A DNA stretch of 63,495 nucleotides, the filler included, from an uncultured Thermoplasmatales archaeon (GTDB lineage Archaea > Thermoplasmatota > E2 > DHVEG-1), in assembly GCA_964517155.1 (NCBI GenBank). It is 5 parts of 5 records of this genome, joined end to end, with 100 filler letters (N's around TTAATTAATTAA, not from the genome) between each part and the next. Parts side by side here need not be neighbours in the genome. Positions count along the whole stretch, not along the records: positions 56,966 to 60,543 come from CAZFAZ010000084.1; 4 more parts are not named here. One strand, given 5' to 3'. This document shows positions 1 through 63,495 of this stretch, in pieces. The stretch's first letter is position 1. Each line of letters begins with the position of its first letter. Under the pieces are notes generated by a model that was not told where the DNA came from, searched no databases, and saw only the letters and a program-made list of their open reading frames with translations. Position numbers and translations under genes: made by a program.

Positions 1-654
1 ATAACAGAACATGCGTCTTTTATTCATTTGTTTGTATTGTTATTTACAGTTTTTCTAGCGATAAGTATCATTGTTTTTATGTTTTTCAAAAAGAAGATAA
101 ACTTTGGTTTGAAACTATTAGTTGTTGCTTTATTGATACTGTCTATATTTCAACCATGGTGGATTCTTACAGGTGAAGAAAATAGTGTAAAAACAAGTAC
201 CACCACTATGCTTTATCCACCTAAAATGGTTACTTTAACATCTAATATGGATGCTGTTGGTGGAAGTGTAAGCATTCTTCCTGATGATTTTACAACTGTA
301 ATGGTTTTGTTATCAGCACTTGTAACATTTTCAATTGTTTTTATTTTAGTTAATTTGTTTTTAAAAGAAAGATTTAACAAAACAAAAAAAGCATTTATTT
401 TTGTTAGTTTAACCTTAATGATTTTATGTATTGGTTTATTTTATTATGCCATGTCAATGGTTGCAGAAATAGGCGTAGGCAGTTTCATGGGCTCTGGAGA
501 TATTTCAATTTCAATTCCTGGTCAAACTCAAGGCATAATTATTGCTTGCAGCTGGGGGCCAGGTATTGGTTTTATTTTGCTAATATTTTCATTGATTATT
601 TTACTTTCATCAATTTTTATAAACAAAAAATTTGACCAAAAATTTACCAAATAA
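1..654 (+). CDS. Multi-pass membrane protein, C-terminal part (5' partial)
   Basis: Frame is open from base 1; several hydrophobic segments; no recognised family. Confidence 0.7.
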   Translation: MTEHASFIHLFVLLFTVFLAISIIVFMFFKKKINFGLKLLVVALLILSIFQPWWILTGEENSVKTSTTTMLYPPKMVTLTSNMDAVGGSVSILPDDFTTVMVLLSALVTFSIVFILVNLFLKERFNKTKKAFIFVSLTLMILCIGLFYYAMSMVAEIGVGSFMGSGDISISIPGQTQGIIIACSWGPGIGFILLIFSLIILLSSIFINKKFDQKFTK

Positions 655-728
655 TTGTTTTTTAGTGAAAATTTGCATAAACGTATTATAGAAGTTGCTA
701 ACATATATATTATATAGGGGGTAAAAAG

Positions 729-1949
729 ATGAAGAAAAAAATTTTTGTATATTTTTTAGCAACAGTTTTGTTGCTGTTGCCTTTTAATGCTGTTGCAACA
801 AGTATTAACCTTCCAAATACAGACAGCTTATCAATGTGCAGTCAAGATCCTCCTGAATTAGTTATGACTAAAGAGCAATTTAACTTTTTAACTTCATATA
901 TAGAAAAAAATTTTGAAGAAGAAAACAAGCAACAAGCAAAGGATATAGTAAACAATATCGTAATTTATAACTCAGAAGAAGGTCGTTACAAAATAGATAC
1001 AAATAATCTTACAGAAGCAATCAATTTTTATAGTTACTACAAAGTTATTCCAAATGATCAACTCTTAAATGTTAATAGCAAATCTGAGCTTAAACAACTG
1101 ATAAACGAACACTGGGATTTTTCAAATAAGATATTTGGAAAGTTGATAAATGAGATAATTAACATTGTCAAACCTAAGTTAGGATGGATGTATGAACTAT
1201 TTTATCAAGGAGGAACATTATTTGTTGAAGGTGTAAATCTTTCAATTGGTTTTATAAACCAAATAGCAAATCTAAATATCGCTATTTTATTCACAAGTTT
1301 TGTCAATTTAATTGTTTATATACCAATATATTATTTTTCAGAATCAGTTAAAGATTTATTTAATCTAAATATAGAAGGTTTTCTTACTAAAATACAACAA
1401 TTTACCACAGCATTTACAACTGAATTATATGCATTAATTCAAACTGTAGAAATTATATTAGAGGCTTTTGGTCAAACATTTAAAAATCTTTTAAGTTATA
1501 CATCTAGTGTTGGAGCTTTTGTGAATTGGATAATAAACGATGATCCATGGAAAAATCAGATAACCGTAAAAGGCGTTGCAACTAACTTATTTGGTATACC
1601 ACTTGCAGGTGCAACAGTTACATGCAGAGGAATTAATACTACAACAGATAGCAATGGGAGATTTGAATTTACAATTGATCCCTCTGCAAATTCAGAGGAT
1701 TCACTTCCATCAAAAAGTTGGTATGGTCTACATAACTGCTCGATTACTATCTCAAAAGATGGCGAAGTTTTAAAAAGAACACCTGTAAAACTTTCTTATG
1801 TTTTTTCAGGTGGAGAAATACGCTGGTCCTTTTTTGTGATAAAAACAAGAAATATACAAACACCTTTAAGAGCGATTTTGTTAGAAAAATTAAACAGCAT
1901 TTTAGAAAGAATTTACAGTTTTTTGCTACATTTGCCTAAATACACATAA
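729..1949 (+). CDS. Secreted protein with C-terminal carboxypeptidase-regulatory-like beta-sandwich domain
   Basis: Signal peptide MKKK+hydrophobic stretch; TVKGVATN..G.PLAGATV....TTTDSNGRFEF motif. Confidence 0.7.
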   Translation: MKKKIFVYFLATVLLLLPFNAVATSINLPNTDSLSMCSQDPPELVMTKEQFNFLTSYIEKNFEEENKQQAKDIVNNIVIYNSEEGRYKIDTNNLTEAINFYSYYKVIPNDQLLNVNSKSELKQLINEHWDFSNKIFGKLINEIINIVKPKLGWMYELFYQGGTLFVEGVNLSIGFINQIANLNIAILFTSFVNLIVYIPIYYFSESVKDLFNLNIEGFLTKIQQFTTAFTTELYALIQTVEIILEAFGQTFKNLLSYTSSVGAFVNWIINDDPWKNQITVKGVATNLFGIPLAGATVTCRGINTTTDSNGRFEFTIDPSANSEDSLPSKSWYGLHNCSITISKDGEVLKRTPVKLSYVFSGGEIRWSFFVIKTRNIQTPLRAILLEKLNSILERIYSFLLHLPKYT

Positions 1950-1971
1950 ATTAATAAAAAATTAAATTGAT

Positions 1972-2004
1972 AAAAAAACCCAGGAGCGTCCGTAGTTCCT
2001 CCTG
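1972..2004 (-). terminator. Hairpin plus U-tract downstream of the tRNA-Gln/Glu pair
   Basis: Minus strand CAGGAG...CTCCTG stem followed by GG and a T-run. Confidence 0.45.
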
Positions 2005-2014
2005 TTGGAGTGAA

Positions 2015-2089
2015 TGCTCCCGCCGGGATTCGAACCCGGGTAGCTAGCTCGAAAGGCTAGAATGATTGGCCGGACTACACCACGGGAGC
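2015..2089 (-). tRNA. tRNA-Glu(TTC)
   Basis: Acceptor GCTCCCG/CGGGAGC; anticodon arm CTAGC-CTTTCGA-GCTAG; T-loop TTCGAAT. Confidence 0.97.
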
Positions 2090-2106
2090 AGAATGTTTTT
2101 TTTAAA

Positions 2107-2179
2107 TAGTCCCGTCCAGATTCGAACTGGAGTCGCCAGCTCCAAAGGCTGGCATGATTGACCACTACACCACGGGACT
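2107..2179 (-). tRNA. tRNA-Gln(TTG)
   Basis: Acceptor AGTCCCG/CGGGACT (archaeal A1-U72); anticodon arm CCAGC-CTTTGGA-GCTGG. Confidence 0.97.
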
Positions 2180-2276
2180 AATTAAAGGTGTTGATGTAAT
2201 GGACTGGATAAGGATTTTCCTATTTAACCTTTAATGTTAATCTTTTAAATACGATTTCATCATTTCGTATGACTAG

Positions 2277-2765
2277 ATGACTCAGGTAGATATAAAACTC
2301 CTTAATAAAATTTCCACTTTGTTAAATAAAAAAAAGCTTTCTATTTCAACTGCTGAAAGTTGCACAGGTGGTTTTATCTCACATAATCTTACAAATATAT
2401 CTGGGAGTTCAAACTATTTTGATAGAGGAATAGTAACTTATAGCAATGATTCAAAAAAAGAATTATTAAATGTTTCAAACAAGCTTTTAGAAGAACATGG
2501 CGCAGTCTCAGAGCAAGTTGCAAAAGCAATGGCTGAAAATATAAGAAAATTATCAAACACTGATATCGGATTAAGTACTACAGGTATCGCAGGCCCAAAT
2601 GGTGGAACCAAAGAAAAACCAGTAGGACTTGTATACATCGGAATTTCAACTAAAGAAAACATAATTGTTAAAAAATTTAATTTCAAAGAAGACAGAATAA
2701 AAAATAAAATAGCTACTTGTAACGCTGCATTAAATTTATTATACGAACAATTAGAAACAATGTAA
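2277..2765 (+). CDS. pncC: CinA C-terminal family protein / NMN deamidase
   Basis: AESCTGG, YSN.SK, GAVS, TGIAGP and KPVG motifs. Confidence 0.9.
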   Translation: MTQVDIKLLNKISTLLNKKKLSISTAESCTGGFISHNLTNISGSSNYFDRGIVTYSNDSKKELLNVSNKLLEEHGAVSEQVAKAMAENIRKLSNTDIGLSTTGIAGPNGGTKEKPVGLVYIGISTKENIIVKKFNFKEDRIKNKIATCNAALNLLYEQLETM

Positions 2766-2785
2766 AAATTTGTGGTGAAAAAAAA

Positions 2786-3811
2786 TTGATTGAGATAGAT
2801 GGCGGATATGGTGAAGGTGGCGGACAGATACTGAGAAATGCAGTAGCATTCTCTGTTCTTACAAATAAACCTATAACAGTTACAAATATACGCAAAAACA
2901 GATCAAATCCTGGTATAAAAGCCCAGCATTATGTAACAATTAAAAGCATCTCTGATATTTTTAATGCAGAAATAGAAGGTTTTGAAATAGGCTCCTCTGA
3001 ACTTGTTTTCAAACCAGGTAAAATAAAAGGGGGAGCATACAAATTTGATGTAGGAACCGCAGGCAGCATAACTCTTGTTTTTCAAGCAATTGTTCTTGCT
3101 TGTGCAAAATCAAAAGAGCAAATAACTGTTAGTCTTTGTGGAGGAACTGATGTTAAAGCTAGTCCTTCTTGGGATTATTTTGAAAATGTTTATATTCCTC
3201 TTATTAAAAAAATGGGTGTAACTGTTTTTCCTCAACTTTTAACCAGAGGTTATTATCCTCGTGGCGGTGGGGAAGCAATTATAACAATTAACCCTTGTGA
3301 AAAAATAAAACCTTTAAAAATATCTGATGAAGAAGAATTTAATCAGATACAAGGAAAGATAAATATCTCAAATCTATCTGAGGGTATCGCAACAAGAATT
3401 AAGCATACAATTGTTAAAAATCTTTTAAAAAACGATTTTATGGCATCAATTTCAGTTGATAAAAAAACTAGTCTTTCACCAGGTGTTGGAGCAACTCTTT
3501 GGACTGAATCTAAAAATACTATTCTTGGGTCAAGTATGATAGGTGAAAAAAATATATCTTCTGAAGAGGTAGGTCAAAGCATTACTATAAATCTTTTAAA
3601 AGAGATACAGCCTTTTGCAACGCTTGATGCTCATGCTTTTGATCAGATTTTACCTTTTATGGTTCTTGCAAAAAAGAATGGTAAATCAACATGCAGAATC
3701 AGCAGGCTTAGCAATCATGCAAGTACCAATATGTGGCTTGCAAAACAGTTTTTTGACGTTGATTTTAAAATTATGCAATCTGAAGAAAACATGTCAATAG
3801 AAGTTTTTTAA
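2786..3811 (+). CDS. rtcA: RNA 3'-terminal phosphate cyclase
   Basis: IDGGYGEGGGQILR, RGYYPRGGG, catalytic His in HAFDQ. Confidence 0.95.
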   Translation: MIEIDGGYGEGGGQILRNAVAFSVLTNKPITVTNIRKNRSNPGIKAQHYVTIKSISDIFNAEIEGFEIGSSELVFKPGKIKGGAYKFDVGTAGSITLVFQAIVLACAKSKEQITVSLCGGTDVKASPSWDYFENVYIPLIKKMGVTVFPQLLTRGYYPRGGGEAIITINPCEKIKPLKISDEEEFNQIQGKINISNLSEGIATRIKHTIVKNLLKNDFMASISVDKKTSLSPGVGATLWTESKNTILGSSMIGEKNISSEEVGQSITINLLKEIQPFATLDAHAFDQILPFMVLAKKNGKSTCRISRLSNHASTNMWLAKQFFDVDFKIMQSEENMSIEVF

Positions 3812-3846
3812 ATATATAGACAAAACATAAATAGAACCATTTTTTT

Positions 3847-4611
3847 ATGGATAATTCTATGAAAATTGCACATATATCTGATATTCATTGTAACAATGGC
3901 TATGATTTTAATGAAAAAATGTTTGATAAAGCCGCAAAACTTGTAAATAAATCTGAACCTGATATTGTTTTTATATCTGGTGATTTAACTACTTGGGGTC
4001 TTCTTTCGGAGTATAAGATTGCAAAAGAAAAACTTAATCAAATTAAAAGTAAACTTGTTATTGTACCGGGTAATCATGATGAGCGAAATCTTGGCTGGAA
4101 GCTTTTTCCGGAGTTTTTTGGTGAAACAGATTTTATTCATAGTTTTGATGATATAAATCTTGTTGGTCTTGCAAGTAGTGAACCTGATAAAGATGATGGA
4201 CGATTGGGTAGAGGTAGGCATAAAAAAATAGTTGAAGGGCTTAACGAAAATAAAACTACAATTATTGGTTTTCATCATCATGTAATCCCTGTTCCAAATA
4301 GTGGTCGAGAAACAAATATTATTGAGGATGCTGGTGAAACCCTTGATATTATCCTTAGAAATGAAATACCTTTAGTTCTTATGGGTCACAGACATGTTCC
4401 TTGGGCTGTTAAAATTCATAAAACACTTCTTGTAAATTCTGGTACTTTTAGTTGTACTCGTACTCGTGCTCATTTTGGCAATACCTTTAATATTATTGAT
4501 ATAGGTAAAGAATCAATAAAAGTCACAGTTGTAAACATTGAAAAAGAAAAACAAAACAAAATGATTGATTTTAGATTATCTGATGGTTGTTGCGTTAACA
4601 AATATTTCTAA
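3847..4611 (+). CDS. Calcineurin-like metallophosphoesterase (Icc/CpdA-like)
   Basis: DIH, GD, GNHD, HHH and GHRH motifs. Confidence 0.9.
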   Translation: MDNSMKIAHISDIHCNNGYDFNEKMFDKAAKLVNKSEPDIVFISGDLTTWGLLSEYKIAKEKLNQIKSKLVIVPGNHDERNLGWKLFPEFFGETDFIHSFDDINLVGLASSEPDKDDGRLGRGRHKKIVEGLNENKTTIIGFHHHVIPVPNSGRETNIIEDAGETLDIILRNEIPLVLMGHRHVPWAVKIHKTLLVNSGTFSCTRTRAHFGNTFNIIDIGKESIKVTVVNIEKEKQNKMIDFRLSDGCCVNKYF

Positions 4612-4696
4612 AACGTAAAATTTTGTATATACCTTATTTTTTCGTAATACTTTTCTATATAGTCTATATACCTGAATTAAAATTTCATTTATTATC

Positions 4697-5947
4697 TTGG
4701 GTGAAGAACATTTGATAGATACTGTTTGGCTTGTAATTGGCGGAGCTAGCGCTATTGCATTTTACATGGCATGGAGCATTGGTGCAAATGATGTATCAAA
4801 CTCTATGTCAACAGCTGTTGGTGCAAAAGCAATAACACATAAACAAGCAGTGATTATTGCAGGAGTCCTTGTTTTTTTAGGCGCTGTACTTGTTGGACCT
4901 CATGTATCAGAAACCATAAAATCAGAGATAATAAAAGTTGACGCAATACCGCCCAATATATTAATTTTAGGTTTTATATCTGCACTTTTAGCCGCAGCTA
5001 TATGGTCTACACTTTCAACATGGAAAGAAATGCCAATATCCACAACTCACTCGATAATTGGTGCTTTAATGGGTTTTGGGATAATTGCAGGGGGCATAAA
5101 TTCAGTAAATTGGCTAAAAATTGGGTCAGTTGCAGCAAGCTGGTTGTTATCTCCAGTTTTTGGCTGCATTATTGCTTTTTTTGTTTTTAAAACGATTGTT
5201 AAGCTTATTTTTGCAAAAGAAGAGCCTGTTGGTGCTGCAAAAATCGTAGGTCCTGTGATTATTGGTATAACTGGTTTTTTAGTTTCATCTTCACTTTTGT
5301 TTAAAACATCTATAAGTAAAAATTGGAATATTTCTGATTTAGAAGGATTGCTTATTTCACTTGCGGTAGCAGTTATAGTCAGTATAATAGGTATATTTTT
5401 ATTAAGAAAAATTCAGGCTAAAAAAGAAGAAGATTATTTCACTGTTGAAAATATTTTCAGGAAATTACAAATTGCAACATCTTGTTATGTTGCATTTTCA
5501 ATTGGTGCAAATGATGTAGCAAATGCAATAGGCCCTGTTGCAGGAATTATACCTCTAGCAGAAAATGGTACGTTAAGCTCTACAACATCTATACCTTTTC
5601 AGCTGTTAATACTTGGCGGCATTGGTATTGCCATTGGTGCTATGACCTGGGGAAAACGTGTGATGAAAACTGTTGGAGAAAGAATTACAAGTCTTACTAA
5701 TACTCGTGGTTTTTCTGTTGATTTTGGTGCAGCAACAACAGTCCTTGTAGCATCTAGACTTGGTATGCCTATTTCTACATCTCATACTGTCGTTGGTGCA
5801 GTAATTGGTGTTGGTCTTGCAAAAGGTCTTGAGGCAGTTGATTTAAGTGTTATTAAAAAAATAGTTATATCCTGGGTATTGACTCTGCCAATAGCTGCAA
5901 CTACTTCGATAGGAATCTTTTTATTGTTAAAGATAATATTTATATAA
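4697..5947 (+). CDS. pit: PiT family inorganic phosphate transporter
   Basis: Two GANDV(S/A)N motifs; PISTTHS and PISTSHT. Confidence 0.95.
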   Translation: MGEEHLIDTVWLVIGGASAIAFYMAWSIGANDVSNSMSTAVGAKAITHKQAVIIAGVLVFLGAVLVGPHVSETIKSEIIKVDAIPPNILILGFISALLAAAIWSTLSTWKEMPISTTHSIIGALMGFGIIAGGINSVNWLKIGSVAASWLLSPVFGCIIAFFVFKTIVKLIFAKEEPVGAAKIVGPVIIGITGFLVSSSLLFKTSISKNWNISDLEGLLISLAVAVIVSIIGIFLLRKIQAKKEEDYFTVENIFRKLQIATSCYVAFSIGANDVANAIGPVAGIIPLAENGTLSSTTSIPFQLLILGGIGIAIGAMTWGKRVMKTVGERITSLTNTRGFSVDFGAATTVLVASRLGMPISTSHTVVGAVIGVGLAKGLEAVDLSVIKKIVISWVLTLPIAATTSIGIFLLLKIIFI

Positions 5948-5966
5948 GGTAGGTGAAAAATAAAAA

Positions 5967-6665
5967 ATGATTAAAGAAGAAGACCATTTCAGAGCGCCTT
6001 TAACTGATACTTTTAGAAGAAAATCTCCTTTTAATCAATTACTGGATCATATGTGTAAAGTTGAAGAAGGAATATCGATATTAGGCGATGGTTTGATAAA
6101 ATATTACAAGGGAGACTATAAAGGTTTTTCAGAGTTGGCAAAAAAAGTTTCAACTATCGAGCATGAAGCAGACTTAATAAAAAGTAATATCAGAAATCAT
6201 CTGCCGTCTTCGCTTCTTATGCCTGTTGATAAAGGCAGATTTTTATGGACTCTTCGTGAGCAGGACGCAATTTTAGATCATGCAGAAAACCTTGCTGAAA
6301 TGCTTGATATGAGGCATACAAATATTCCAAAAGAGCTGCAACAACTTTTTATTGATCATGTGAAACAAGTAATGGAAACAGTATGCACAATGGAAAAAGC
6401 AGTTCAGAACATAAGAGATTTAGTTGACACTGGTTTTGTCAAGCGTGAAAGAGAGCAAACAAAAGAATATATCCATAAAGTTCATGATAGCGAATGGAAA
6501 GCAGACCAAATTAGATACAAGGTAACAAGAGGAATTTATAAACTTGAGAAAAAGCTTGATCCTATAGATGTTTATCATTTGATTAAAATAGCAGATTGGG
6601 TTGATGAAATAGCAGATCATGCTGAAAATGTTGCAGATTGGCTACGCTCGATGATTGCTAAGTAA
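5967..6665 (+). CDS. DUF47/TIGR00153 PiT accessory protein (PhoU-like fold)
   Basis: IEHEAD and IADHAENVADW motifs; directly follows pit. Confidence 0.9.
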   Translation: MIKEEDHFRAPLTDTFRRKSPFNQLLDHMCKVEEGISILGDGLIKYYKGDYKGFSELAKKVSTIEHEADLIKSNIRNHLPSSLLMPVDKGRFLWTLREQDAILDHAENLAEMLDMRHTNIPKELQQLFIDHVKQVMETVCTMEKAVQNIRDLVDTGFVKREREQTKEYIHKVHDSEWKADQIRYKVTRGIYKLEKKLDPIDVYHLIKIADWVDEIADHAENVADWLRSMIAK

Positions 6666-6672
6666 AAATTTT

Positions 6673-7680
6673 TTAGTTTTCTTCGTCTACCAAGTAATTT
6701 ATTACTGTTTCAGATATATCTTCTGCATATTCACCTATTCTTCTAATGCTTTCTACTATATAGCCTATTGATATTGCAACTACTGCTTTTTGCTGTAGTG
6801 CCAGTGTATTGATTTCTTCACATAGTTTTTCTAGTTTTTGAACTGAGTCGATGTTTTCGTTTGAACCACGTATATCTTTTCTAAAAAATGAACCTATGCT
6901 TCTGTTAAATATTTCTAAGGAAAGGCTGCTTGCAGTCTGAATTTTATCAAGTATTTTTTGATTTTGTTTAGTTGTATTTAAGTTTTGTATGTTTTTTGCT
7001 ATTCTTACAACGTGATCTCCTATGCGCTCTATTATTCTACTTATCAAAAAATATGTTGATGAAAGACTTATTGTTATATCCATTTTTTCTGCAAGGCTTA
7101 CATTTTGCAGTATCATATTGTATTGTCTTGCTACAAGCCAATGCAGCCTATCGACTTCTGTATCTCTTAGCATTATCTCGTCTGCTAGTTCGTTATCACA
7201 TGTTTTTAGTGCTTTTATTGCATCTTCATTCATGCTTTTAACAATTATCTGCATTCTTTTAATGGTTCTATCCAAGGGCATTTCTGTTGGGTTGAGTAAG
7301 TCTTTAAGTATTATTGTATTATCAGTTTCTTCTACTATTTCTTGACCTATTATTGCTTGTGTAAATACTCTTATTGTATTTCTTATATCAGTAGGCATTC
7401 TTTTTGGAGATTTTATTTTAATAGATGTGTATCCTGCTATGTATGCACCGATTAGTCTTCGTAGTAGATATGTTTGTTTAGGAATTTTGCTTATATCAAA
7501 TTCTTTTAGTTTGTATTGTTTTTCTTGTGTCATTTTTGAAGTAATAAGTAGTGTTCCATCTGATTGTTTATATAGTCCTACGGGATCATTTTTTTTGATA
7601 TTTGATACTTTTATCCATTCTTTTGGCAGTGTTATTATATACGATGATCCGCCGGTCATTTGTACTCTTCTGATTTCCAT
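6673..7680 (-). CDS. Archaeal phosphate uptake regulator (AbrB-like DNA-binding domain plus PhoU domains)
   Basis: MEIRRVQMTGGSSYIITLPKEW N-terminus; EVDRL and ERIGDH PhoU motifs. Confidence 0.9.
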   Translation of the reverse strand: MEIRRVQMTGGSSYIITLPKEWIKVSNIKKNDPVGLYKQSDGTLLITSKMTQEKQYKLKEFDISKIPKQTYLLRRLIGAYIAGYTSIKIKSPKRMPTDIRNTIRVFTQAIIGQEIVEETDNTIILKDLLNPTEMPLDRTIKRMQIIVKSMNEDAIKALKTCDNELADEIMLRDTEVDRLHWLVARQYNMILQNVSLAEKMDITISLSSTYFLISRIIERIGDHVVRIAKNIQNLNTTKQNQKILDKIQTASSLSLEIFNRSIGSFFRKDIRGSNENIDSVQKLEKLCEEINTLALQQKAVVAISIGYIVESIRRIGEYAEDISETVINYLVDEEN

Positions 7681-7724
7681 TATAAAACCTCGGCCCCTAA
7701 ATAATAATTATATTATTAAATTTT

Positions 7725-7796
7725 ACCATATTTCTATATATTCATATATTGTCTATATATAAAAATATAGTATATGTAGACAAAGTATATATTTAA
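7725..7796. promoter_or_regulatory. Divergent promoter region with repeated TCTATAT/ATATAG motifs (candidate Pho boxes)
   Basis: TCTATAT at 7733 and 7752, inverted ATATAG at 7765, TATA-like TTTAAAT near 7792. Confidence 0.5.
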
Positions 7797-7824
7797 ATAC
7801 CAAAATTGCGAAAAACGATGAAAA

Positions 7825-8682
7825 ATGAGTAGAAAAAACAATAAAAAAATAGGTAAAATGACGCTAGTAGTTGTCTTATCACTTGCTATCGCTGCGGTTA
7901 TCTTAAGTGGATGTACGGGTAGCAATAACGATGGAAACACAGAAATACAAACTTTAATAGTTGATGGATCAACTACAGTATTTCCTATAGCCCAATCAAC
8001 AGCAGATGAATATATGGATCAGCATGAAAATGTCGATATTCAGGTTACGGGAACTGGTTCTAGTAATGGAATATCTGCAGTAAGCAGCGGTTCAGCTGGC
8101 ATAGGTATGGCTTCAAGAGAGCTAAAGTCAACAGAACCAGCATTAGAAAAACATGTTGTAGCAAAAGATGGTATAGCCATAATTGTTCATAAAACCAATA
8201 CCGTAACACAACTAACAACAGAACAAGTAAAAGGCATATATAACGGAACTTATACAAATTGGAATCAATTAGACGGAAACGATGCAGAAATTGTTGTAGT
8301 AGGAAGAGATAGTGCATCTGGTACAAGAGAGTTTTTCTATGAGCATGTTATGGGAAAAGAAGAATTTGTCTCAACAATGCTTGAAAAGAATTCTAACGGT
8401 GCAGTTCACTCAACGGTTTCTACAACACCTGGGGCAATAGGATATGTAGGTCTTGGGTATGTTGATGATGAAATAAGCGCATTATCTATTTATAATGAAG
8501 ACGAAGCAAGTTATATAGAACCAACTGTACAAAACGTATTAGATAAGAAATACCCAATTTATAGAGATCTAAATATGTTTACAGATGGGCCTGCAACAGG
8601 GCTTGCGAAAGAGTTCATCGACTTTATACAAAGTGATGAAGGACAAGAAATAGTAACTAAAGCAGGCTTTGTCCCTATATAG
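7825..8682 (+). CDS. pstS: Phosphate ABC transporter substrate-binding lipoprotein
   Basis: Lipobox LSGC; DGSTTV, GTGSS.G and R...SGTR motifs. Confidence 0.95.
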   Translation: MSRKNNKKIGKMTLVVVLSLAIAAVILSGCTGSNNDGNTEIQTLIVDGSTTVFPIAQSTADEYMDQHENVDIQVTGTGSSNGISAVSSGSAGIGMASRELKSTEPALEKHVVAKDGIAIIVHKTNTVTQLTTEQVKGIYNGTYTNWNQLDGNDAEIVVVGRDSASGTREFFYEHVMGKEEFVSTMLEKNSNGAVHSTVSTTPGAIGYVGLGYVDDEISALSIYNEDEASYIEPTVQNVLDKKYPIYRDLNMFTDGPATGLAKEFIDFIQSDEGQEIVTKAGFVPI

Positions 8683-8789
8683 ATTAATGAAAAATAAAGA
8701 GTAAAAGAGAATATAAAAACATCTTTTTCTCTTAATATTTTTTTATTTTTTATTCGTTATAAAAAAGAGGCTGGGGAGAAATCAGATTA

Positions 8790-10754
8790 ATGAAACTAAA
8801 ACTATCGCAGATAGTGAATACTCTTTTACATTTAAATAAAAAAAATAGCAAAGAAAAAAGTATAAAAATATTGCTATTTCTAAGTGCAATAGTAGCAGTT
8901 GTAGTAATATTTTCAATTTTATTATATTTATTTATCCAAGCATCTCCTGCTTTTAGTGAAATAGGCATATGGAATTTTATAGGCGGACTTAATTGGAAAC
9001 CACAATTATATGAAACTATTGGTGCAGAAAATGCATTTGGTGCTCTTCCTTTAATAGCAGGATCACTAATATGTACGCTAGGCGCCATGATTATCGCCGT
9101 TCCATTAAGCATTGGCACAGCAATTTTTATTTCAGAACTAGCACCTCCGAGGATAAAATCGTTAGCTAAACCTATTGTTGAACTACTGGCAGGGATTCCT
9201 TCAGTGGTGTATGGTTTCTTTGGATTAATTGTACTCGTTAATTTTTTTAGAGTCAGTTTTAATGTTGCTTCTGGTGAAGGATGGTTTGCTGGAGCTTTTT
9301 TACTTGGGATAATGGCACTTCCAACAATTACTAGTGTTGCTGAAGATGCAATAAGTTCAGTTCCAAGGCATTACAAAGAAGGTAGCCTTGCTCTGGGTGC
9401 AACAAAATGGCAGACCATCAGTAAAGTAATATTCCCCGCTTCATTATCAGGTATAACAGCAGCTATAATTCTTGGTATGGGAAGAGCCATTGGAGAAACC
9501 ATGGCAGTTATGATGGTTACTGGAAACACAGCATTGATACCCGCTATTACTAATCCTTTTTCAACTGTTAAAACTCTAACCGGTGCAATTGCTATTGAAA
9601 TGGGAGAAGCCCCAGGTGGGTCTATTTGGCAGCATTCATTGTTTGGCCTAGCCTTTATATTATTGGTAATTACTCTCATAATAAACATTTCTTCGAATAT
9701 CATATTGAAAAAATTAAAAGAAAAACATATGGCTGCAACAGCCCCGTCAAAGAAAAAAATATTTAAAAAAGATATTTTTGAAAAATTAAAAGAAAAATCA
9801 AATACGATAATCATTGCAATTGGTTTAATAGCACTACTTTTTATCTTTGGTATTTTAACAACAATTATTATAGGTTTATTCATCTTAACTTTTTATTTTG
9901 TTAAAAAAAGAATTAACCCAAAAAACTCTCAACGTATCGCGTTTGGGCTGATTACTTTATCAATTATAATAGTAATATTTATTCTCGGAGTAATACTTTG
10001 GGATATAGTTAGCAATGGAATAGGTGCACTTAGTTGGGAGTTTCTTACTCAAGTACCAAAAGATTTAGGTAGATCTGGAGGAATATTTCCAGCAATAGTT
10101 GGAACTTTTTATTTAGCACTAGGTGCAATCGCAATAGCATTACCAATAGGTGTTTTTTCAGCGATATATCTAACAGAATATACTAAAGAAGGGAAAATAA
10201 CAAAATTAATCAGGGTGGGTGCAGATTTATTAAACGGGACACCTTCAATTGTTTTTGGATTGTTTGGTTTTGCATTTTTAGTCCTTGCTTTAGGTTGGGG
10301 CAGATGTTTATTAGCTGGACAAGTAGCACTTGGATTTATGATTCTACCAACAATTATCAGAACCACTGAAGAGGCTATAAGATGTGTACCAGATTCTATG
10401 CGAGAAGGCAGCTACGCATTAGGTGCAACAAAATGGCAGACTGTTAAAAGAGTTGTATTGCCACCCGCCTTACCAGGCATATTAACAGGATCAATTTTAG
10501 GCCTTGGCAGAGCTGCTGGAGAAACTGCCCCAATCATGTTTACTGCAGTAATCTTTTCATCTAGATTTTTACCAACAGACGTATTCAGACCGGTAATGGC
10601 TTTACCTTATCATTTATATTTACTTGCCACTACTATTCCTAATTCAAAAACTCAACAGTACGGTACTGCATTAGTCTTGCTAATAGTTGTTATTATATTG
10701 TATATGGCTGCAATAATTCTTAGAGATAGATATAAGAAAAAAATGAAATGGTGA
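8790..10754 (+). CDS. pstA: Fused phosphate ABC permease PstC-PstA
   Basis: Two permease domains in one ORF (LAGIPSVVYG...RAIGETMA and LNGTPSIVFG...RAAGETAP). Confidence 0.93.
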   Translation: MKLKLSQIVNTLLHLNKKNSKEKSIKILLFLSAIVAVVVIFSILLYLFIQASPAFSEIGIWNFIGGLNWKPQLYETIGAENAFGALPLIAGSLICTLGAMIIAVPLSIGTAIFISELAPPRIKSLAKPIVELLAGIPSVVYGFFGLIVLVNFFRVSFNVASGEGWFAGAFLLGIMALPTITSVAEDAISSVPRHYKEGSLALGATKWQTISKVIFPASLSGITAAIILGMGRAIGETMAVMMVTGNTALIPAITNPFSTVKTLTGAIAIEMGEAPGGSIWQHSLFGLAFILLVITLIINISSNIILKKLKEKHMAATAPSKKKIFKKDIFEKLKEKSNTIIIAIGLIALLFIFGILTTIIIGLFILTFYFVKKRINPKNSQRIAFGLITLSIIIVIFILGVILWDIVSNGIGALSWEFLTQVPKDLGRSGGIFPAIVGTFYLALGAIAIALPIGVFSAIYLTEYTKEGKITKLIRVGADLLNGTPSIVFGLFGFAFLVLALGWGRCLLAGQVALGFMILPTIIRTTEEAIRCVPDSMREGSYALGATKWQTVKRVVLPPALPGILTGSILGLGRAAGETAPIMFTAVIFSSRFLPTDVFRPVMALPYHLYLLATTIPNSKTQQYGTALVLLIVVIILYMAAIILRDRYKKKMKW

Positions 10755-10762
10755 TCTAAAAA

Positions 10763-11524
10763 ATGTCCAAAGAGTATAAAATGGAAGTTAAAAATCTGAG
10801 TTTATGGTACGACAAAAAACAGGCTTTGATAGATGTAAGCATGCCTGTTAAAGAAAAAAAGGTTACGGCAATTATAGGTCCTTCAGGATGTGGTAAATCC
10901 ACACTTATTCGATGTCTTAATAGAATGAATGATATAATACCTCTATGTAGAGTTGAAGGCAGTATAATTTTTGATGGTAAAAATATTTATGAAAAAAGTT
11001 TAGATGTCGTTGAGATCAGAAAAAAAGTAGGAATGGTTTTTCAAAAACCAAATCCCTTTCCAAAAACAATTTATGAAAATATAGCCTACGGATGCCGTGT
11101 TGCTGGAATAAAAAATAAGAAAAAACTTGATGAAATTGTTGAAAAAAGTCTAAAAGAAGCTTTTTTATGGGATGAAGTAAAAGACAGACTGGAAGATTCA
11201 GCTATGGGCTTATCAGGCGGACAACAACAGCGTCTTTGTATAGCACGTGCACTTGCAATAAATCCTGAAGTTATTTTGATGGATGAACCATGCAGTGCGC
11301 TAGACCCTATTGCAACTGCAAAAATAGAGGATTTAATCAGAGAACTTATAAAAAATTATACAGTAGTAATTGTTACTCATAATATGCAGCAGGCGGCAAG
11401 AGTATCTGATTATACTGCTTATATGTATCTTGGTAAAATGATTGAATTTGGAGAAACAACTCAGATATTTGAAAATCCTAAAGAAGAATTAACTGAAAAT
11501 TATATAACAGGTAGATTTGGATAA
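10763..11524 (+). CDS. pstB: Phosphate ABC transporter ATPase
   Basis: [25 protein letters not shown]-terminal YITGRFG. Confidence 0.97.
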
Positions 11525-11542
11525 AAAGAAGGTGAAAAAAAT

Positions 11543-12241
11543 ATGGTTGAAAAATTTCATGATGAGTTAAAAGGACTAGAAAAAGAAGTTTTGATAATGG
11601 GCAATCTTGCAAAGGATATGCTTAAAAAATCCATTGAATCTTTAAAAGAGCTCGACCACAAAAAAGCAGAATGGGTAATATCACAAAAAGGAAAACTTGC
11701 TGATATGGATGATGATATTGAAGAAAAAACACTCAGGCTTATCACGCTTTATCAACCAATGGCAATTGATATGCGCAGGATTGCATGTATTCTAAAAATG
11801 ATTACGTATCTAAATAGAATCGGCAGATATGGTAAAGATATTGCAAAGTTTGAAAGTGAGTTTGAAAAAAATGGTCATGTTAAAAAACTTATAAGTCTGC
11901 CACATATGGCTGGAATTGTTGATGGAATGATTAATGATGCTCTTTATGCTTTTGAAAAAGGGGATATATCTAAATTTAATGATTTTATTGAACGCGAGGA
12001 AAATGTTGATGAGCTTCGCTACTCTATTTTTAGGGAATGTTTAAGTTATATGATGGAAGACCCGAAGGTTATCACTCGTTGTACCTATTATATTATGGTT
12101 GCTCGGTATCTTGAGCGTTGTGCTGATCATGCTTGTAAGATAGCTGAAAAAATTATTTACATGGTTAGCGGTCAGCATGTAGAAATTGACTGCAGAGAAG
12201 AGACAAGCAAAGCTTGTTTTATGGGTGTTAAGAAAAAATAA
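11543..12241 (+). CDS. phoU: Phosphate signalling protein PhoU
   Basis: QPMAIDMR and LERCADHA motifs; follows pstB. Confidence 0.95.
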   Translation: MVEKFHDELKGLEKEVLIMGNLAKDMLKKSIESLKELDHKKAEWVISQKGKLADMDDDIEEKTLRLITLYQPMAIDMRRIACILKMITYLNRIGRYGKDIAKFESEFEKNGHVKKLISLPHMAGIVDGMINDALYAFEKGDISKFNDFIEREENVDELRYSIFRECLSYMMEDPKVITRCTYYIMVARYLERCADHACKIAEKIIYMVSGQHVEIDCREETSKACFMGVKKK

Positions 12242-12657
12242 TGATTAAAGAAAAAAAAACTGTGCTTTTTATCTGTACACATAACAGCTGTCGTTCTCAG
12301 ATGGCAGAAGGCTTGCTAAATACGCTTTATAAAGATAAATACGAAGCGTTTAGCGCAGGTGTTGAAAAAACAACTGTTAATCCTTATGCAATTGAAGTTA
12401 TGAAAGAAATCGGCATTGATATTTCAAAACAATATTCAAAACTTATTACTGATTTTCAAGGGAAAGAATTTGATTTTGTTGTAACTGTTTGTGATAATGC
12501 CCGTGAGACTTGTCCTTTTTTTCCTGGTAAGAAAATTATTCATAAAAGTTTTAATGATCCCTCAAAAGGAGATATTCCTACTGAAGAATTAGTAGATAAT
12601 TTTAGAAAGACTAGAGATGAGATAAAGCAATGGGTTGTTGATTTTTTCTCTATATAA
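12241..12657 (+). CDS. arsC: Thioredoxin-type arsenate reductase (LMW-PTP fold)
   Basis: CTHNSCRSQMAE P-loop plus VCDNARETCP resolving cysteines; TAATG overlap with phoU. Confidence 0.88.
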   Translation: MIKEKKTVLFICTHNSCRSQMAEGLLNTLYKDKYEAFSAGVEKTTVNPYAIEVMKEIGIDISKQYSKLITDFQGKEFDFVVTVCDNARETCPFFPGKKIIHKSFNDPSKGDIPTEELVDNFRKTRDEIKQWVVDFFSI

Positions 12658-12696
12658 TTTGTCTTTTAGCTAATAATTTTTTATAGGAAAATATTT

Positions 12697-12725
12697 ATAT
12701 CGAATTTCGATATCGAATTACGATA
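12697..12725. promoter_or_regulatory. Tandem palindromic operator upstream of padR
   Basis: Perfect ATATCGAA-T-TTCGATAT (12697-12713) overlapping TATCG-AATTA-CGATA (12711-12725), ending 2 nt before the ATG. Confidence 0.7.
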
Positions 12726-12727
12726 AC

Positions 12728-13027
12728 ATGTACGAAAAAAAGATTCTACTTGGTTTTATAAGAGTGCATATCCTACATCATGCCCTTATTGATAATGGGA
12801 TATATGGTCTTGAGATGATAGAGGAATTAAAATCTCATGGTTATCGTATAAGCCCTGGAACTTTGTACCCTATTCTTCACGATATGCAAAACAATAATCT
12901 ACTTAATTTTAAAAAAGAAAACGTTTGTGGCAAGATAAGAAAAATATATACAATAACTAAAAAAGGAGAAGAAACTCTAAAAAATCTGAAAAAATTCATA
13001 CAAGAGCTATCTGAAGAGGTAATATAA
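12728..13027 (+). CDS. PadR family transcriptional regulator
   Basis: YG..MI..L....Y.ISPGTLYPIL and RKIY.IT..G motifs. Confidence 0.92.
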   Translation: MYEKKILLGFIRVHILHHALIDNGIYGLEMIEELKSHGYRISPGTLYPILHDMQNNNLLNFKKENVCGKIRKIYTITKKGEETLKNLKKFIQELSEEVI

Positions 13028-13028
13028 A

Positions 13029-14231
13029 ATGAATATTATTTCTATGAAAGATCCGAAAAAAAATGTTTATAAGAAAGAGATTTTAAAAGGTCTTACAAGA
13101 AACATTTTAATTGTTGGGTTTGTTAGTCTTTTTACAGACTTAAGCAGTCAAATGGTTTTCCCGCTTATTCCTTTATATCTGGTAACAATTGGTGCAAGTG
13201 CTTGGGTTATAGGTCTTGTTGAGGGTGCTGCAGAAACTACAGCCTCTCTTTTGAAAGTTTTTTCAGGTTATTGGTCTGATAAAATCAGGAAGAGAAAGCC
13301 GTTTGTTCTTGCTGGATATAGCATTTCAACGATTACAAAACCACTTTTTGCATTTGCAAATATTTGGCCTTTTGTTTTAATAATTAGAATTATTGAAAGG
13401 ATAGGAAAAGGAATTAGAAACGCACCACGTGATGCAATTATTGCTGAATCCTGTGATAATTCATGCAGGGGTAAAGCATATGGCTTTCATCGTGCAATGG
13501 ATGGCGTTGGTTCTATTGCAGGTGCTTTGCTTGCTTTTATTCTTTTACCTATGATCGGTTTTAAAAATATTTTTTTAATAGCAGTAATACCTGGTATTAT
13601 TGCTGTTTTTTTTATAATGTTTATCAAAGAAAAAAAGATAGAAAAAAAATATTGTAAAGAACCTCTTAAAGTTGGTTTGAAAAAACTGCCTTTTAATTTA
13701 AAGTTGTTTCTTTTTGTTTCAATGATATTTTCATTTGCTCATTTTGGTTATGCATTTATTCTTCTAAAAGCAAAAGACATTGGTCTTGATAATCAATATG
13801 CAATATTTTTGTATGTTTTGTTTTACATCGTTTATACTTTGTTTATTATACCTGCAGGAGTATTATCAGATAAAATTGGCCGCAAGCCAGTAATTATTGC
13901 AGGTTATGTTTTGTTTTTAATTACTGCTGTTGGCTTGGTTTTTACAAATAGTATTTTTATATTGTTGTTGATGTTTGTTATGTATGGATTGTTTTACGCG
14001 ATGATTGATGGAGTACAGCGTGCTTTTGTAGTTGATCTGGCACCAGAGAATCTAAAGGCAACTGCACTTGGAACTTATCATACTTCAGTGGGTTTAGCCG
14101 CACTTCCAGCTGGTTTTTTATTAGGTTTTATCTGGGATACAATTTCGCCTGAGTTTATGTTTATTTATGCGTTATTTCTAACGTTGATTGCTTTGTTTAT
14201 GTTTGGTTTTGTAAAAAACAATAAAAAATAA
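13029..14231 (+). CDS. MFS transporter
   Basis: G..SDKIRKRK and GVLSDKIGRK motif A; about 12 TM segments. Confidence 0.92.
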   Translation: MNIISMKDPKKNVYKKEILKGLTRNILIVGFVSLFTDLSSQMVFPLIPLYLVTIGASAWVIGLVEGAAETTASLLKVFSGYWSDKIRKRKPFVLAGYSISTITKPLFAFANIWPFVLIIRIIERIGKGIRNAPRDAIIAESCDNSCRGKAYGFHRAMDGVGSIAGALLAFILLPMIGFKNIFLIAVIPGIIAVFFIMFIKEKKIEKKYCKEPLKVGLKKLPFNLKLFLFVSMIFSFAHFGYAFILLKAKDIGLDNQYAIFLYVLFYIVYTLFIIPAGVLSDKIGRKPVIIAGYVLFLITAVGLVFTNSIFILLLMFVMYGLFYAMIDGVQRAFVVDLAPENLKATALGTYHTSVGLAALPAGFLLGFIWDTISPEFMFIYALFLTLIALFMFGFVKNNKK

Positions 14232-14237
14232 TTTTTT

Positions 14238-14438
14238 TTATAAATAATCAACTACATCTGGTTGTACTACTATTGCAGTTCTTGCATATCTGCGAAGCTG
14301 CTCAATTCCTTCAAGGCATTCATATTCTGTCATATATGCGCCACTATGAGCAATAACCCCGCCATTTGGTGCTATTAAATGAAAAAACCATTCTCCATTT
14401 TCCTCAGATTGCCAGTATTCAAATCTTGTGGAAACCAT
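14238..14438 (-). CDS. YegP/DUF1508 family protein
   Basis: FE......GEWFFHL.APNG.VIA.S..Y......GI pattern. Confidence 0.8.
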   Translation of the reverse strand: MVSTRFEYWQSEENGEWFFHLIAPNGGVIAHSGAYMTEYECLEGIEQLRRYARTAIVVQPDVVDYL

Positions 14439-14584
14439 AACATATTCGCCTAAAAATTTATTATTTTATTTTAGTTAATAATCTATCTTCAAATACAATC
14501 TATAGTGAATGTAGATGTATTGATTTTATTTTCAAAAATTAAAAATAATTAAATAAACACATTATTGTTTCAATGATTTGATTT

Positions 14585-15274
14585 ATGAAACTTGCATTTA
14601 TATCTGATATTCATTCAAATGTTCATGCTTTATCTGAAGTACTTGAAAAAATCGATGATTTAAAAGTTGATGAGGTTTTTTGTTGCGGAGATATTGTTGG
14701 GTATAATGCTTTTCCAAAAGAGTGTATTGATTTAGTAAGAGAACTTAGGATAAAATCTGTTATCGGAAATCATGATTTGGCAACAGTGGATAATAAGCTT
14801 TCGTGGTTTAAAGAAGATTGTGCGATGGGGATTAAATATAGTATAGAAAATCTTGAAAAATCAGATATAAAATTTTTAAAAAATCTTGATTTTGAATTAG
14901 ATTTTGTGCGTGATGGTGTAAGTTTTTATATGTGTCATGGCAGCCCAAGGGATAAAATCTTTGAATATATTCAACCGTGGTTTACAGAAGAGGTTTTATC
15001 AGCTATTGCAAAGGATGTTGATGCTGATTATATAATTACTGGCCATACACATATTCAGATGGAGGCAGCAGTTGGATCGCAAGTTTTTTTAAATCCTGGT
15101 AGTGTTGGTCAGCCGCGAGATGGCATTGCTAAATCTTGTTTTATGGTTTTTGATACAGTTGAGTTAAAAGCTTCTTGGTATAGATTAAATTATGATATTA
15201 AAGCAGCTGCTGATGCAGTTTTAAAAGCAAATTTACCTGTTGTTTTTGCAGAAAAATTAATAGAAGCAAAATAA
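14585..15274 (+). CDS. Metallophosphoesterase (YfcE-like)
   Basis: SDIHSN, GDIVGY, GNHD, HGSP, GHTH and NPGSVGQPRDG motifs. Confidence 0.92.
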   Translation: MKLAFISDIHSNVHALSEVLEKIDDLKVDEVFCCGDIVGYNAFPKECIDLVRELRIKSVIGNHDLATVDNKLSWFKEDCAMGIKYSIENLEKSDIKFLKNLDFELDFVRDGVSFYMCHGSPRDKIFEYIQPWFTEEVLSAIAKDVDADYIITGHTHIQMEAAVGSQVFLNPGSVGQPRDGIAKSCFMVFDTVELKASWYRLNYDIKAAADAVLKANLPVVFAEKLIEAK

Positions 15275-15376
15275 TATTAAAAATACATATAGATTTATTA
15301 TCTCTATTTATGATATATATGCATCTATATATTACATTGACAAGTTCTATATAATTAGATTCCGATTTTGTATTTG

Positions 15377-15540
15377 GAGACTAAATAAGGGCTTTGCTTT
15401 CATGTAAATATAGCGCCCTACTATGGGCACATGATTGGCAAATTAATATCATCCCATCCCTAAACAATAATGTGTCCCTCCCATCCCCCATTCCTTTTTT
15501 TCTCCTCGGACCGGAACCATGAGTGGGGGATGAACCACAT
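15377..15540 (+). ncRNA. Candidate structured small RNA (three hairpins)
   Basis: GC-rich intergenic island; stems 15388-92/15415-19, 15425-37/15465-77 and 15482-93/15521-32, with G-U pairs on the + strand; TATA-like CTATATAA near 15347. Confidence 0.45.
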
Positions 15541-15685
15541 CAAAAACAAGGCCAAATATAATATATAGTTATATATAGATATTCTAGAGTATATAGAAAA
15601 TTTTTATATCTATATTCCAAATATTTTACAAATATTGAGAAAAATATATTTAAACAAAACAAGAAAAAATATTGAGGAATATAAA

Positions 15686-16696
15686 ATGGAAACACGAAAA
15701 GTTCAGATAACTGGCCGCTCGACATACGTAGTATCACTTCCAAAAACATGGGTAAATAAAGTCAAAATAAAAAATGGCGATAGTATCGGAATGGTACCCC
15801 GATCAGATGGAACACTGCTCATAAATCCAAAACTTACTGAAAGGGGAGAAAAAACAGACGAGCAGCTAACTAAAAAAATAAATATAGACTCACAAAACAT
15901 GGATGAATTCACTAGAGAATTTATAGGCGTATATCTTGCAGGACATAATATAATTGAAATGAATTTTAAGCATCCTGTATCAAAAAATATACGTCAAAAA
16001 ATAAGAGAGTTATCCCATGATGTAATAGGCCCTGAAATAATTGATGAATCAGTAAATAGTGTAACAGTAAAAGATTTACTTGATGCTAGTGATTTTTCAA
16101 TTGTAAAAGGCGTGAAAAGAATGTACATTATTACAAAAGCAATGTATACAGATGCACTAAATGCATTAAATAATAAAGATAAAGATCTTGCCGAAGATGT
16201 AGAATCAAGAGATAATGACGTGGACAAACTTCACTGGTTAATAAGCAAACAATTTAATCTAATATTAAAAGACGTTTTTTTTGCAGATAAAATGGGTGTA
16301 AAACCACAAGAAGCATTAAGTTTTCTTCTAACAGCACGCGCGATAGAAAGAATTGCAGATCATGCTGCTCGTCTTGCAAAAAACTCAAAGATTATAACTG
16401 AAAAAACACCACTTGACGAAAAAATAGTAGAAATAAGTAATAAAGTACTAGAAGTCTTTGATGGTTCAATAGCTTCAATGTATAGACGCGACTTAAAAAA
16501 TGCACATGACACAGTAGAAAAATCCAAAAAGATACATACTGAAATAGAAAAACTCAGGCAAGATATATTAAGCCTTAAAAAAACAGATATACCTACTATT
16601 GTATCACTTACTTATATTGTAGACAGCCTGGACAGAACAAGAGGTTATGCAGAGGATATTGCAGAGATTGCGATTAATCATTATTTTGTTGCATAA
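15686..16696 (+). CDS. Second archaeal phosphate uptake regulator (AbrB plus PhoU)
   Basis: METRKVQITGRSTYVVSLPKTW after a GAGG SD; DVDKL and ERIADH motifs; paralog of 6673..7680. Confidence 0.9.
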   Translation: METRKVQITGRSTYVVSLPKTWVNKVKIKNGDSIGMVPRSDGTLLINPKLTERGEKTDEQLTKKINIDSQNMDEFTREFIGVYLAGHNIIEMNFKHPVSKNIRQKIRELSHDVIGPEIIDESVNSVTVKDLLDASDFSIVKGVKRMYIITKAMYTDALNALNNKDKDLAEDVESRDNDVDKLHWLISKQFNLILKDVFFADKMGVKPQEALSFLLTARAIERIADHAARLAKNSKIITEKTPLDEKIVEISNKVLEVFDGSIASMYRRDLKNAHDTVEKSKKIHTEIEKLRQDILSLKKTDIPTIVSLTYIVDSLDRTRGYAEDIAEIAINHYFVA

Positions 16697-16706
16697 AAAA
16701 ATACTG

Positions 16707-17003
16707 CTAACTAGGATTTAAAAACATTTTTTCTTCTTTTTTATCTTTTTGTTTTTTGTTTTGCATACTATAAAAAGTTGAAATTGAAAAAGATAAAACG
16801 ATTATTCCAAGAAACAAAAGTGTAGCCCAATCAAAGAATATATCAAATAAACCAGGAGAATAATATGACTCAGGTCTAAATACACCTTGATAAATCATTC
16901 TTGAACCATGACCTATCATAATGCAACCTGATAAGAAAAAAACGATAAACAACAGATTTTTTTTATTACTTTTTCGCATTCTACGAAAAAAATCTATACC
17001 CAT
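16707..17003 (-). CDS. Small 2-TM membrane protein
   Basis: Two hydrophobic helices; purine-rich GAGATGGGA upstream of the ATG. Confidence 0.6.
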   Translation of the reverse strand: MGIDFFRRMRKSNKKNLLFIVFFLSGCIMIGHGSRMIYQGVFRPESYYSPGLFDIFFDWATLLFLGIIVLSFSISTFYSMQNKKQKDKKEEKMFLNPS

Positions 17004-17100
17004 TATCCCATCTCTAAATACTTTATATAGAGGTATATAATCTATTTTTTCTATATAAATATTTAGGTTTATACGCTAAAAATTAGCAAGAAAAAAAGAT

Positions 17101-17283
17101 TTATTTTGAGATATTTGCAATTCTTTCATTTATCTGTTTCATATTATATGTTGAAAAATCACCAGTTCTATACACTTTTAGCAGGTATTGCAACTGCTCT
17201 TCGTGCCTTTTAGACCATTTGTTTTCCAAACGTTTTGCTTCCATTTTACTTATCTTGTTTTCGATCCAGCTTTCTTTTACCAT
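17101..17283 (-). CDS. Small hypothetical protein (paralog A)
   Basis: ENKIS...AK.LENKWSK..EE...Y....Y.T..FSTYN shared with 19058..19243. Confidence 0.7.
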   Translation of the reverse strand: MVKESWIENKISKMEAKRLENKWSKRHEEQLQYLLKVYRTGDFSTYNMKQINERIANISK

Positions 17284-17337
17284 AGTTATATGTTTCCTTT
17301 AATTTTTTAAGATTTTAATTTTTGTTTTCTGTATCTG

Positions 17338-17449
17338 ATGGTTTTCTGACGGGAGGGGTTTTACCTCCCTTGAAACCATTCAAGCGTCTTTTGCCATTGC
17401 TTTTAGATAAGTAATTTAAATAAAGCAATTAAAAACTTGTCAAAATAAA
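17338..17449 (-). repeat. Duplicated promoter plus structured leader, copy 1
   Basis: About 110 nt nearly identical to 19296..19405; most differences fall in a hairpin loop. Confidence 0.9.
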
Positions 17450-17522
17450 TCACATATATGTTTTACAACAATTTTCACTAAATAATCTATATAGATTCTT
17501 CAAATAGATTAAAAAAAAGATG

Positions 17523-17550
17523 TCTTCCATGGCATTAGAGCCATAGAAGA
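17523..17550 (-). terminator. Hairpin terminator after 17560..18072
   Basis: TCTTCTATGGC/GCCATGGAAGA stem followed by a T7 run on the minus strand. Confidence 0.55.
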
Positions 17551-17559
17551 AAAAAAAGT

Positions 17560-18072
17560 TTATTCTTCATTCAAAACTATTTTTGCTCCTGCCCATCCAG
17601 AGTTATGCGGCGTCATCCATTTCATTTTTATTGTATTGTTTTCTCTATCAAATTTATAAAGACCTGTTATATGGCATTTTTCGCCTTCTGGAGTTATGAC
17701 TCTTCCATTAAAATATCCTTTTTTCATTATGCCAAATATCTTGCCATATGAATCATCACCTGTTTTGTTGTATACTCCTTTTAAAACAAGCACGTTTGGT
17801 CTTTTTGTAATTTTTGCGCCAAAATAGCCATCTAATTCTTCATCTCCTGAAAAACCCCATATTCCTCTGATTTTAAATTCTTTATAAGAATTATCAGTTT
17901 TTTTGCTTAAAATCGTTTCTTTTGTCGATGCGTCATCTTTTATTCCCAAAACCTTTTCGCTAGATAGTTCTGTCTCATTTAGTTCAGAGTCTAGGCTATA
18001 TGCAAAGGCTGAGGCTGACATCACTGACAGTAGAATACTTGCGCCAATAAATATTCCAATTATTTTTTTCAT
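17560..18072 (-). CDS. Secreted Gly-rich beta-strand hypothetical protein
   Basis: Signal peptide; GIWG motif resembling 44104..44592. Confidence 0.75.
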   Translation of the reverse strand: MKKIIGIFIGASILLSVMSASAFAYSLDSELNETELSSEKVLGIKDDASTKETILSKKTDNSYKEFKIRGIWGFSGDEELDGYFGAKITKRPNVLVLKGVYNKTGDDSYGKIFGIMKKGYFNGRVITPEGEKCHITGLYKFDRENNTIKMKWMTPHNSGWAGAKIVLNEE

Positions 18073-18164
18073 TTTTTATATCACCTTAATTCATAATTGT
18101 GGCTAAGAATATATAAAAAAATACCAGAAAAGGTTCCGATTTATACCCAAATCTAACCCAAATT

Positions 18165-18656
18165 CTATTCCGAACTAAGATAAAATAGTATAATCAAAGC
18201 GATTGTTTCAAATAAGTTTGGAAGAACATTTACAAGACCCAGATCTGTTATAGTTTGTCCAAATGCATATTGTATCACTGGAAGGCTTAGCAAAGACTGA
18301 ACAAACAATACCCCTAGAAACAAAATAAGCCCCATTATAAAGTTTGAATATGTCTCTCTAAATGTCTTGTAATAACTGTAAAGCAACCCAAGTAGCAAAG
18401 CTAAATTCATACTAATTACAACTGTTACAAGGATATATATCTCTGAAAAATGTCTCCAATTTTCCCTTATATATTGTGCAACAACTTTTTTATAATTTTC
18501 ATTTAACTCGCTTATTTTTTTATCTATGCGATTTTCAACACTATTTAGAGTTACAGCAGATAAAATTAAACCTATTATTAATCCAGTTACCAGTAGTAAA
18601 AAAATTATTGAAATTGCTTTTGCTTTTGGATCCATTTTTGGTGTATTTTCAACCAT
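18165..18656 (-). CDS. 4-TM membrane protein co-encoded with the wHTH regulator
   Basis: Four hydrophobic segments; 27 nt downstream of the regulator. Confidence 0.75.
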   Translation of the reverse strand: MVENTPKMDPKAKAISIIFLLLVTGLIIGLILSAVTLNSVENRIDKKISELNENYKKVVAQYIRENWRHFSEIYILVTVVISMNLALLLGLLYSYYKTFRETYSNFIMGLILFLGVLFVQSLLSLPVIQYAFGQTITDLGLVNVLPNLFETIALIILFYLSSE

Positions 18657-18683
18657 TTTTAATCATTCCTTTAGTTTTTCCTA

Positions 18684-18980
18684 TTATTTATTTTTTTTAC
18701 CAATTTTACTCCAAATCTCATAAAAGATTTCTTTGTTTTTTTCAATTAAATCTGAAGGAAAGTACATTTTCCCGTATCCGCTACCGGTACTTGTTATAAG
18801 ATTGTTTTTCTCCATTACATCGATATGATGTCTGATTGTTTTATAATCTAGATTTAAAACTTTAGAAAGATCATTTGCATTATGTGGCTGTTTAAATAAT
18901 TCCTCAAGAATTCTACCCCTATTTAATCCACCTGAAGAGCCTGCAAGGAGCCACCATAACAGTCTTTTTACACTATGCAT
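18684..18980 (-). CDS. ArsR-like winged helix-turn-helix regulator
   Basis: LLWWLLAGS.GG.NR..IL, LDYKTIRHH and wing GYGKMYF. Confidence 0.85.
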   Translation of the reverse strand: MHSVKRLLWWLLAGSSGGLNRGRILEELFKQPHNANDLSKVLNLDYKTIRHHIDVMEKNNLITSTGSGYGKMYFPSDLIEKNKEIFYEIWSKIGKKNK

Positions 18981-19057
18981 AATGCAAAATCAAAAAGTCT
19001 AATCCTTTAAGTCTTAAAAATGTTTTATCAATTTTTTATAGTTATAGGTTTTTTTGT

Positions 19058-19243
19058 TTACATGAAACCGCGTAATTTATAACGTGGATAATATAGTATG
19101 GCTCTGTTGATTTGATTGTATGTCGAAAAATTGTTTGTTTTATACATATTTGAAATGTAGTGTATCTCTTCTTCAGTTTTTTTAGACCATTTATTTTCTA
19201 AGTTTTTTGCTTTTATTGTACTTATCTTGTTTTCTTTTAACAT
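19058..19243 (-). CDS. Small hypothetical protein (paralog B)
   Basis: Start moved to ATG 19243 (AAGGAG SD; aligns with paralog A). Confidence 0.65.
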   Translation of the reverse strand: MLKENKISTIKAKNLENKWSKKTEEEIHYISNMYKTNNFSTYNQINRAILYYPRYKLRGFM

Positions 19244-19295
19244 ACTGCGCACTCCTTTAGAATCTAAATATTTAATTCTGCTTTCCGCACATTTT

Positions 19296-19405
19296 ATGGT
19301 TTTCTGACGGGAGGAATCTGCCTCCCTTGAAACCATTCAAGCATCTTTTGCCGTTGCTTTAGATAAGTAATTTAAATAAAGCAATTAAAAGATTGGCAAA
19401 ATAAA
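19296..19405 (-). repeat. Duplicated promoter plus structured leader, copy 2
   Basis: Matches 17338..17449. Confidence 0.9.
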
Positions 19406-19451
19406 ATACTTTGAAGAATTGTCGCTATTTTATACTATATAGAATATTTTG

Positions 19452-19865
19452 TTAGGAACTCTTGGACATATCCTTTGCAAATTTTTTTGCATCCTCAAGG
19501 TCTTTGCTATCCGGCTTTGTTTTATTCATTAAGAAAAACTTGCCCATACAGAAGTATTTGCCAATAATTTGTGCATCCTTTGCATTTAGCATATCATGCA
19601 TGGCTTCTACTTCTGCACCTTTTCCACCGCCTGAGGTTCCGAATAACGCAACTTTTCTTTTGGAAAAATCGTTATCTTCGATAAATTTTATCATTGCTTT
19701 TCCAGGTTTGCTGCCGTAGCTTCCAGATCCTATAAAAATAAATGTATCATCTTTTAGTTCTGCATTTTTTACATCTTGGGCTTGAACATTTAATTCAGAT
19801 GCAATTGCATCTGCAACTTTTTTTGTACTGCCTTTTCTTGAGAAATAAATCACTTGGAATTTCAT
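19452..19865 (-). CDS. Flavodoxin
   Basis: YFSRKGSTKKVA FMN loop, GSGSY, VALFGTSG; start at MKFQV. Confidence 0.9.
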   Translation of the reverse strand: MKFQVIYFSRKGSTKKVADAIASELNVQAQDVKNAELKDDTFIFIGSGSYGSKPGKAMIKFIEDNDFSKRKVALFGTSGGGKGAEVEAMHDMLNAKDAQIIGKYFCMGKFFLMNKTKPDSKDLEDAKKFAKDMSKSS

Positions 19866-19962
19866 ACTTGTTAGTAAAAAAATTTGTCTTTTAAAGCTTT
19901 TCATCATCTACTGTTAGTAAATAGTTTATATAGATTATATTCAAAATCATTTTGTATAAAAT

Positions 19963-22900
19963 TTGTTCTTATTTATAATTATAGTAATGGGGAAGAAAAA
20001 AATAATGCATATCGGCTTATATAAAAACAAGCATATTCTGAGAATAATATTATTGTTATTCATAATCAATTTTACACTAGCCCCAGTTGTTGGAAGCAAT
20101 CTTATAGAATCTTCAACTGTTATATACGTTGATGATAATAAAGATGCAGATTATACCAGCATTCAAGATGCAATTGACAACGCAGATGATGGCGATACAA
20201 TTTATGTTTTTAATGGAACCTATAAAGAACAAATCATAATCGATAAAAAAATTAATTTAATCGGTGAAGATGAAGATTCAACTGTTATTACTGGTGATTT
20301 TAGAAAGTTTTTAGTTTCCATTAATGCAGATGATGTATCGATTTCTAATTTTAATATAATCGGGGAAAAATTTCTTCATGTACTTTCTAGCAGCATCGTT
20401 GTTTCTTCAGATAACATAAAAATTACTAACTGTATTATTAATCATTCAAATATTGGTATTTTAATAAAAGGATCCGATGCAAATATATCGAATAACAAAA
20501 TCTTGTATTGCAATATTGGTTTGTTTTTTGCCTTAAATGTGAATGACAATATTGTTGAATACAATAATATTTCAGATAATTTTTTTGGTATATGGTCATT
20601 TTATAGTATTATTTCCTCAGGAAATATTGCCCGGGAGAACCTTTTTTTAAAAAATAATATTGGAGTAAATCTTGTATTTTTAACGAGAGGTTTTACAGTT
20701 TATCATAATAATTTTGTTGAAAATAATGTTCATGCAAAGGGATCAGGTCAAAACAAATGGAATGATAATTATCCCTCTAGTGGTAACTACTGGGAAGGTT
20801 ACAGTGGAGAAGATTACTATCATGGAATAAATCAAGATAAGCCTGGCAGTGATGGCATAATAGATGATGCTTACAGTCAGGGTCATGTTTTGGATGAGTA
20901 TCCTTTTAAAAACAATTATGGCTGGGAACAGAACAATCCGCCTTTTAAGCCTTATAACCCTATGCCATTTAATGGCAATAGTTCTGTTGATATTATAGTT
21001 TCTCTTTTATGGGACGGAGGAGACCCTGAAGGAGATCTTGTCAATTATGATGTTTATTTTGGAACAAATCCTACATCTTTGTCAAAGGTTTCAGATAATC
21101 AGACTGATTTGAGTTTTACTACTGGTGAGCTTGAATATGAAACTGATTATTTCTGGCAGATAGTTGCTTGGGATGAACATGGTGAGAATATAAAAGGAGA
21201 TGTTTGGAAGTTTACAACAAGACAAGAAGAAAATAATAATCCAGTCGCATTTGATGATTATTTTATTATATCTGAAGATTCTTCTGATAATCAATTCAAT
21301 GTTTTGGAAAATGATACAGATATAGATGGAGATTTGCTTTTAATTGATAATACAGGTAGTGCCTTGCATGGAACTGTAACATTTGATGAAGATTATATTT
21401 ATTACTCTCCAGATGAAAACTATTGTGGTAGCGATAGTTTTGAATACACTGTATCTGACAAAGAAGGTGGTTTTGATACAGCTACTGTTTATGTTACAGT
21501 CGAGTGTATTAATGATGCTCCAGTTGTACAGAACATTCCTAATCAAAATAAACAAGAAGGAGAGGAGTTTTCTTCTTTTGATTTAGATAATTATGTAACT
21601 GATATTGATGACTTAGACAATGAAATTACCTGGACTTATAGCGGCAATTTAGAACTTGATGTTTCAATTGATACAAATCATGTTGTTACAGTCAGCAAAC
21701 CTAATTTAGAGTGGGTTGGAGCGGAAACAATAAGGTTTACTGCAACTGATTCCGGTGGTCTTTTTAGTTTTGATGATGCAACGTTTACATCTTATGATGT
21801 AAATCATGATCCTGTTGCAAATGATGATATAAGATCTGTTTCTGAGGATTCAGATAATAACCTTTTTGATGTTTTAGAAAATGATTATGACCCTGATGGA
21901 GACAGTATAATAATTACTTCAGCAGGTTCTGCCCTGCATGGATCTGTAAGCTTTGATGAAGATTATATTTATTATACTCCAAATGAAAATTACTGCGGAA
22001 GTGATAGTATTTTGTATACTATCTCAGATGGAAACGGCGGGATTGATACTGCAACAATAGCTGTTACAGTTAGTTGTATAAATGATCCACCTGTTGTAAG
22101 TGATATTCCTGATCAGACAATTAACCAAGGAGCTTCTTTTGCAACAATTAATCTAAATAATTATGTTTATGATATCGAAGACTCAGACAGTGAGATTACA
22201 TGGACATATAGTGGGAATAATGATTTGCAAGTATCGATTAGTACAAGCAAAATTGCAACAATCACTCAACCATCTTTAACATGGACAGGTCAGGAGACAA
22301 TAACATTTACTGCTACAGACACAGAAGGTTTGTCTGATTCAGATAATGTACTTTTTAAGATAAATCCTACAAATAATCCCCCTGTCGCAAATAATGATTT
22401 TTATGAAATAAATGAGGATAAAACATTATATATAAATGCTATAGAGGGCGTGCTTTCTAATGATTCCGATGCAGATAGTGATCTGTTAACTTGTTTGTTA
22501 GATGATGATGTTTCAGATGGAACGCTAAATCTATATGCTAATGGTTCGTTTAGATATATTCCTTTGAGTAATTTTAATGGGGAAGATAGTTTTAGATACA
22601 AAGTATCAGATGGAAAAGGTGGATTTGATACCGCAGTTGTTAAAATAAAAGTTTTTGCTGTAAATGATGCACCTGAAGTACCATACAGTCCAAACCCTGC
22701 GAATAACTTGGGTTCTGTTAGTTTATCTAAAACTCTTAGCTGGAGTTGTTCTGATCCTGATGGTGATACAATTACATATTCTATCTATTTTGGTAAAACT
22801 TCTTCAAACATTGATTTTAAAAAGAATCAGACGAGCAAGACCTATAACCCAGGCTTGCTTGATAAAAACACAAATTATTACTGGAAGATTATAGCTAAAG

Positions 22901-23958
22901 ACCCAGAGGGTCTTATAACAGAAGGACCTATTTGGAATTTTAAAACAACTAGTGATACTTCCACGGGTGATGATGACGATGATGAGAATACAACTGAAAA
23001 CGAGACATATTATTCGCCTACAGCAGTAATTTCTGGGCCTTTTAGTGGAGAGCCGAATGTAAAAGTTTTTTTTGATGGATCAAAAAGTCATGATAATGAC
23101 GAGGGGAAAAAATCGATTGTAAGATATGATTGGAAGTTTTTTGAAAATGATACTTGGCATGAGAATCTTGGGGATAAGCCGACCTATAGTTATGAGGCTA
23201 TTGGGAAATACAAAGTATCTTTAAGAGTAACTGATGATGAAGATGAACAGGCTACAACTACCATTACAATAAAAATACAAGAAAAAAATGACCCTCCTAC
23301 AAAACCTACCATTACTGCGGGTAAAGAAGCAAAACTTAGTGAAAACTATGCGATTTTAGTTGAATCGTATGATCCTGATGGAGATTCTATACGTTTTACA
23401 ATAAAATGGGGTGACGGATGGATAGATTATTCAGATTTTACAAATGATAGTTTTTATACAGGTTTTCATAAATATAATCAGAGGGGTGTTTATATCATAA
23501 CAGTTCAAGCAGATGATGGTGATCTTAAGTCCGATGAAAGTTCTGTTTTAGTATTTTTAGAAGTAAATGTGCTAGAGATTGATGATTTGATAAAAGGTTA
23601 TTTTGTTGATAAAGATGATGATAATTATTATGATTCTTTTTTTAACCTTAGAACAAGAGAAGACGATGAAATAGAGAGGCATACCTATTATTACTGGGTT
23701 AATAGTGATCCTGATAAAGAATGGGATTATATTTATGATAGTAAAGAAAAAACTGTTTATGAATGGACTCAGGAGTTAGCAAACACTACACTTGCTACTG
23801 AAGAAAATCAAGGAGACGGTTTCTTAGATGGTGTTGCAGAATTAATTGGACAGAGTAATTTAAAGTTTTTACCAATAATACTTATCGGCGCAATAATTAT
23901 TATTGCAGAAACAATATTTGTAACAGTTATTAGGAAAAAAGGATTTTTCAAAAATTAA
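19963..23958 (+). CDS. Large cell-surface protein: NosD/CASH beta-helix, tandem Ig/cadherin-like repeats, PKD domain, C-terminal TM anchor
   Basis: YTSIQDAIDNA..GDTIYV..GTY and GNYW; NxxPVAxDD repeats with a 570-nt internal duplication (21385 vs 21955); FDGSKS.D PKD; exact start uncertain. Confidence 0.88.
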   Translation: MFLFIIIVMGKKKIMHIGLYKNKHILRIILLLFIINFTLAPVVGSNLIESSTVIYVDDNKDADYTSIQDAIDNADDGDTIYVFNGTYKEQIIIDKKINLIGEDEDSTVITGDFRKFLVSINADDVSISNFNIIGEKFLHVLSSSIVVSSDNIKITNCIINHSNIGILIKGSDANISNNKILYCNIGLFFALNVNDNIVEYNNISDNFFGIWSFYSIISSGNIARENLFLKNNIGVNLVFLTRGFTVYHNNFVENNVHAKGSGQNKWNDNYPSSGNYWEGYSGEDYYHGINQDKPGSDGIIDDAYSQGHVLDEYPFKNNYGWEQNNPPFKPYNPMPFNGNSSVDIIVSLLWDGGDPEGDLVNYDVYFGTNPTSLSKVSDNQTDLSFTTGELEYETDYFWQIVAWDEHGENIKGDVWKFTTRQEENNNPVAFDDYFIISEDSSDNQFNVLENDTDIDGDLLLIDNTGSALHGTVTFDEDYIYYSPDENYCGSDSFEYTVSDKEGGFDTATVYVTVECINDAPVVQNIPNQNKQEGEEFSSFDLDNYVTDIDDLDNEITWTYSGNLELDVSIDTNHVVTVSKPNLEWVGAETIRFTATDSGGLFSFDDATFTSYDVNHDPVANDDIRSVSEDSDNNLFDVLENDYDPDGDSIIITSAGSALHGSVSFDEDYIYYTPNENYCGSDSILYTISDGNGGIDTATIAVTVSCINDPPVVSDIPDQTINQGASFATINLNNYVYDIEDSDSEITWTYSGNNDLQVSISTSKIATITQPSLTWTGQETITFTATDTEGLSDSDNVLFKINPTNNPPVANNDFYEINEDKTLYINAIEGVLSNDSDADSDLLTCLLDDDVSDGTLNLYANGSFRYIPLSNFNGEDSFRYKVSDGKGGFDTAVVKIKVFAVNDAPEVPYSPNPANNLGSVSLSKTLSWSCSDPDGDTITYSIYFGKTSSNIDFKKNQTSKTYNPGLLDKNTNYYWKIIAKDPEGLITEGPIWNFKTTSDTSTGDDDDDENTTENETYYSPTAVISGPFSGEPNVKVFFDGSKSHDNDEGKKSIVRYDWKFFENDTWHENLGDKPTYSYEAIGKYKVSLRVTDDEDEQATTTITIKIQEKNDPPTKPTITAGKEAKLSENYAILVESYDPDGDSIRFTIKWGDGWIDYSDFTNDSFYTGFHKYNQRGVYIITVQADDGDLKSDESSVLVFLEVNVLEIDDLIKGYFVDKDDDNYYDSFFNLRTREDDEIERHTYYYWVNSDPDKEWDYIYDSKEKTVYEWTQELANTTLATEENQGDGFLDGVAELIGQSNLKFLPIILIGAIIIIAETIFVTVIRKKGFFKN

Positions 23959-24050
23959 GCATTTCTTCTGTTTTTATATATTGTAGTTTGATTGTTATAA
24001 AAAGCAGTTATTCCGATATAAAATATGATGATTCCAAGTATAAGTAATGT

Positions 24051-24150
24051 NNNNNNNNNNNNNNNNNNNNNNNNNNNNNNNNNNNNNNNNNNNNTTAATT
24101 AATTAANNNNNNNNNNNNNNNNNNNNNNNNNNNNNNNNNNNNNNNNNNNN
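24051..24150. other. Artificial contig linker (N run with TTAATTAATTAA)
   Basis: Identical 100-nt spacer occurs four times in the window. Confidence 0.97.
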
Positions 24151-24417
24151 AATTTCTAAAAAATTATTGTAATAAAAGACCTCTTCTCCTTTAAAGACAC
24201 CTATCTTTGTTTTTTTATTTTTTCCTTTACCAATTTTAAAACAAATAGCACCGTTACCACGTGTTTTCCAAGGGATATTTGGGTTAAGTCTAACTAATCT
24301 TGGAAAGCTAACAAGATCAAACCCTTTTTCAGATAATCTTTTTATAAGTACACAAGCAGTATAGGTTGTACAACCTCCATTGCGTGAATCAGTATCATCA
24401 ATACCTATCCAAATAAT
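24151..24417 (-). CDS. tiaS: tRNA(Ile2) 2-agmatinylcytidine synthetase, N-terminal part (cut by contig end)
   Basis: IGIDDTDS..GGCTTY and RLVRLNPNIPWKTRGNGA. Confidence 0.92.
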
Positions 24418-24470
24418 TTTTCCGCTCCCGATATTATTATATATAGTAAGTTTGTATTGTTTTATATACA

Positions 24471-25430
24471 ATGCAACGTGAAGAGATTATAACTCAGGTC
24501 AGAGAAACCCTCACTAATGCAGGGTTTTATGTATCTGAACTATATTCAATGCGACAGGTAGGATTTGACTTAGTTGCAAGAAGGGATAATTCACTACTTA
24601 TAATTAAAGTTTTAACAAATATTGATGCTATGACTCAGGATGTTGCAAGTGAACTCAGAACCCTTTCCATATTGCTTAAAGCATGTCCTCTTTTAATAGG
24701 TGAAAAAACAGGTTTTAGAACGCTGGAGCATGATGTAGTATATGATAGATGTGGGATACAAGCAATAACATATGATACGCTTAAAAACCATTTACTTGAA
24801 GGGATTCCCCTTGAAGTATATGCTGCACCTGGCGGACTTTGTGTTAATCTAGATAAAGAGAAAATAAAGTCATTAAGAAGAGAGCAGAATCTTTCACTTG
24901 GTTCATTTGCAAGGGAATTAAGAGTATCTCGTAGAACAATACAGATGTATGAAGAAGGAATGAATGCTACAATAGAGGTAGCAATTAGGATAGAGGATGT
25001 ATTAGGGGAAAATATAACTGTTCCGATTGACATTTTGAAAAACACGGAACAAACTAAGGATTTAAAAACGCTAATTAACAGACGAGAAACGATAGATGAG
25101 TTCCAACGTGAAATATTTGCAATGCTTGAAAAAATAGGTTATAGAGTTATACCTATGGGAAAAGCGCCTTTTGAAGCGGTGAGTCAAGAAAAAAAGAAAA
25201 TACTTCTTACATGTGTTGATAGATATGATGAAAAACTTCTAAAAAAAGCAAGAATTGTCAGTAGTATTTCAAATATAACAGAGAAACATGCTGTGATTAT
25301 ACCTGATAAAGATGTTTCAAAGAAAAATATTGGTGGAACTCCCCTGATTGTTAAAAAGGAGCTTAAAAAGGCTCGTGGACCTGAAGAAATACTTGAATTA
25401 ATACTTGAAAGACTATATAATAAAGGCTAA
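24471..25430 (+). CDS. Conserved archaeal HTH (Cro/C1-type) transcriptional regulator, COG1395-like
   Basis: FDLVARR..LLIIKVLTNID, YAAPGG, LSLGSFARELRVSRRTI..YE; divergent from tiaS. Confidence 0.88.
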   Translation: MQREEIITQVRETLTNAGFYVSELYSMRQVGFDLVARRDNSLLIIKVLTNIDAMTQDVASELRTLSILLKACPLLIGEKTGFRTLEHDVVYDRCGIQAITYDTLKNHLLEGIPLEVYAAPGGLCVNLDKEKIKSLRREQNLSLGSFARELRVSRRTIQMYEEGMNATIEVAIRIEDVLGENITVPIDILKNTEQTKDLKTLINRRETIDEFQREIFAMLEKIGYRVIPMGKAPFEAVSQEKKKILLTCVDRYDEKLLKKARIVSSISNITEKHAVIIPDKDVSKKNIGGTPLIVKKELKKARGPEEILELILERLYNKG

Positions 25431-25541
25431 TAACTAATTATTTAACCAAACTTTTATAAATAAGATTGTTATTCCCGAAGACTACATTTTTCCATTTTAT
25501 TGGAGAAAATGTGCATATAAATAAACACTCGATGATGATCT

Positions 25542-26186
25542 ATGACTGCGAAAAAAACAATTGATATTGTAGAGAAGGCTTTAGAGGAATCTAAAAAGCT
25601 TGATCGTAAATTCAAACAAAATATTGATCTAGTTTTTAATTTAAAAAATATTGATATGAATCTTCCAAAGAATCGTGTTGATCAAGAAATTGTTTTACCA
25701 CATGGTCGTGGTAAAGATGCTAAAGTTGCTATTTTTGCTAGTGGTGAACTTGCAATTAAATCAAAACAACACGTTGATCTTCTTATAAAACCTGAAGAAA
25801 TAGGAGATCTTTCAGATAATAAGAAAAAATTCAAAAAAATTGCTGATGAACATGATTTCTTTATAGCAGAGGCACCATTGATGCCAACAATTGGTAAAAG
25901 CCTTGGTACCGTACTTGGTCCAAGGGGTAAAATGCCAAAACCAGTTCCGCCAAATGCAGATGTATCAAGCATGGTAAATAACCTTCGTAAAACTGTAAAA
26001 GTCCGCTCAAAGAGCACTAAAACATTTCATACAATCGCAGGTAGTGAAGATATGCCAAAGGAGCATCTTGCAGAAAACATTGATACTATTGTAAAGCGTG
26101 TTGAAGCAGTTCTTGAACGTGGCAGAATGAACATTGGATCAGTTTATATTAAGACGACTATGGGTCCATCTGAGAGGTTAATTTAA
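25542..26186 (+). CDS. rpl1: 50S ribosomal protein uL1
   Basis: LPHGRG, LGPRGKMP and KTTMGP motifs. Confidence 0.97.
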   Translation: MTAKKTIDIVEKALEESKKLDRKFKQNIDLVFNLKNIDMNLPKNRVDQEIVLPHGRGKDAKVAIFASGELAIKSKQHVDLLIKPEEIGDLSDNKKKFKKIADEHDFFIAEAPLMPTIGKSLGTVLGPRGKMPKPVPPNADVSSMVNNLRKTVKVRSKSTKTFHTIAGSEDMPKEHLAENIDTIVKRVEAVLERGRMNIGSVYIKTTMGPSERLI

Positions 26187-26201
26187 GGGAGGCTTAGTTT
26201 T

Positions 26202-27053
26202 ATGACTGCACATGTTGCTGAATGGAAGTTTGATGAAGTAAAACAGATTACAGATATTATCACAAAAAATAAGGTAGTAGGAATAGTAGATGTAGGTGGC
26301 ATTCCTGCGCCTCAGATGCAACAAATGAGAAAGAGTCTGCAGGGTGTTGCAACTATTCGCTCTGCAAAAAATAATCTTTTACATCTTGCTTTTGATGAAG
26401 CTGAAAAAGAAATAAAAGGAATATCGAGTTTAAAAGAATTAATATCTGGACAGGCTGCAGTAATTGCAACTGATATGAATCCGTTTAAACTTTTTGCAAA
26501 AATCAAAGAATCACGAACAAATGCTCCAGCTAAAGGTGGAGAGAAAGTAAATCATGATATAGAGGTAAAAGCAGGAGATACGCCTTTTAAACCAGGGCCA
26601 ATTGTAGGAGAATTACAAAAAGTAGGTATACCTGCAGCAATACAAGAAGGAAAAGTAGTAATAAAATCAGATAAAGTGGTAGTTTTAGCAGGAGAAAAAA
26701 TAAAACCTGATGTCGCACAGATGCTCACTCGTCTTGAGATATTCCCAATAGAAATAGGCATGGGTTTAAATGGTGTGTTTGAAGATGGAACTGTGTTCAA
26801 ACCAGAAGTACTTGATATAAACATTGATGAATTTGTAGTAAAAATGAGTCAAGCATCAGGAAATGCTCTCATTTTGGCGTTAGAATTAGGATGGGTGAAC
26901 AAGCAAACAATTCAACCACTTATTATGAAGGCTTACAACAATGCATTTGTTCTAGCAGTAGAAAAAGGCATTGTTAATAAAGAAACAGTTAAAAATCTAA
27001 TTTCTAAAGCAAACAGTCAAATGCTTGCTTTAAAGAATAAAACAAGTAGTTAA
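26202..27053 (+). CDS. rplP0: 50S ribosomal protein uL10 (P0), lacking the acidic C-terminal tail
   Basis: MTAHVAEWK, GDTPFKPGP, three P1-binding helices, then stop. Confidence 0.95.
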   Translation: MTAHVAEWKFDEVKQITDIITKNKVVGIVDVGGIPAPQMQQMRKSLQGVATIRSAKNNLLHLAFDEAEKEIKGISSLKELISGQAAVIATDMNPFKLFAKIKESRTNAPAKGGEKVNHDIEVKAGDTPFKPGPIVGELQKVGIPAAIQEGKVVIKSDKVVVLAGEKIKPDVAQMLTRLEIFPIEIGMGLNGVFEDGTVFKPEVLDINIDEFVVKMSQASGNALILALELGWVNKQTIQPLIMKAYNNAFVLAVEKGIVNKETVKNLISKANSQMLALKNKTSS

Positions 27054-27068
27054 GGAGGAAAAAAGAAA

Positions 27069-27383
27069 ATGGAATACATATATAGCGCAATGCTTCTTCA
27101 CTCCGCAGGAAAAGAGATCAACGAAGCAAACGTAAAAAAGGTACTAGATGCAGCTGGTGTAAAAGCAGATGCTGGTAGAATAAAAGCACTCACTGCAAGT
27201 TTAGATGGCGTAAACATTGAAGAAACAATTAAAAACGCAGCAGTACCTGTTGCAGCAGCGCCCGTCGCAGCACCTGTAGAAAAAGCTTCCGGAGATAAAA
27301 AAGAAGAGAAAAAGAAAGAAGAGAAAAAAGAAGAAGTATCTGAAGAAGAAGCAGCAGCAGGACTTGGCGCATTATTCGGATAA
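27069..27383 (+). CDS. rpl12: Ribosomal stalk protein P1 (L12)
   Basis: [11 protein letters not shown]...[13 protein letters not shown]. Confidence 0.98.
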
Positions 27384-27395
27384 ACAATTATATCT

Positions 27396-27470
27396 TTGTT
27401 GTTTCAGCAGAGATGGCAATGAGTCTGTAAAAGGATTTTTTGCTTTATTTTGTTCTCTGTTGAACTACAA
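27396..27470 (+). other. Long imperfect hairpin just downstream of rpl12
   Basis: TTCAGCAGAGA/TCTCTGTTGAA outer stem plus inner GCAATGAGTCT/GGATTTTTTGC stem, then T-runs. Confidence 0.55.
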
Positions 27471-27522
27471 TGATTACTTTTTTTTGTACAGTTTTTAATT
27501 TATTCATCTTAGATTTTAGTAG

Positions 27523-27635
27523 TTATAAAAGTGGGGGACGGGATGCATTGATAGGAGGAATGCGCCTCTAAGCGGAAAGCAGGTACAGTATACCTCCCCA
27601 ATTATTATGTTATTAACCTAGTCCCCCATTTATAA
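27523..27635 (+). ncRNA. Candidate rod-like structured RNA
   Basis: GTGGGGGAC/GTCCCCCAT closing stem with nested ATTG/CAAT, GGAGG/CCTCC, ATGC/GTAT and GCCT/AGGT. Confidence 0.45.
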
Positions 27636-27699
27636 ATAAAATCATCAGATAAATAGTTTACTGTGATTTTTTTCTTCTGTAGCGCTCCTTATAAAAAAT

Positions 27700-29619
27700 T
27701 TAGTTTAAAGGGCATCCTCCAACCATAAGACTTGGATCGCCGAGAAGTATATATTGCTCTATAGTAAAATAATCTGTAAATCTATTTTGTATATAGTCTA
27801 TCTGAGCATTTGTAAGCATTTCACCAAGTCTGACGCCCTCGTAATAGTTTTTGAAAAACATCCAGTCTAAGTAGCCTGCACCAGCATGAACTCCTTCTGT
27901 GTCAACAAGTGAATATGCTGGTCTTGTAGCACCTATAGTTGCGATAGCACCACCGTTTTCTTGTGTCATAAAACACCATGCAAAACATGGTAAATGGTTA
28001 TTTTTATTAGGTTCAACACCCATTAAATTAATTATTTTATTTACAACTGGATAATAATCTGCTAAATCACCAATCCAAAAATCAAGTTTTGCAGTAAGGC
28101 ATGCATCAAAAAATATTATAGGTAATTTTTCTTTGTTATTTAAAAACTGTAGAAAAGGAGTATAATATAAAGGATTGGTAAACCCCATTTTTCCCCTTAA
28201 TGCATTTGGTTTATATGTCCCCCAGCCATGTTCAAAACCATGACCTGCATATGTTAAAAAACCTGCGCCTTTATTTATGGCTCTGTTAAAAGTAAAGGCA
28301 TTTAGGTTTCTTTTTGAAGCCCAAAGTTTTACATGCTCAAAATCAGGTAGCTCTTCTGCAACCTGGCTGTTTGTGATTTCACCTTCGAAAACATTTAAAT
28401 CAGATCCTTTTCCAGGTGGAAATGTATCTCCACCTGCAAGAATAATTCTTTTGAACCATTCTTTTGCATATGTTTGTGTTTCATAGTCGATAATTCTTTT
28501 AACTAAAAGGTCAACTTCATCGATATTTCTACATGCAAGACGGCCGACGTGTACATCTGGGTATAGGTCTACTTCGTCAATAATTTCAACTTTTATGTTG
28601 TTCCAGGACCAATTATATTTTATTTGACCAAAAACATCATCTTGGTTTGTATCCCAACTAGAAAATTCATAGTCTGAATTGTAAATATCTGCGTAGTATA
28701 AATCGGAAAGGATTCCTTCTCCATGATAGTTTCCCCAGGGATATGCATCGGTTTGTCTAATGGGTAGAAGCCTCATTTCTCCTACTAAAAGTACATATTT
28801 TGTACCCCATTCTTCAATTGCGTCTTTAATGAAATATTTTATCTGCTCTGTTTTATCTCTACCGGGAAATGCCTTGTATATTTCTTCTAAAGTAGTAATG
28901 TTTGCTTTAAGGCCATATGAGTTTTTATGATTAACAAGGCTTGTAAGATTGTCTTTAAAGATATCTGGGGAAATGATTACAAAATCATATATGTCAGGAT
29001 CGGCAAATTCTATACAGGATTCTTCATACGTTATCTCAAAAATTGCTTTTGTAATATACTCAAGTATACCTGTGTCTTTATTATATCTTGCAGGGTAGAT
29101 ATTCAAGGTTAAGAAAAACGTCTGGTTTCCTTGTTTATTCAAACCCGCATTTTTTTCTATACTGTACCAATTCTCTGGGAAAAAAGAGTTATTGTTCTCT
29201 GATACAGTGTTTTTGATGTTTGTATAAACGTTGTTTTTTTCATAAATATTATTTCTAAACAAAGGAATGTTTTTCAAATTAAGGGATAAATTAATGGTTT
29301 GTATCTCTGAATGTGAAAAATTTATATCAATTATGTTTGTATCCCAAAATAATTCGTATGTTTTTCTAAAAACAGGCATATTTGTTGAACCTTGTAGAAA
29401 TGTGAGAGAGTTTGCTTCTGGCACTTCAACGTTTATATATTCTTGAGTTTTTGTGATATTTGGTTTTGAAAAATTTTGTTCGAAATATATCAAATTAGAA
29501 TTTTTTTCTAATTTGAAATCATCGTTTTTAAATGCTGATGCCGAACCAAAAATAGTTGTTAATAAAGCGGTTATAATTATTATGCTTAATATCTTGTTTT
29601 TTTTATTTGTTTTGTTCAT
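27700..29619 (-). CDS. Secreted C25 family cysteine peptidase (gingipain-like) with propeptide
   Basis: Signal peptide; YVLLVG, SDLYYAD, VGRL, AGHG (His), DAC (Cys), LLGDP. Confidence 0.92.
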   Translation of the reverse strand: MNKTNKKNKILSIIIITALLTTIFGSASAFKNDDFKLEKNSNLIYFEQNFSKPNITKTQEYINVEVPEANSLTFLQGSTNMPVFRKTYELFWDTNIIDINFSHSEIQTINLSLNLKNIPLFRNNIYEKNNVYTNIKNTVSENNNSFFPENWYSIEKNAGLNKQGNQTFFLTLNIYPARYNKDTGILEYITKAIFEITYEESCIEFADPDIYDFVIISPDIFKDNLTSLVNHKNSYGLKANITTLEEIYKAFPGRDKTEQIKYFIKDAIEEWGTKYVLLVGEMRLLPIRQTDAYPWGNYHGEGILSDLYYADIYNSDYEFSSWDTNQDDVFGQIKYNWSWNNIKVEIIDEVDLYPDVHVGRLACRNIDEVDLLVKRIIDYETQTYAKEWFKRIILAGGDTFPPGKGSDLNVFEGEITNSQVAEELPDFEHVKLWASKRNLNAFTFNRAINKGAGFLTYAGHGFEHGWGTYKPNALRGKMGFTNPLYYTPFLQFLNNKEKLPIIFFDACLTAKLDFWIGDLADYYPVVNKIINLMGVEPNKNNHLPCFAWCFMTQENGGAIATIGATRPAYSLVDTEGVHAGAGYLDWMFFKNYYEGVRLGEMLTNAQIDYIQNRFTDYFTIEQYILLGDPSLMVGGCPLN

Positions 29620-29727
29620 TTTTTTCTCCCCTTTAAATATATGTTATTAACAGGCGTTAATACATGTCAACTTAAAAGACTTTATAATATTTTTGTTTAT
29701 ATATTTTTATAAATCAAAAATATTTTT

Positions 29728-32595
29728 TTACATCCAGGAATCAAGACCTGTTTGTTTAGTAGCAGCAACACCAGAAATACCAAAAGCACCCTGAATATAA
29801 TTTTCAATCATCTTTTTATACCAATCAAGATCAATATCATCAGTGTTTTTTAAAAGATCGAGAGGATACATATAATCAATAGGTTTGACACCACTTTTTG
29901 AAGGATTATTAATGCCTGGAAGTGGTCTTTTAGTTACAACAAACTTAAGTTTAATGCGACTGTTGATGCGCTCACCAAGTAGTTTTTCAAGAGCTGTTGC
30001 ACGTTTACCAAAAGTAGACATAGAGCCATCCTGGTTATTTTTGTAACGCTTAGCAGGTTGAACAGATTGAACAAGAGTTAAATCATGAAGATCAACTTTT
30101 CCTAAATCTAGTTTTGAAACAATTTCACTAGTTTTTTCAATAATGCTTTGTTTTATTTTTTGTCTAGCCTCTTCTTCATCATCCCAAAAGGGATTATCAT
30201 GTAAAACCTCTGTCATAATCTGTTTTAATATTTTACGAGCGATATTTGCTTTATCAGATCCCTTAAAATTGTTGCCTTTTGTTACAAGCTCAATTTTACC
30301 ATTTTTCGTATCAAATATGAGATAATTTTTATGTTTTACAAAAATCATTGCATCATGAGTTTCAGGCTCCAGCTCAAAATCAGGGTAGTTTAATTCTTTC
30401 TGCCATTTAACATTGCATTCTTCTATTGCTTTTATCACAGCATCTGGTTTTGTAATCCAATTCGTTTCATCTTTAGGTATATCTAGTTCTAATGCTTTAG
30501 ATAAATTAGGGATATTGCCGACAGAGTGAGAACATCCAAGATAAACACCATCGGTATCTAAGTAAACAACGCGTATTCCTTTATTTTTTAGATGATTAAG
30601 GGACTCTGCCATTATAACTTGACCTTTTGTAGTAATCGATGCAGCGCCCCATAAATTGAATTGTCTGCCAGAAACACCAGGGGCGGACAAAATGCCATGC
30701 GATCCAGCATTACGAGCTCCTTTGACACTTTGATACATCATTTTTAATCTTTGCAGTTCTGATTTATCATTTTTCTTACTTGCTTCTTTAAGTTCTTTTT
30801 TAGTCTTTGCAATCATACTCATAATGCCAGTCATTGCACAGTTGACAACACCTGGTTTATCATCGATTTTAACACCTATTATAAATCCTTTATCTGCAAA
30901 GGAATCGCTATCTGTTACTTCTCTGTAATGGATATCTCTTTGATCAAGGAAATTTTTAGGAATTTTTTTAAGCCAGATATAATCATCAGGTTTTTCATCT
31001 TTTTTTGCAAGCCTGACTGTATCTGCACCTATATTCATAGCTTTTAGAATTGTCGGGTACATCGCACCAACATCAGCAACTATTACGTACCACCAGGGTA
31101 CAAAATGTGAATTTGCTTCTTTGTCAGGTTTTATTGTCATACCGCCGGGCATATGATAACTAAGAATGTCATCAGAATCCTTGTGAGATTCGTTATAGAT
31201 GACATTTGGATCTTTCACCCATGCAGGCATTTCATCTCCATATTTAAGTACTCTAATAAAGTCTTTTGAAAGTTGTTCTTTTCTATTTTTTGCTTTTTTA
31301 ATGATTTCTTCATGTGTTTTACAGTCTTTAAAATCTCTTGTTAAAAGCTCTGCAATTGATAAAACACGGCATATTGGCGGCATTATCTTTTTTTGGATAT
31401 TAGCACGAATCATACTCATATGATCCCACATGTTTACGGCTCCAGATGAAAAAAGCATGTCAAAAGGCATACATGTGGTAAATGCTAGTGGTAAAGCTTG
31501 TTGAATAAGATTTAATGTTACGCCAAGTTGCTCTTGTACATCCTGTTTATTGTATTTTAGTGTTCTATCATCAATTTTTATTTGATTAGGGGTGAGTATA
31601 ATGCGATCTTTTATTTCAATACCTAAGAATGGAGCTACAGATTTGAGGCTAAAGTCGTTTAAAAAAGAGTAAAATTTTCTAACGCCAAGATATGTATCCA
31701 GGCATGATGGATAAAATTGTACTGCATCAGATTTCATTCCAAAATGAAATGATTTATCAGGAGCGCTATATTTACTTATAAACAACTGTAAAACCTTTTT
31801 TTTCTCAGGAGAAATATTTTCAATATTTTTTTTCAAAAACCAGTTTATGCGGTTACATATATGAAGGTTGTCAAAACCAATTATGTTGTGACCTGAGATT
31901 ATATCATTGTCCATAACAATTTTACAAAAATTGTATAAATTATCTATTTCTTCATCAGTGTTTCTAGAAATCATCTGAGTAACTTGAATTCCTTCCCAGC
32001 TGTTGGGGCAATCAAGTATATCAAAGCTAAAATCTTCGGTTTTAAGGTTTTTATTTGATTCAAAGCTGATATCAAAAGTAGAATATCCTATGATGTCAAT
32101 AGGAATTTCATCTTTTCCTGTTGCATATTCTGAGGTTTCAATATCATATACTAAAACTTTTAGATTCTTTTTTTCATGGTTGCTTTCATAAAGCCAGATT
32201 TTTCCTTCTGCTGCAAGATCTACAAGAGCACGTTGTTGATATGGTATATCGTGCTCTGCAGTGTATAAACCATGATAGAAAAACAAATAATCGCTTATTT
32301 CAGGTACAAAATATGATTTTTTTGTAAAAACTTTGAAAACCGTTATATTTCTGTTAAAATTCCAGAAGCTGTGGTAGTTTTCAAGGGGTCCTAGTTCATA
32401 GATTTTGGAAAGAGGGCTGTTATCTGAGGTGTTTTCTTGTATTTTGGTTAAAAGATTTTTTCTAGCAGCATTTATATCTTTGTCAATAGGTGTAAATGCC
32501 AGGAAATATGGTTTATGTAATTCTGAAACAAGCCTAGGTTTTTTACCATGAGTATATAGATATTCTGATGAGATACCAAGTAACATATCATTCAT
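29728..32595 (-). CDS. polB: Divergent family B DNA polymerase with 3'-5' exonuclease and PIP box
   Basis: YDIET, GHNIIGFD, YNKQD; DVGAMYP, KGARNAGSHG, YLDTDG; C-terminal QTGLDSWM. Confidence 0.9.
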   Translation of the reverse strand: MNDMLLGISSEYLYTHGKKPRLVSELHKPYFLAFTPIDKDINAARKNLLTKIQENTSDNSPLSKIYELGPLENYHSFWNFNRNITVFKVFTKKSYFVPEISDYLFFYHGLYTAEHDIPYQQRALVDLAAEGKIWLYESNHEKKNLKVLVYDIETSEYATGKDEIPIDIIGYSTFDISFESNKNLKTEDFSFDILDCPNSWEGIQVTQMISRNTDEEIDNLYNFCKIVMDNDIISGHNIIGFDNLHICNRINWFLKKNIENISPEKKKVLQLFISKYSAPDKSFHFGMKSDAVQFYPSCLDTYLGVRKFYSFLNDFSLKSVAPFLGIEIKDRIILTPNQIKIDDRTLKYNKQDVQEQLGVTLNLIQQALPLAFTTCMPFDMLFSSGAVNMWDHMSMIRANIQKKIMPPICRVLSIAELLTRDFKDCKTHEEIIKKAKNRKEQLSKDFIRVLKYGDEMPAWVKDPNVIYNESHKDSDDILSYHMPGGMTIKPDKEANSHFVPWWYVIVADVGAMYPTILKAMNIGADTVRLAKKDEKPDDYIWLKKIPKNFLDQRDIHYREVTDSDSFADKGFIIGVKIDDKPGVVNCAMTGIMSMIAKTKKELKEASKKNDKSELQRLKMMYQSVKGARNAGSHGILSAPGVSGRQFNLWGAASITTKGQVIMAESLNHLKNKGIRVVYLDTDGVYLGCSHSVGNIPNLSKALELDIPKDETNWITKPDAVIKAIEECNVKWQKELNYPDFELEPETHDAMIFVKHKNYLIFDTKNGKIELVTKGNNFKGSDKANIARKILKQIMTEVLHDNPFWDDEEEARQKIKQSIIEKTSEIVSKLDLGKVDLHDLTLVQSVQPAKRYKNNQDGSMSTFGKRATALEKLLGERINSRIKLKFVVTKRPLPGINNPSKSGVKPIDYMYPLDLLKNTDDIDLDWYKKMIENYIQGAFGISGVAATKQTGLDSWM

Positions 32596-32709
32596 TGAGC
32601 TTTATTACTCCCCTAAATTTTTTAATATCCCTAAATACATTAATCTTTTTTAAAACCTGGTAAAAAATCCTTATATTAAAGGAAAACATTATGTTTTTGG
32701 TAGAATAGT

Positions 32710-33717
32710 ATGTCGACAAGTATAATTTTTACACAAGATTTTAACAAGCATAACAACCCAGGTCATCCTGAGAATGCTAGAAGATTAAATGTTATGATAG
32801 ATGAACTTGAAAAAACATCTTTTTACAATGAGCTTGAGATATTAAAACCTGAAATGTTATTGGAAGAAAGTTTAAGAGAGATTCATTCTGAGAGGATGAT
32901 TGAACAGGTGAAAGATATAAGCAAAACAGGGAATTCCTGGATAGATCTTGATACATATGTCTGCAAAGGAGATTATGAAACAGCACGTCTTGCTGCAGGA
33001 GCAACCGTTCAGGCTTGTAAACATGTAATTTTAGGAAAAGCAGATAATGCATATGCTCTTGTAAGACCTCCTGGTCATCATGCAACATCTGAAAGATCCA
33101 TGGGTTTTTGTCTTTTCAACAATGCAGCAATTGCGGCAAATGAAATTGCAAAAATGGGTAAAAAAGTGCTTGTGATGGATTTTGATGTTCATCATGGCAA
33201 CGGTACTCAATATATATTTTATAACAAATGTGATATAATGTATCAGTCTTTACATCTGTCGCCACATTATCCTGGGACGGGCGCTTTTTGTGAAGTTGGA
33301 ACAGACTGTGGTGAGGGATATACCATAAATGCTCCAATGTCTTATGGCAATGGAAACAAAGCAGCAACAACGATTCTTGATGAAATATTTTTACCTGTTG
33401 CAAAGCAATTTAAACCTGATTTGATCTTGTTTTCATCTGGTTATGACTCGCATCATACAGATAGACTCGGTGGACTGAGGTTTACCGCTGATTTTTACGC
33501 AAAAATCATAGGTAAATATCAAAAAATTCAACCAAAAATAGCATGTACTCTTGAAGGTGGATATAACCCTTACTGGATTGGGAAATGTTTAATCTCACAA
33601 ATAGCAGAGATGAGCAATAATTCTGTTGATTTTAAAGATAAAACGACTGAGAAAGAAAATGTAAAAGAATTGATTAAAAAATTAAGAGACGAAATAGGAA
33701 AATATTGGAATATCTAA
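32710..33717 (+). CDS. Histone deacetylase family protein
   Basis: HPENARRL, RPPGHHA, GFCLFNN, DFDVHHGNGTQ and LEGGY motifs. Confidence 0.95.
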   Translation: MSTSIIFTQDFNKHNNPGHPENARRLNVMIDELEKTSFYNELEILKPEMLLEESLREIHSERMIEQVKDISKTGNSWIDLDTYVCKGDYETARLAAGATVQACKHVILGKADNAYALVRPPGHHATSERSMGFCLFNNAAIAANEIAKMGKKVLVMDFDVHHGNGTQYIFYNKCDIMYQSLHLSPHYPGTGAFCEVGTDCGEGYTINAPMSYGNGNKAATTILDEIFLPVAKQFKPDLILFSSGYDSHHTDRLGGLRFTADFYAKIIGKYQKIQPKIACTLEGGYNPYWIGKCLISQIAEMSNNSVDFKDKTTEKENVKELIKKLRDEIGKYWNI

Positions 33718-34013
33718 TCAAAAATCATTCCCATGCCTGAGGCTGCGCAGTCTTCTTGTTCAGCAATTTTTTCATTTATTTCTTTTGCTTTTTTATCGTT
33801 TAGTTTTTTGAATCCTTGTTCTTTTGCAAGCTCCTCTGCTTTTTTAATGCCTTGCTCACTGCCTTCTATTTTTAGATAAAGAACATTATCATTTATTCCA
33901 AGTGAACTGGAATCACGGGTAAGTATGCTCTGGCGGCTGACTATATCTTCAGTTGTTACTTTGTTTATTTTTCCAGCATCTTCAGTTTTTACTTCAAATA
34001 TGACGTATACCAT
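33714..34013 (-). CDS. Small hypothetical protein with stalk-like C-terminal peptide
   Basis: AGGA upstream of the ATG; follows coaD on the same strand; ends EQEDCAASGMGMIFD. Confidence 0.8.
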   Translation of the reverse strand: MVYVIFEVKTEDAGKINKVTTEDIVSRQSILTRDSSSLGINDNVLYLKIEGSEQGIKKAEELAKEQGFKKLNDKKAKEINEKIAEQEDCAASGMGMIFD

Positions 34014-34073
34014 AATTATTCATCCTTAAATCTTTTCGATTCGAGGAAAACAAAATAAACTATATAAAACTAA

Positions 34074-34538
34074 TTACGTGCATTTTTTTACTATTTTTCC
34101 GTTTTTATTGATTTCTTTATTTCTGATGCGTGTTGAGCTGATACGGGCTCCATCTTGGGCTTTAATAAGTGATATTTGAATTATTTTCAAAGGTTTTTTA
34201 CCAATTTTTTGTCTTTTATTGTTTATCTCTTCTGCGGTTTTAACTGTCTCAGTTGATACAACTATTGCATCAAAGTCGTTATTAATCGAGGGTCCATATC
34301 TGTCAAATATAGGTTTTATATCATATTTGATATGATATTTTTTTTGATTTAGATATTCTTTTATGTTGTTGATTCTTTGATTTAATGTTTCTTTGATTTT
34401 TTTATTTTTAGCAAAATCATCTGTAGTAACGCCGATAAAAACGCTTCCTTTTTCTCCTGCTGTTTCAAAGGCTTTTTTTATCAGTGTTTTATGCCCCTTG
34501 TGCAGTTTATCAAAAGTTCCACCTATACAGACATGCAT
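34074..34538 (-). CDS. coaD: Archaeal phosphopantetheine adenylyltransferase
   Basis: GGTFDKLHKGH, IVVSTET, ISSTRIR. Confidence 0.93.
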   Translation of the reverse strand: MHVCIGGTFDKLHKGHKTLIKKAFETAGEKGSVFIGVTTDDFAKNKKIKETLNQRINNIKEYLNQKKYHIKYDIKPIFDRYGPSINNDFDAIVVSTETVKTAEEINNKRQKIGKKPLKIIQISLIKAQDGARISSTRIRNKEINKNGKIVKKCT

Positions 34539-34647
34539 ATCACTAACATCTATACTTTATATTTTAAATATTGTGCTAAAAACCTTTTTTATGAGAAAAC
34601 TATAAATTCAGTTATAATATTTAGTGTTTAACTAAGAGGATGGGAAT

Positions 34648-36771
34648 ATGAAAAGAAAACCAATTAAACAATTGTTGTGTTTATTTTTGATGATAATTGT
34701 AGTTAGTTTATCACTATTCAGCTTTGATGTCAAAGCTCGTGAAAATGAAATTTTTGTTGATAGTAAGCCTCATGGTAGAAGAGATGGAAGTGCAGAATAT
34801 CCATATGCATCGATACAATATGCGATTAACGTAGCAAATCCGGGTGATACTATATATGTTTTTGGAGGTAATTATAATGAATCTCTAGTTATAAATAAGG
34901 AAATTGAACTTATAGGTAGTATAGAAGGCGGTAATTCTATAATATATTATGGAAATACTCATAGACATACAATAGAAATAACTGCAGATAATGTTGAGAT
35001 TACCGGCTTTGATGTACATAATACTCAGGATACATTAATGTATTTGCCACCCCCTTTAAAACAGGGTTCTTTAATTCATATAATTGGAGACAATGCAATT
35101 ATTCAAAAATGTAACTTAACAAATTGTGTAAATGGATGGGGGATTTATATTGATGGATCTGATAATCACCTCATAAAAAATTTAACAATTGAAAACATGA
35201 TTACTGGCATATATATAGATTATAGCAAAACAACTGATGTAGTTAGTAATAGTATTTCAAACTGTAATTCAGGTATCACTATTAAAGACTCAGAAAACGC
35301 TAATTTGTATGAAAATAATATTAGTAATTGTAAGAATGGTTTTTATATAACTGGATGTAATAATATTGACTTTTATAGAAATGATATCAATCAGAATCAA
35401 ATTAATGGTTTAAATTTACAAAATTCACATAATATCAAAATCAGAAATAATAGTTTTTATAAGAATAGTGGAACTGCAATTTATTTAGATTCTGATGATT
35501 GCAATGTTTCATATAACGTTTTTGATAGAAGTCAGACTGGAATTAATATTTTTGGGTCAAACTCAATAATTTTTAATAATTATTTATATAACTCAAGTTC
35601 AAAGGGGGTTTTGACTAATTGTTTAAGTAGAAATAATATTTTTACTAAAAACTATTTTATTAATAATTACCAAAATGCTGATGAAAAAAGTAAGAATAAT
35701 ATTTGGTATAAAAATAGTAAAGGAAACTATTGGGATGATTATAATGAAATAGATAATTATCCAAAAGATGGTGTTGGTGATATAGTATATTCACGCAATG
35801 GAGTTATAGATAGATATCCTTTAGGATTCTTTTTTAAGCCACCTAATAAACCAACTACCCCAATTTCACCCAAGGCAGATTCAGTAAATCAAGATTTGCA
35901 AGTAACCCTTTCAGTCAAAGTTAATGATCCTCAAAATGAACTACTTGATGTATCGTTTTATGTAAATTTATCAAGCAATGATGAAGGTTTTGTCTTGAAA
36001 GGTTCCAGTAGAAATGTTGTAAGTGGAGAGGTTGCTTCTTGTAGTTTTAATACTTATTTTGATTCGGTATGTGCTTGGTATGTAAATATTAGTAATAGTA
36101 AACTTTACAATCAGTCAGATATATGGTTTTTTACAGTTAGAACTAGGCCCGGAGATAACAAAAAACCTGTTGCTGTAATAAATGTAGAGTATATTGATAA
36201 CAATATTGTTAAATTTGATGCATTTGAAAGTTACGATGAAGATGGTGAAATCATTTTTTATAGATGGAATTTTGGAGATGATACAAGTGAAATTCTTTCA
36301 ATTTCACCAATTCATGTTTTTTCAAAAGAAAATGATGAGTATACTGTAACTTTGACGGTAATCGATGATCATGGTGCTACTGATAATGATTTTGTTACTT
36401 TTAATATTGGTGAAGGCATTAATTATCCACCTTTGATAATTATTGATGTACCAAGTACTGCATATGTGAATGAAAAAATAAATTTTGTAAGTGATAGTTC
36501 TGATCCTGATGGAGATGATCTGGTTTATTTCTGGAAGTTTGGTGATCAATCAAATTCGACTCAAGAGAATCCAGTACATACCTATTCTTCAACTGGTATT
36601 TATATAGTAGAATTAGTTGTAAAAGACGGTAAACATACTGTTTATGAATCAGCAACAATCAAGATTGTTGAGAGACCTGCTGAAGGAATACCTGGGTTTG
36701 AATTAGTACTTTTTATACTTGGGCTATTATCAATTTTATTTGTTAAAAAGCAATACAAAAGAAAAAAATAA
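34648..36771 (+). CDS. Surface protein: NosD-like beta-helix, two PKD domains, PGF-CTERM-like sorting tail
   Basis: SIQYAI..A..GDTIYV, GNYWDD, WNFGD/WKFGD, C-terminal IPGFE-TM-KKQYKRKK. Confidence 0.9.
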   Translation: MKRKPIKQLLCLFLMIIVVSLSLFSFDVKARENEIFVDSKPHGRRDGSAEYPYASIQYAINVANPGDTIYVFGGNYNESLVINKEIELIGSIEGGNSIIYYGNTHRHTIEITADNVEITGFDVHNTQDTLMYLPPPLKQGSLIHIIGDNAIIQKCNLTNCVNGWGIYIDGSDNHLIKNLTIENMITGIYIDYSKTTDVVSNSISNCNSGITIKDSENANLYENNISNCKNGFYITGCNNIDFYRNDINQNQINGLNLQNSHNIKIRNNSFYKNSGTAIYLDSDDCNVSYNVFDRSQTGINIFGSNSIIFNNYLYNSSSKGVLTNCLSRNNIFTKNYFINNYQNADEKSKNNIWYKNSKGNYWDDYNEIDNYPKDGVGDIVYSRNGVIDRYPLGFFFKPPNKPTTPISPKADSVNQDLQVTLSVKVNDPQNELLDVSFYVNLSSNDEGFVLKGSSRNVVSGEVASCSFNTYFDSVCAWYVNISNSKLYNQSDIWFFTVRTRPGDNKKPVAVINVEYIDNNIVKFDAFESYDEDGEIIFYRWNFGDDTSEILSISPIHVFSKENDEYTVTLTVIDDHGATDNDFVTFNIGEGINYPPLIIIDVPSTAYVNEKINFVSDSSDPDGDDLVYFWKFGDQSNSTQENPVHTYSSTGIYIVELVVKDGKHTVYESATIKIVERPAEGIPGFELVLFILGLLSILFVKKQYKRKK

Positions 36772-36845
36772 AGCCGATGGAGGGATTTGGACCCCCGACC
36801 TGCTGATTACAAATCAGCCGCTCAACCGGGCTAAGCTACATCGGC
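36772..36845 (-). tRNA. tRNA-Thr(TGT)
   Basis: Acceptor GCCGATG/CATCGGC; anticodon arm GCTGA-TTTGTAA-TCAGC; T-loop reads TCCAAAT. Confidence 0.93.
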
Positions 36846-36866
36846 AACTCTATTTTTTTGACCATA

Positions 36867-36966
36867 NNNNNNNNNNNNNNNNNNNNNNNNNNNNNNNNNN
36901 NNNNNNNNNNTTAATTAATTAANNNNNNNNNNNNNNNNNNNNNNNNNNNNNNNNNNNNNNNNNNNN
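36867..36966. other. Artificial contig linker
   Basis: N run with TTAATTAATTAA. Confidence 0.97.
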
Positions 36967-37138
36967 TTTCGCCTATTACATACGAATTAGTAAATCTTAC
37001 CATTTCGTTTTTTAGTAAATATAAAATTACTTAATTATCTTTCCATTTATAGAACAAAAAATATCACGATTTTTTCCGAAAACCATTAAATATAAGTATT
37101 TGTTTAGGGCAAGCTATAACCTAAGAGGAAAAAGTATT

Positions 37139-37237
37139 ATGAAACGTAGTTCAAGAGTCTGGAAAAAAAGACATAAAATGCGATGGAAATGGCGAAAGAA
37201 ACGAATGCGACGTGAAAAAAGAGCAAGACGGAAATAA
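37139..37237 (+). CDS. rpl41e: Ribosomal protein L41e (eS32), 32 aa, absent from the ORF track
   Basis: MKRSSRVWKKRHKMRWKWRKKRMRREKRARRK; GAGG SD upstream. Confidence 0.9.
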   Translation: MKRSSRVWKKRHKMRWKWRKKRMRREKRARRK

Positions 37238-37253
37238 CGCTAACTATTTACTT

Positions 37254-37392
37254 GGGGGTATGGTGTAACCCGGCATCATTGTGGGCTCCAGTTAGGAATG
37301 ATTACAAGAGGGTCATCTGAACTGTGATGAGTAACGGGAGCGATGACCAAAGAAGAGCCCCGCCGATCTGGGTTCAAATCCCAGTACCCCCA
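37254..37392 (+). tRNA. tRNA-Trp(CCA) with a 66-nt intron (about 37292..37357)
   Basis: Acceptor GGGGGTA/TACCCCC; GTGGG-CTCCAG|intron|C-CCCGC; T-arm CTGGG-TTCAAAT-CCCAG. Confidence 0.93.
37292..37357 (+). ncRNA. Intron-encoded box C/D 2'-O-methylation guide RNA
   Basis: Box C ATGATTA 37298, D' CTGA 37317, C' GTGATGA 37324, D ATGA 37343; two 12-nt guides. Confidence 0.88.
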
Positions 37393-37421
37393 TATCCAAA
37401 AAAATAAAATGGTGAAAAAAT

Positions 37422-37631
37422 ATGGAAATGATAAAGATTAATATGAAAAATTTCAATATTTATACAATACTTTCAATTCTATTTTTAATAGCAGGAATAG
37501 GTATTTGGCTAAGCTGGATTATAAGATACGGCGTAGTATATGATATAGGGATATATTCTTTAGCAATAGTATTTATTATACCAGGGATAATCGGTTTTAT
37601 TCTATCACTTATGGATAAAAAAGAAGATTAA
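37422..37631 (+). CDS. Small 2-TM membrane protein
   Basis: GGTGA SD; two hydrophobic helices. Confidence 0.7.
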   Translation: MEMIKINMKNFNIYTILSILFLIAGIGIWLSWIIRYGVVYDIGIYSLAIVFIIPGIIGFILSLMDKKED

Positions 37632-37634
37632 AAA

Positions 37635-39074
37635 TCATCTTTTCCAAGTAAACAATTGATTCTTTGTTGCAGCTACTTCATCCAATCGTTTTGTAGGTGT
37701 ATTAACAGGTGCATTTTTAACAACATCTGGTGTTTCATCTGCAATTTTTATAAGCGTTTGTATGTATTTATCTAAATCTTTTTTTGATTCAGATTCAGTA
37801 GGCTCAATCATAAGTGCTTCTTTTACAATAAGTGGGAAATAAACTGTTGGAGGATGCAAACCATTATCCAATAATCTTTTTGCAATATCCATCGCACGGA
37901 TATCTTTTTCTTGTTTTAGTTTTTCGCAACTTAAAACAAATTCATGTTTTCTCAAAGTTTTAAATGGCATTTCATATTTACCGCTATCAAGTATTTTCGT
38001 TTTCATATAATTAGAGTTAAGAACCGCAATTTCTGAGGCCTGACGAAGACCGTTTCCACCCATCATAAGAATATATACATATGCTTTTAGAAGAACTGAA
38101 AAATTACCATAAAAACTTTTTATTTTACCAATAGACTCAGGTGAATCATAATCAAAAATATATTCTCCAGAATTAGTTTTACAAATACGCGGTATAGGTA
38201 AAAACTTTTCAAGTTTCATTTTAACTCCAACAGGACCGCTACCTGGACCTCCGCCACCATGCGGGGTAGAAAATGTTTTATGAAGATTAAGATGAACTAT
38301 ATCAAAGCCCATATCTCCAGGTCGTGCCTTACCCATAATAGCATTCATGTTTGCTCCATCGTAATATAATAGTGCTCCTGCTTTATGAACAAGTTTTTGA
38401 ATTTCAAGGATATCTGACTCAAAGATTCCAAGAGTATTAGGATTTGTAAGCATGAAACAAGCGGTTTTTTCAGAAAGTGTTTTTTCAAGTGCATCTAAAT
38501 CTACAGTACCTTGGCTTGTTGAAGGTATCTCAATTGTTTTATATCCCGCCATTGAAGCACTAGCAGGATTTGTTCCATGCGCAGTATCAGGAAGTATTAC
38601 CTCATCTCTTTGTTCATCTTCTCTATTTTTATGGTATGCTCTTGCCAAAAGAAGTCCTAAAAATTCGCCATGTGCACCAGCTGCAGGCTGCAAGCAAAAA
38701 TAATCCATACCTGCAATTTCACAAAGCATTCTTTCTAATTCAAAAAGTATCTGAAGATTTCCTTGAATTGTTGAAATATCCTGATAAGGATGAGTACATG
38801 CAAATTTTTCCCAAGAAGCAATTTGCTCACAAATCTTCGGATTATATTTCATAGTGCAAGAACCAAGTGGATACATTCCTGTATCAACACCAAAATTCAT
38901 CTGGCTAAGACGATGAAAATGACGAACAACCTGCGTCTCATCAAGATTAGGAATTAAGACCGTGTTTTTCTTTTCAAGGGTTTTTGGAACACCTTGGATT
39001 TTTTCAGTTTTTTCTGATTTGCAGCATACAAGTTCATTTAGTAAAGGTTCTTCGTAAACAGCAAATTTAAACAA
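37635..39074 (-). CDS. gcvPB: Glycine dehydrogenase (decarboxylating) subunit 2
   Basis: [20 protein letters not shown] and [16 protein letters not shown]. Confidence 0.97.
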
Positions 39075-39076
39075 GA

Positions 39077-40420
39077 CTAGGCCACCTCCTTTAAAACAGA
39101 TATAAGTTTTTCAAAATCTTCATCTGAATGCATCTCTGTTGTACCAACAAGTAAGCAATCTTTAAGCTCTTTGAAATCTTCTCCAAGCAAGGGCCCTATC
39201 TGAACATTTTTGTTTAAAAGTTTTTTAGCAATATTTTCTGGTTTATCCTTACATTTTATAACAAATTCATTAAAATGTAAACCTGTAAATCTTAAAGAAA
39301 AACCATCTAGTTTACTAATCATCTCTGCAAGTTTTTTTGCTTTTTCAAGATTTACTCTTGCAAGTTCATAAATGCCTTTACCACCAAGCCATGAAAGATG
39401 AACCGCTGCATTAAGCGAGCATAGTCCTTCATTTGTACAAATGTTACTGGTAGCTTTTGCCCGGCGTATATGCTGCTCACGAGTTTGCATAGCCATACAA
39501 AAACCGCGTTTACCTTCACTATCAACAGTTAAACCTATAACGCGACCCGGCATCTGACGAATATATTCTTTCTTACAAGCAAAAATACCAAGTCCACAAC
39601 CACCAAAATCCATAGGATTACCAAAAACACGACCTTCACCAATGACAATATCTGCTCCATATTCACCAGGTGATTTTACAACACCAAGAGATAAAGGATC
39701 AACTCCTACAACAAACAAAGAACCTGCATCTTTTACGATTTTGAAGATACTTTCTACTTCATCTTCAAAAACTCCAAAGAAATTTGGGTTTTCAATATAA
39801 ACACCAGCCGTGTTTTCATCAACTGTTTTTTTAAGTTCATCAATATTTATTTTACCTGTTTTTTCATCAAAACCAAGTTCTTTAACAGATACCTTTGGGC
39901 CAAGAGTATAGTTTTTCAAAACAGATTTCTTCTCCAATGAAATATTTCTGGGTATGATAAAAGTGCTTCTTTTTGTAACACGTGTACACATTAATGCTGC
40001 TTCAGAAAGACCTGTAACACCATCATATAAAGAACAATTGGAGGCATCCATGCCTGTAATCTCTGCAATCATGCTTTGATATTCAAACATAGCCTGTAAA
40101 AAGCCTTGACTTGCTTCTGCTTGATAAGGAGTGTACGCAGTATAAAATTCTGCACGTGATGTAATCGATTTAACAACAGGTGGAATATAATGATTTTTAA
40201 CTCCTGCACCTAAAAAACATAAAAATTCATTACATGATTTATTTTTTGATGCAATATCTCTTAGTTTTTTATCTGTTTGTTGTTGAGATATGCCTTCTGG
40301 TAAATCTAACTTTTTAAATTTTATTTTTTCAGGTATATCTGAGAATAATTCATCGATTTTTTTAAGACCAATGTCTCTTAGCATTTCATCTTTGATTTCT
40401 GAGTTTGGTACAAATTTCAT
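39077..40420 (-). CDS. gcvPA: Glycine dehydrogenase (decarboxylating) subunit 1
   Basis: [15 protein letters not shown] and [19 protein letters not shown]. Confidence 0.97.
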
Positions 40421-40502
40421 AAAAACTCCTCAGTCAGGTATTAATAATATGTTAAAGAATCTTATTGTAAACTTTAAAATCATAATTGTTGTTTCACAAT
40501 AT

Positions 40503-41162
40503 ATGCCCAATTACAGTTTTAGTGAAGAATCAGACAAAAAGCTTGCTGTCGGTAAACTTGTTTGTCTTGCAAGAACTTATCATAAACATGCAAAAGAAAT
40601 GAATACAAAAGTTACAGAAACCCCTCTTCTTTTTTTAAAACCTGCAAGTTCTGTTATTTTTACAGGTAATTCTATTGTTATGCCAAGTATTTCTAAAAGT
40701 GTTCATCACGAAGTAGAGCTATGTATTATTATCTCTAAAAAATGCAGTAAAGTAAAAAGAGAAGATGCAATGAACTATGTTTTAGGATACTGTTTGGGTT
40801 TAGATATAACTGCTCGTGACATTCAAACAATTGCTAAGAAAAACGGTTGGCCATGGGGAATTGCAAAAGGATTTGATACATTTGCACCTATAAGCAGTGT
40901 TGTTTTAAAAGACAAAATAAAAAATCCTCAGAATCTTGATATCTGCCTTAAAGTAAATGGAGAGGTTCGTCAGAGTTCAAATACGAAATATATGATTTAT
41001 ACAATTGAAGAGATAATTGAGTTTATATCTAGTATCATGACACTTGAACCAGGTGATATGATTATGACTGGAACCCCTGAGGGTGTTGCAGAAATTAAAA
41101 AAGGTGACAAATTAGAAGCAAATCTTGGAGATATATGCTTTTTAAACATTAATGTAAAATGA
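40503..41162 (+). CDS. Fumarylacetoacetate hydrolase family protein
   Basis: FLKP.SS, HHEVEL, DITARD.Q, AKGFDTF and TGTPEGV; start at MPNYSF. Confidence 0.92.
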   Translation: MPNYSFSEESDKKLAVGKLVCLARTYHKHAKEMNTKVTETPLLFLKPASSVIFTGNSIVMPSISKSVHHEVELCIIISKKCSKVKREDAMNYVLGYCLGLDITARDIQTIAKKNGWPWGIAKGFDTFAPISSVVLKDKIKNPQNLDICLKVNGEVRQSSNTKYMIYTIEEIIEFISSIMTLEPGDMIMTGTPEGVAEIKKGDKLEANLGDICFLNINVK

Positions 41163-41256
41163 AAATATTGATTTTTTTTCAAATTATATTGAAAAATATT
41201 TAAATTAAAATTTTATTGGGAATCTTACTTTTCTTTATTTGGAGGAGGCAATATTC

Positions 41257-42435
41257 ATGAAAGATGTAGTAATTGTATCTGGTGTTAGAACTGCTCAGGG
41301 AAAGTTTGCAGGTGCCTTAAAAGATTTTTCAGCACCTCAGCTTGGCAGTATTGTACTCAAAGAAGCAGTTAAAAAAGCAAGCATTAAACCAAAAGATGTT
41401 GATGAAGTAATAATGGGTTGTGTAGTTCCCGCAGGCCTTGGTCAAAACGTTGCAAGACAAGCAGCGATAGGTGCAGGTATTCCCTATGAAGCAGGTGCGC
41501 TTCATGTCGATAAAGTCTGTGGCTCCAGTCTAAAAGCAGTTGTCCTTGCAACTCAAGCAATAAAATGTGGCGATGCAGAAATTATTATTGCTGGTGGAAT
41601 GGAGAGTATGAGCAATGTACCTTATACACTTCCAAAGGCACGCTATGGATACAGAATGTTTGACGGAAAAATCGTGGATTTAATGGTAAATGATGGATTA
41701 TGGGATATATACAACGATTTTCATATGGGAATGACCGGTGAAATAATTGCTGAGCGTCATAATTTAAATCGTGAAGAAATAGATGAGTTTGCAGCAGGCA
41801 GTCATCAAAAAGCAGAACATGCAACAGAAAAAGGTTATTTCAAAGAAGAGATAATTCCAGTTGAAATTCCTCAAAAAAAAGGTGACCCAATTATTTTTAG
41901 TAAAGATGAGGGAATTAGATACGGTACAAAAGTTGAAGATCTTGCTAAACTAAAACCGTTCTTTAAAAAAGATGGAGTAGTGACAGCAGGTAATGCCTCA
42001 CAGATTACAGATGGTGCAAGCGCAACTGTCGTCATGAGCAAAGATAAAGCAAAAGAACTTGGCATAAAACCACTTGCTACAATTAAAGGATACAACACAT
42101 CAGGTGTTAAACCAGAACTAGTAATGGAAGCACCAATTCCAGGTGTTACTGACTTATTGAAAGATATGAAACTAAAAATTAATGGTATCGACCTAGTAGA
42201 ACATAATGAAGCATTTTCATCAGCAAGCCTTGCTGTGATGAAACATTTTAAAATTCCAAAGGAAAAATTCAATATTCATGGTGGAGCTGTAGCAATAGGT
42301 CATCCAATCGGAAGTAGCGGCTCAAGAATTCTAATAACCTTAATACATGCAATGAACCGTATGAATAAAAAGCGTGGACTTGCAACTATATGTCTCGGTG
42401 GAGGAAACGCAGTTTCCATGATAATTGAAAGGTAG
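41257..42435 (+). CDS. thl: Acetyl-CoA C-acetyltransferase (thiolase)
   Basis: KVCGSS, NEAF, GHPIG and CLGGG; GGAGG SD. Confidence 0.95.
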
Positions 42436-42446
42436 GTGATTTAAAA

Positions 42447-43301
42447 ATGGTTGTTAAAAAGATAGGTGTAATTGGCGCAGGACAAATGGGACATGGAATA
42501 GCACTTGTCTCTGCACAAGCAGGTTTTGAAGTGGTATTACGCGATATAAAAGAGGAATATATACAGAAAGGAATTAGCAAAATTGAAAGATTTTTAGATA
42601 AAAGTATTGAAAAAGCAAAAATTACAAATGAGGATAAGAAAAAAATAATGAGCAAGATTAAAGGTACAACTAAATTATCTGATATGAAAGATGCAGATCT
42701 TGTAATTGAAGCTATTTTTGAAAATGTAAAAGTTAAAAAAGAACTTTTTAAAGAACTTGACAGCATATGTAAAAAAGATTGTGTTCTTGCAAGTAACACT
42801 AGTACAATTCCAATAACTGACTTGGCATCTGTGACAAACAGACCTGAAAAATTTATTGGAATGCATTTTATGAATCCTGTACCAATAATGAAACTAGTTG
42901 AAGTAATTCGTGGTCTTAGAACAAATGATGCAACCAACAAACTCATACATGAATTATCAGAAAAAATGGGTAAAATTCCTGTTGAAGTAAATGACGGACC
43001 AGGATTTGTCAGCAACCGTCTTTTAATGCCTATGATAAATGAAGCGATAACTTGTCTTAACGAAGGAATAGGTACTGCAGAAAACATCGACCAAGTTATG
43101 AAACTAGGGATGAATCATCCAATGGGGCCACTTGCACTTGCTGATCTAATTGGTCTTGATGTCGTACTTAACATTATGAATGTATTGTATGATGGATTTA
43201 ATGATTCAAAATATAGACCAAATCCATTATTAAAAAAGATGGTTCAAGCAGGTTATCTTGGTCGTAAAACCGGAAAAGGATTTTATGATTATTCAAAATA
43301 A
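42447..43301 (+). CDS. hbd: 3-hydroxybutyryl-CoA dehydrogenase
   Basis: GAGQMG, SNTS, GMHFMNP and HPMGP motifs. Confidence 0.93.
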
Positions 43302-43310
43302 GGTGAAAAA

Positions 43311-44090
43311 ATGGCTTATAAAAATATTGTTTTAGAAAAAAAAGATGGTGTTGGAATCATCAAAATCAACAGACCAAAGGTCTTAAACGCTCTTGATAGA
43401 GAGACAATACGTGAACTTTTAAGAGCAGTTGAAGAACTTGAAGACGATAAAAAAATAAAAGCAGCAATTCTCACAGGAGAAGGAAAAGCATTCATCGCTG
43501 GAGCAGATATTAAACAAATGAAGGATATGAGTCCGCTTGAAGCAAAAGAATTTGCAGAACTCGGTCATAGCCTTCCAATGAAAATAGAAGATTCACGCTT
43601 GCCGTTTATAGCCGCAGTAAATGGGTATGCACTTGGTGGCGGCTGCGAGGTTATGATGGCATGTGATATCTGTATTGCTGCAAAAAGTGCAAAAATCGGT
43701 CAGCCTGAGATTAACCTTGGAATAAACCCCGGATTTGGCGGGACACAAAGACTTCCAAGAATCGTTGGTCTTATGAAAGCAAAAGAATTACTTCTTACAG
43801 GCCGAAATATGGATGCACAAGAGGCATATGAAATTGGCCTTGTAAATAAAATAGTAGATAATGAAAAACTAATGGAAGAGGTAGAAAAACTTGCGACAAA
43901 TATTGCAAGTAAATCTTCTGTTCAATCATCATTTATAAAAGCACTTGTAAACAAAGGTTCACATATCGATCTTACCAGTGCTTGTGCTCTTGAAATATCT
44001 TATTTCTCAACTAGTTTTTCAACATATGATCAAAAAGAAGGAATGAATGCATTTATAGATAAACGCAAACCAAATTTTAAAGGAGAATAA
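43311..44090 (+). CDS. crt: Enoyl-CoA hydratase (crotonase)
   Basis: AFIAGADI, ALGGGCE and QPEINLG.NPGFGGTQRL. Confidence 0.93.
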   Translation: MAYKNIVLEKKDGVGIIKINRPKVLNALDRETIRELLRAVEELEDDKKIKAAILTGEGKAFIAGADIKQMKDMSPLEAKEFAELGHSLPMKIEDSRLPFIAAVNGYALGGGCEVMMACDICIAAKSAKIGQPEINLGINPGFGGTQRLPRIVGLMKAKELLLTGRNMDAQEAYEIGLVNKIVDNEKLMEEVEKLATNIASKSSVQSSFIKALVNKGSHIDLTSACALEISYFSTSFSTYDQKEGMNAFIDKRKPNFKGE

Positions 44091-44103
44091 AAATATCTCC
44101 CTT

Positions 44104-44592
44104 TTATTCAAATTTTGTAATAGTTCCGTAAATGTAAAAGTTTGGACCTATTATTGCAGATATTCTCCAATAAAAATGCTGTGTTTCATTTACGCCGCCT
44201 AAGCCTACTACAAATGTTCCATTGCCTGTGGCTATGTCTTGTACTCCACCTATTAAAAATGGACCAAAAGCCCAAGTTGAAATGTTACACATTGGTTCTG
44301 TTTCGTTATTTTTACCATATACTCCTTGCATTCTAAAGAAAAAAGCATCTGAGTAATATCCTTCAATCCATCCTGCAGGTTCTAAAGGCACACCTAAAAC
44401 ATTAAGGCCCCATACACCTGAAAAATTACCTACCGCCCATTCAGGAACCTCAGTTGTGTTATTAATTCCAGTTGAAGATACTTTATAATTTTTTATGTTT
44501 TTTATTGTTGGCACTGATATCGAGTATGACAACGATATAGGCATGCATAACAATAAAACAATTATACCTATCATTATTATTTTTTTATTCAT
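44104..44592 (-). CDS. Secreted Gly-rich hypothetical protein
   Basis: Signal peptide; GNFSGVWG motif. Confidence 0.75.
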   Translation of the reverse strand: MNKKIIMIGIIVLLLCMPISLSYSISVPTIKNIKNYKVSSTGINNTTEVPEWAVGNFSGVWGLNVLGVPLEPAGWIEGYYSDAFFFRMQGVYGKNNETEPMCNISTWAFGPFLIGGVQDIATGNGTFVVGLGGVNETQHFYWRISAIIGPNFYIYGTITKFE

Positions 44593-44663
44593 CTTGTTAC
44601 CTCGTTATAACTTAGTAATAGATAGACTTATTAATATATTTTATTATGATTAAAAATTACTGA

Positions 44664-45605
44664 TTATTTCAAAATTTTACCCAATATCTCCTCAGCAGCA
44701 GTATAGGGATCTACTTGTTTTTTACTAATCCTATCAAGTAATTTTTCTATTTTTTCTTTAAACGTGCTTTCATCAAAAATAAAAGTCATAAGCCTTTTTC
44801 TTATAATTTCAACAAGTTCTGCTTCATAACGCATTCTTCTTTGTTTTTCAAATTCCTTTGTTTTTACAAGATATTTTTTATGAGTATCAATTTCTTTTAA
44901 AAGTTCATTTATTCCTTTACCCTGTTTTGCAACTGTCGAAAGAACTGGTATTTTACGTTCTTTTCCAGAACAAGTAATATCTACTAAAGATTCAACTTCT
45001 GCAACAGTCTGCTCAACACCTGGCCTATCTGCTTTGTTTACAACATAAATATCAGCAATTTCCATAACACCTGCTTTTAATGTTTGAATACTATCACCAA
45101 GACCGGGAACAACAACTACAAGAGTAGTATCAGCAATTTTTATGATATCTACTTCAGCCTGTCCCACTCCTACAGTTTCAACAATTACAATATCACATCC
45201 CGAGGCATCCAAGATTTCCACAACATCATAAACAGCACTAGTAAGACCACCTAGCATTCCCCGGGTTCCCATACTACGAATGAAAACACCTTCATCCATA
45301 GATAGTTCTGCCATACGAACCCTGTCACCAAGAAGTGCACCACCGCTAAAGGGACTTGTTGGATCTATTGCAATAATTCCTACTTTTTTTGCTTGTTTTC
45401 TATAAAGCCTTGTAAGCTCACAAATAAGAGTACTCTTGCCGCTACCCATAACACCAGTAATACCTATAACATGTGCTTTACCTGTATGAGGATGAATATT
45501 TTTCATAGCACTAACTGCAGCAGAATCATTATTTTCTGCAAGAGTAATAAGACGTGCAATACTTCTTGAATCGCCCTGTAAAACTTTACTTTCTAAATTA
45601 TTCAT
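44664..45605 (-). CDS. meaB: Acyl-CoA mutase-associated GTPase chaperone MeaB/ArgK
   Basis: [31 protein letters not shown] and NKAD. Confidence 0.95.
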
Positions 45606-45997
45606 TTTTTCACGTTCTTCTTGATATAATCAACAATATCTTCACATGGCGTACCAGGGCCAAAAACACCAGAAATTCCTTCTTTTTTTAGTTTAGGTAC
45701 ATCTCCTTCAGGTATAATCCCGCCGCCAATAACAAGTACATCATTCATACCCTTCTTCTTCAATAAACGAGTAACATCAACAAACAAAGTCATATGAGCA
45801 CCACTCAGAAGACTTAAGCCTACTACATCAACATCCTCCTGAATTGCTGCTTCAACAATCATATCTGCAGTCTGATGAAGACCAGTATAAATTACTTCCA
45901 TTCCTGCATCACGAAGTGCTCTTGCAACAATCTTTGCGCCTCTATCATGACCATCAAGACCAGGTTTTGCAACAAGTACTCTAATTTTCTTTTCCAT
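45602..45997 (-). CDS. icmB: Cobalamin-binding small subunit of acyl-CoA mutase
   Basis: [12 protein letters not shown] (DxHxxG), S.L.GAH, GGIIP; the icm symbol is inferred from the partner subunit. Confidence 0.85.
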
Positions 45998-46009
45998 TAT
46001 TATTTCACC

Positions 46010-47686
46010 TCAATAAATAGCAACTTCCTCATATTCACCAAATACATCACGCAATACTTGGCAGGTTTCACCAAGAGTAGCATAAGAATGAACACAATTA
46101 AGAATATAAGGCATCATATTTTGACTACCTTCTGCTGCTTTTCTAAGCCTTTCAAGATTACGTTCAAACTTATTTTTATCCCTATCTTTCCTTAGTTTTT
46201 TCAATCGATTAATCTGTCGCTCTTCACCTTTTTCATCCATTTTAAGAATAGGGATATCAACAGGTTCTTGAGTTTGATAATTATTAACACCAACAATGGT
46301 TCTTTTACCCTCATCTATTTCTTTTTGATATTTATAGGCTGCATTTGCTATTTCACGCTGATAAAAACCTTTTTCTATAGCAGATAAAACTCCGCCAAGT
46401 TTTTCTACTCGATCCCAGTATTTGTAGGTCTGCTCCTCCATTTCATCTGTAAGCCATTCTATATAATAAGAGCCCCCCAAAGGATCAATTGTATCTGTAA
46501 CACCACTTTCTTCTGCAATAATCTGCTGAGTCCTAAGAGCAATTCTAACTGCTTTTTCAGATGGAAGAGCAAGTGCTTCATCCATACTATTTGTATGAAG
46601 ACTCTGTGTTCCTCCAATTACTGCTGCAAGAGCTTGCATGGTTACACGAACAATGTTGATTTCAGGTTGTTGAGCAGTAAGCGAACATCCTGCAGTCTGT
46701 GTATGAAAACGCATAAGCATACTTCGATTCTTTTTAGCACCAAGTTTTTTTAGCTCTTTTGCCCAAATCCTTCTAGCAGCACGATACTTTGCAATCTCTT
46801 CAAAAAAATCGTTATGAGCATTAAAAAAGAAACTTAGCCTCGGTGCAAAATCATCAATTTTAAGACCACGCTTTAAAGCCCATTTAACATATTCAATACC
46901 ATCACCAACAGTAAAAGCTAACTCCTGAACCGCTGTAGACCCCGCCTCACGTATATGATAACCAGAAATGCTAATTGTATTCCACCTAGGAACATATTTA
47001 CATCCATATTCAAATGTATCAACAATCAATCGCATAGAGGGCTCTGGTGGAAAAATATAGCTTTTCTGAGCAATATACTCCTTTAGTATATCATTTTGAA
47101 TAGTACCACCAATTACATCTTTTGAAATACCGCGGTTCTCAGCATTTGCAATATAAAAAGCCCAAACAATTGCTGCAGGACCATTAATAGTCATACTAGT
47201 AGTAACTTTATCAATTGGAATGTCACTAAACAAAATTTCCATATCTTCAAGACTGGATACTGCAACACCGCATTTGCCAAACTCCCCGCGAGACATAGGA
47301 TGATCTGTATCATAACCATAAAGCGTTGGATAATCAAAAGCTACACTAAGACCTGTTTCACCATGCCCAAGTAAATATTTGTAACGCTGGTTTGTCTCTT
47401 CAGCGCTACCAAAACCTGCAAATTGTCTCATAGTCCAAAGCCGGCCACGATGCATTGTAGGATATACACCACGAAGAAAAGGATATTCTCCTGGAAAACC
47501 TATATCTTTTATATACTCCAAACAAGAAACATCTAAAGGAGTATACAATTTTTTAATTTCATTGCTGGAAAAATTTTCAAATTTTTCTTTTCGCTCAGGT
47601 TGTTTTTTGATAGTTTTAGAATAAGACTCTTTTTCCCATTTGTCTTTTTCTTGTTTGATTTTATCAAGTTCTTTTTTATCAAACAC
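46010..47686 (-). CDS. icmA: Acyl-CoA mutase large subunit (methylmalonyl-CoA mutase family), isobutyryl-CoA mutase-type residues
   Basis: RQFAGFG (Phe at MCM Tyr89) and ILKEYIAQK (Gln at MCM Arg207). Confidence 0.8.
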
Positions 47687-47704
47687 AAATTTAGCCTCCA
47701 GTTT

Positions 47705-48223
47705 TTAGAAATCAAATCCTTTTCTTGCTTGAACACCTTTTTGATATGGATGCATTATCTCAAGCATCTCTGTTACATAATCTGCAGATTCTACTATCTT
47801 AGGATTAGCGTAGCGACCTGTTAATACAAGCTCTAATTTTTCAGGTTTTTCTTGTATAAGTCTTAATACATCTTGTATAGCAATTAACCTAAAATCAACT
47901 GCCACATTTATTTCATCAAGGATTATTATATCATATTTATTAGATTTTATTATTTCTTCTGCGTGTTTGAATCCTTCCCAAGCCATATCAATATCTATTT
48001 TCTCAGGATTATCCTTGTTTACAAATTCATCACGACCATGCTGAGAATAAGTAAAATTTTTAAGCTTATCAATTGTGTTTAGTTCACTGTATTTTCTTCC
48101 TTTCATAAACTGTAGCATATGTACTTTTAAACCTGCACCAGCAGCTCTTATCCCAAGGCCAATTGCAGAGGTTGTTTTGCCTTTACCATTACCTGTATAC
48201 ACATGAACGTATCCTTTTTGCAA
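47705..48223 (-). CDS. cobO: Cob(I)alamin adenosyltransferase (CobO/BtuR type)
   Basis: YTGNGKGKTT, QFMKG, LDE, TGR and HPY motifs. Confidence 0.93.
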   Translation of the reverse strand: MQKGYVHVYTGNGKGKTTSAIGLGIRAAGAGLKVHMLQFMKGRKYSELNTIDKLKNFTYSQHGRDEFVNKDNPEKIDIDMAWEGFKHAEEIIKSNKYDIIILDEINVAVDFRLIAIQDVLRLIQEKPEKLELVLTGRYANPKIVESADYVTEMLEIMHPYQKGVQARKGFDF

Positions 48224-48339
48224 AGAAATCTCCCCCCATGAATAGAATTATTTGTTATATTTCTTTTCTTATATTTCTATTATTTTTCTACTATTGACAT
48301 ATAGAAACCTTTATGTTTACTAATTTTATTCGAACCTCC

Positions 48340-49479
48340 ATGAAACTAGAACTTAATGATCAACAAAAAATGATTAAAAAAATGGTACAAGAATTTGCTG
48401 AAAAAGAAATTGGCCCAGTTGCAGCTGACCTTGATAAAACTGGAGAATACCCAACAAAAATTCTTGAGAAAATGGCAAAACTCGGACTTTTAGGGATAAT
48501 TATACCAACTGAGCATGGTGGAGCTGGCCTTGATGTTATCAGTTATGTAACTGTAATTGAGGAAATATCAAAGAAATGTGCTTCAACCGGTGTTATTACA
48601 TCGGTTCATAACTCACTAGTTGCGTATCCAATTATGAAGTATGGTACTGAGGAACAAAAAAAGAAATATTTACCAATTCTAGCAAAAGGAGAAAAAATCG
48701 GTGCTTTTGCAGGAACAGAGCCAAATGCAGGATCTGATTTAGGTGCAATGCAAACAAAGGCAGAACTTAAAGGTGATAAATACGTTATAAATGGCGATAA
48801 AACTTTTATTACTAGTGGAGACAAAGCAGGCATATTTATAGTATTTGCAGTAACAAACAAAGAAGCAGGTGCAAAAGGTATAAGTGCTTTTATTGTTGAA
48901 AGTAACACACCAGGATTTAAAGTCGGTAGCCTCTTTGATAAAATGGGCATTAATGCCAACCATGTAACAGAACTAATTTTTGAAAACATGAAAGTTCCAA
49001 AAGAAAATCTATTAGGAAAAGAAGGCGAAGGTTTTAAAATAGCATTAAGTACACTTGATGGCGGTAGAATCGGAATAGCTGCACAAGCAGTTGGCATCGC
49101 ACAAGCTGCTCTCGATGAAAGCATTGAATATTCAATGCAGCGTCAACAATTTGGCAGACCAATTGCAAAATTCCAGGCAATTCAATGGATGATAGCAGAT
49201 ATGGCAACTCGTATTGAAGCAGCTAGATATCTAGTTTTAAATGCAGCTTATCAAAAAGACAAAGGTGAAAGATTCAGTAAAGAAGCTGCGATGGCAAAGC
49301 TTTTTGCATCTGAAACTGCAATGGAATGTGTAATTAAAGGACTGCAGATCCACGGTGGTTATGGCTATACTAAAGAATACACTATTGAGCGACTCTTTAG
49401 AGATGCAAAAATAACTGAAATTTATGAAGGCACATCTGAAGTTCAAAGAATGGTTATAGCAGGAAGCTTACTTCGCTAA
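48340..49479 (+). CDS. Short-chain acyl-CoA dehydrogenase (butyryl-CoA dehydrogenase-like)
   Basis: TEPNAGSD, GRIGIA, QIHGGYGY and IYEGTSEVQ. Confidence 0.93.
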   Translation: MKLELNDQQKMIKKMVQEFAEKEIGPVAADLDKTGEYPTKILEKMAKLGLLGIIIPTEHGGAGLDVISYVTVIEEISKKCASTGVITSVHNSLVAYPIMKYGTEEQKKKYLPILAKGEKIGAFAGTEPNAGSDLGAMQTKAELKGDKYVINGDKTFITSGDKAGIFIVFAVTNKEAGAKGISAFIVESNTPGFKVGSLFDKMGINANHVTELIFENMKVPKENLLGKEGEGFKIALSTLDGGRIGIAAQAVGIAQAALDESIEYSMQRQQFGRPIAKFQAIQWMIADMATRIEAARYLVLNAAYQKDKGERFSKEAAMAKLFASETAMECVIKGLQIHGGYGYTKEYTIERLFRDAKITEIYEGTSEVQRMVIAGSLLR

Positions 49480-49515
49480 ACCATTTTTTATCTTAATTTA
49501 TCTGAGGTAATAAAC

Positions 49516-51150
49516 ATGGGGGAGTTTAACTATGAAAAAGAAGCTAGTAATTGGAACTGGGACATTCCTGAATATTACAATATTGGTTATGACTGTATAG
49601 ATAAACACGCAGAAGGAAAAAACAAAGATAAAATCGCTCTTTTATGGGAAAATGAAAAAGGCGATACAGAAAAATACACTTTTTTAGAATTAAAGAAACT
49701 TTCTAATAAATTTGGAAATATTTTACGCGATCTTGGTTTTAAAAAAGGCGATCGTTTTTTGATTCGTTTGCCAAATATCCCTGCTTTTCAAATATCATTT
49801 ATAGGCGGAGTTAAAATCGGTGCTGTACCAATTCCATCTAGTGTAATGTTTAGAGCTCATGAAGTAGAGTACCGGATAAATGACAGCGAGTCAAAAGCTG
49901 TTATTACAACTGCAAAATATGCTGATGTAGTAAGAGAGATAAAAGATAAATGCCCAAGTCTTAAACATATAATTATTGTTGATAATCCTGGAAAAGGAGA
50001 AGTTTCATACAGAGATTTAATGACTTCTGCATCTGAAAAACTTACTCTTGAAAAAACAAAAAAAGAGGATATGGCATTTTTCTGTTACACATCTGGCACT
50101 ACTGGAAACCCAAAAGGTGCTGTTCATCTGCATCGCTGGGTTATAGGAAATGATCCAAGTGTATTATATTGGCAGAATGCAAAAGAAGACGATATTATAG
50201 GTCATACCGGCGATCTTTCATGGATTTTCCCACTTGGAAACGGATTTTTGTATGTCTGGAGGCATGGCGTTACAACATTTGTATATAATGGTAAGTTTGA
50301 CCCTGAGAAATGGTTTAAATTAATTGAAAAATACAAAATTACAAATCTTGCAAGTGTACCTACTTGTTATCGTTTGTTTGTAACAATTAAAGATGCTGAA
50401 AACAGATATGATCTCTCGAGTTTAAGACATTGTATATCTGCAGGTGAACCACTTAACCCTGAAGTAATCAAAGAATGGAAAGAACGCTTTGGCCTTGATA
50501 TATACGATGGAATCGGAATGACTGAAGTCATGGTTTATCTTTCAAACATGCGTGATATGAACATTAAACCTGGTTCATGTGGAAGACCACAACCTGGTAA
50601 AATGTGTGATATAATAGATGAAAAAGGAAATATCATGCCGCCAGGAAAACCTGGCATGCTTGCAGTAAAAAAAACAGATCCAGGTCTTTTAAAAGAATAT
50701 TGGAATAAACCAGATAAAACAAAGGAAAGCTTCAGAGGAGATTGGTTTATCACAGGGGACGTGCTTTACAAGGATGAAGAGGGCTATTTTTGGTTCAGCG
50801 GCCGTGATGATGATCTTATTATGGCTGCAGGATATCGTATTTCACCTTTTGAAGTAGAATCAGCAATCATCGAGCATCCTGATGTACTTGAGGCTGCAGT
50901 TGTTGCAAGTCCAGATAGAATTCGTGGCGTTATTGTTAAAGCATTTATTATTTTAAAAGACAAGACAAAAGCATCAAATGCTCTTGTCAAAGATATTCAG
51001 GAGCACACAAAAATGGTCGCTGCTCCTTATAAATATCCAAGGGAAATTGAGTTTGTAGATGAACTTCCAAAAACTCAAAGTGGTAAAATCAAAAGAAAGA
51101 ATTTAAGAGAACAAGAAATTGAAAGAAAATTAGGAGGAAAAACGTTATGA
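49516..51150 (+). CDS. AMP-forming short/medium-chain acyl-CoA synthetase
   Basis: YTSGTTGNPKG, SAGEPLN, GR.DD and PKTQSGKI. Confidence 0.92.
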   Translation: MGEFNYEKEASNWNWDIPEYYNIGYDCIDKHAEGKNKDKIALLWENEKGDTEKYTFLELKKLSNKFGNILRDLGFKKGDRFLIRLPNIPAFQISFIGGVKIGAVPIPSSVMFRAHEVEYRINDSESKAVITTAKYADVVREIKDKCPSLKHIIIVDNPGKGEVSYRDLMTSASEKLTLEKTKKEDMAFFCYTSGTTGNPKGAVHLHRWVIGNDPSVLYWQNAKEDDIIGHTGDLSWIFPLGNGFLYVWRHGVTTFVYNGKFDPEKWFKLIEKYKITNLASVPTCYRLFVTIKDAENRYDLSSLRHCISAGEPLNPEVIKEWKERFGLDIYDGIGMTEVMVYLSNMRDMNIKPGSCGRPQPGKMCDIIDEKGNIMPPGKPGMLAVKKTDPGLLKEYWNKPDKTKESFRGDWFITGDVLYKDEEGYFWFSGRDDDLIMAAGYRISPFEVESAIIEHPDVLEAAVVASPDRIRGVIVKAFIILKDKTKASNALVKDIQEHTKMVAAPYKYPREIEFVDELPKTQSGKIKRKNLREQEIERKLGGKTL

Positions 51151-51911
51151 ATATAATTGTTTGTGCAAAACAAGTTGTAGATGTATCTGAGATGAAAATT
51201 GATAACGCTACAAAAAAACCTATTCTGCAGGGTGTCCCCCAAAAGATTAGTGATATAGATAAAAATGCTATGGAAGAAGCAATTAAAATCAAAGAAAAAC
51301 ATGGCGGTAAAATAAATGTTGTAACAATTGGTCCTGCAAATGCTAAAGAAAGAATAAAAGAACTTTTAGCCATGGGTGCAGATGAAGGATTTCTTGTTAC
51401 AGCACCAGATAATATTGATTATCATATGACTGCAAATCTTCTTAGTGAAGCAATCAAAAAAATCGGAGAATATAATTTAATTTTATGTGGTGAAACATCT
51501 ATTGATATGTTTTCAGGTCAAATTGGCCCAAGACTTGCTGCAAATTTAAATATCCCTCAGATGACCTATGCGCAAAATATTAATGCTGAAAAAGAAAAAA
51601 TTACTGCGGATAGAGACATGGGTGATCAAATGGTTACAACTGAATCAAATTATCCTGTGATTGTAACTGTTACAAAAGAAATAAACGAGCCACGTCTACC
51701 TAGTCTTATGCAAATACTTGCAGCAGCAAATAAACCAATTAATGAAATGACTGCAGATTCACTTTTAAAAGATTTAACACCTCTTGTTGAAACAATAGAA
51801 CTTAAAGGTGTAAGCATGGAAAGAAAAAATGTTGTCTACAAAGACGATATCGACGAATCAGTAAAGCAATTAGTAAACAATCTTGCAAAAGAAGGAGTTT
51901 TAAGGGGGTAG
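51147..51911 (+). CDS. etfB: Electron transfer flavoprotein beta subunit
   Basis: CAKQV, AMGAD, G..SID...GQIG and NEPRLPS. Confidence 0.93.
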   Translation: MNIIVCAKQVVDVSEMKIDNATKKPILQGVPQKISDIDKNAMEEAIKIKEKHGGKINVVTIGPANAKERIKELLAMGADEGFLVTAPDNIDYHMTANLLSEAIKKIGEYNLILCGETSIDMFSGQIGPRLAANLNIPQMTYAQNINAEKEKITADRDMGDQMVTTESNYPVIVTVTKEINEPRLPSLMQILAAANKPINEMTADSLLKDLTPLVETIELKGVSMERKNVVYKDDIDESVKQLVNNLAKEGVLRG

Positions 51912-51917
51912 AAAAAA

Positions 51918-52874
51918 ATGGTTTTAGTTTATTCCGACAGTAAAAACCTTACATTAGAAATGCTTGGTAAAGCAGTAGAGCTTGCAAAAGAAACAAAGGA
52001 GAAAGTAACAGCTGTAATAATTGGTTCTGCAGATGAAAACCTTGCAAAAGAATATATCTCATATGGCGCAGATAATGTATTTATTGCAGAGACCGATTTA
52101 AAAAATTTCAAAGCAGAAGAATATGCAGATATATTATCAAAAGTTGTAAAAGAAACAAAATCTGATACAATACTTGTTGGCTCAAACAAAAACGGAAAAG
52201 AATTATCTGCAAGACTCGGCGGTCTTCTAAATGCAGGATGTGTAGTTGATTCAAACAATATTTATTTTAAAAATAATAAGCTTATAGCAGAAAGAATGGT
52301 CTATAGCGGTAATGCAATTGCTGTAAATCAGTTTAATTCAAAACCTGCAATTGTTACAATTCCTTCAAAAGCATTTGACCCGTTAAATAAAGATTCTTCA
52401 AGGAAAGGAGAAATTACTAAAAAGAAAATAAGCGCTGAGAAATCTACTTCAAAAATAGTGAAAATAACTGAGATGAAAACCAGTGGCGTAAACGTTGAAG
52501 ATGCAGAGATAATTGTATCCTGTGGACGAGGTTTTAAAAATAAAGATGATATAAAACTTGTAAAAGAACTAGCAGATGTATTAAAAGGTAAAACAGTTGG
52601 ATGCAGCCGTCCGATTGCAGCAGATATGAAATGGCTTCCAGAAGAACACTGGATTGGGCTTTCTGGACGAAAAGTTAAACCTAAGCTGTATATTGCTGCA
52701 GGAATATCTGGTCAAATCCAGCATATTGCAGGTATGAGAGATTCAGGAATTGTTGTAGCAATAAATAAAGATCCTGATGCACTTATTTTTAAATCTGCAG
52801 ATTATGGAATAGTTGGAGACCTTTACGCAATATTACCAAAACTAACATCTGCGGTAAAGGAAAAAATGGGATAA
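51918..52874 (+). CDS. etfA: Electron transfer flavoprotein alpha subunit
   Basis: GRG, GCSRP, IGLSG, GISGQIQH and AINKD. Confidence 0.93.
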   Translation: MVLVYSDSKNLTLEMLGKAVELAKETKEKVTAVIIGSADENLAKEYISYGADNVFIAETDLKNFKAEEYADILSKVVKETKSDTILVGSNKNGKELSARLGGLLNAGCVVDSNNIYFKNNKLIAERMVYSGNAIAVNQFNSKPAIVTIPSKAFDPLNKDSSRKGEITKKKISAEKSTSKIVKITEMKTSGVNVEDAEIIVSCGRGFKNKDDIKLVKELADVLKGKTVGCSRPIAADMKWLPEEHWIGLSGRKVKPKLYIAAGISGQIQHIAGMRDSGIVVAINKDPDALIFKSADYGIVGDLYAILPKLTSAVKEKMG

Positions 52875-52918
52875 AACATCCTATTTTCTTTAAAAAAGCT
52901 TACAAATTTAAGAGGTGG

Positions 52919-53455
52919 TTGGCCATCAGCAGAGAAAAAGATGAAAAACTAATAAAAGAAATACCTAAAGACAAAATTGCTGATTTTGTTTTCATGCATC
53001 TTAGAAACATGTGGGCTGTAGACGGACTGTATTACTTATTTATTGAAGAAAAATGGGGAACAAAAGAAGCAACAGAGATAGATAAAAAAGTTTGGGAAAT
53101 AATGGGTAAAATAGAAGCTCGTAAGATAAAAGAGCTTTTAAACATTAAAGGAGACGATATCCCCACGGTCATGAAAGCACTTAGTTATTCTGGCTGGTCA
53201 ATGGATCTTGAAGATAAAGAAATAGAAATAAAAAAAGATAAAGGAATAGTTAGAAATATCCAATGCCGGGTTCAAAATACTCGTCTTAAAAAAGGTCTTA
53301 CAGAGTTTGCCTGTAAACCAGTTCGTTGGGGTTTTTTAAAAGCATTTGCAAAAGAATTTAACCCTAAAATTCAAGTTGAATGTATTGTTTGTCCACCAGA
53401 TGAACATAGTGATAATCTCTGGTGTGAGTGGGAGTTTATTCTTAAGGAGGAATAG
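52919..53455 (+). CDS. DUF6125-like protein with conserved cysteines
   Basis: WAVDGL, CRVQ..R, FACK and C..CPPD.H....C.W.F pattern. Confidence 0.75.
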   Translation: MAISREKDEKLIKEIPKDKIADFVFMHLRNMWAVDGLYYLFIEEKWGTKEATEIDKKVWEIMGKIEARKIKELLNIKGDDIPTVMKALSYSGWSMDLEDKEIEIKKDKGIVRNIQCRVQNTRLKKGLTEFACKPVRWGFLKAFAKEFNPKIQVECIVCPPDEHSDNLWCEWEFILKEE

Positions 53456-53458
53456 TTT

Positions 53459-54916
53459 ATGAAAACAAGGAAAGAATATAAAGAAAGTCTTCAAAAAATG
53501 AATGCAAATATTTACAAGTTTGGTGAATTAATAAAAGATGTAACAACTCATCCTGCAACAAAAAGAACCATTGAAGGTCATGCTCAAATTTTTGATGCAG
53601 CAAATAAAGATGAATACAAAGATATCTTAACTACTAAATCAAATTTAACTGGTAAAAAAGTTGTTCGTTATTTATCTATTATTCAAAATGCAGAGGATAT
53701 GATTGCAAACGTTCGCATGAAAAGACTTATGTTTAATCTTACGGGAACCTGCACTGGAGGTCGTTGTGCTGGTTTTAATGCACTAAATGCTATGTGGACA
53801 GCAACTTATGAAATTGATGCTGATTTTAAAACAGATTATCATACTAGGCTTAAAAACTGGCTTAAAGATGCACAAGAGCGCGATATCACTTTATCTGGTG
53901 CACTTACTGATCCTAAAGGAGATCGCTCTAAATCTGCTTCACAGCAAAATGACCCAGATATGAATCTTCATGTTGTTAAAAAAGATGACAAAGGAATTAT
54001 TGTTCGTGGTGCTAAAGTAATGATTTGTGGTGTTGCGGCTGCAAATGAGATTTTTATAATGCCTGGAACAGGTTACCGCGAAGAAGATAAAGATTATGCC
54101 ATATCTTTTGTAATACCTAGGGATATTGCCAATCTTACAATTGTTGAAACTCGCAGACCAAGTGATGCTCGTGAGCTTGAAAAAGGCTTTGACAATCCTG
54201 TTGATATCGGTGGTATTACACAAGCATACTTACTTTTTGATGATGTATTTATTCCAAAAGAAAGAGTTTTTATGTGCGGTGAATACAAGTATTCTCTAAA
54301 AGCAGTTATGAATTTTATCGCACCATACAGGTCAGCAATTGGTGGATGTGTTGCAGGTCAAGGAGATGTACTGATTGGTGCCGCTGCACTCATGGCTCGT
54401 GCAAATGGTCTTTCTGAAAAAGTATTTAGAGATAAAATAAATCAGATGATAATCAACAATGAAACAACTTTTGGCATGGGTATTGCAGCAAGTGCAATGG
54501 GCTCAAAACATCCCTCAGGAGTATGGATTCCAAATATGCTTTTATCAAATGTAAATAAGGTTCATGTTGCAACACTGCCGTATGATACAAAGCGTATCGC
54601 TCAAGATATAGCAGGAGGAATAGCAGAAACCGGGTGTTTACCCTCCTTTAAAGATATAAATGATCCAAAATATGGAAAGCTTCTTAAAAAATATCTAAAG
54701 GCAAATTGTGATGGAGAAACACGAGCAAAAATTGCAAGACTCATCGAATGGTTAACAATTGGTTCAGGTGTACCAGGGTGTATGCATGGTGGCGGTTCAC
54801 CTGATGGTGCAAAACTGGTAATTAACCTTAATACAGATATAAACCATTATATGGAACTTGCAAAAAGACTTGCAAATATCAAAGAAAAAATAGAGGTTGA
54901 ACAAAAGAAGAAATAA
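53459..54916 (+). CDS. 4-hydroxybutyryl-CoA dehydratase (AbfD)/HpaB family protein with altered active site
   Basis: TDPKGDRS, IVRGAK, CTGGRC, YRSAIGGC and CMHGGGSP. Confidence 0.85.
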   Translation: MKTRKEYKESLQKMNANIYKFGELIKDVTTHPATKRTIEGHAQIFDAANKDEYKDILTTKSNLTGKKVVRYLSIIQNAEDMIANVRMKRLMFNLTGTCTGGRCAGFNALNAMWTATYEIDADFKTDYHTRLKNWLKDAQERDITLSGALTDPKGDRSKSASQQNDPDMNLHVVKKDDKGIIVRGAKVMICGVAAANEIFIMPGTGYREEDKDYAISFVIPRDIANLTIVETRRPSDARELEKGFDNPVDIGGITQAYLLFDDVFIPKERVFMCGEYKYSLKAVMNFIAPYRSAIGGCVAGQGDVLIGAAALMARANGLSEKVFRDKINQMIINNETTFGMGIAASAMGSKHPSGVWIPNMLLSNVNKVHVATLPYDTKRIAQDIAGGIAETGCLPSFKDINDPKYGKLLKKYLKANCDGETRAKIARLIEWLTIGSGVPGCMHGGGSPDGAKLVINLNTDINHYMELAKRLANIKEKIEVEQKKK

Positions 54917-55352
54917 CCTATTTTATTTTTTAAAAATATAAAGATACCTGATAACAGTTGTACAACAAGTCCTTTATAAGTAAAAAAACAAAGTACTGCG
55001 TGGGAGACTAAAAGAAAATATGTCAGGTGTTGAAAAAGTAAGATACACTGAGATGCTCGTTGAAGCAAGTATTTCAGGTATATTGTTTGCATATAGTTTC
55101 ATAATATTAACTTTCACCTAAAAAACAGCTTTTGAAATATTTACATTTTTGACATTTTTACACATTACTTTTAAATAAGATTAATCACAAAGATTAAAAG
55201 TACTATGCCATAGTATGGTAAAGATGAAAGGATGAAAAAGGTATTACTAGACATAGTAAAATATTTCACTTCGTTATAAAAAATTCAAGTTTAATTAAAT
55301 AAAATATGCTTAAAAACAATTTTTCCATTTTAAGTTTAAAAAAAATTTATAA

Positions 55353-56865
55353 TCACATATAAAATAGTTTTAAAATAAGAGAAATTACTTTAGAAGTTCT
55401 TTCTTGTTTATTTTTTGAAATTAAATTAGTGGATTTAAGTTTCTTTAAAATTAAACAACGTTTCTTGTAAACATATAAAACAAGTATTAATGAAAAGATT
55501 ATACTAAAGAAAACAAACCACCATTCAATACTTAGATAGTATACTGTTTGAGAAGAGTCATACTTGTTGATCTCTTTTGATTCTGTAACATGACCCGGGG
55601 TAATACATGAAACAGTCGTTTCATCAGAATCTAATTCATCAAAAAATTCAACATAATCATCATTTTGTATGTCCTGGAAATTTTCTTCGACGGTTTCATC
55701 AACATCATCGTAGACTATACTATCATCAATTTCTTCTTCATTAACTTGAACAGTATTTACAATATGATGTATTTTTTTATAATTATTATTTACAACTGTA
55801 TTTGTTTCTTCAAATGTAACTTTTACATACGTTACATTATAAGATGATAAACCTTTATTGTCTATAACTGTAAGATTAACAATGAATTGTCCATCTTCAC
55901 TGTATACATGTTCAGATTTTATGCCATAACCTATGTTTGTGTCACCAAAATCCCATGTATAATTTACAATGTTTCCATCAGGATCATAACTTTTTGAGCC
56001 GTTGAATTTTATAACTTTATTGACATATCCTACGTAATGACTGCCGGCATCAGCAACAGGCGAGTAATTCTCGATGGTATCTGTATTTATGATTACAATC
56101 GGGTTTTCTCCAACGTTTTGTTTTGCAGTATATCTTTTTCCTTTATAGATAACTCTAAAATTATAAGTCCTTGAAAGTAACTCATTTTTTGTTTCACCAT
56201 CTTCATTGGTAATACCAAAAAACCTCCAACTACCACTATAGTAAGAAACATTACCACCAAGAAGACAATTACCAATACTATCCTGTAAAACAACAGTAAC
56301 CTTAAGAGTAGAGAAGACAACATCGGAATCAAGACTAACATCCTGCTTCAAAGAAACACTGGAACCATCATAAAAAACCCTAAAAGTGTAGCTTTTCGGT
56401 AAAAGTTCACCTTTTACCTCACCATTTAAATCAGTTACACCAAAAAATTTCCAACTGCCACTATAAAACTCAACAGTACCATTTTGCAAAGGAATATAAC
56501 TGCTATTAAACAGATTAGCAGTTACTCTAACTGTATTAAATATAATAACAGTATTGATACTAACATCTTGCTTCAAAGAAACACTAGAACCATCATATGT
56601 TAACTTAAATGTATAACTCTTAGATAACAACTCTTTCGTAACCTCACCCGTATTATTAGTAAAACCAATGAACCTCCAGCCACTAGAATAAAAACTAACA
56701 TTACCCTCACTAATGCCAAAACCAGAACTATTCTCAAACCTAACCGTAACCTCAACAGTAGAAAATATAACAACAGGGTCAATACTAACATCCTGCTTCA
56801 AAGAAACACTGGAACCAAGATAACTCATCCTAAAAGAATAAGTCCTTGGAAGTAACTCATTTTTT
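55353..56865 (-). CDS. Membrane-anchored surface protein with 75-aa tandem repeats and PKD domain (5' partial)
   Basis: GSSVSLKQDVS repeats with 225-nt period (56350, 56575, 56800); FNGSKSYDPDG...WDFGD; frame open up to the gap. Confidence 0.85.
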
Positions 56866-56965
56866 NNNNNNNNNNNNNNNNNNNNNNNNNNNNNNNNNNN
56901 NNNNNNNNNTTAATTAATTAANNNNNNNNNNNNNNNNNNNNNNNNNNNNNNNNNNNNNNNNNNNN
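56866..56965. other. Artificial contig linker
   Basis: N run with TTAATTAATTAA. Confidence 0.97.
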
Positions 56966-57093
56966 TATTTATAGAAAATTAATTTCTACTCCTATTTGTG
57001 TAATGCTTAGCTCATTTTAAAGAAAAAAAACAAATTGTTATCTTTTGTTTTTGTTTTGTTTCAAAACCTAAAAATCAACTCAAACACCTACTG

Positions 57094-57470
57094 CGTGCAA
57101 AACCTGTTTGTCAGCAGTTACCCTTCACGTGCAAAAGATGACTGTTAGACCACCAAGAATACTACTTTGCCTAACAGAAGAAAAAACAATCCATCAACCA
57201 ATCAACTTTCCAAGCATCAACTCAACCAAGATAAAAACAATTTCACCTCCCAAGCAAACACTGCAAACGATGTCAGTTCCCCCATTATTTTTTGCAAAGA
57301 ATGTCATCTGAATTACATGCAAACGTTGTCAGGTCACACTATCGGATTTTCTAAAAACTACTCATCATTTTAAACGAAATATTTTGCAATAAACATTTAC
57401 ATCCGCCACATGAACAAACACTGCAAACGCTGTCAATTTGACCCCACGGCGATCATTGCTAAACTTTTCA
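57094..57470 (+). repeat. Field of co-oriented TGCAAA-N-TGTCA direct repeats
   Basis: N3 spacer at 57262, 57293, 57318, 57422 (variant 57457); N7 spacer at 57096 and 57130; 57255-78 vs 57415-38 identical at 22/24. Confidence 0.8.
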
Positions 57471-57593
57471 GATCATGCTGTAATCAACAGCCACTTTTTG
57501 TATTCGTACAGTATTGGTTTGAACTACACACAAAAAATATTATACATAATTTATTATAATGCATTTATAATACATTTTCTAAAGGGTTGAACA

Positions 57594-58508
57594 ATGATGA
57601 ACTGTCCACAATGCAATATAAATAAACACATCATTAAATCTGGAATCCGCCAAACCCAAGAAGGCATCATACAAAAATATTACTGCAAACACTGTAAAAA
57701 ATATTTTACCAACAAAACTCAGGCGTATACTCATTATCCATTACATGTAATCCTATATACATTGCAACAATACAACAAAGGATACCCTGTTAAAAAAACA
57801 AAAACTCTTACTGGAAAAAAATACCGATATTCACCGCCAGAAAGAACTATTTACTCATGGATTACACGATATCAACACACACTGACCTTTCTCAAACTAC
57901 GTAAACAATATATGATAGATCCAGAAAATCTTACCACAACACATCGTTTCAACCATCAACAAATTTATCCTTTCACCTACCATAACCTTAAACTCAATCT
58001 TTATAGTAAGCAATTTCCACAACTAAAACGCTATATAAACTGGGTAGAACGAAGCCTTCCCACAACTATATTTCTTAGTGGTCCACGTGCCTCACAATGT
58101 ACTGCTTGCAAAAAAATTAAAACAAAACAAAAAAAATCTATTGCACCAGAACTTACCAGACTTGCCCTACATCTTCAAGCTAAAAACCAGTCTGTTCATG
58201 AAGCTGTTGAACAATTCTTTCTTTACAACGATTCAACAACTATTTGTACAGAACTACCCGTGTTTTTAAATCCAAAGGAAACAGATAAATTTAACATTGA
58301 AACACCCCTCACAGGACATATTGATATTATTCAAATACGAAACAAAAAAGTATACATAATGGACTATAAACCAAACTTAAACCATCCAGAATGTTACAGT
58401 GGTCAACTCATGGCATATAAACAAGCGCTACATCATCGAACACAAATTTCAGAAGATACTATCATTTCAGCTGTATTTAACCAACATAATTATTATGAAT
58501 TTGAATAA
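57594..58508 (+). CDS. InsA-like Zn ribbon plus HTH fused to a PD-(D/E)XK (RecB/Cas4-like) nuclease
   Basis: CPQC...IKSG.R...QKYYCKHC; RTIYSWI; TELPV...GHID...DYK...QL.AY. Confidence 0.8.
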   Translation: MMNCPQCNINKHIIKSGIRQTQEGIIQKYYCKHCKKYFTNKTQAYTHYPLHVILYTLQQYNKGYPVKKTKTLTGKKYRYSPPERTIYSWITRYQHTLTFLKLRKQYMIDPENLTTTHRFNHQQIYPFTYHNLKLNLYSKQFPQLKRYINWVERSLPTTIFLSGPRASQCTACKKIKTKQKKSIAPELTRLALHLQAKNQSVHEAVEQFFLYNDSTTICTELPVFLNPKETDKFNIETPLTGHIDIIQIRNKKVYIMDYKPNLNHPECYSGQLMAYKQALHHRTQISEDTIISAVFNQHNYYEFE

Positions 58509-58851
58509 AAAATTAAAAGTTAAAAAAACAAACCGCGTTGTGTAAAAAAATTGCGATATCTTGCATTTTTGCTATTGTGTACACAGATCGTTTTGCTTTT
58601 TTCATCTCTGAGATAATCAATAGAATCTTTCTTTAATTTAATTTTTTCATGTAATCAAATTGGATTGCAGTATTTATTCAAATGAATTAATTTAAGGATA
58701 CTGCAATTGTTTTTCTGAACCATTAAGATTCTATTGTTAAATTTCTGTTGAGCATTTACATAGCAAAAAATATAAATATGCATAAACAATATATTGTATA
58801 TTAATAAATTATTGTATAATTACATAATTATGTCAAAAGGTGAAAAAAACA

Positions 58852-59007
58852 ATGTCTACATTAACTGTATCTATTCCAAAAAAATTAAAAGATAAAATGG
58901 ATGAACATCCTGAAATAAATTGGTCTGAGGTAATTAAAAATAGACTTAGAATAAGAGCAGAAGCAATCCTTGAATTTGAAGAAAAAAGAAAAAATGAGGG
59001 GAATTGA
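58852..59007 (+). CDS. RHH antitoxin-like protein 1 (51 aa, absent from the ORF track)
   Basis: MSTLTVSIPKKLKDKMDEHPEINWSEVIK; GGTGA SD. Confidence 0.85.
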   Translation: MSTLTVSIPKKLKDKMDEHPEINWSEVIKNRLRIRAEAILEFEEKRKNEGN

Positions 59008-59250
59008 ATGGTAAGTATTACATTAAAAGTCACAGAAGATTTTAAAAAAATGATAAAACAACTTTCCTGGGTTAACTGGTCAGAAATCGCTAGAGAAGAA
59101 GCTTTAAAAAAATTAGAAGAAGAAAAAGCATTAGAAAAATTTAGAAAAATCATTTCAAAATCAAATTTTTCAGAAAAAGACGCAGACGAACTAGCCAAAA
59201 AAGTTAAAAATTCTATGTATAAAGATCTTAAATATAAAGAGCTGAGATAG
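59008..59250 (+). CDS. vapB: RHH antitoxin (VapB-like) 2
   Basis: MVSITLKV...VNWSEIARE; directly precedes the PIN toxin. Confidence 0.8.
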   Translation: MVSITLKVTEDFKKMIKQLSWVNWSEIAREEALKKLEEEKALEKFRKIISKSNFSEKDADELAKKVKNSMYKDLKYKELR

Positions 59251-59251
59251 A

Positions 59252-59653
59252 TTGGAATTAGTAATTGACTCAAATGTTTTATTTAGAACGCTAATATCGG
59301 GGGGAGACATAATAGATCTTGTATTTGACAAGAATTTAACGCTGTATGCTCCAAAAATGCTTTGGATTGAATTTTTAAATAATAAAAAAGAAATTCTTTC
59401 TAAATCTAAACTTTCAAATTCAGATTTTTCAATTTTAACTAAGTTACTTTTTAAAAGAATTAAATTAGTAGAAAGAGAAAAATATCAAGAACATCTTACA
59501 AAAGCTAAAAAATTATTAGAGAGTCATGAAAAAGATGCAGATTTTATAGCACTTTGCCTTTATAAAAACTGTAAACTTTGGACATATGAGTCGAGATTAT
59601 TTGAGATGGGTTTTGGGATTTCGACAAAAGAAATATCAAAAAAAGGAAAGTGA
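59252..59653 (+). CDS. vapC: PIN domain ribonuclease toxin (VapC-like)
   Basis: VIDSNVL, central E, KDADFIAL and LWTYE. Confidence 0.88.
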   Translation: MELVIDSNVLFRTLISGGDIIDLVFDKNLTLYAPKMLWIEFLNNKKEILSKSKLSNSDFSILTKLLFKRIKLVEREKYQEHLTKAKKLLESHEKDADFIALCLYKNCKLWTYESRLFEMGFGISTKEISKKGK

Positions 59654-59877
59654 ATTATTTTTATTTTTTATATTTCTCATTTTAAGGGTTTTCGTATGCA
59701 AATCTGTTATTAATAATTCTAACTAAATAAGAATTTATGGTATTTGTTTAGCTGCTTAAGGGTATCAGGAGAAGAAAAAAACCTGCCAAAGCTCTATCGA
59801 CAGAACCTTAATAGCGGAAAAACGACTTTAATAATAACTTGATACGTTCTACATCAAAACTTGGCTTCTGCTGTTAA

Positions 59878-60360
59878 ATGGGGATTAAAGATGAAAAAAT
59901 GAAAAATAAAGAATTCGTTCTTTATATAGATATACTAGTAAACTGTTATCTCCCAAACCTATACGACATACATCCAAATTGTTTTTTTGAAGTTCCTCTT
60001 ATCAAACAGGTCTATAGCAGTATGAACTATCAAGTGAAAATATCGTCGGTATCGGATAATTTATTTATACCTGTACGGGAAATAATAACTGCTATGAAAA
60101 TTCAGTCTCTATCTTCAAGAGGAGACGTTTTTCATAAAAAAGTCAAAGACTTTTGCGACCTTTACAGTTTGCTTTGGTTTTCTAAAAAGTCTGTACGTGA
60201 AAATATTGATGATGTATTAAATTTTATAGGCGTAAACTCAATAAAGCGATTGAAATATGGTATTAACAAGGATATTATCTCAGCATGTGACGGATACCTT
60301 GAAGAGCCTAAAGGCTCTTTGAACACGGTTTTTAATGATTTGTATAAATATTTAACATAA
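59878..60360 (+). pseudogene. Probable N-terminally truncated AbiEii-like nucleotidyltransferase
   Basis: AMK.....R....KK.KD..DL motif present; GG/DxD N-terminal motifs absent; in-frame TAA just before the ATG. Confidence 0.55.
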
Positions 60361-60543
60361 CGCAAACTATTTTCACGCGAAAAACCTGTCAGCCTCCTAT
60401 TAACTCTCATATATTACGTAAAAATACGTTGCGTATAAATACATAATAAATCAATAAGAAAATAATTAGATTGAATTAAAAATATCTGTATCAAATTATA
60501 CCAAATTATTATAAATTTGATAAGACAACTGACAATATATTAC

Positions 60544-60643
60544 NNNNNNNNNNNNNNNNNNNNNNNNNNNNNNNNNNNNNNNNNNNNTTAATTAATTAAN
60601 NNNNNNNNNNNNNNNNNNNNNNNNNNNNNNNNNNNNNNNNNNN
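60544..60643. other. Artificial contig linker
   Basis: N run with TTAATTAATTAA. Confidence 0.97.
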
Positions 60644-60754
60644 ATTGGATTAGGCGTACAAAAAACAATGAGTACGGACAAAATCTATCAAATGATGTAT
60701 AAAGAGATGAAAGAACTGCAAAAGAAAATTGAAAATTTAGAAGGGCAAAAATAA
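60644..60754 (+). CDS. C-terminal coiled-coil end of a truncated gene
   Basis: Frame open from contig start: IGLGVQKTMSTDKIYQMMYKEMKELQKKIENLEGQK*. Confidence 0.5.
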   Translation: MGLGVQKTMSTDKIYQMMYKEMKELQKKIENLEGQK

Positions 60755-60783
60755 AGCTATTTTTTAGGAATTCACAAGAACAA

Positions 60784-61458
60784 CTATTTTACTCTACTTA
60801 TATTATTGGCTTTTTCTACCATTCTAACAAAAGTATCATAATACATGAATTGAATATCTGCATAATTATTCAATTGAGCTAATTTTGCTAAGAGATCAAC
60901 ACCTAATTTAATAGGCTCTGTTAATTCTTTTTTTCCAGAGTGATTAATTAATTCATTTATTAATTTTGGATCGTTTGCATCATAACCCCATTTAGCTTTA
61001 TAATACTTAAATCCAATAAACAAATACATGCAATGATAACTCAATATTTGTAAAAAATTATCAATAGTTCTTTCTTCTTTATCTCTTATCATTTTTTTAA
61101 ATCTTTCATTTATAAAATCATTAAACCATTTGCTTTTTAAAAATTCCTTGAGTTTTTTTTCTTCTTCATGCGTTAAATTTTCAGAGTCTTCATTTGAAAG
61201 CTTATTTTGTATGGTATAAAAAAATCCTTTATATGTAGAAATATAATAGTTCTCTCTTTTATCTATTTTTTTACCTTTTATAAATCTTGGATAATTTCTT
61301 TTGTATTCAAGCCATCCTTCGTTTTCTAACTCTGTTAAATAGCTAGATACTTTTGTATTTTTTTTACCATAAAGTTTTTTTGATATTTCATTAAAGTTCA
61401 TTGGTGCACCAAATAATAATAAATAAACCTGTTCTTTGGGATTTTTTAAATTACTCAT
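60784..61458 (-). CDS. N-terminal winged-helix DNA-binding protein
   Basis: MNFNEISKKLY....KVSSYLTELENEGWL pattern; AAGGAG SD. Confidence 0.65.
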   Translation of the reverse strand: MSNLKNPKEQVYLLLFGAPMNFNEISKKLYGKKNTKVSSYLTELENEGWLEYKRNYPRFIKGKKIDKRENYYISTYKGFFYTIQNKLSNEDSENLTHEEEKKLKEFLKSKWFNDFINERFKKMIRDKEERTIDNFLQILSYHCMYLFIGFKYYKAKWGYDANDPKLINELINHSGKKELTEPIKLGVDLLAKLAQLNNYADIQFMYYDTFVRMVEKANNISRVK

Positions 61459-61552
61459 TTTATCGGTTCTCCTTAATTAGTTCACTTTTTTGTAAAATGT
61501 TTACAACTAAGTATAATAACACTCGTTTATATATTTAACTAACGTGAATGAA

Positions 61553-61693
61553 ATGGACAATAAAATTCAGATAAACTTCACCGAGCAACAAATACAAAAT
61601 CTAAGAGAGGAAAAAGAAAAACTTGGTTTATCTATTGGGGGTATTGTAAGACTCGCAGTAACTAAGTATTTCAATTCTGAGGAGGCGCAGTAA
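61553..61693 (+). CDS. CopG/RHH-like small DNA-binding protein (46 aa)
   Basis: MDNKIQINFTEQQIQNLREEKEKLGLSIGGIVRLAVTKYF. Confidence 0.75.
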   Translation: MDNKIQINFTEQQIQNLREEKEKLGLSIGGIVRLAVTKYFNSEEAQ

Positions 61694-61694
61694 A

Positions 61695-61832
61695 ATGCCT
61701 CCAAATTATAATTTTTCTAGTGATGATTTCAAAGAATTTTGTAAAGACAATAATCTAACAGAAACTGAGGGTTTTGAAGTTGTTTTAAACAAGATCAATG
61801 AATTTTCAAACCACCTGGAGGCTATCTTATGA
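61695..61832 (+). CDS. Small hypothetical protein (45 aa)
   Basis: GGAGG SD; starts 1 nt after the RHH stop. Confidence 0.6.
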   Translation: MPPNYNFSSDDFKEFCKDNNLTETEGFEVVLNKINEFSNHLEAIL

Positions 61833-61939
61833 GTAGAACCAAAACAGATTGTGATGAAATAGAGGTATTACTAAAGAATATTGAAAGCACACTCAGCATA
61901 ATAAAGGATGTTGTAACAAGAATAAAATTTAGGGAATAA
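61829..61939 (+). CDS. Small hypothetical protein (36 aa)
   Basis: GGAGG SD; ATGA overlap with the previous ORF. Confidence 0.6.
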   Translation: MSRTKTDCDEIEVLLKNIESTLSIIKDVVTRIKFRE

Positions 61940-61966
61940 AAAATTAAAAAATAGGAGGGAACAGGA

Positions 61967-62176
61967 ATGTTAAATAAAAAAATTATTGACTCTTTTTTAA
62001 ATAAATCTGTATCCGTAGGCGTACCGCATATAATATTACCAGATCGTTTGTTTTTTTATTATGGCAGATTACACGAAGTAACAGGCAGCAGTATAACACT
62101 TGAAACAAAGCAGGGTTTTAAAATTGTACCAATCGAGCAAATAAAAGATTTACATGAAGATGAGAGGTCGCATTAA
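61967..62176 (+). CDS. Small protein, Sm/LSm-like beta pattern
   Basis: FLNKSVSV...YYGRLHEV...SITLETKQG..IVPIEQIK; GGAGG SD. Confidence 0.6.
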   Translation: MLNKKIIDSFLNKSVSVGVPHIILPDRLFFYYGRLHEVTGSSITLETKQGFKIVPIEQIKDLHEDERSH

Positions 62177-63495
62177 TGATGAAAGGCGTACCCGAGAAAG
62201 AACGGCAGAAGTTAATGCAGCAATACAGCGTATACGAAGAAAAATTCGATAACAGAGGAAACCCGATAGCGACAACTCTTAACTTACCAAATCTTGGAGA
62301 ACTAATATTTAACGAGCTAAATCTACATTTCTTAACAACATATGATAACAAAGAGATATTTGTTTATGAAAACGGTTATTATATATCAAGAGGAGAACCA
62401 ATAATACAAGAATGTGTAGAATTATTCCTAGGAGATGACAGCAAAGAACATTATAAAAAAGAAACTGTTGGATATATCCGAGATAAAAACTACAGGGAAA
62501 GAACCCTTTTTGACAGTGAGAAATACCTTATCAATCTAGAAAACGGAGTCTATGATGTAAAACATAATAAATTCTTAGAACACGATCCTAAATATTACTT
62601 TCTCTCACAGTTACCAATAACGTATGATAAAAAAGCCAAGATAAAAAAAATAAAAAACTTTCTAAAACAAGTATTAAAACCCGATGATATAACACGGCTA
62701 CAGGAGATATTCGGATATTGTTTTTACAGGGATTATTACATACAAAAAGCCTTCATGTTTTTAGGTGAAGGCGCAAACGGAAAATCCACAGTTTTGAATC
62801 TATTAAAAAAAATGCTTGGCAACCAAAACGTGAGCAGCCTTTCATTACAAGAGCTATGTGAAAACCGTTTCGCACCAGCAAACCTATATACAAAACTGGC
62901 GAACCTATATCCCGATCTACCTGATAAAACATTGACTAGAACAGGCTTGTTCAAGATACTAACAGGCTCCGATACCATATCAGCAGAGCAGAAATTCAGA
63001 GACCATTTTAACTTTGTAAACTATGCAAAACTAATATTCTCTGCAAATAAGCTTCCTGAGTCGAAAGATGATACCAACGCTTATTTCAGACGTTGGGAGT
63101 TTATGACGTTCCCATATTCCTTTTATGGGAAAAACTGCGATACTAAGATATTTGATAAAATATCAACTGAAACAGAAATGTCAGGGCTTTTTAACTGGAG
63201 TCTTACAGGTCTTAGACGACTTTTGAAAAATGGATGCTTTACAAATTCTGCGAATGTCGACGAAATGCGGGAAAAATATCAGCGGCTAAGCTCACCAATA
63301 GCAGCTTTTGTGATGGATTGTATTGAAATTCAGCCTGAATGTTACGTCAAAAAAGACGATTTATATGCATGTTTTGTGCAATATTGTGTCGAAAAAGGGC
63401 TACCTGCAGTCGCAAAAAACACATTTTCAATGAAACTACATGAGCATGTAAAAGTGAATGATTATAGGCCAACTGTATCTGGAAAACGTGTTCAA
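62176..63495 (+). CDS. D5-like/P4-family SF3 helicase replication protein (3' partial, absent from the ORF track)
   Basis: INLENGVYD (D5_N), Walker A GEGANGKST, FKILTG.D, IFSANKLP, YFRRW; TAATG coupling to the previous ORF. Confidence 0.92.
   Translation, partial: MMKGVPEKERQKLMQQYSVYEEKFDNRGNPIATTLNLPNLGELIFNELNLHFLTTYDNKEIFVYENGYYISRGEPIIQECVELFLGDDSKEHYKKETVGYIRDKNYRERTLFDSEKYLINLENGVYDVKHNKFLEHDPKYYFLSQLPITYDKKAKIKKIKNFLKQVLKPDDITRLQEIFGYCFYRDYYIQKAFMFLGEGANGKSTVLNLLKKMLGNQNVSSLSLQELCENRFAPANLYTKLANLYPDLPDKTLTRTGLFKILTGSDTISAEQKFRDHFNFVNYAKLIFSANKLPESKDDTNAYFRRWEFMTFPYSFYGKNCDTKIFDKISTETEMSGLFNWSLTGLRRLLKNGCFTNSANVDEMREKYQRLSSPIAAFVMDCIEIQPECYVKKDDLYACFVQYCVEKGLPAVAKNTFSMKLHEHVKVNDYRPTVSGKRVQ

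What the first reader, a model, noticed from the sequence alone, without database searches (positions are those of the whole stretch)
37292..37357. tRNA-Trp intron box C/D RNA whose D' guide fits 23S rRNA helix 69 (C1920) instead of its host tRNA
Seen: the intron has boxes C, D', C' and D. Boxes C (ATGATTA) and D (ATGA) carry a compensatory G-C to U-A swap, suggesting the K-turn is maintained. The D guide GTAACGGGAGCG pairs with pre-tRNA GCTCCAGTTA (one internal G.A mismatch) and places C34 at N+5. The D' guide CAAGAGGGTCAT matches the tRNA position-39 region poorly; its reverse complement is ATGACCCTCTTG. Known: euryarchaeal tRNA-Trp intron guides normally direct methylation at positions 34 and 39. 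Archaeal 23S H69 commonly reads ...UAACUAUGACCCUCUUAAGG (recalled, not seen here). C1920 (E. coli numbering) is the site 2'-O-methylated by bacterial TlyA. Inference: 11 contiguous pairs put C1920 exactly at N+5, so the excised intron may methylate the ribosome's bridge B2a helix and link tRNA-Trp splicing to ribosome maturation.
Basis: partly seen in the sequence, partly recalled or inferred. Interest (0 to 1): 0.82.

Follow-up and report, generated by a model that had tools for sequence, protein, structure and literature searches.

The report
tRNA intron guide re-aimed at ribosome
The small guide RNA inside this archaeon's tryptophan tRNA intron, known elsewhere for methylating its own tRNA, has had one of its two guides re-aimed at a key bridge helix of the large ribosomal RNA, apparently taking over a job that related archaea give to a separate guide RNA; no methylation has yet been measured.

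Summary
Observation largely confirmed. A tRNA-Trp gene (37254-37392) has a 66-nt box C/D intron. The genome lacks 23S, but all 26 helix-69 matches in 23 of 118 order genomes carry the predicted target: 11 Watson-Crick pairs, C1920 at N+5, the best site in 16S+23S (shuffles 2/1000). In 127 genomes of the class the D' guide fits H69 better than its own tRNA in all 127; in 75 other phylum genomes it mostly tracks the tRNA (74, 92). There, a free sRNA (D guide: tRNA-Met C34) often carries the C1920 guide; it was not found in this class. The same H69-type intron occurs in 3 Nitrososphaeria genomes. Cm1920 is a proven C/D target in Nanoarchaeum (PMC5389701). Caveats: the D-guide mismatch and C38 are a minor allele; with A38 a 5-bp C39 register survives, so 'instead of' is unproven; 35 of 90 family members fall below 9 pairs; nothing is measured. 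New variant of a known kind.

The parts
37139..37237 (+). 32-aa basic ORF, probably ribosomal protein eL41, 16 nt upstream of the tRNA; likely co-transcribed (inference)
   Evidence: Pfam Ribosomal_L41 E 0.026, below its cut-off; the ORF-tRNA pair matches as one stretch in most order genomes
37254..37291 (+). tRNA-Trp(CCA) exon 1; C34 = 37288, target of the D guide
   Evidence: sequence, alignment A1
37292..37357 (+). 66-nt intron at 37/38 = box C/D sRNA; relaxed BHB (central helix 37286-37289 with 37352-37355, one C.A mismatch)
   Evidence: BHB read by eye; no splice joint in the RNA contigs laid
37298..37304 (+). box C (ATGATTA; U at position 6 pairs with A at box D position 1)
   Evidence: 92 of 101 order loci identical; covariation
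37305..37316 (+). D' guide, complementary to 23S helix 69 positions 1916-1926; G37312 (N+5) opposite C1920; core GGGTC also fits pre-tRNA C39 when position 38 is A
37317..37320 (+). box D' (CTGA)
37324..37330 (+). box C' (GTGATGA)
37331..37342 (+). D guide, pairs across the exon 1/intron junction, C34 at N+5; G37336 is a minor allele (majority T, perfect match)
37343..37346 (+). box D (ATGA)
37358..37392 (+). tRNA-Trp exon 2; position 38 = 37358 (C in the window, A in majority reads), C39 = 37359

Best explanation
A genuine pre-tRNA-Trp intron box C/D sRNA with mixed targets. L7Ae, Nop5 and fibrillarin assemble on the intron (in the precursor or after BHB splicing). The D guide directs 2'-O-methylation of C34 on unspliced pre-tRNA-Trp, as in other archaea. 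The D' guide pairs in trans with 23S helix 69 (1916-1926) and directs Cm1920. The switch was easy because the ancestral C39 target (G|ACCC) and H69 (GACCC) share five bases in the same N+5 register; changes at guide positions 2 and 8-11 turn a tRNA guide into an rRNA guide. In this class the intron has probably replaced the free tRNA-Met/C1920 sRNA that many other Thermoplasmatota keep. Weak C39 activity may remain. Shown: boxes, complementarity, conservation, distribution, machinery genes. Inferred: assembly, methylation, replacement.
For: 11 WC pairs, best site in 16S+23S, chance 2-3/1000. Conservation ends where complementarity ends: pos 10 A 100/101, pos 11 A/G 101/101, pos 12 free; not AT drift, since A is 3-36% of the neighbouring loop. 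Where the tRNA and H69 bases differ, class guides pair with H69 only in 465 cells and tRNA only in 16; in the rest of the phylum 108 versus 184 (kin not independent). WC run of 9 or more with H69 in 89 of 127 class genomes, with tRNA in 0. Three f5 genomes changed tRNA C41 to A and the guide stayed H69-type (L199-L201). One genome with C1926 has G at guide position 11 (G178). Free sRNAs carry the same guide where the intron is tRNA-type: 14 of 30 genomes examined have a full free guide, 1 a full intron guide, 0 both; in that one (G240) the free guide has slipped register. The free sRNA's D-guide motif: 1 of 117 class genomes (a chance hit) versus 113 of 284 others; relaxed motif 7 of 129, none with C/D layout by eye (57, 62). 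Same H69-type guide in 3 Nitrososphaeria genomes whose class relatives have a perfect tRNA-type guide. Published free guides in this register (NeqsR20, MKAsR47, Sac-sR20, MmasR104); Cm1920 confirmed in N. equitans. Fibrillarin, Nop5, L7Ae present; no TlyA over cut-off.
Against: No methylation or expression data; RNA runs gave only contigs of relatives and no splice joint. The own 23S is not assembled. In the window's family 35 of 90 genomes fall below 9 contiguous WC pairs; position 9 is A, T or C in 35 and position 8 is T in 13, which gives a G.U pair with the tRNA instead, whereas the D guide is near-invariant. One f5 genome (L292) followed the tRNA at position 7. H69 is nearly invariant (43 of 47 matches identical), so two-sided covariation rests on one case. 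The naked intron folds the guide core onto box D (-15.3 kcal/mol). 15 of 30 genomes have neither full guide, so Cm1920 is dispensable in many relatives. Perfect pairing does not guarantee modification of native rRNA (abstract of PMC8522698).
Confidence: 0.78

Rival explanations
1. The D' guide is still only the ancestral C39 guide; the H69 match is a by-product of the shared GACCC core plus A-rich drift.
For: With A38 the core gives 5-6 WC pairs at C39 in register; tRNA-type guides elsewhere have runs of only 2-8; A is common at positions 9-11 even in tRNA-type guides; decay at positions 8-9 in the window's family.
Against: Position 8 is A in 114 of 127 and position 9 G in 90 of 127 class genomes against 17 and 13 of 75 outside; position 2 stays A although the tRNA base is A in 112 of 127; full match kept in high-GC families; identical guide on free sRNAs and its complementary distribution; chance 3/1000 with the core fixed.
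Confidence: 0.1
2. The guide pairs with H69 but does not methylate it (chaperone or assembly role), or pairing is blocked in the cell.
For: Some snoRNAs pair with rRNA without modifying it (PMC8522698 abstract); chaperone roles are proposed for archaeal sRNAs (PMC4644070); D' boxes are degenerate in family f5 while the guide stays intact.
Against: A WC pair at N+5 in all 101 order loci, canonical D' box, and the same register as the guide for the verified Cm1920 of N. equitans.
Confidence: 0.07
3. The guide core is conserved for an intramolecular helix with box D (GGUCAUC with GAUGACC), a folding switch of the intron, not for a target.
For: Minimum-energy fold of the intron, z -2.9; self-complement present in 116 of 127 class versus 7 of 75 other introns; position 1 is T with box D ATGA and G with CTGA in several families.
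Against: Explains positions 1-6 only, not 7-11; any C1920 guide is self-complementary to a D box followed by CC; the helix is absent from the Nitrososphaeria H69-type introns.
Confidence: 0.05

Closest known systems
Pre-tRNA-Trp intron box C/D guide (Haloferax volcanii; Pyrococcus sR50; Clouet d'Orval 2001, Singh 2004, seen only through review passages in PMC7994747, PMC4090602, PMC2584109)
   Same: Same host gene, intron position, four boxes, about 65 nt, D guide spanning the exon-intron junction with C34 at N+5.
   Different: D' guide pairs 11 bp with 23S H69 and only 5 bp with position 39; described members modify 34 and 39 of their own tRNA and no rRNA.
Free archaeal C/D sRNAs for 23S C1920 (N. 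equitans sR20, verified; MKAsR47, Sac-sR20, MmasR104 by sequence; PMC5389701, PMC4644070 supplement 1)
   Same: Same target and N+5 register.
   Different: They are independent genes with rRNA or other second guides; here the guide sits in a tRNA intron and its partner guide acts on the host tRNA.
tRNA-Met C34 guide (Pyrococcus sR49; described as exonic in PMC2584109), whose Thermoplasmatota counterpart was found here
   Same: Mixed layout: D guide for a tRNA wobble C34 (10-11 pairs with pre-tRNA-Met in 6 of 6 genomes), D' guide for C1920 in many genomes.
   Different: Free-standing; not found in this class. Orthology to sR49 is recalled from its target, not tested by sequence.
Bacterial TlyA (Cm1920; PMC12805891)
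   Same: Same modified nucleotide in helix 69.
   Different: Protein-only enzyme; no match over cut-off in this genome.

Membership tests
Archaeal box C/D sRNA | Boxes C, D', C', D flanking two 10-12 nt guides | tested here: met
   (one of only 3 such layouts found by regex in the genome)
Archaeal box C/D sRNA | K-turn pairing between box C position 6 and box D position 1 | tested here: met
   T-A 160, G-C 26, C-G 3 of 199; the K-turn itself not probed
Archaeal box C/D sRNA | At least 9 consecutive WC pairs covering N+5 (criterion of PMC4644070) | tested here: met
   D' guide/H69 11 pairs; D guide/pre-tRNA 5+4 in the window allele, 10 with the majority base
Archaeal box C/D sRNA | Fibrillarin, Nop5 and L7Ae encoded | tested here: met
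Archaeal box C/D sRNA | Expressed, bound by the core proteins, directs 2'-O-methylation | not testable with these tools
   only contigs available; no joint, no ends
Pre-tRNA-Trp intron guide (sR50 type) | Intron at 37/38 of tRNA-Trp(CCA) holding the sRNA | tested here: met
Pre-tRNA-Trp intron guide (sR50 type) | BHB splice motif | tested here: inconclusive
   by eye a relaxed BHB with one C.A in the central helix; outer helix perfect only with majority T37349; unconstrained fold does not show it
Pre-tRNA-Trp intron guide (sR50 type) | D guide targets C34 of the precursor | tested here: met
Pre-tRNA-Trp intron guide (sR50 type) | D' guide targets position 39 | tested here: not met
   WC run 3-6 in all 127 class genomes, none 9 or more; register kept, so residual activity is not excluded
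C1920-directed C/D guides (Neq sR20 type) | Guide complementary to H69 1917-1926 with C1920 at N+5 | tested here: met
   target taken from relatives, own 23S missing
C1920-directed C/D guides (Neq sR20 type) | Cm1920 detected in the rRNA | not testable with these tools
   no modification data for this class found

The most novel reading that the evidence does not exclude
The C1920 guide has moved repeatedly from a free tRNA-Met/C1920 sRNA into the tRNA-Trp intron by a few point changes in a pre-adapted guide (this class, part of family f31, some f34 genomes, and separately a Nitrososphaeria lineage). In those lineages the intron is the only source of Cm1920, has given up C39, and makes a subunit-bridge methylation depend on expression and processing of tRNA-Trp, co-transcribed here with eL41. 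It would be the first tRNA intron acting as a host for an rRNA guide, in the manner of eukaryotic intronic snoRNAs.
Probability: 0.45. Interest if true: 0.72.

Novelty: new variant of a known kind. Interest (0 to 1): 0.58.

Why it matters
The tRNA-Trp intron is the textbook case of an intron that modifies its own tRNA, and it is dispensable in H. volcanii (PMC4090602), which leaves open why it is kept. Here it gains a target outside its host, at the helix 69 nucleotide that bacteria methylate with TlyA and that affects subunit joining (PMC12805891). The data give a natural experiment on how guides acquire targets (the origin of related guides was called unclear in PMC4644070): a shared five-base core, one to five substitutions, and hand-over from another sRNA, seen more than once and in two phyla. 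It is directly testable with a standard in vitro C/D reconstitution.

Tried and rejected
ARAGORN and Rfam do not call the gene; relaxed ARAGORN gave only noise. No 23S in the own genome (7) nor in G089, G093. Other sites in 16S/23S: 7 pairs at most, and the 23S one lies inside a group I intron of that relative. Other tRNAs, 5S and mRNAs were not scanned by register, but no other 11-base complement exists in the own assembly. AT drift rejected. TlyA: two weak hits below cut-off. Two-sided covariation with H69: not testable beyond one case. RNA runs X15, X16: contigs of relatives at about 90-96% identity, no joint, no evidence either way. One search misparsed L151 and L349 and counted two genomes twice; these 4 rows were dropped, and 10 of 216 loci failed to parse. 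The joint table was misparsed and replaced. Patterns for pre-tRNA-Met failed (found an intronless CAU tRNA) and succeeded in 107 (15 of 20). 5 of 25 and several later guide-motif hits were chance matches in coding DNA (41, 55, 62). No species tree was built: the number and direction of switches rest on family and genus labels. PMC92551 (Clouet d'Orval 2001) is not held, and the supplements of PMC2584109 (alignment of 29 Trp introns) could not be read; either may bear on novelty.

Full report
Setting. The window is five contigs joined by spacers; the finding lies on contig C77 of a 1.59-Mb, 32% GC, 90.8% complete assembly. Records with near-identical genes are titled Thermoplasmata/Thermoplasmatota. 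Families and genera below are the tool's coded labels; 'class' means families f1-f8.

Observation. The U-A swap between box C position 6 and box D position 1 is one of the covarying states in the phylum (T-A 160, G-C 26, C-G 3 of 199). The locus, with the upstream eL41-like ORF, matched in 106 of 118 order genomes. Three bases of the window (G37336 in the D guide, A37349, C at tRNA position 38) sit together on a contig of depth 12.6 against about 157 for T, T, A in run X1 (possibly the source; X2 gives the same picture and may be the same data). Relatives have the majority bases. So the reported D-guide mismatch and part of the poor fit to position 39 are properties of a minor allele or an assembly error.

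Target. The own assembly has no 23S. All 26 helix-69 matches in 23 of 118 order genomes contain the predicted target, as do 43 of 47 matches in 46 of 80 phylum genomes. Against the full 16S and 23S of relative G016 the D' guide has one 11-pair site; the next best have 7. Shuffled guides reach 11 in 2 of 1000, and random flanks on the fixed GGGTC core in 3 of 1000. The numbering is anchored by N. equitans sR20, whose guide has the same register (supplement row) and whose Cm1920 was confirmed by mass spectrometry and RiboMeth-seq (passage, PMC5389701). Guides in this register also appear among the M. kandleri, S. acidocaldarius and M. maripaludis sRNAs of that supplement.

Selection on the guide. 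In 101 of 108 order loci parsed, positions 1-7 are nearly fixed, 8 is A in 88, 9 is G in 66, 10 is A in 100, 11 is A or G in 101 and 12 is free, exactly where complementarity ends. With one row per genome, all 127 class guides bind H69 more strongly than their own tRNA (median -17.6 versus -10.0 kcal/mol); in the other 75 phylum genomes only 15 do. Outside the class the guide covaries with the tRNA (for example GGGTTT with AAACCC, GGGTAT with ATACCC), which serves as the positive control. Where tRNA and H69 differ, class guides pair with H69 only in 465 cells and with tRNA only in 16; outside 108 and 184. These counts are of related genomes and are not independent. Three f5 genomes changed tRNA position 41 without the guide following; one (L292) did follow. 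Composition does not explain the A's. Against: in the window's own family 35 of 90 genomes have fewer than 9 contiguous pairs, so selection there is weaker than on the D guide.

The ancestral register survives. The precursor reads G|ACCC at position 39 and H69 reads GACCC at 1920, so the core fits both. Class guides keep 5-6 pairs at C39, and tRNA-type guides elsewhere have runs of 2-8, none 9. Loss of C39 methylation is therefore likely but not shown. In f31, G222 and G400 are one substitution (position 8) from a full H69 match.

Who carries the C1920 guide elsewhere. A search for the guide plus D' box matched 132 of 401 phylum genomes. Of 25 hits fetched, 19 were free C/D sRNAs, 1 a Trp intron, 5 chance. 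In most free ones the D guide pairs 10-11 bases with the intron-containing pre-tRNA-Met, C34 at N+5 (6 of 6 tested), the known target of Pyrococcus sR49 (passage, PMC2584109). Its D-guide motif was found in 1 of 117 class genomes (chance) and 113 of 284 others, some by chance; a motif independent of the Met intron matched 7 of 129 class genomes without C/D layout by eye; none was seen in the own genome. In 30 non-class genomes chosen because both RNAs were in hand, 14 have a full free guide, 1 a full intron guide, 15 neither, none both; in the one (G240) the free guide has lost a base and slipped. A free copy resembling the f5 intron keeps the H69 guide and has changed the D guide (G399). These are incomplete genomes: 'not found', not 'absent'.

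Recurrence. Full H69-type introns occur outside the class in 4 of 75 genomes (one f31, three f34; one f34 genus holds both types). Relatives of these three have perfect tRNA-type guides or degenerate ones (12 of 111 class and 15 of 17 family genomes matched), and 4 of 5 family genomes show an H69 that pairs at positions 2-11; the three themselves lack 23S. No tree was built, so independent gain is inferred from labels.

Mechanism. Fibrillarin, Nop5 and L7Ae are encoded; TlyA is not found over cut-off. Most likely the intron RNP methylates C34 of pre-tRNA-Trp with its D guide and 23S C1920 in trans with its D' guide (trans action is reported for the H. volcanii intron; review passage). Mixed tRNA/rRNA guides are normal here: another sRNA of this genome fits tRNA-Leu(CAA) C34 and 16S. 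The naked intron folds the guide core onto box D; L7Ae binding would have to open this (inference).

Literature. Read as passages: PMC7994747, PMC2584109, PMC5389701, PMC4644070 (plus rows of supplement 1), PMC6009581, PMC4090602, PMC12805891; abstract only: PMC8522698; not held: PMC92551; Singh 2004 and Joardar 2008 seen only as cited. All describe the Trp intron as guiding positions 34 and 39. Searches listed no paper on an rRNA target for it (judged from listings); the unreadable supplements of PMC2584109 could bear on this. The names sR-tMet and bridge B2a and the position of eL41 in the ribosome are recalled.

Verdict. A real, class-wide, apparently unreported retargeting of a well-known guide RNA to a known archaeal methylation site, with comparative support unusually strong for a prediction and no biochemical proof. 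New variant of a known kind; interest 0.58.

Noticed in passing
L031:1300-1513, L052:1295-1533, L049 (23S of G016, G115, G101): Introns inserted a few bases after the guide's target, at about U1931; two score as Rfam group I introns; the L049 insert is longer, carries a LAGLIDADG-like motif by eye and did not reach the Rfam cut-off. 3 of 26 order 23S loci.
   Followed up: partly
L031-L056; Helix 69 has C instead of U at 1915 in 24 of 26 order matches and in family f7, so the usual pseudouridine 1915 cannot form there.
   Followed up: no
window 37336, 37349, 37358: Three linked substitutions of the assembly are a minor allele (about 7% depth) in the read-derived contigs; strain or systematic error unresolved.
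   Followed up: partly
window 37139-37237: Unannotatable 32-aa eL41-like ORF directly upstream of tRNA-Trp, linked across the order.
   Followed up: partly
G000:C67:17428 (+) and C41 (-, about 22269 on the reverse strand): Two more C/D-like RNAs in the genome: C67 fits tRNA-Leu(CAA) C34 (D guide) and 16S (D' guide, 10 pairs in a relative); C41 has no clear target.
   Followed up: partly
L231 (G399): Free C/D sRNA that resembles the f5 tRNA-Trp intron, keeps the H69 guide and has a changed D guide: possibly an escaped intron copy.
   Followed up: partly
L113 (G006): D guide has A at N+5, a mismatch with C34, while the H69 guide is intact.
   Followed up: no
L307 region, G312:C10:116352-116492 and 118184-118324: Two intron-containing tRNA-Trp copies about 1.8 kb apart in one f34 genome.
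   Followed up: no
L475, L478, L479, L488, L490, L495: Nitrososphaeria Trp introns that keep the C34 guide but have lost recognisable C, D' or C' boxes.
   Followed up: no
G000:C56:8599-8726: Pre-tRNA-Met keeps an intron, but it starts differently from those outside the class and no guide for its C34 was found in the genome.
   Followed up: partly
window 37635-42435 (-/+): Neighbours are housekeeping genes: glycine cleavage P subunits and, by eye, a thiolase; unrelated to the finding.
   Followed up: no

Follow-up and report, generated by a model that had tools for sequence, protein, structure and literature searches.

The window, i.e. the whole 63,495-nucleotide stretch of DNA that was analysed, consists of several contigs joined by spacers and belongs to a host genome of 1,585,476 bases (90.8% complete). 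A repeat field and a nuclease gene (57594–58508, + strand, 304 aa) lie on a 3,578-base contig of their own (56966–60543); the genome's close homologs are labelled Thermoplasmatota/Thermoplasmata. Linkage is confined to this contig, which further holds a block of three genes, the last of them for a PIN toxin, and an ORF of 160 aa. Linkage of the repeat field to the PKD gene upstream or the D5 primase downstream is ruled out, as both stand on separate contigs. The former (55353–56828) encodes a PKD-domain surface protein with 225-nt (75-aa) tandem repeats and is ended by the contig edge. The latter (62176–63495), a D5-like primase/helicase with two small genes upstream on a 2,852-base contig, probably belongs to a mobile element unlinked to the repeat field. 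Contigs of run X1, which is possibly the source sample, cover the field in overlapping pieces with 0–2 differences.

The preliminary description had placed the field in C/A-skewed non-coding DNA, and a GC skew of −0.375 over 57001–58000 (C/A-rich + strand) bears this out. The four exact, co-oriented TGCAAA-N3-TGTCA sites that it reported were recovered at 57262, 57293, 57318 and 57422, all on the + strand and within 175 nt; the whole genome assembly holds five, four of them in the field. With one mismatch allowed, six sites were counted window-wide against a shuffle mean of 2.78, and six or more were reached in 5 of 100 shuffles. As this excess is marginal, the signal resides in the clustering of the exact copies. 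The exact 14-mer, a half-site, turned out to be too narrow a motif: among 109 other homolog loci, often with little sequence available upstream, it was found upstream of 1. Likewise, two sites described with an N6 spacer, 34 nt apart, are real but were parsed wrongly: they are two complete 30-bp palindromes in tandem and have no longer spacer. The preliminary description had also missed that the field is one copy of a dispersed, multi-copy element located between cassettes.

Palindromes and half-sites

Comparison of homolog loci defined the full site as a 30-bp palindrome of four boxes, 5-N4-12-N4-5, in which a 12-bp core is flanked on either side by a 4-bp spacer and a 5-bp outer box; TGCAAA-N3-TGTCA is its right half. 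One copy of a conserved non-coding element of ~270 nt spans 57064–57338 and contains two tandem palindromes and three half-sites, oriented along the + strand, which is C/A-rich and the sense strand of the nuclease gene. Palindrome A (57081–57110, +) was identified from the sequence and has the outer boxes CAAAC and GTTTG, and palindrome B (57115–57144, +) follows at a tandem spacing of 34 nt. The latter scores 20.4 with a matrix trained without its contig, and the reversed-genome control gave 0 matches. The half-sites at 57262–57276 (the best copy of the preliminary description), 57293–57307 and 57318–57332, all +, form a triplet spaced 31 and 25 nt, the third being the usual right edge of the element. 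Next to it lies a 104-nt block (57333–57436) that ends in half-site 4 (57422–57436). In a near-identical strain, represented by one contig of run X3, exactly these 104 bases from half-site 3 to half-site 4 are missing, so that gain or loss of a unit is seen directly. A degenerate half-site (57457–57471, +), located 35 nt past half-site 4, was recognized by alignment and is intact at the equivalent place in locus L008. Closest to the gene, the sequence reveals a degenerate palindrome (57488–57517, +) at about −106 to −77 relative to the start codon, a candidate autoregulatory operator. Intact palindromes start 78–94 nt upstream of the start codon in five other loci (L018, L010, L019, L049 and L050). 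A solitary degenerate palindrome, co-oriented with the others, is found on the far side of the cassette block (60363–60392, +).

Across loci, the most frequent spacings are 25 nt (44 cases), 31 nt (39) and 34 nt (28). Box positions are mostly conserved in 16–20 of 20 element copies and the three spacer bases of the half-site drift, as expected for protein contacts. A full-site matrix was built from 32 sites, leaving out the contig of the field and a second contig, C6. Within this genome it matched these two contigs only, with 0 matches in the reversed genome, and both carry a close-type nuclease gene or a fragment of one (in C6, a truncated paralog of 85% identity). Scatter over the genome in the manner of a host transcription-factor site, named in the preliminary description as a possible refutation, is thus not observed. 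The same matrix found no full site beside three 35%-identical paralogs in this genome. A host transcription-factor site was also rejected on wider searches, in which a strict full-site pattern gave 0 matches in 41 relatives and a wider one was present in 26 of 197 genomes, mostly of one family. By itself, the half-site matrix lacks specificity across the genome (about 40 matches vs. 29 in the control). A palindrome scan scored spacers of 3–5 alike, N4 not being uniquely favoured; at N4, palindromes were detected upstream in 10 of 75 loci and downstream in none. The fields went undetected in a generic screen for 11-mer repeats, which proved too blunt.

A conserved non-coding element

The stretch 57064–57338 aligns at 67–80% identity with stretches in many related genomes. 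Twenty aligned copies share one order, i.e. two palindromes 34 nt apart, two A-rich modules and three half-sites spaced 31 and 25 nt; element and spacings are direct observations. Element model R1 matches the present copy (C84:110-373) with E 2.5e-53, that copy having been part of the model. It has two matches in this genome, on the two contigs with a close-type nuclease gene or fragment. The second element (genome G000, contig C6:1396-1681) is of a TTCATATATGAA-core subtype and lies about 1.2 kb after the truncated 85% paralog and a fragment of a sugar dehydratase. One genome thus contains both core subtypes side by side.

The ends of the element are ragged and extended by further half-sites, as judged from 50 near-full copies that include a few duplicates. 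Among these 50, with few close strains for comparison, neither terminal repeats nor target duplications nor empty sites were detected, so that the earlier suggestion of an element end is not borne out in the IS sense; for plasmid iterons, no support was found either. A repeat-bearing ncRNA partner, also proposed, fared no better. The consensus fold of the 20 copies is weak (−8.1 kcal/mol, covariation term −0.1), mean folding z-scores range from −0.4 to −1.0 on both strands with no advantage for either, and the single Rfam match (Histone3, E 0.083) is below threshold. Departures of palindrome B from symmetry favour G-T pairs on the minus strand (19 vs. 7). Using a sigma-70 model as the sole promoter model, 10 promoter-like sites were found compared to 10.0 in shuffles. 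Viral contigs gave no pattern match and one weak protein fragment.

The nuclease

The 304-aa protein comprises an IS1/IS6-type zinc ribbon (4 Cys), an HTH domain (about residues 46–109) and a Cas4/AddB/RecB-like PD-(D/E)XK domain (about 161–304). Its earlier reading as an InsA-like CxxC..CxxC ribbon and HTH joined to a RecB/Cas4-like nuclease is borne out: PF12705 is detected at E 1.2e-5, the N-terminus resembles the IS1-transposase profile NF033558 at E 5e-4, a value far below the cut-off, and no DDE domain was found in profile and structure comparisons. In one homolog, NF050000 scores above its cut-off. None of the residues E220, D244, D257, K259, Q271 and Y275 varies among the aligned homologs (25 of 25). 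The only conserved cysteines are the four of the N-terminal ribbon, and TIGR00372 is far below its cut-off.

In the predicted structure (pLDDT 91), residues 46–109 resemble transposase-type and CRISPR-repeat-binding HTH domains with Z 5–6.5, including Tc3, Mu and Mos1 at Z 5.0–5.5. Residues 161–304 resemble Cas4/AddAB/RecB nucleases, with a best Z of 7.7 (rmsd 4.2 over 111 residues) and none reaching 8. The nearest folds, i.e. AddAB, Cas4 and DinG-linked enzymes (all Z <8), are mostly single-strand or end-processing enzymes and not site-specific cutters. A Foldseek search returned nothing with E ≤0.001. With 221 clusters at E ≤1e-30, the family is large, and it is under purifying selection, with dN/dS of 0.09–0.23 in 8 of 8 pairs. 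Still, broken gene copies are common despite the intact catalytic site in others.

A weak search gave no longer fused forms at E up to 0.001. In one family member of 769 aa (P0185), the nuclease (72–368) is followed by a reverse transcriptase of group II intron type (400–741), a single sequence in which the fusion could be chance read-through. Another of 561 aa (P0164) carries a weak 23S rRNA-intervening-sequence domain (four-helix bundle, E 2e-4), and two long distant members (P0173, P0203) contain repeated low-complexity in-frame insertions, possibly DNA repeats inside the gene. The N-terminal module is shared with widespread SWIM/zinc-ribbon/HTH/IS6-like DDE proteins of ~370–400 aa (L103, L113, L244), as labelled from sequence reading.

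Gene and element have an unusual strand skew in common. The third-position GC skew is −0.45 in 12 close-clade nuclease genes compared to +0.04 in this genome's 798 ORFs. A value of −0.5 is reached by 6 of these ORFs, and cassette genes have a skew close to zero. The element is C/A-rich in the same sense as the nuclease gene. Two close-clade genes have a positive skew (L095, L169), both without a site within 1.5 kb. On one reading, the minus strand of element and gene would be repeatedly left single-stranded, via resection or strand displacement from a bound site; codon choice may instead be the cause of the skew in the gene.

Co-occurrence of nuclease and element

Nucleases of at least 55% identity are referred to as the close clade, and 108 family genomes were searched. 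The close-clade nuclease is present in 18 and the element model matches 26 of them. Elements were found in 16 of 18 genomes with the close clade vs. 10 of 90 without it (Fisher p 1e-10, kin not being independent). By genus, the counts are 7 of 8 vs. 3 of 32 (p 5e-5, a test likewise inflated by kin). In each of three genera (g1, g5 and g41) exactly one genome has both gene and element, and its genus-mates have neither. The number of elements is at most 15 in any of the 108 genomes, with 18 candidates scored per genome in fragmented assemblies. They often recur with no trace of a nuclease gene alongside, and five genomes (G054, G066, G067, G074 and G100) hold 1–15 elements and no intact close-clade gene by the family profile, in assemblies that are 79–95% complete; G074 has a broken piece of such a gene. 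Conversely, G016 and G092 have a close-clade gene and no match to the element model.

The close clade forms one branch (29 of 70 rows, SH-aLRT 100) in a quick tree that has SH-aLRT as its sole support measure and came with long-branch warnings. Each subclade has its own outer box on a common half-site frame. Sites were counted in 600 nt upstream, dropping loci with <200 nt; the five patterns were read from the same loci in which they were later counted, and clade is confounded with host lineage. In the window-like subclade A1, the outer box is GKCAG (7 of 10 loci, 17 sites), in A2 GGTTG (5 of 17 loci, 18 sites) and in A3 TTTGG (2 of 2 loci, 7 sites). Sister clade C has a GAGAG-like box (4 of 10 loci, 8 sites) and the most distant group GTGAG (8 of 17 loci, 8 sites). 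Downstream, 0–1 sites per group were found, shuffle means are 0.5 or less, and there is little cross-talk between subclades. The 31+25 triplet recurs with different letters in A2 (L014, L020, L058) and A3 (L024, L028). In distant clade B, all five patterns are missing (0 of 9 loci).

The match between subclade and outer box is a direct observation, and such parallelism with the nuclease tree would be unexpected of a host factor. Different upstream repeats of the same geometry in other subclades are the strongest evidence for the link to the nuclease and good, albeit indirect, evidence for cognate binding sites. Together with the co-occurrence in genomes, they lend indirect support to the earlier suggestion that the repeats may be the cognate sites of an uncharacterised nuclease system.

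Several loci show further features. A second A2 field brackets a MNT-HEPN cassette in L014/L020. L098 of clade B has an upstream repeat field of about six copies with a period of ~23 nt, and L049 has five upstream repeat copies; both motifs are their own and outside the five patterns. The most distant group is taken to be Patescibacteria, judging from neighbour genes; its loci adjoin fibre genes and carry upstream half-sites. In six loci of this group (L062, L064, L068, L073, L080 and L086) the nuclease is accompanied by a second PF12705 nuclease and a conserved gene of ~142 aa, and these genes adjoin large surface proteins.

Cassettes between the elements

The block downstream of the nuclease gene (58840–59653, +) consists of two small genes and a PIN toxin (PIN_2, E 2.9e-23). 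The proximity to toxin–antitoxin genes noted in the preliminary description is thus confirmed for the toxin; the two small genes have no significant Pfam match, and we take them to be antitoxin-like from their look. Blocks of 86–90% identity adjoin elements in G018 and G054 in a different order; the toxin block, which follows the nuclease in this genome, precedes it in G018. More generally, elements occupy the gaps between MNT-HEPN, PIN, AbiE, ParE, Fic, AAA-DUF4143 and ATPase-DUF234 genes, and often adjoin glycan-synthesis genes. The nuclease is the commonest neighbour (10 genomes vs. 8), a count biased by the many loci picked for holding it. On a 10.5-kb contig of glycan-related genes (G052 contig C153, loci L192 and L219), two elements in direct orientation lie at the two ends; bracketing may therefore extend to larger blocks.

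Wherever two elements share a locus (matches >25 bits), they point the same way (62 of 62 pairs), and the nuclease gene is co-oriented with elements in 10 of 12 cases. Cassette genes are evenly divided, 38 facing the same and 38 the opposite way. The single orientation of the elements, their position between cassettes and the sharing of cassettes are observed directly: 48 blocks are common to different genomes at ≥85% identity, and blocks of 0.9–1.8 kb are 94–99% identical across genera, some of them starting and ending within elements (L008/L189, L172/L189, L187/L243). Still, homology breakpoints are not enriched in elements. Of 81 breakpoints (70 non-coding), 25 fall in elements compared to about 23 expected, given that elements make up 17.7% of non-coding bases and that either partner may touch one by chance at the 70 non-coding breakpoints. 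Breakpoints scatter along the element with no fixed position, and no site-specific crossover was found. Such scatter fits homologous rather than site-specific recombination without proving it.

In the 3 kb around elements there are 290 proteins, with no recurrent integrase among them; representatives of 63 clusters and 48 further neighbours were scanned. As contigs are short, a more distant intI is possible. The scanned neighbours include no cas genes, and those of the close clade no intron or intein; an intein domain adjoins one distant locus (L085). Past the nuclease stop codon, nothing is conserved beyond about 20–40 nt.

Comparison with known systems

In integrons, cassette genes mostly have one orientation and there is one fixed crossover point, whereas cassette genes here face both ways (38/38) and no single crossover point exists. 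The similarities to integrons and CALINs, including archaeal ones, as far as the available text describes them (10.1101/2022.02.06.479319), are the co-oriented repeated sites between accessory cassettes rich in toxin–antitoxin and defence genes, and cassettes common to different lineages. Unlike integrons, the elements have no IntI tyrosine recombinase nearby (absent by definition in CALINs too), and in place of a folded attC-type hairpin there is a ~270-nt half-site array with no conserved fold in 20 copies. RAYT/REP/REPIN systems, in the portion of the source at hand (PMC5581495), are alike in that one enzyme gene is flanked by ~30-bp palindromes also found elsewhere, and that the link between enzyme and repeat rests on association. 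Here, the palindromes are mainly on the upstream side of the gene, and the enzyme is a PD-(D/E)XK nuclease with zinc ribbon and HTH rather than a HUH (Y1) tyrosine transposase. The 1–15 co-oriented copies are confined to islands and not strongly over-represented genome-wide, they lack a hairpin signal, and the system is patchy, with pseudogenes and cross-genus transfer. The PeSLs of T4-type phages, according to the text available (PMC2839356), recur as intergenic modules in variable regions, where recombination from copy to copy has been proposed as a means of gene shuffling. The present element is similar in these respects, but PeSLs consist of a promoter and a terminator stem-loop and in that text have no dedicated enzyme (PMC2839356), whereas a clade-matched nuclease is linked to the present element. 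Genes beside it face either way.

The CxxC..CxxC ribbon and HTH are shared with IS1/IS6/IS1595-type transposases (NF033558, NF050000). In IS1/IS6-type transposases this module binds the element ends; here the DDE domain is replaced by a Cas4-like nuclease, and terminal repeats and target duplications are lacking. CRISPR-associated Cas4 has an Fe-S cysteine cluster and a cas1/CRISPR context, unlike the present family with no Fe-S cysteines, helicase or CRISPR link. Homing endonucleases cut alleles without their gene. The RecB/Cas4-type active site is common to solo Cas4-like PF12705 nucleases (PMC5704561, main text), and these and homing endonucleases (PMC3384342, PMC3943268), as far as the texts at hand go, are alike in being selfish-looking, patchy and often broken; here, by contrast, sites are kept and multiplied beside the gene. 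The words "zinc" and "transposase" have 0 occurrences in the main text of the Cas4 survey (PMC5704561). In the literature found, no description of this nuclease family or element was encountered; one may be contained in supplements, such as those of the Cas4 survey, or in subscription papers.

By analogy, the layout resembles an integron or PeSL array, and the pairing of enzyme and palindrome resembles RAYT/REP. The system differs from integrons, RAYT/REP, IS/MITE and CRISPR-Cas4 in features that define each of them; its mechanism is a proposal.

Proposed mechanism and alternatives

The zinc-ribbon/HTH module very probably binds the half-sites, and the nuclease is likely to do so on double-stranded DNA through this transposase-type module. 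It is predicted to nick or cut at or near the sites. The breaks would be repaired by host homologous recombination between directly repeated elements, which may excise, duplicate, reorder or import the DNA in between. The nuclease gene would itself be one such cassette, and recombination could also spread it. The outcome would be an integron-like array with a nuclease in the place of the integrase, and the copy nearest the start codon would probably double as operator. On balance, we slightly favour that the nuclease both binds and cuts at elements and that recombination by the host between direct copies gains, loses and moves cassettes. The findings that weigh against this mechanism are the breakpoints without enrichment in elements, the element-rich assemblies without the gene, the two genomes with the gene and no match to the element model, the nearest folds, which are mostly not those of site-specific cutters, and clade B, where the patterns are missing.

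Its main rival is autoregulation with elements as relics. Here, binding of the nuclease to the sites would serve solely to control its own gene; dispersed elements would be leaders left over from its repeated arrival and decay in an insertion hotspot, and cassettes would gather otherwise. Intact palindromes that often start 78–94 nt before the start codon, the common broken gene copies, the unenriched breakpoints and the persistence of elements in assemblies without the gene would all agree with it. What makes this explanation unlikely, albeit one to be taken seriously, is that up to 15 elements occur per genome, often with no trace of the gene alongside, that boxes are kept while spacers drift, and that elements are strictly co-oriented and move with unrelated cassettes between genera. 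It is improbable that the element is a non-autonomous, MITE- or REPIN-like mobile repeat copied by the nuclease into new intergenic sites, with cassettes as bystanders. Multiple copies, a conserved length and the tie to one enzyme clade do recall RAYTs and REPINs as treated in the text at hand (PMC5581495), but the 50 near-full copies have ragged ends and show no empty site, target duplication or terminal repeat. Moreover, copies are confined to accessory islands, number two in this genome and are co-oriented in all 62 pairs.

Element-rich assemblies without the nuclease gene could alternatively imply that the sites belong to another factor, i.e. a host regulator or an unlinked recombinase or transposase, with the nuclease as a frequent passenger. 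The ~370–400-aa SWIM/zinc-ribbon/HTH/IS6-like proteins of these archaea, which have a related DNA-binding module, would be candidates. IS6-like genes, however, are also present in genomes without elements, and no half-sites were seen in the flanks examined. Given further that the element has a patchy distribution within genera that follows the nuclease, that no integrase recurs within 3 kb of elements and that the outer box changes with the nuclease subclade, we assign this possibility a slim chance. Slimmer still is the prospect that transcription of the element yields an RNA with the repeats, by which the nuclease would be guided or regulated. The conserved length and module order and the minus-strand G-T pairs of palindrome B are in its favour; the consensus fold and z-scores reported above are weak, most sites are direct repeats unable to pair, and a variable guide-like segment of fixed length is absent.

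Conclusions

In summary, the half-sites and full palindromes that make up the repeats are parts of a conserved DNA element, which accompanies a nuclease family. This nuclease–repeat system is real and has no description in the literature found; its role in cassette shuffling is a prediction. In the widest form of the proposal, a widespread family of transposase-derived DNA-binding modules joined to Cas4-like nucleases, each clade with a co-evolving multi-site element, would constitute an integrase-free cassette platform. It would cut co-oriented elements and leave it to host recombination to build, reorder and transfer defence and surface-glycan arrays in uncultured archaea; hosts much farther removed would have site variants to match. 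We hold this form to be a serious possibility, to which we give a little less than an even chance.

For the accumulation and turnover of toxin–antitoxin and defence genes in islands without an integrase, the present analysis names a candidate enzyme and a candidate site, and the link is directly testable with a protein of 304 aa, sites of 15–30 bp and five natural protein–site pairs. If the proposal is true, cassette arrays could arise by a route other than integrons, and long, naturally varied recognition sites would characterise a small family of nucleases.
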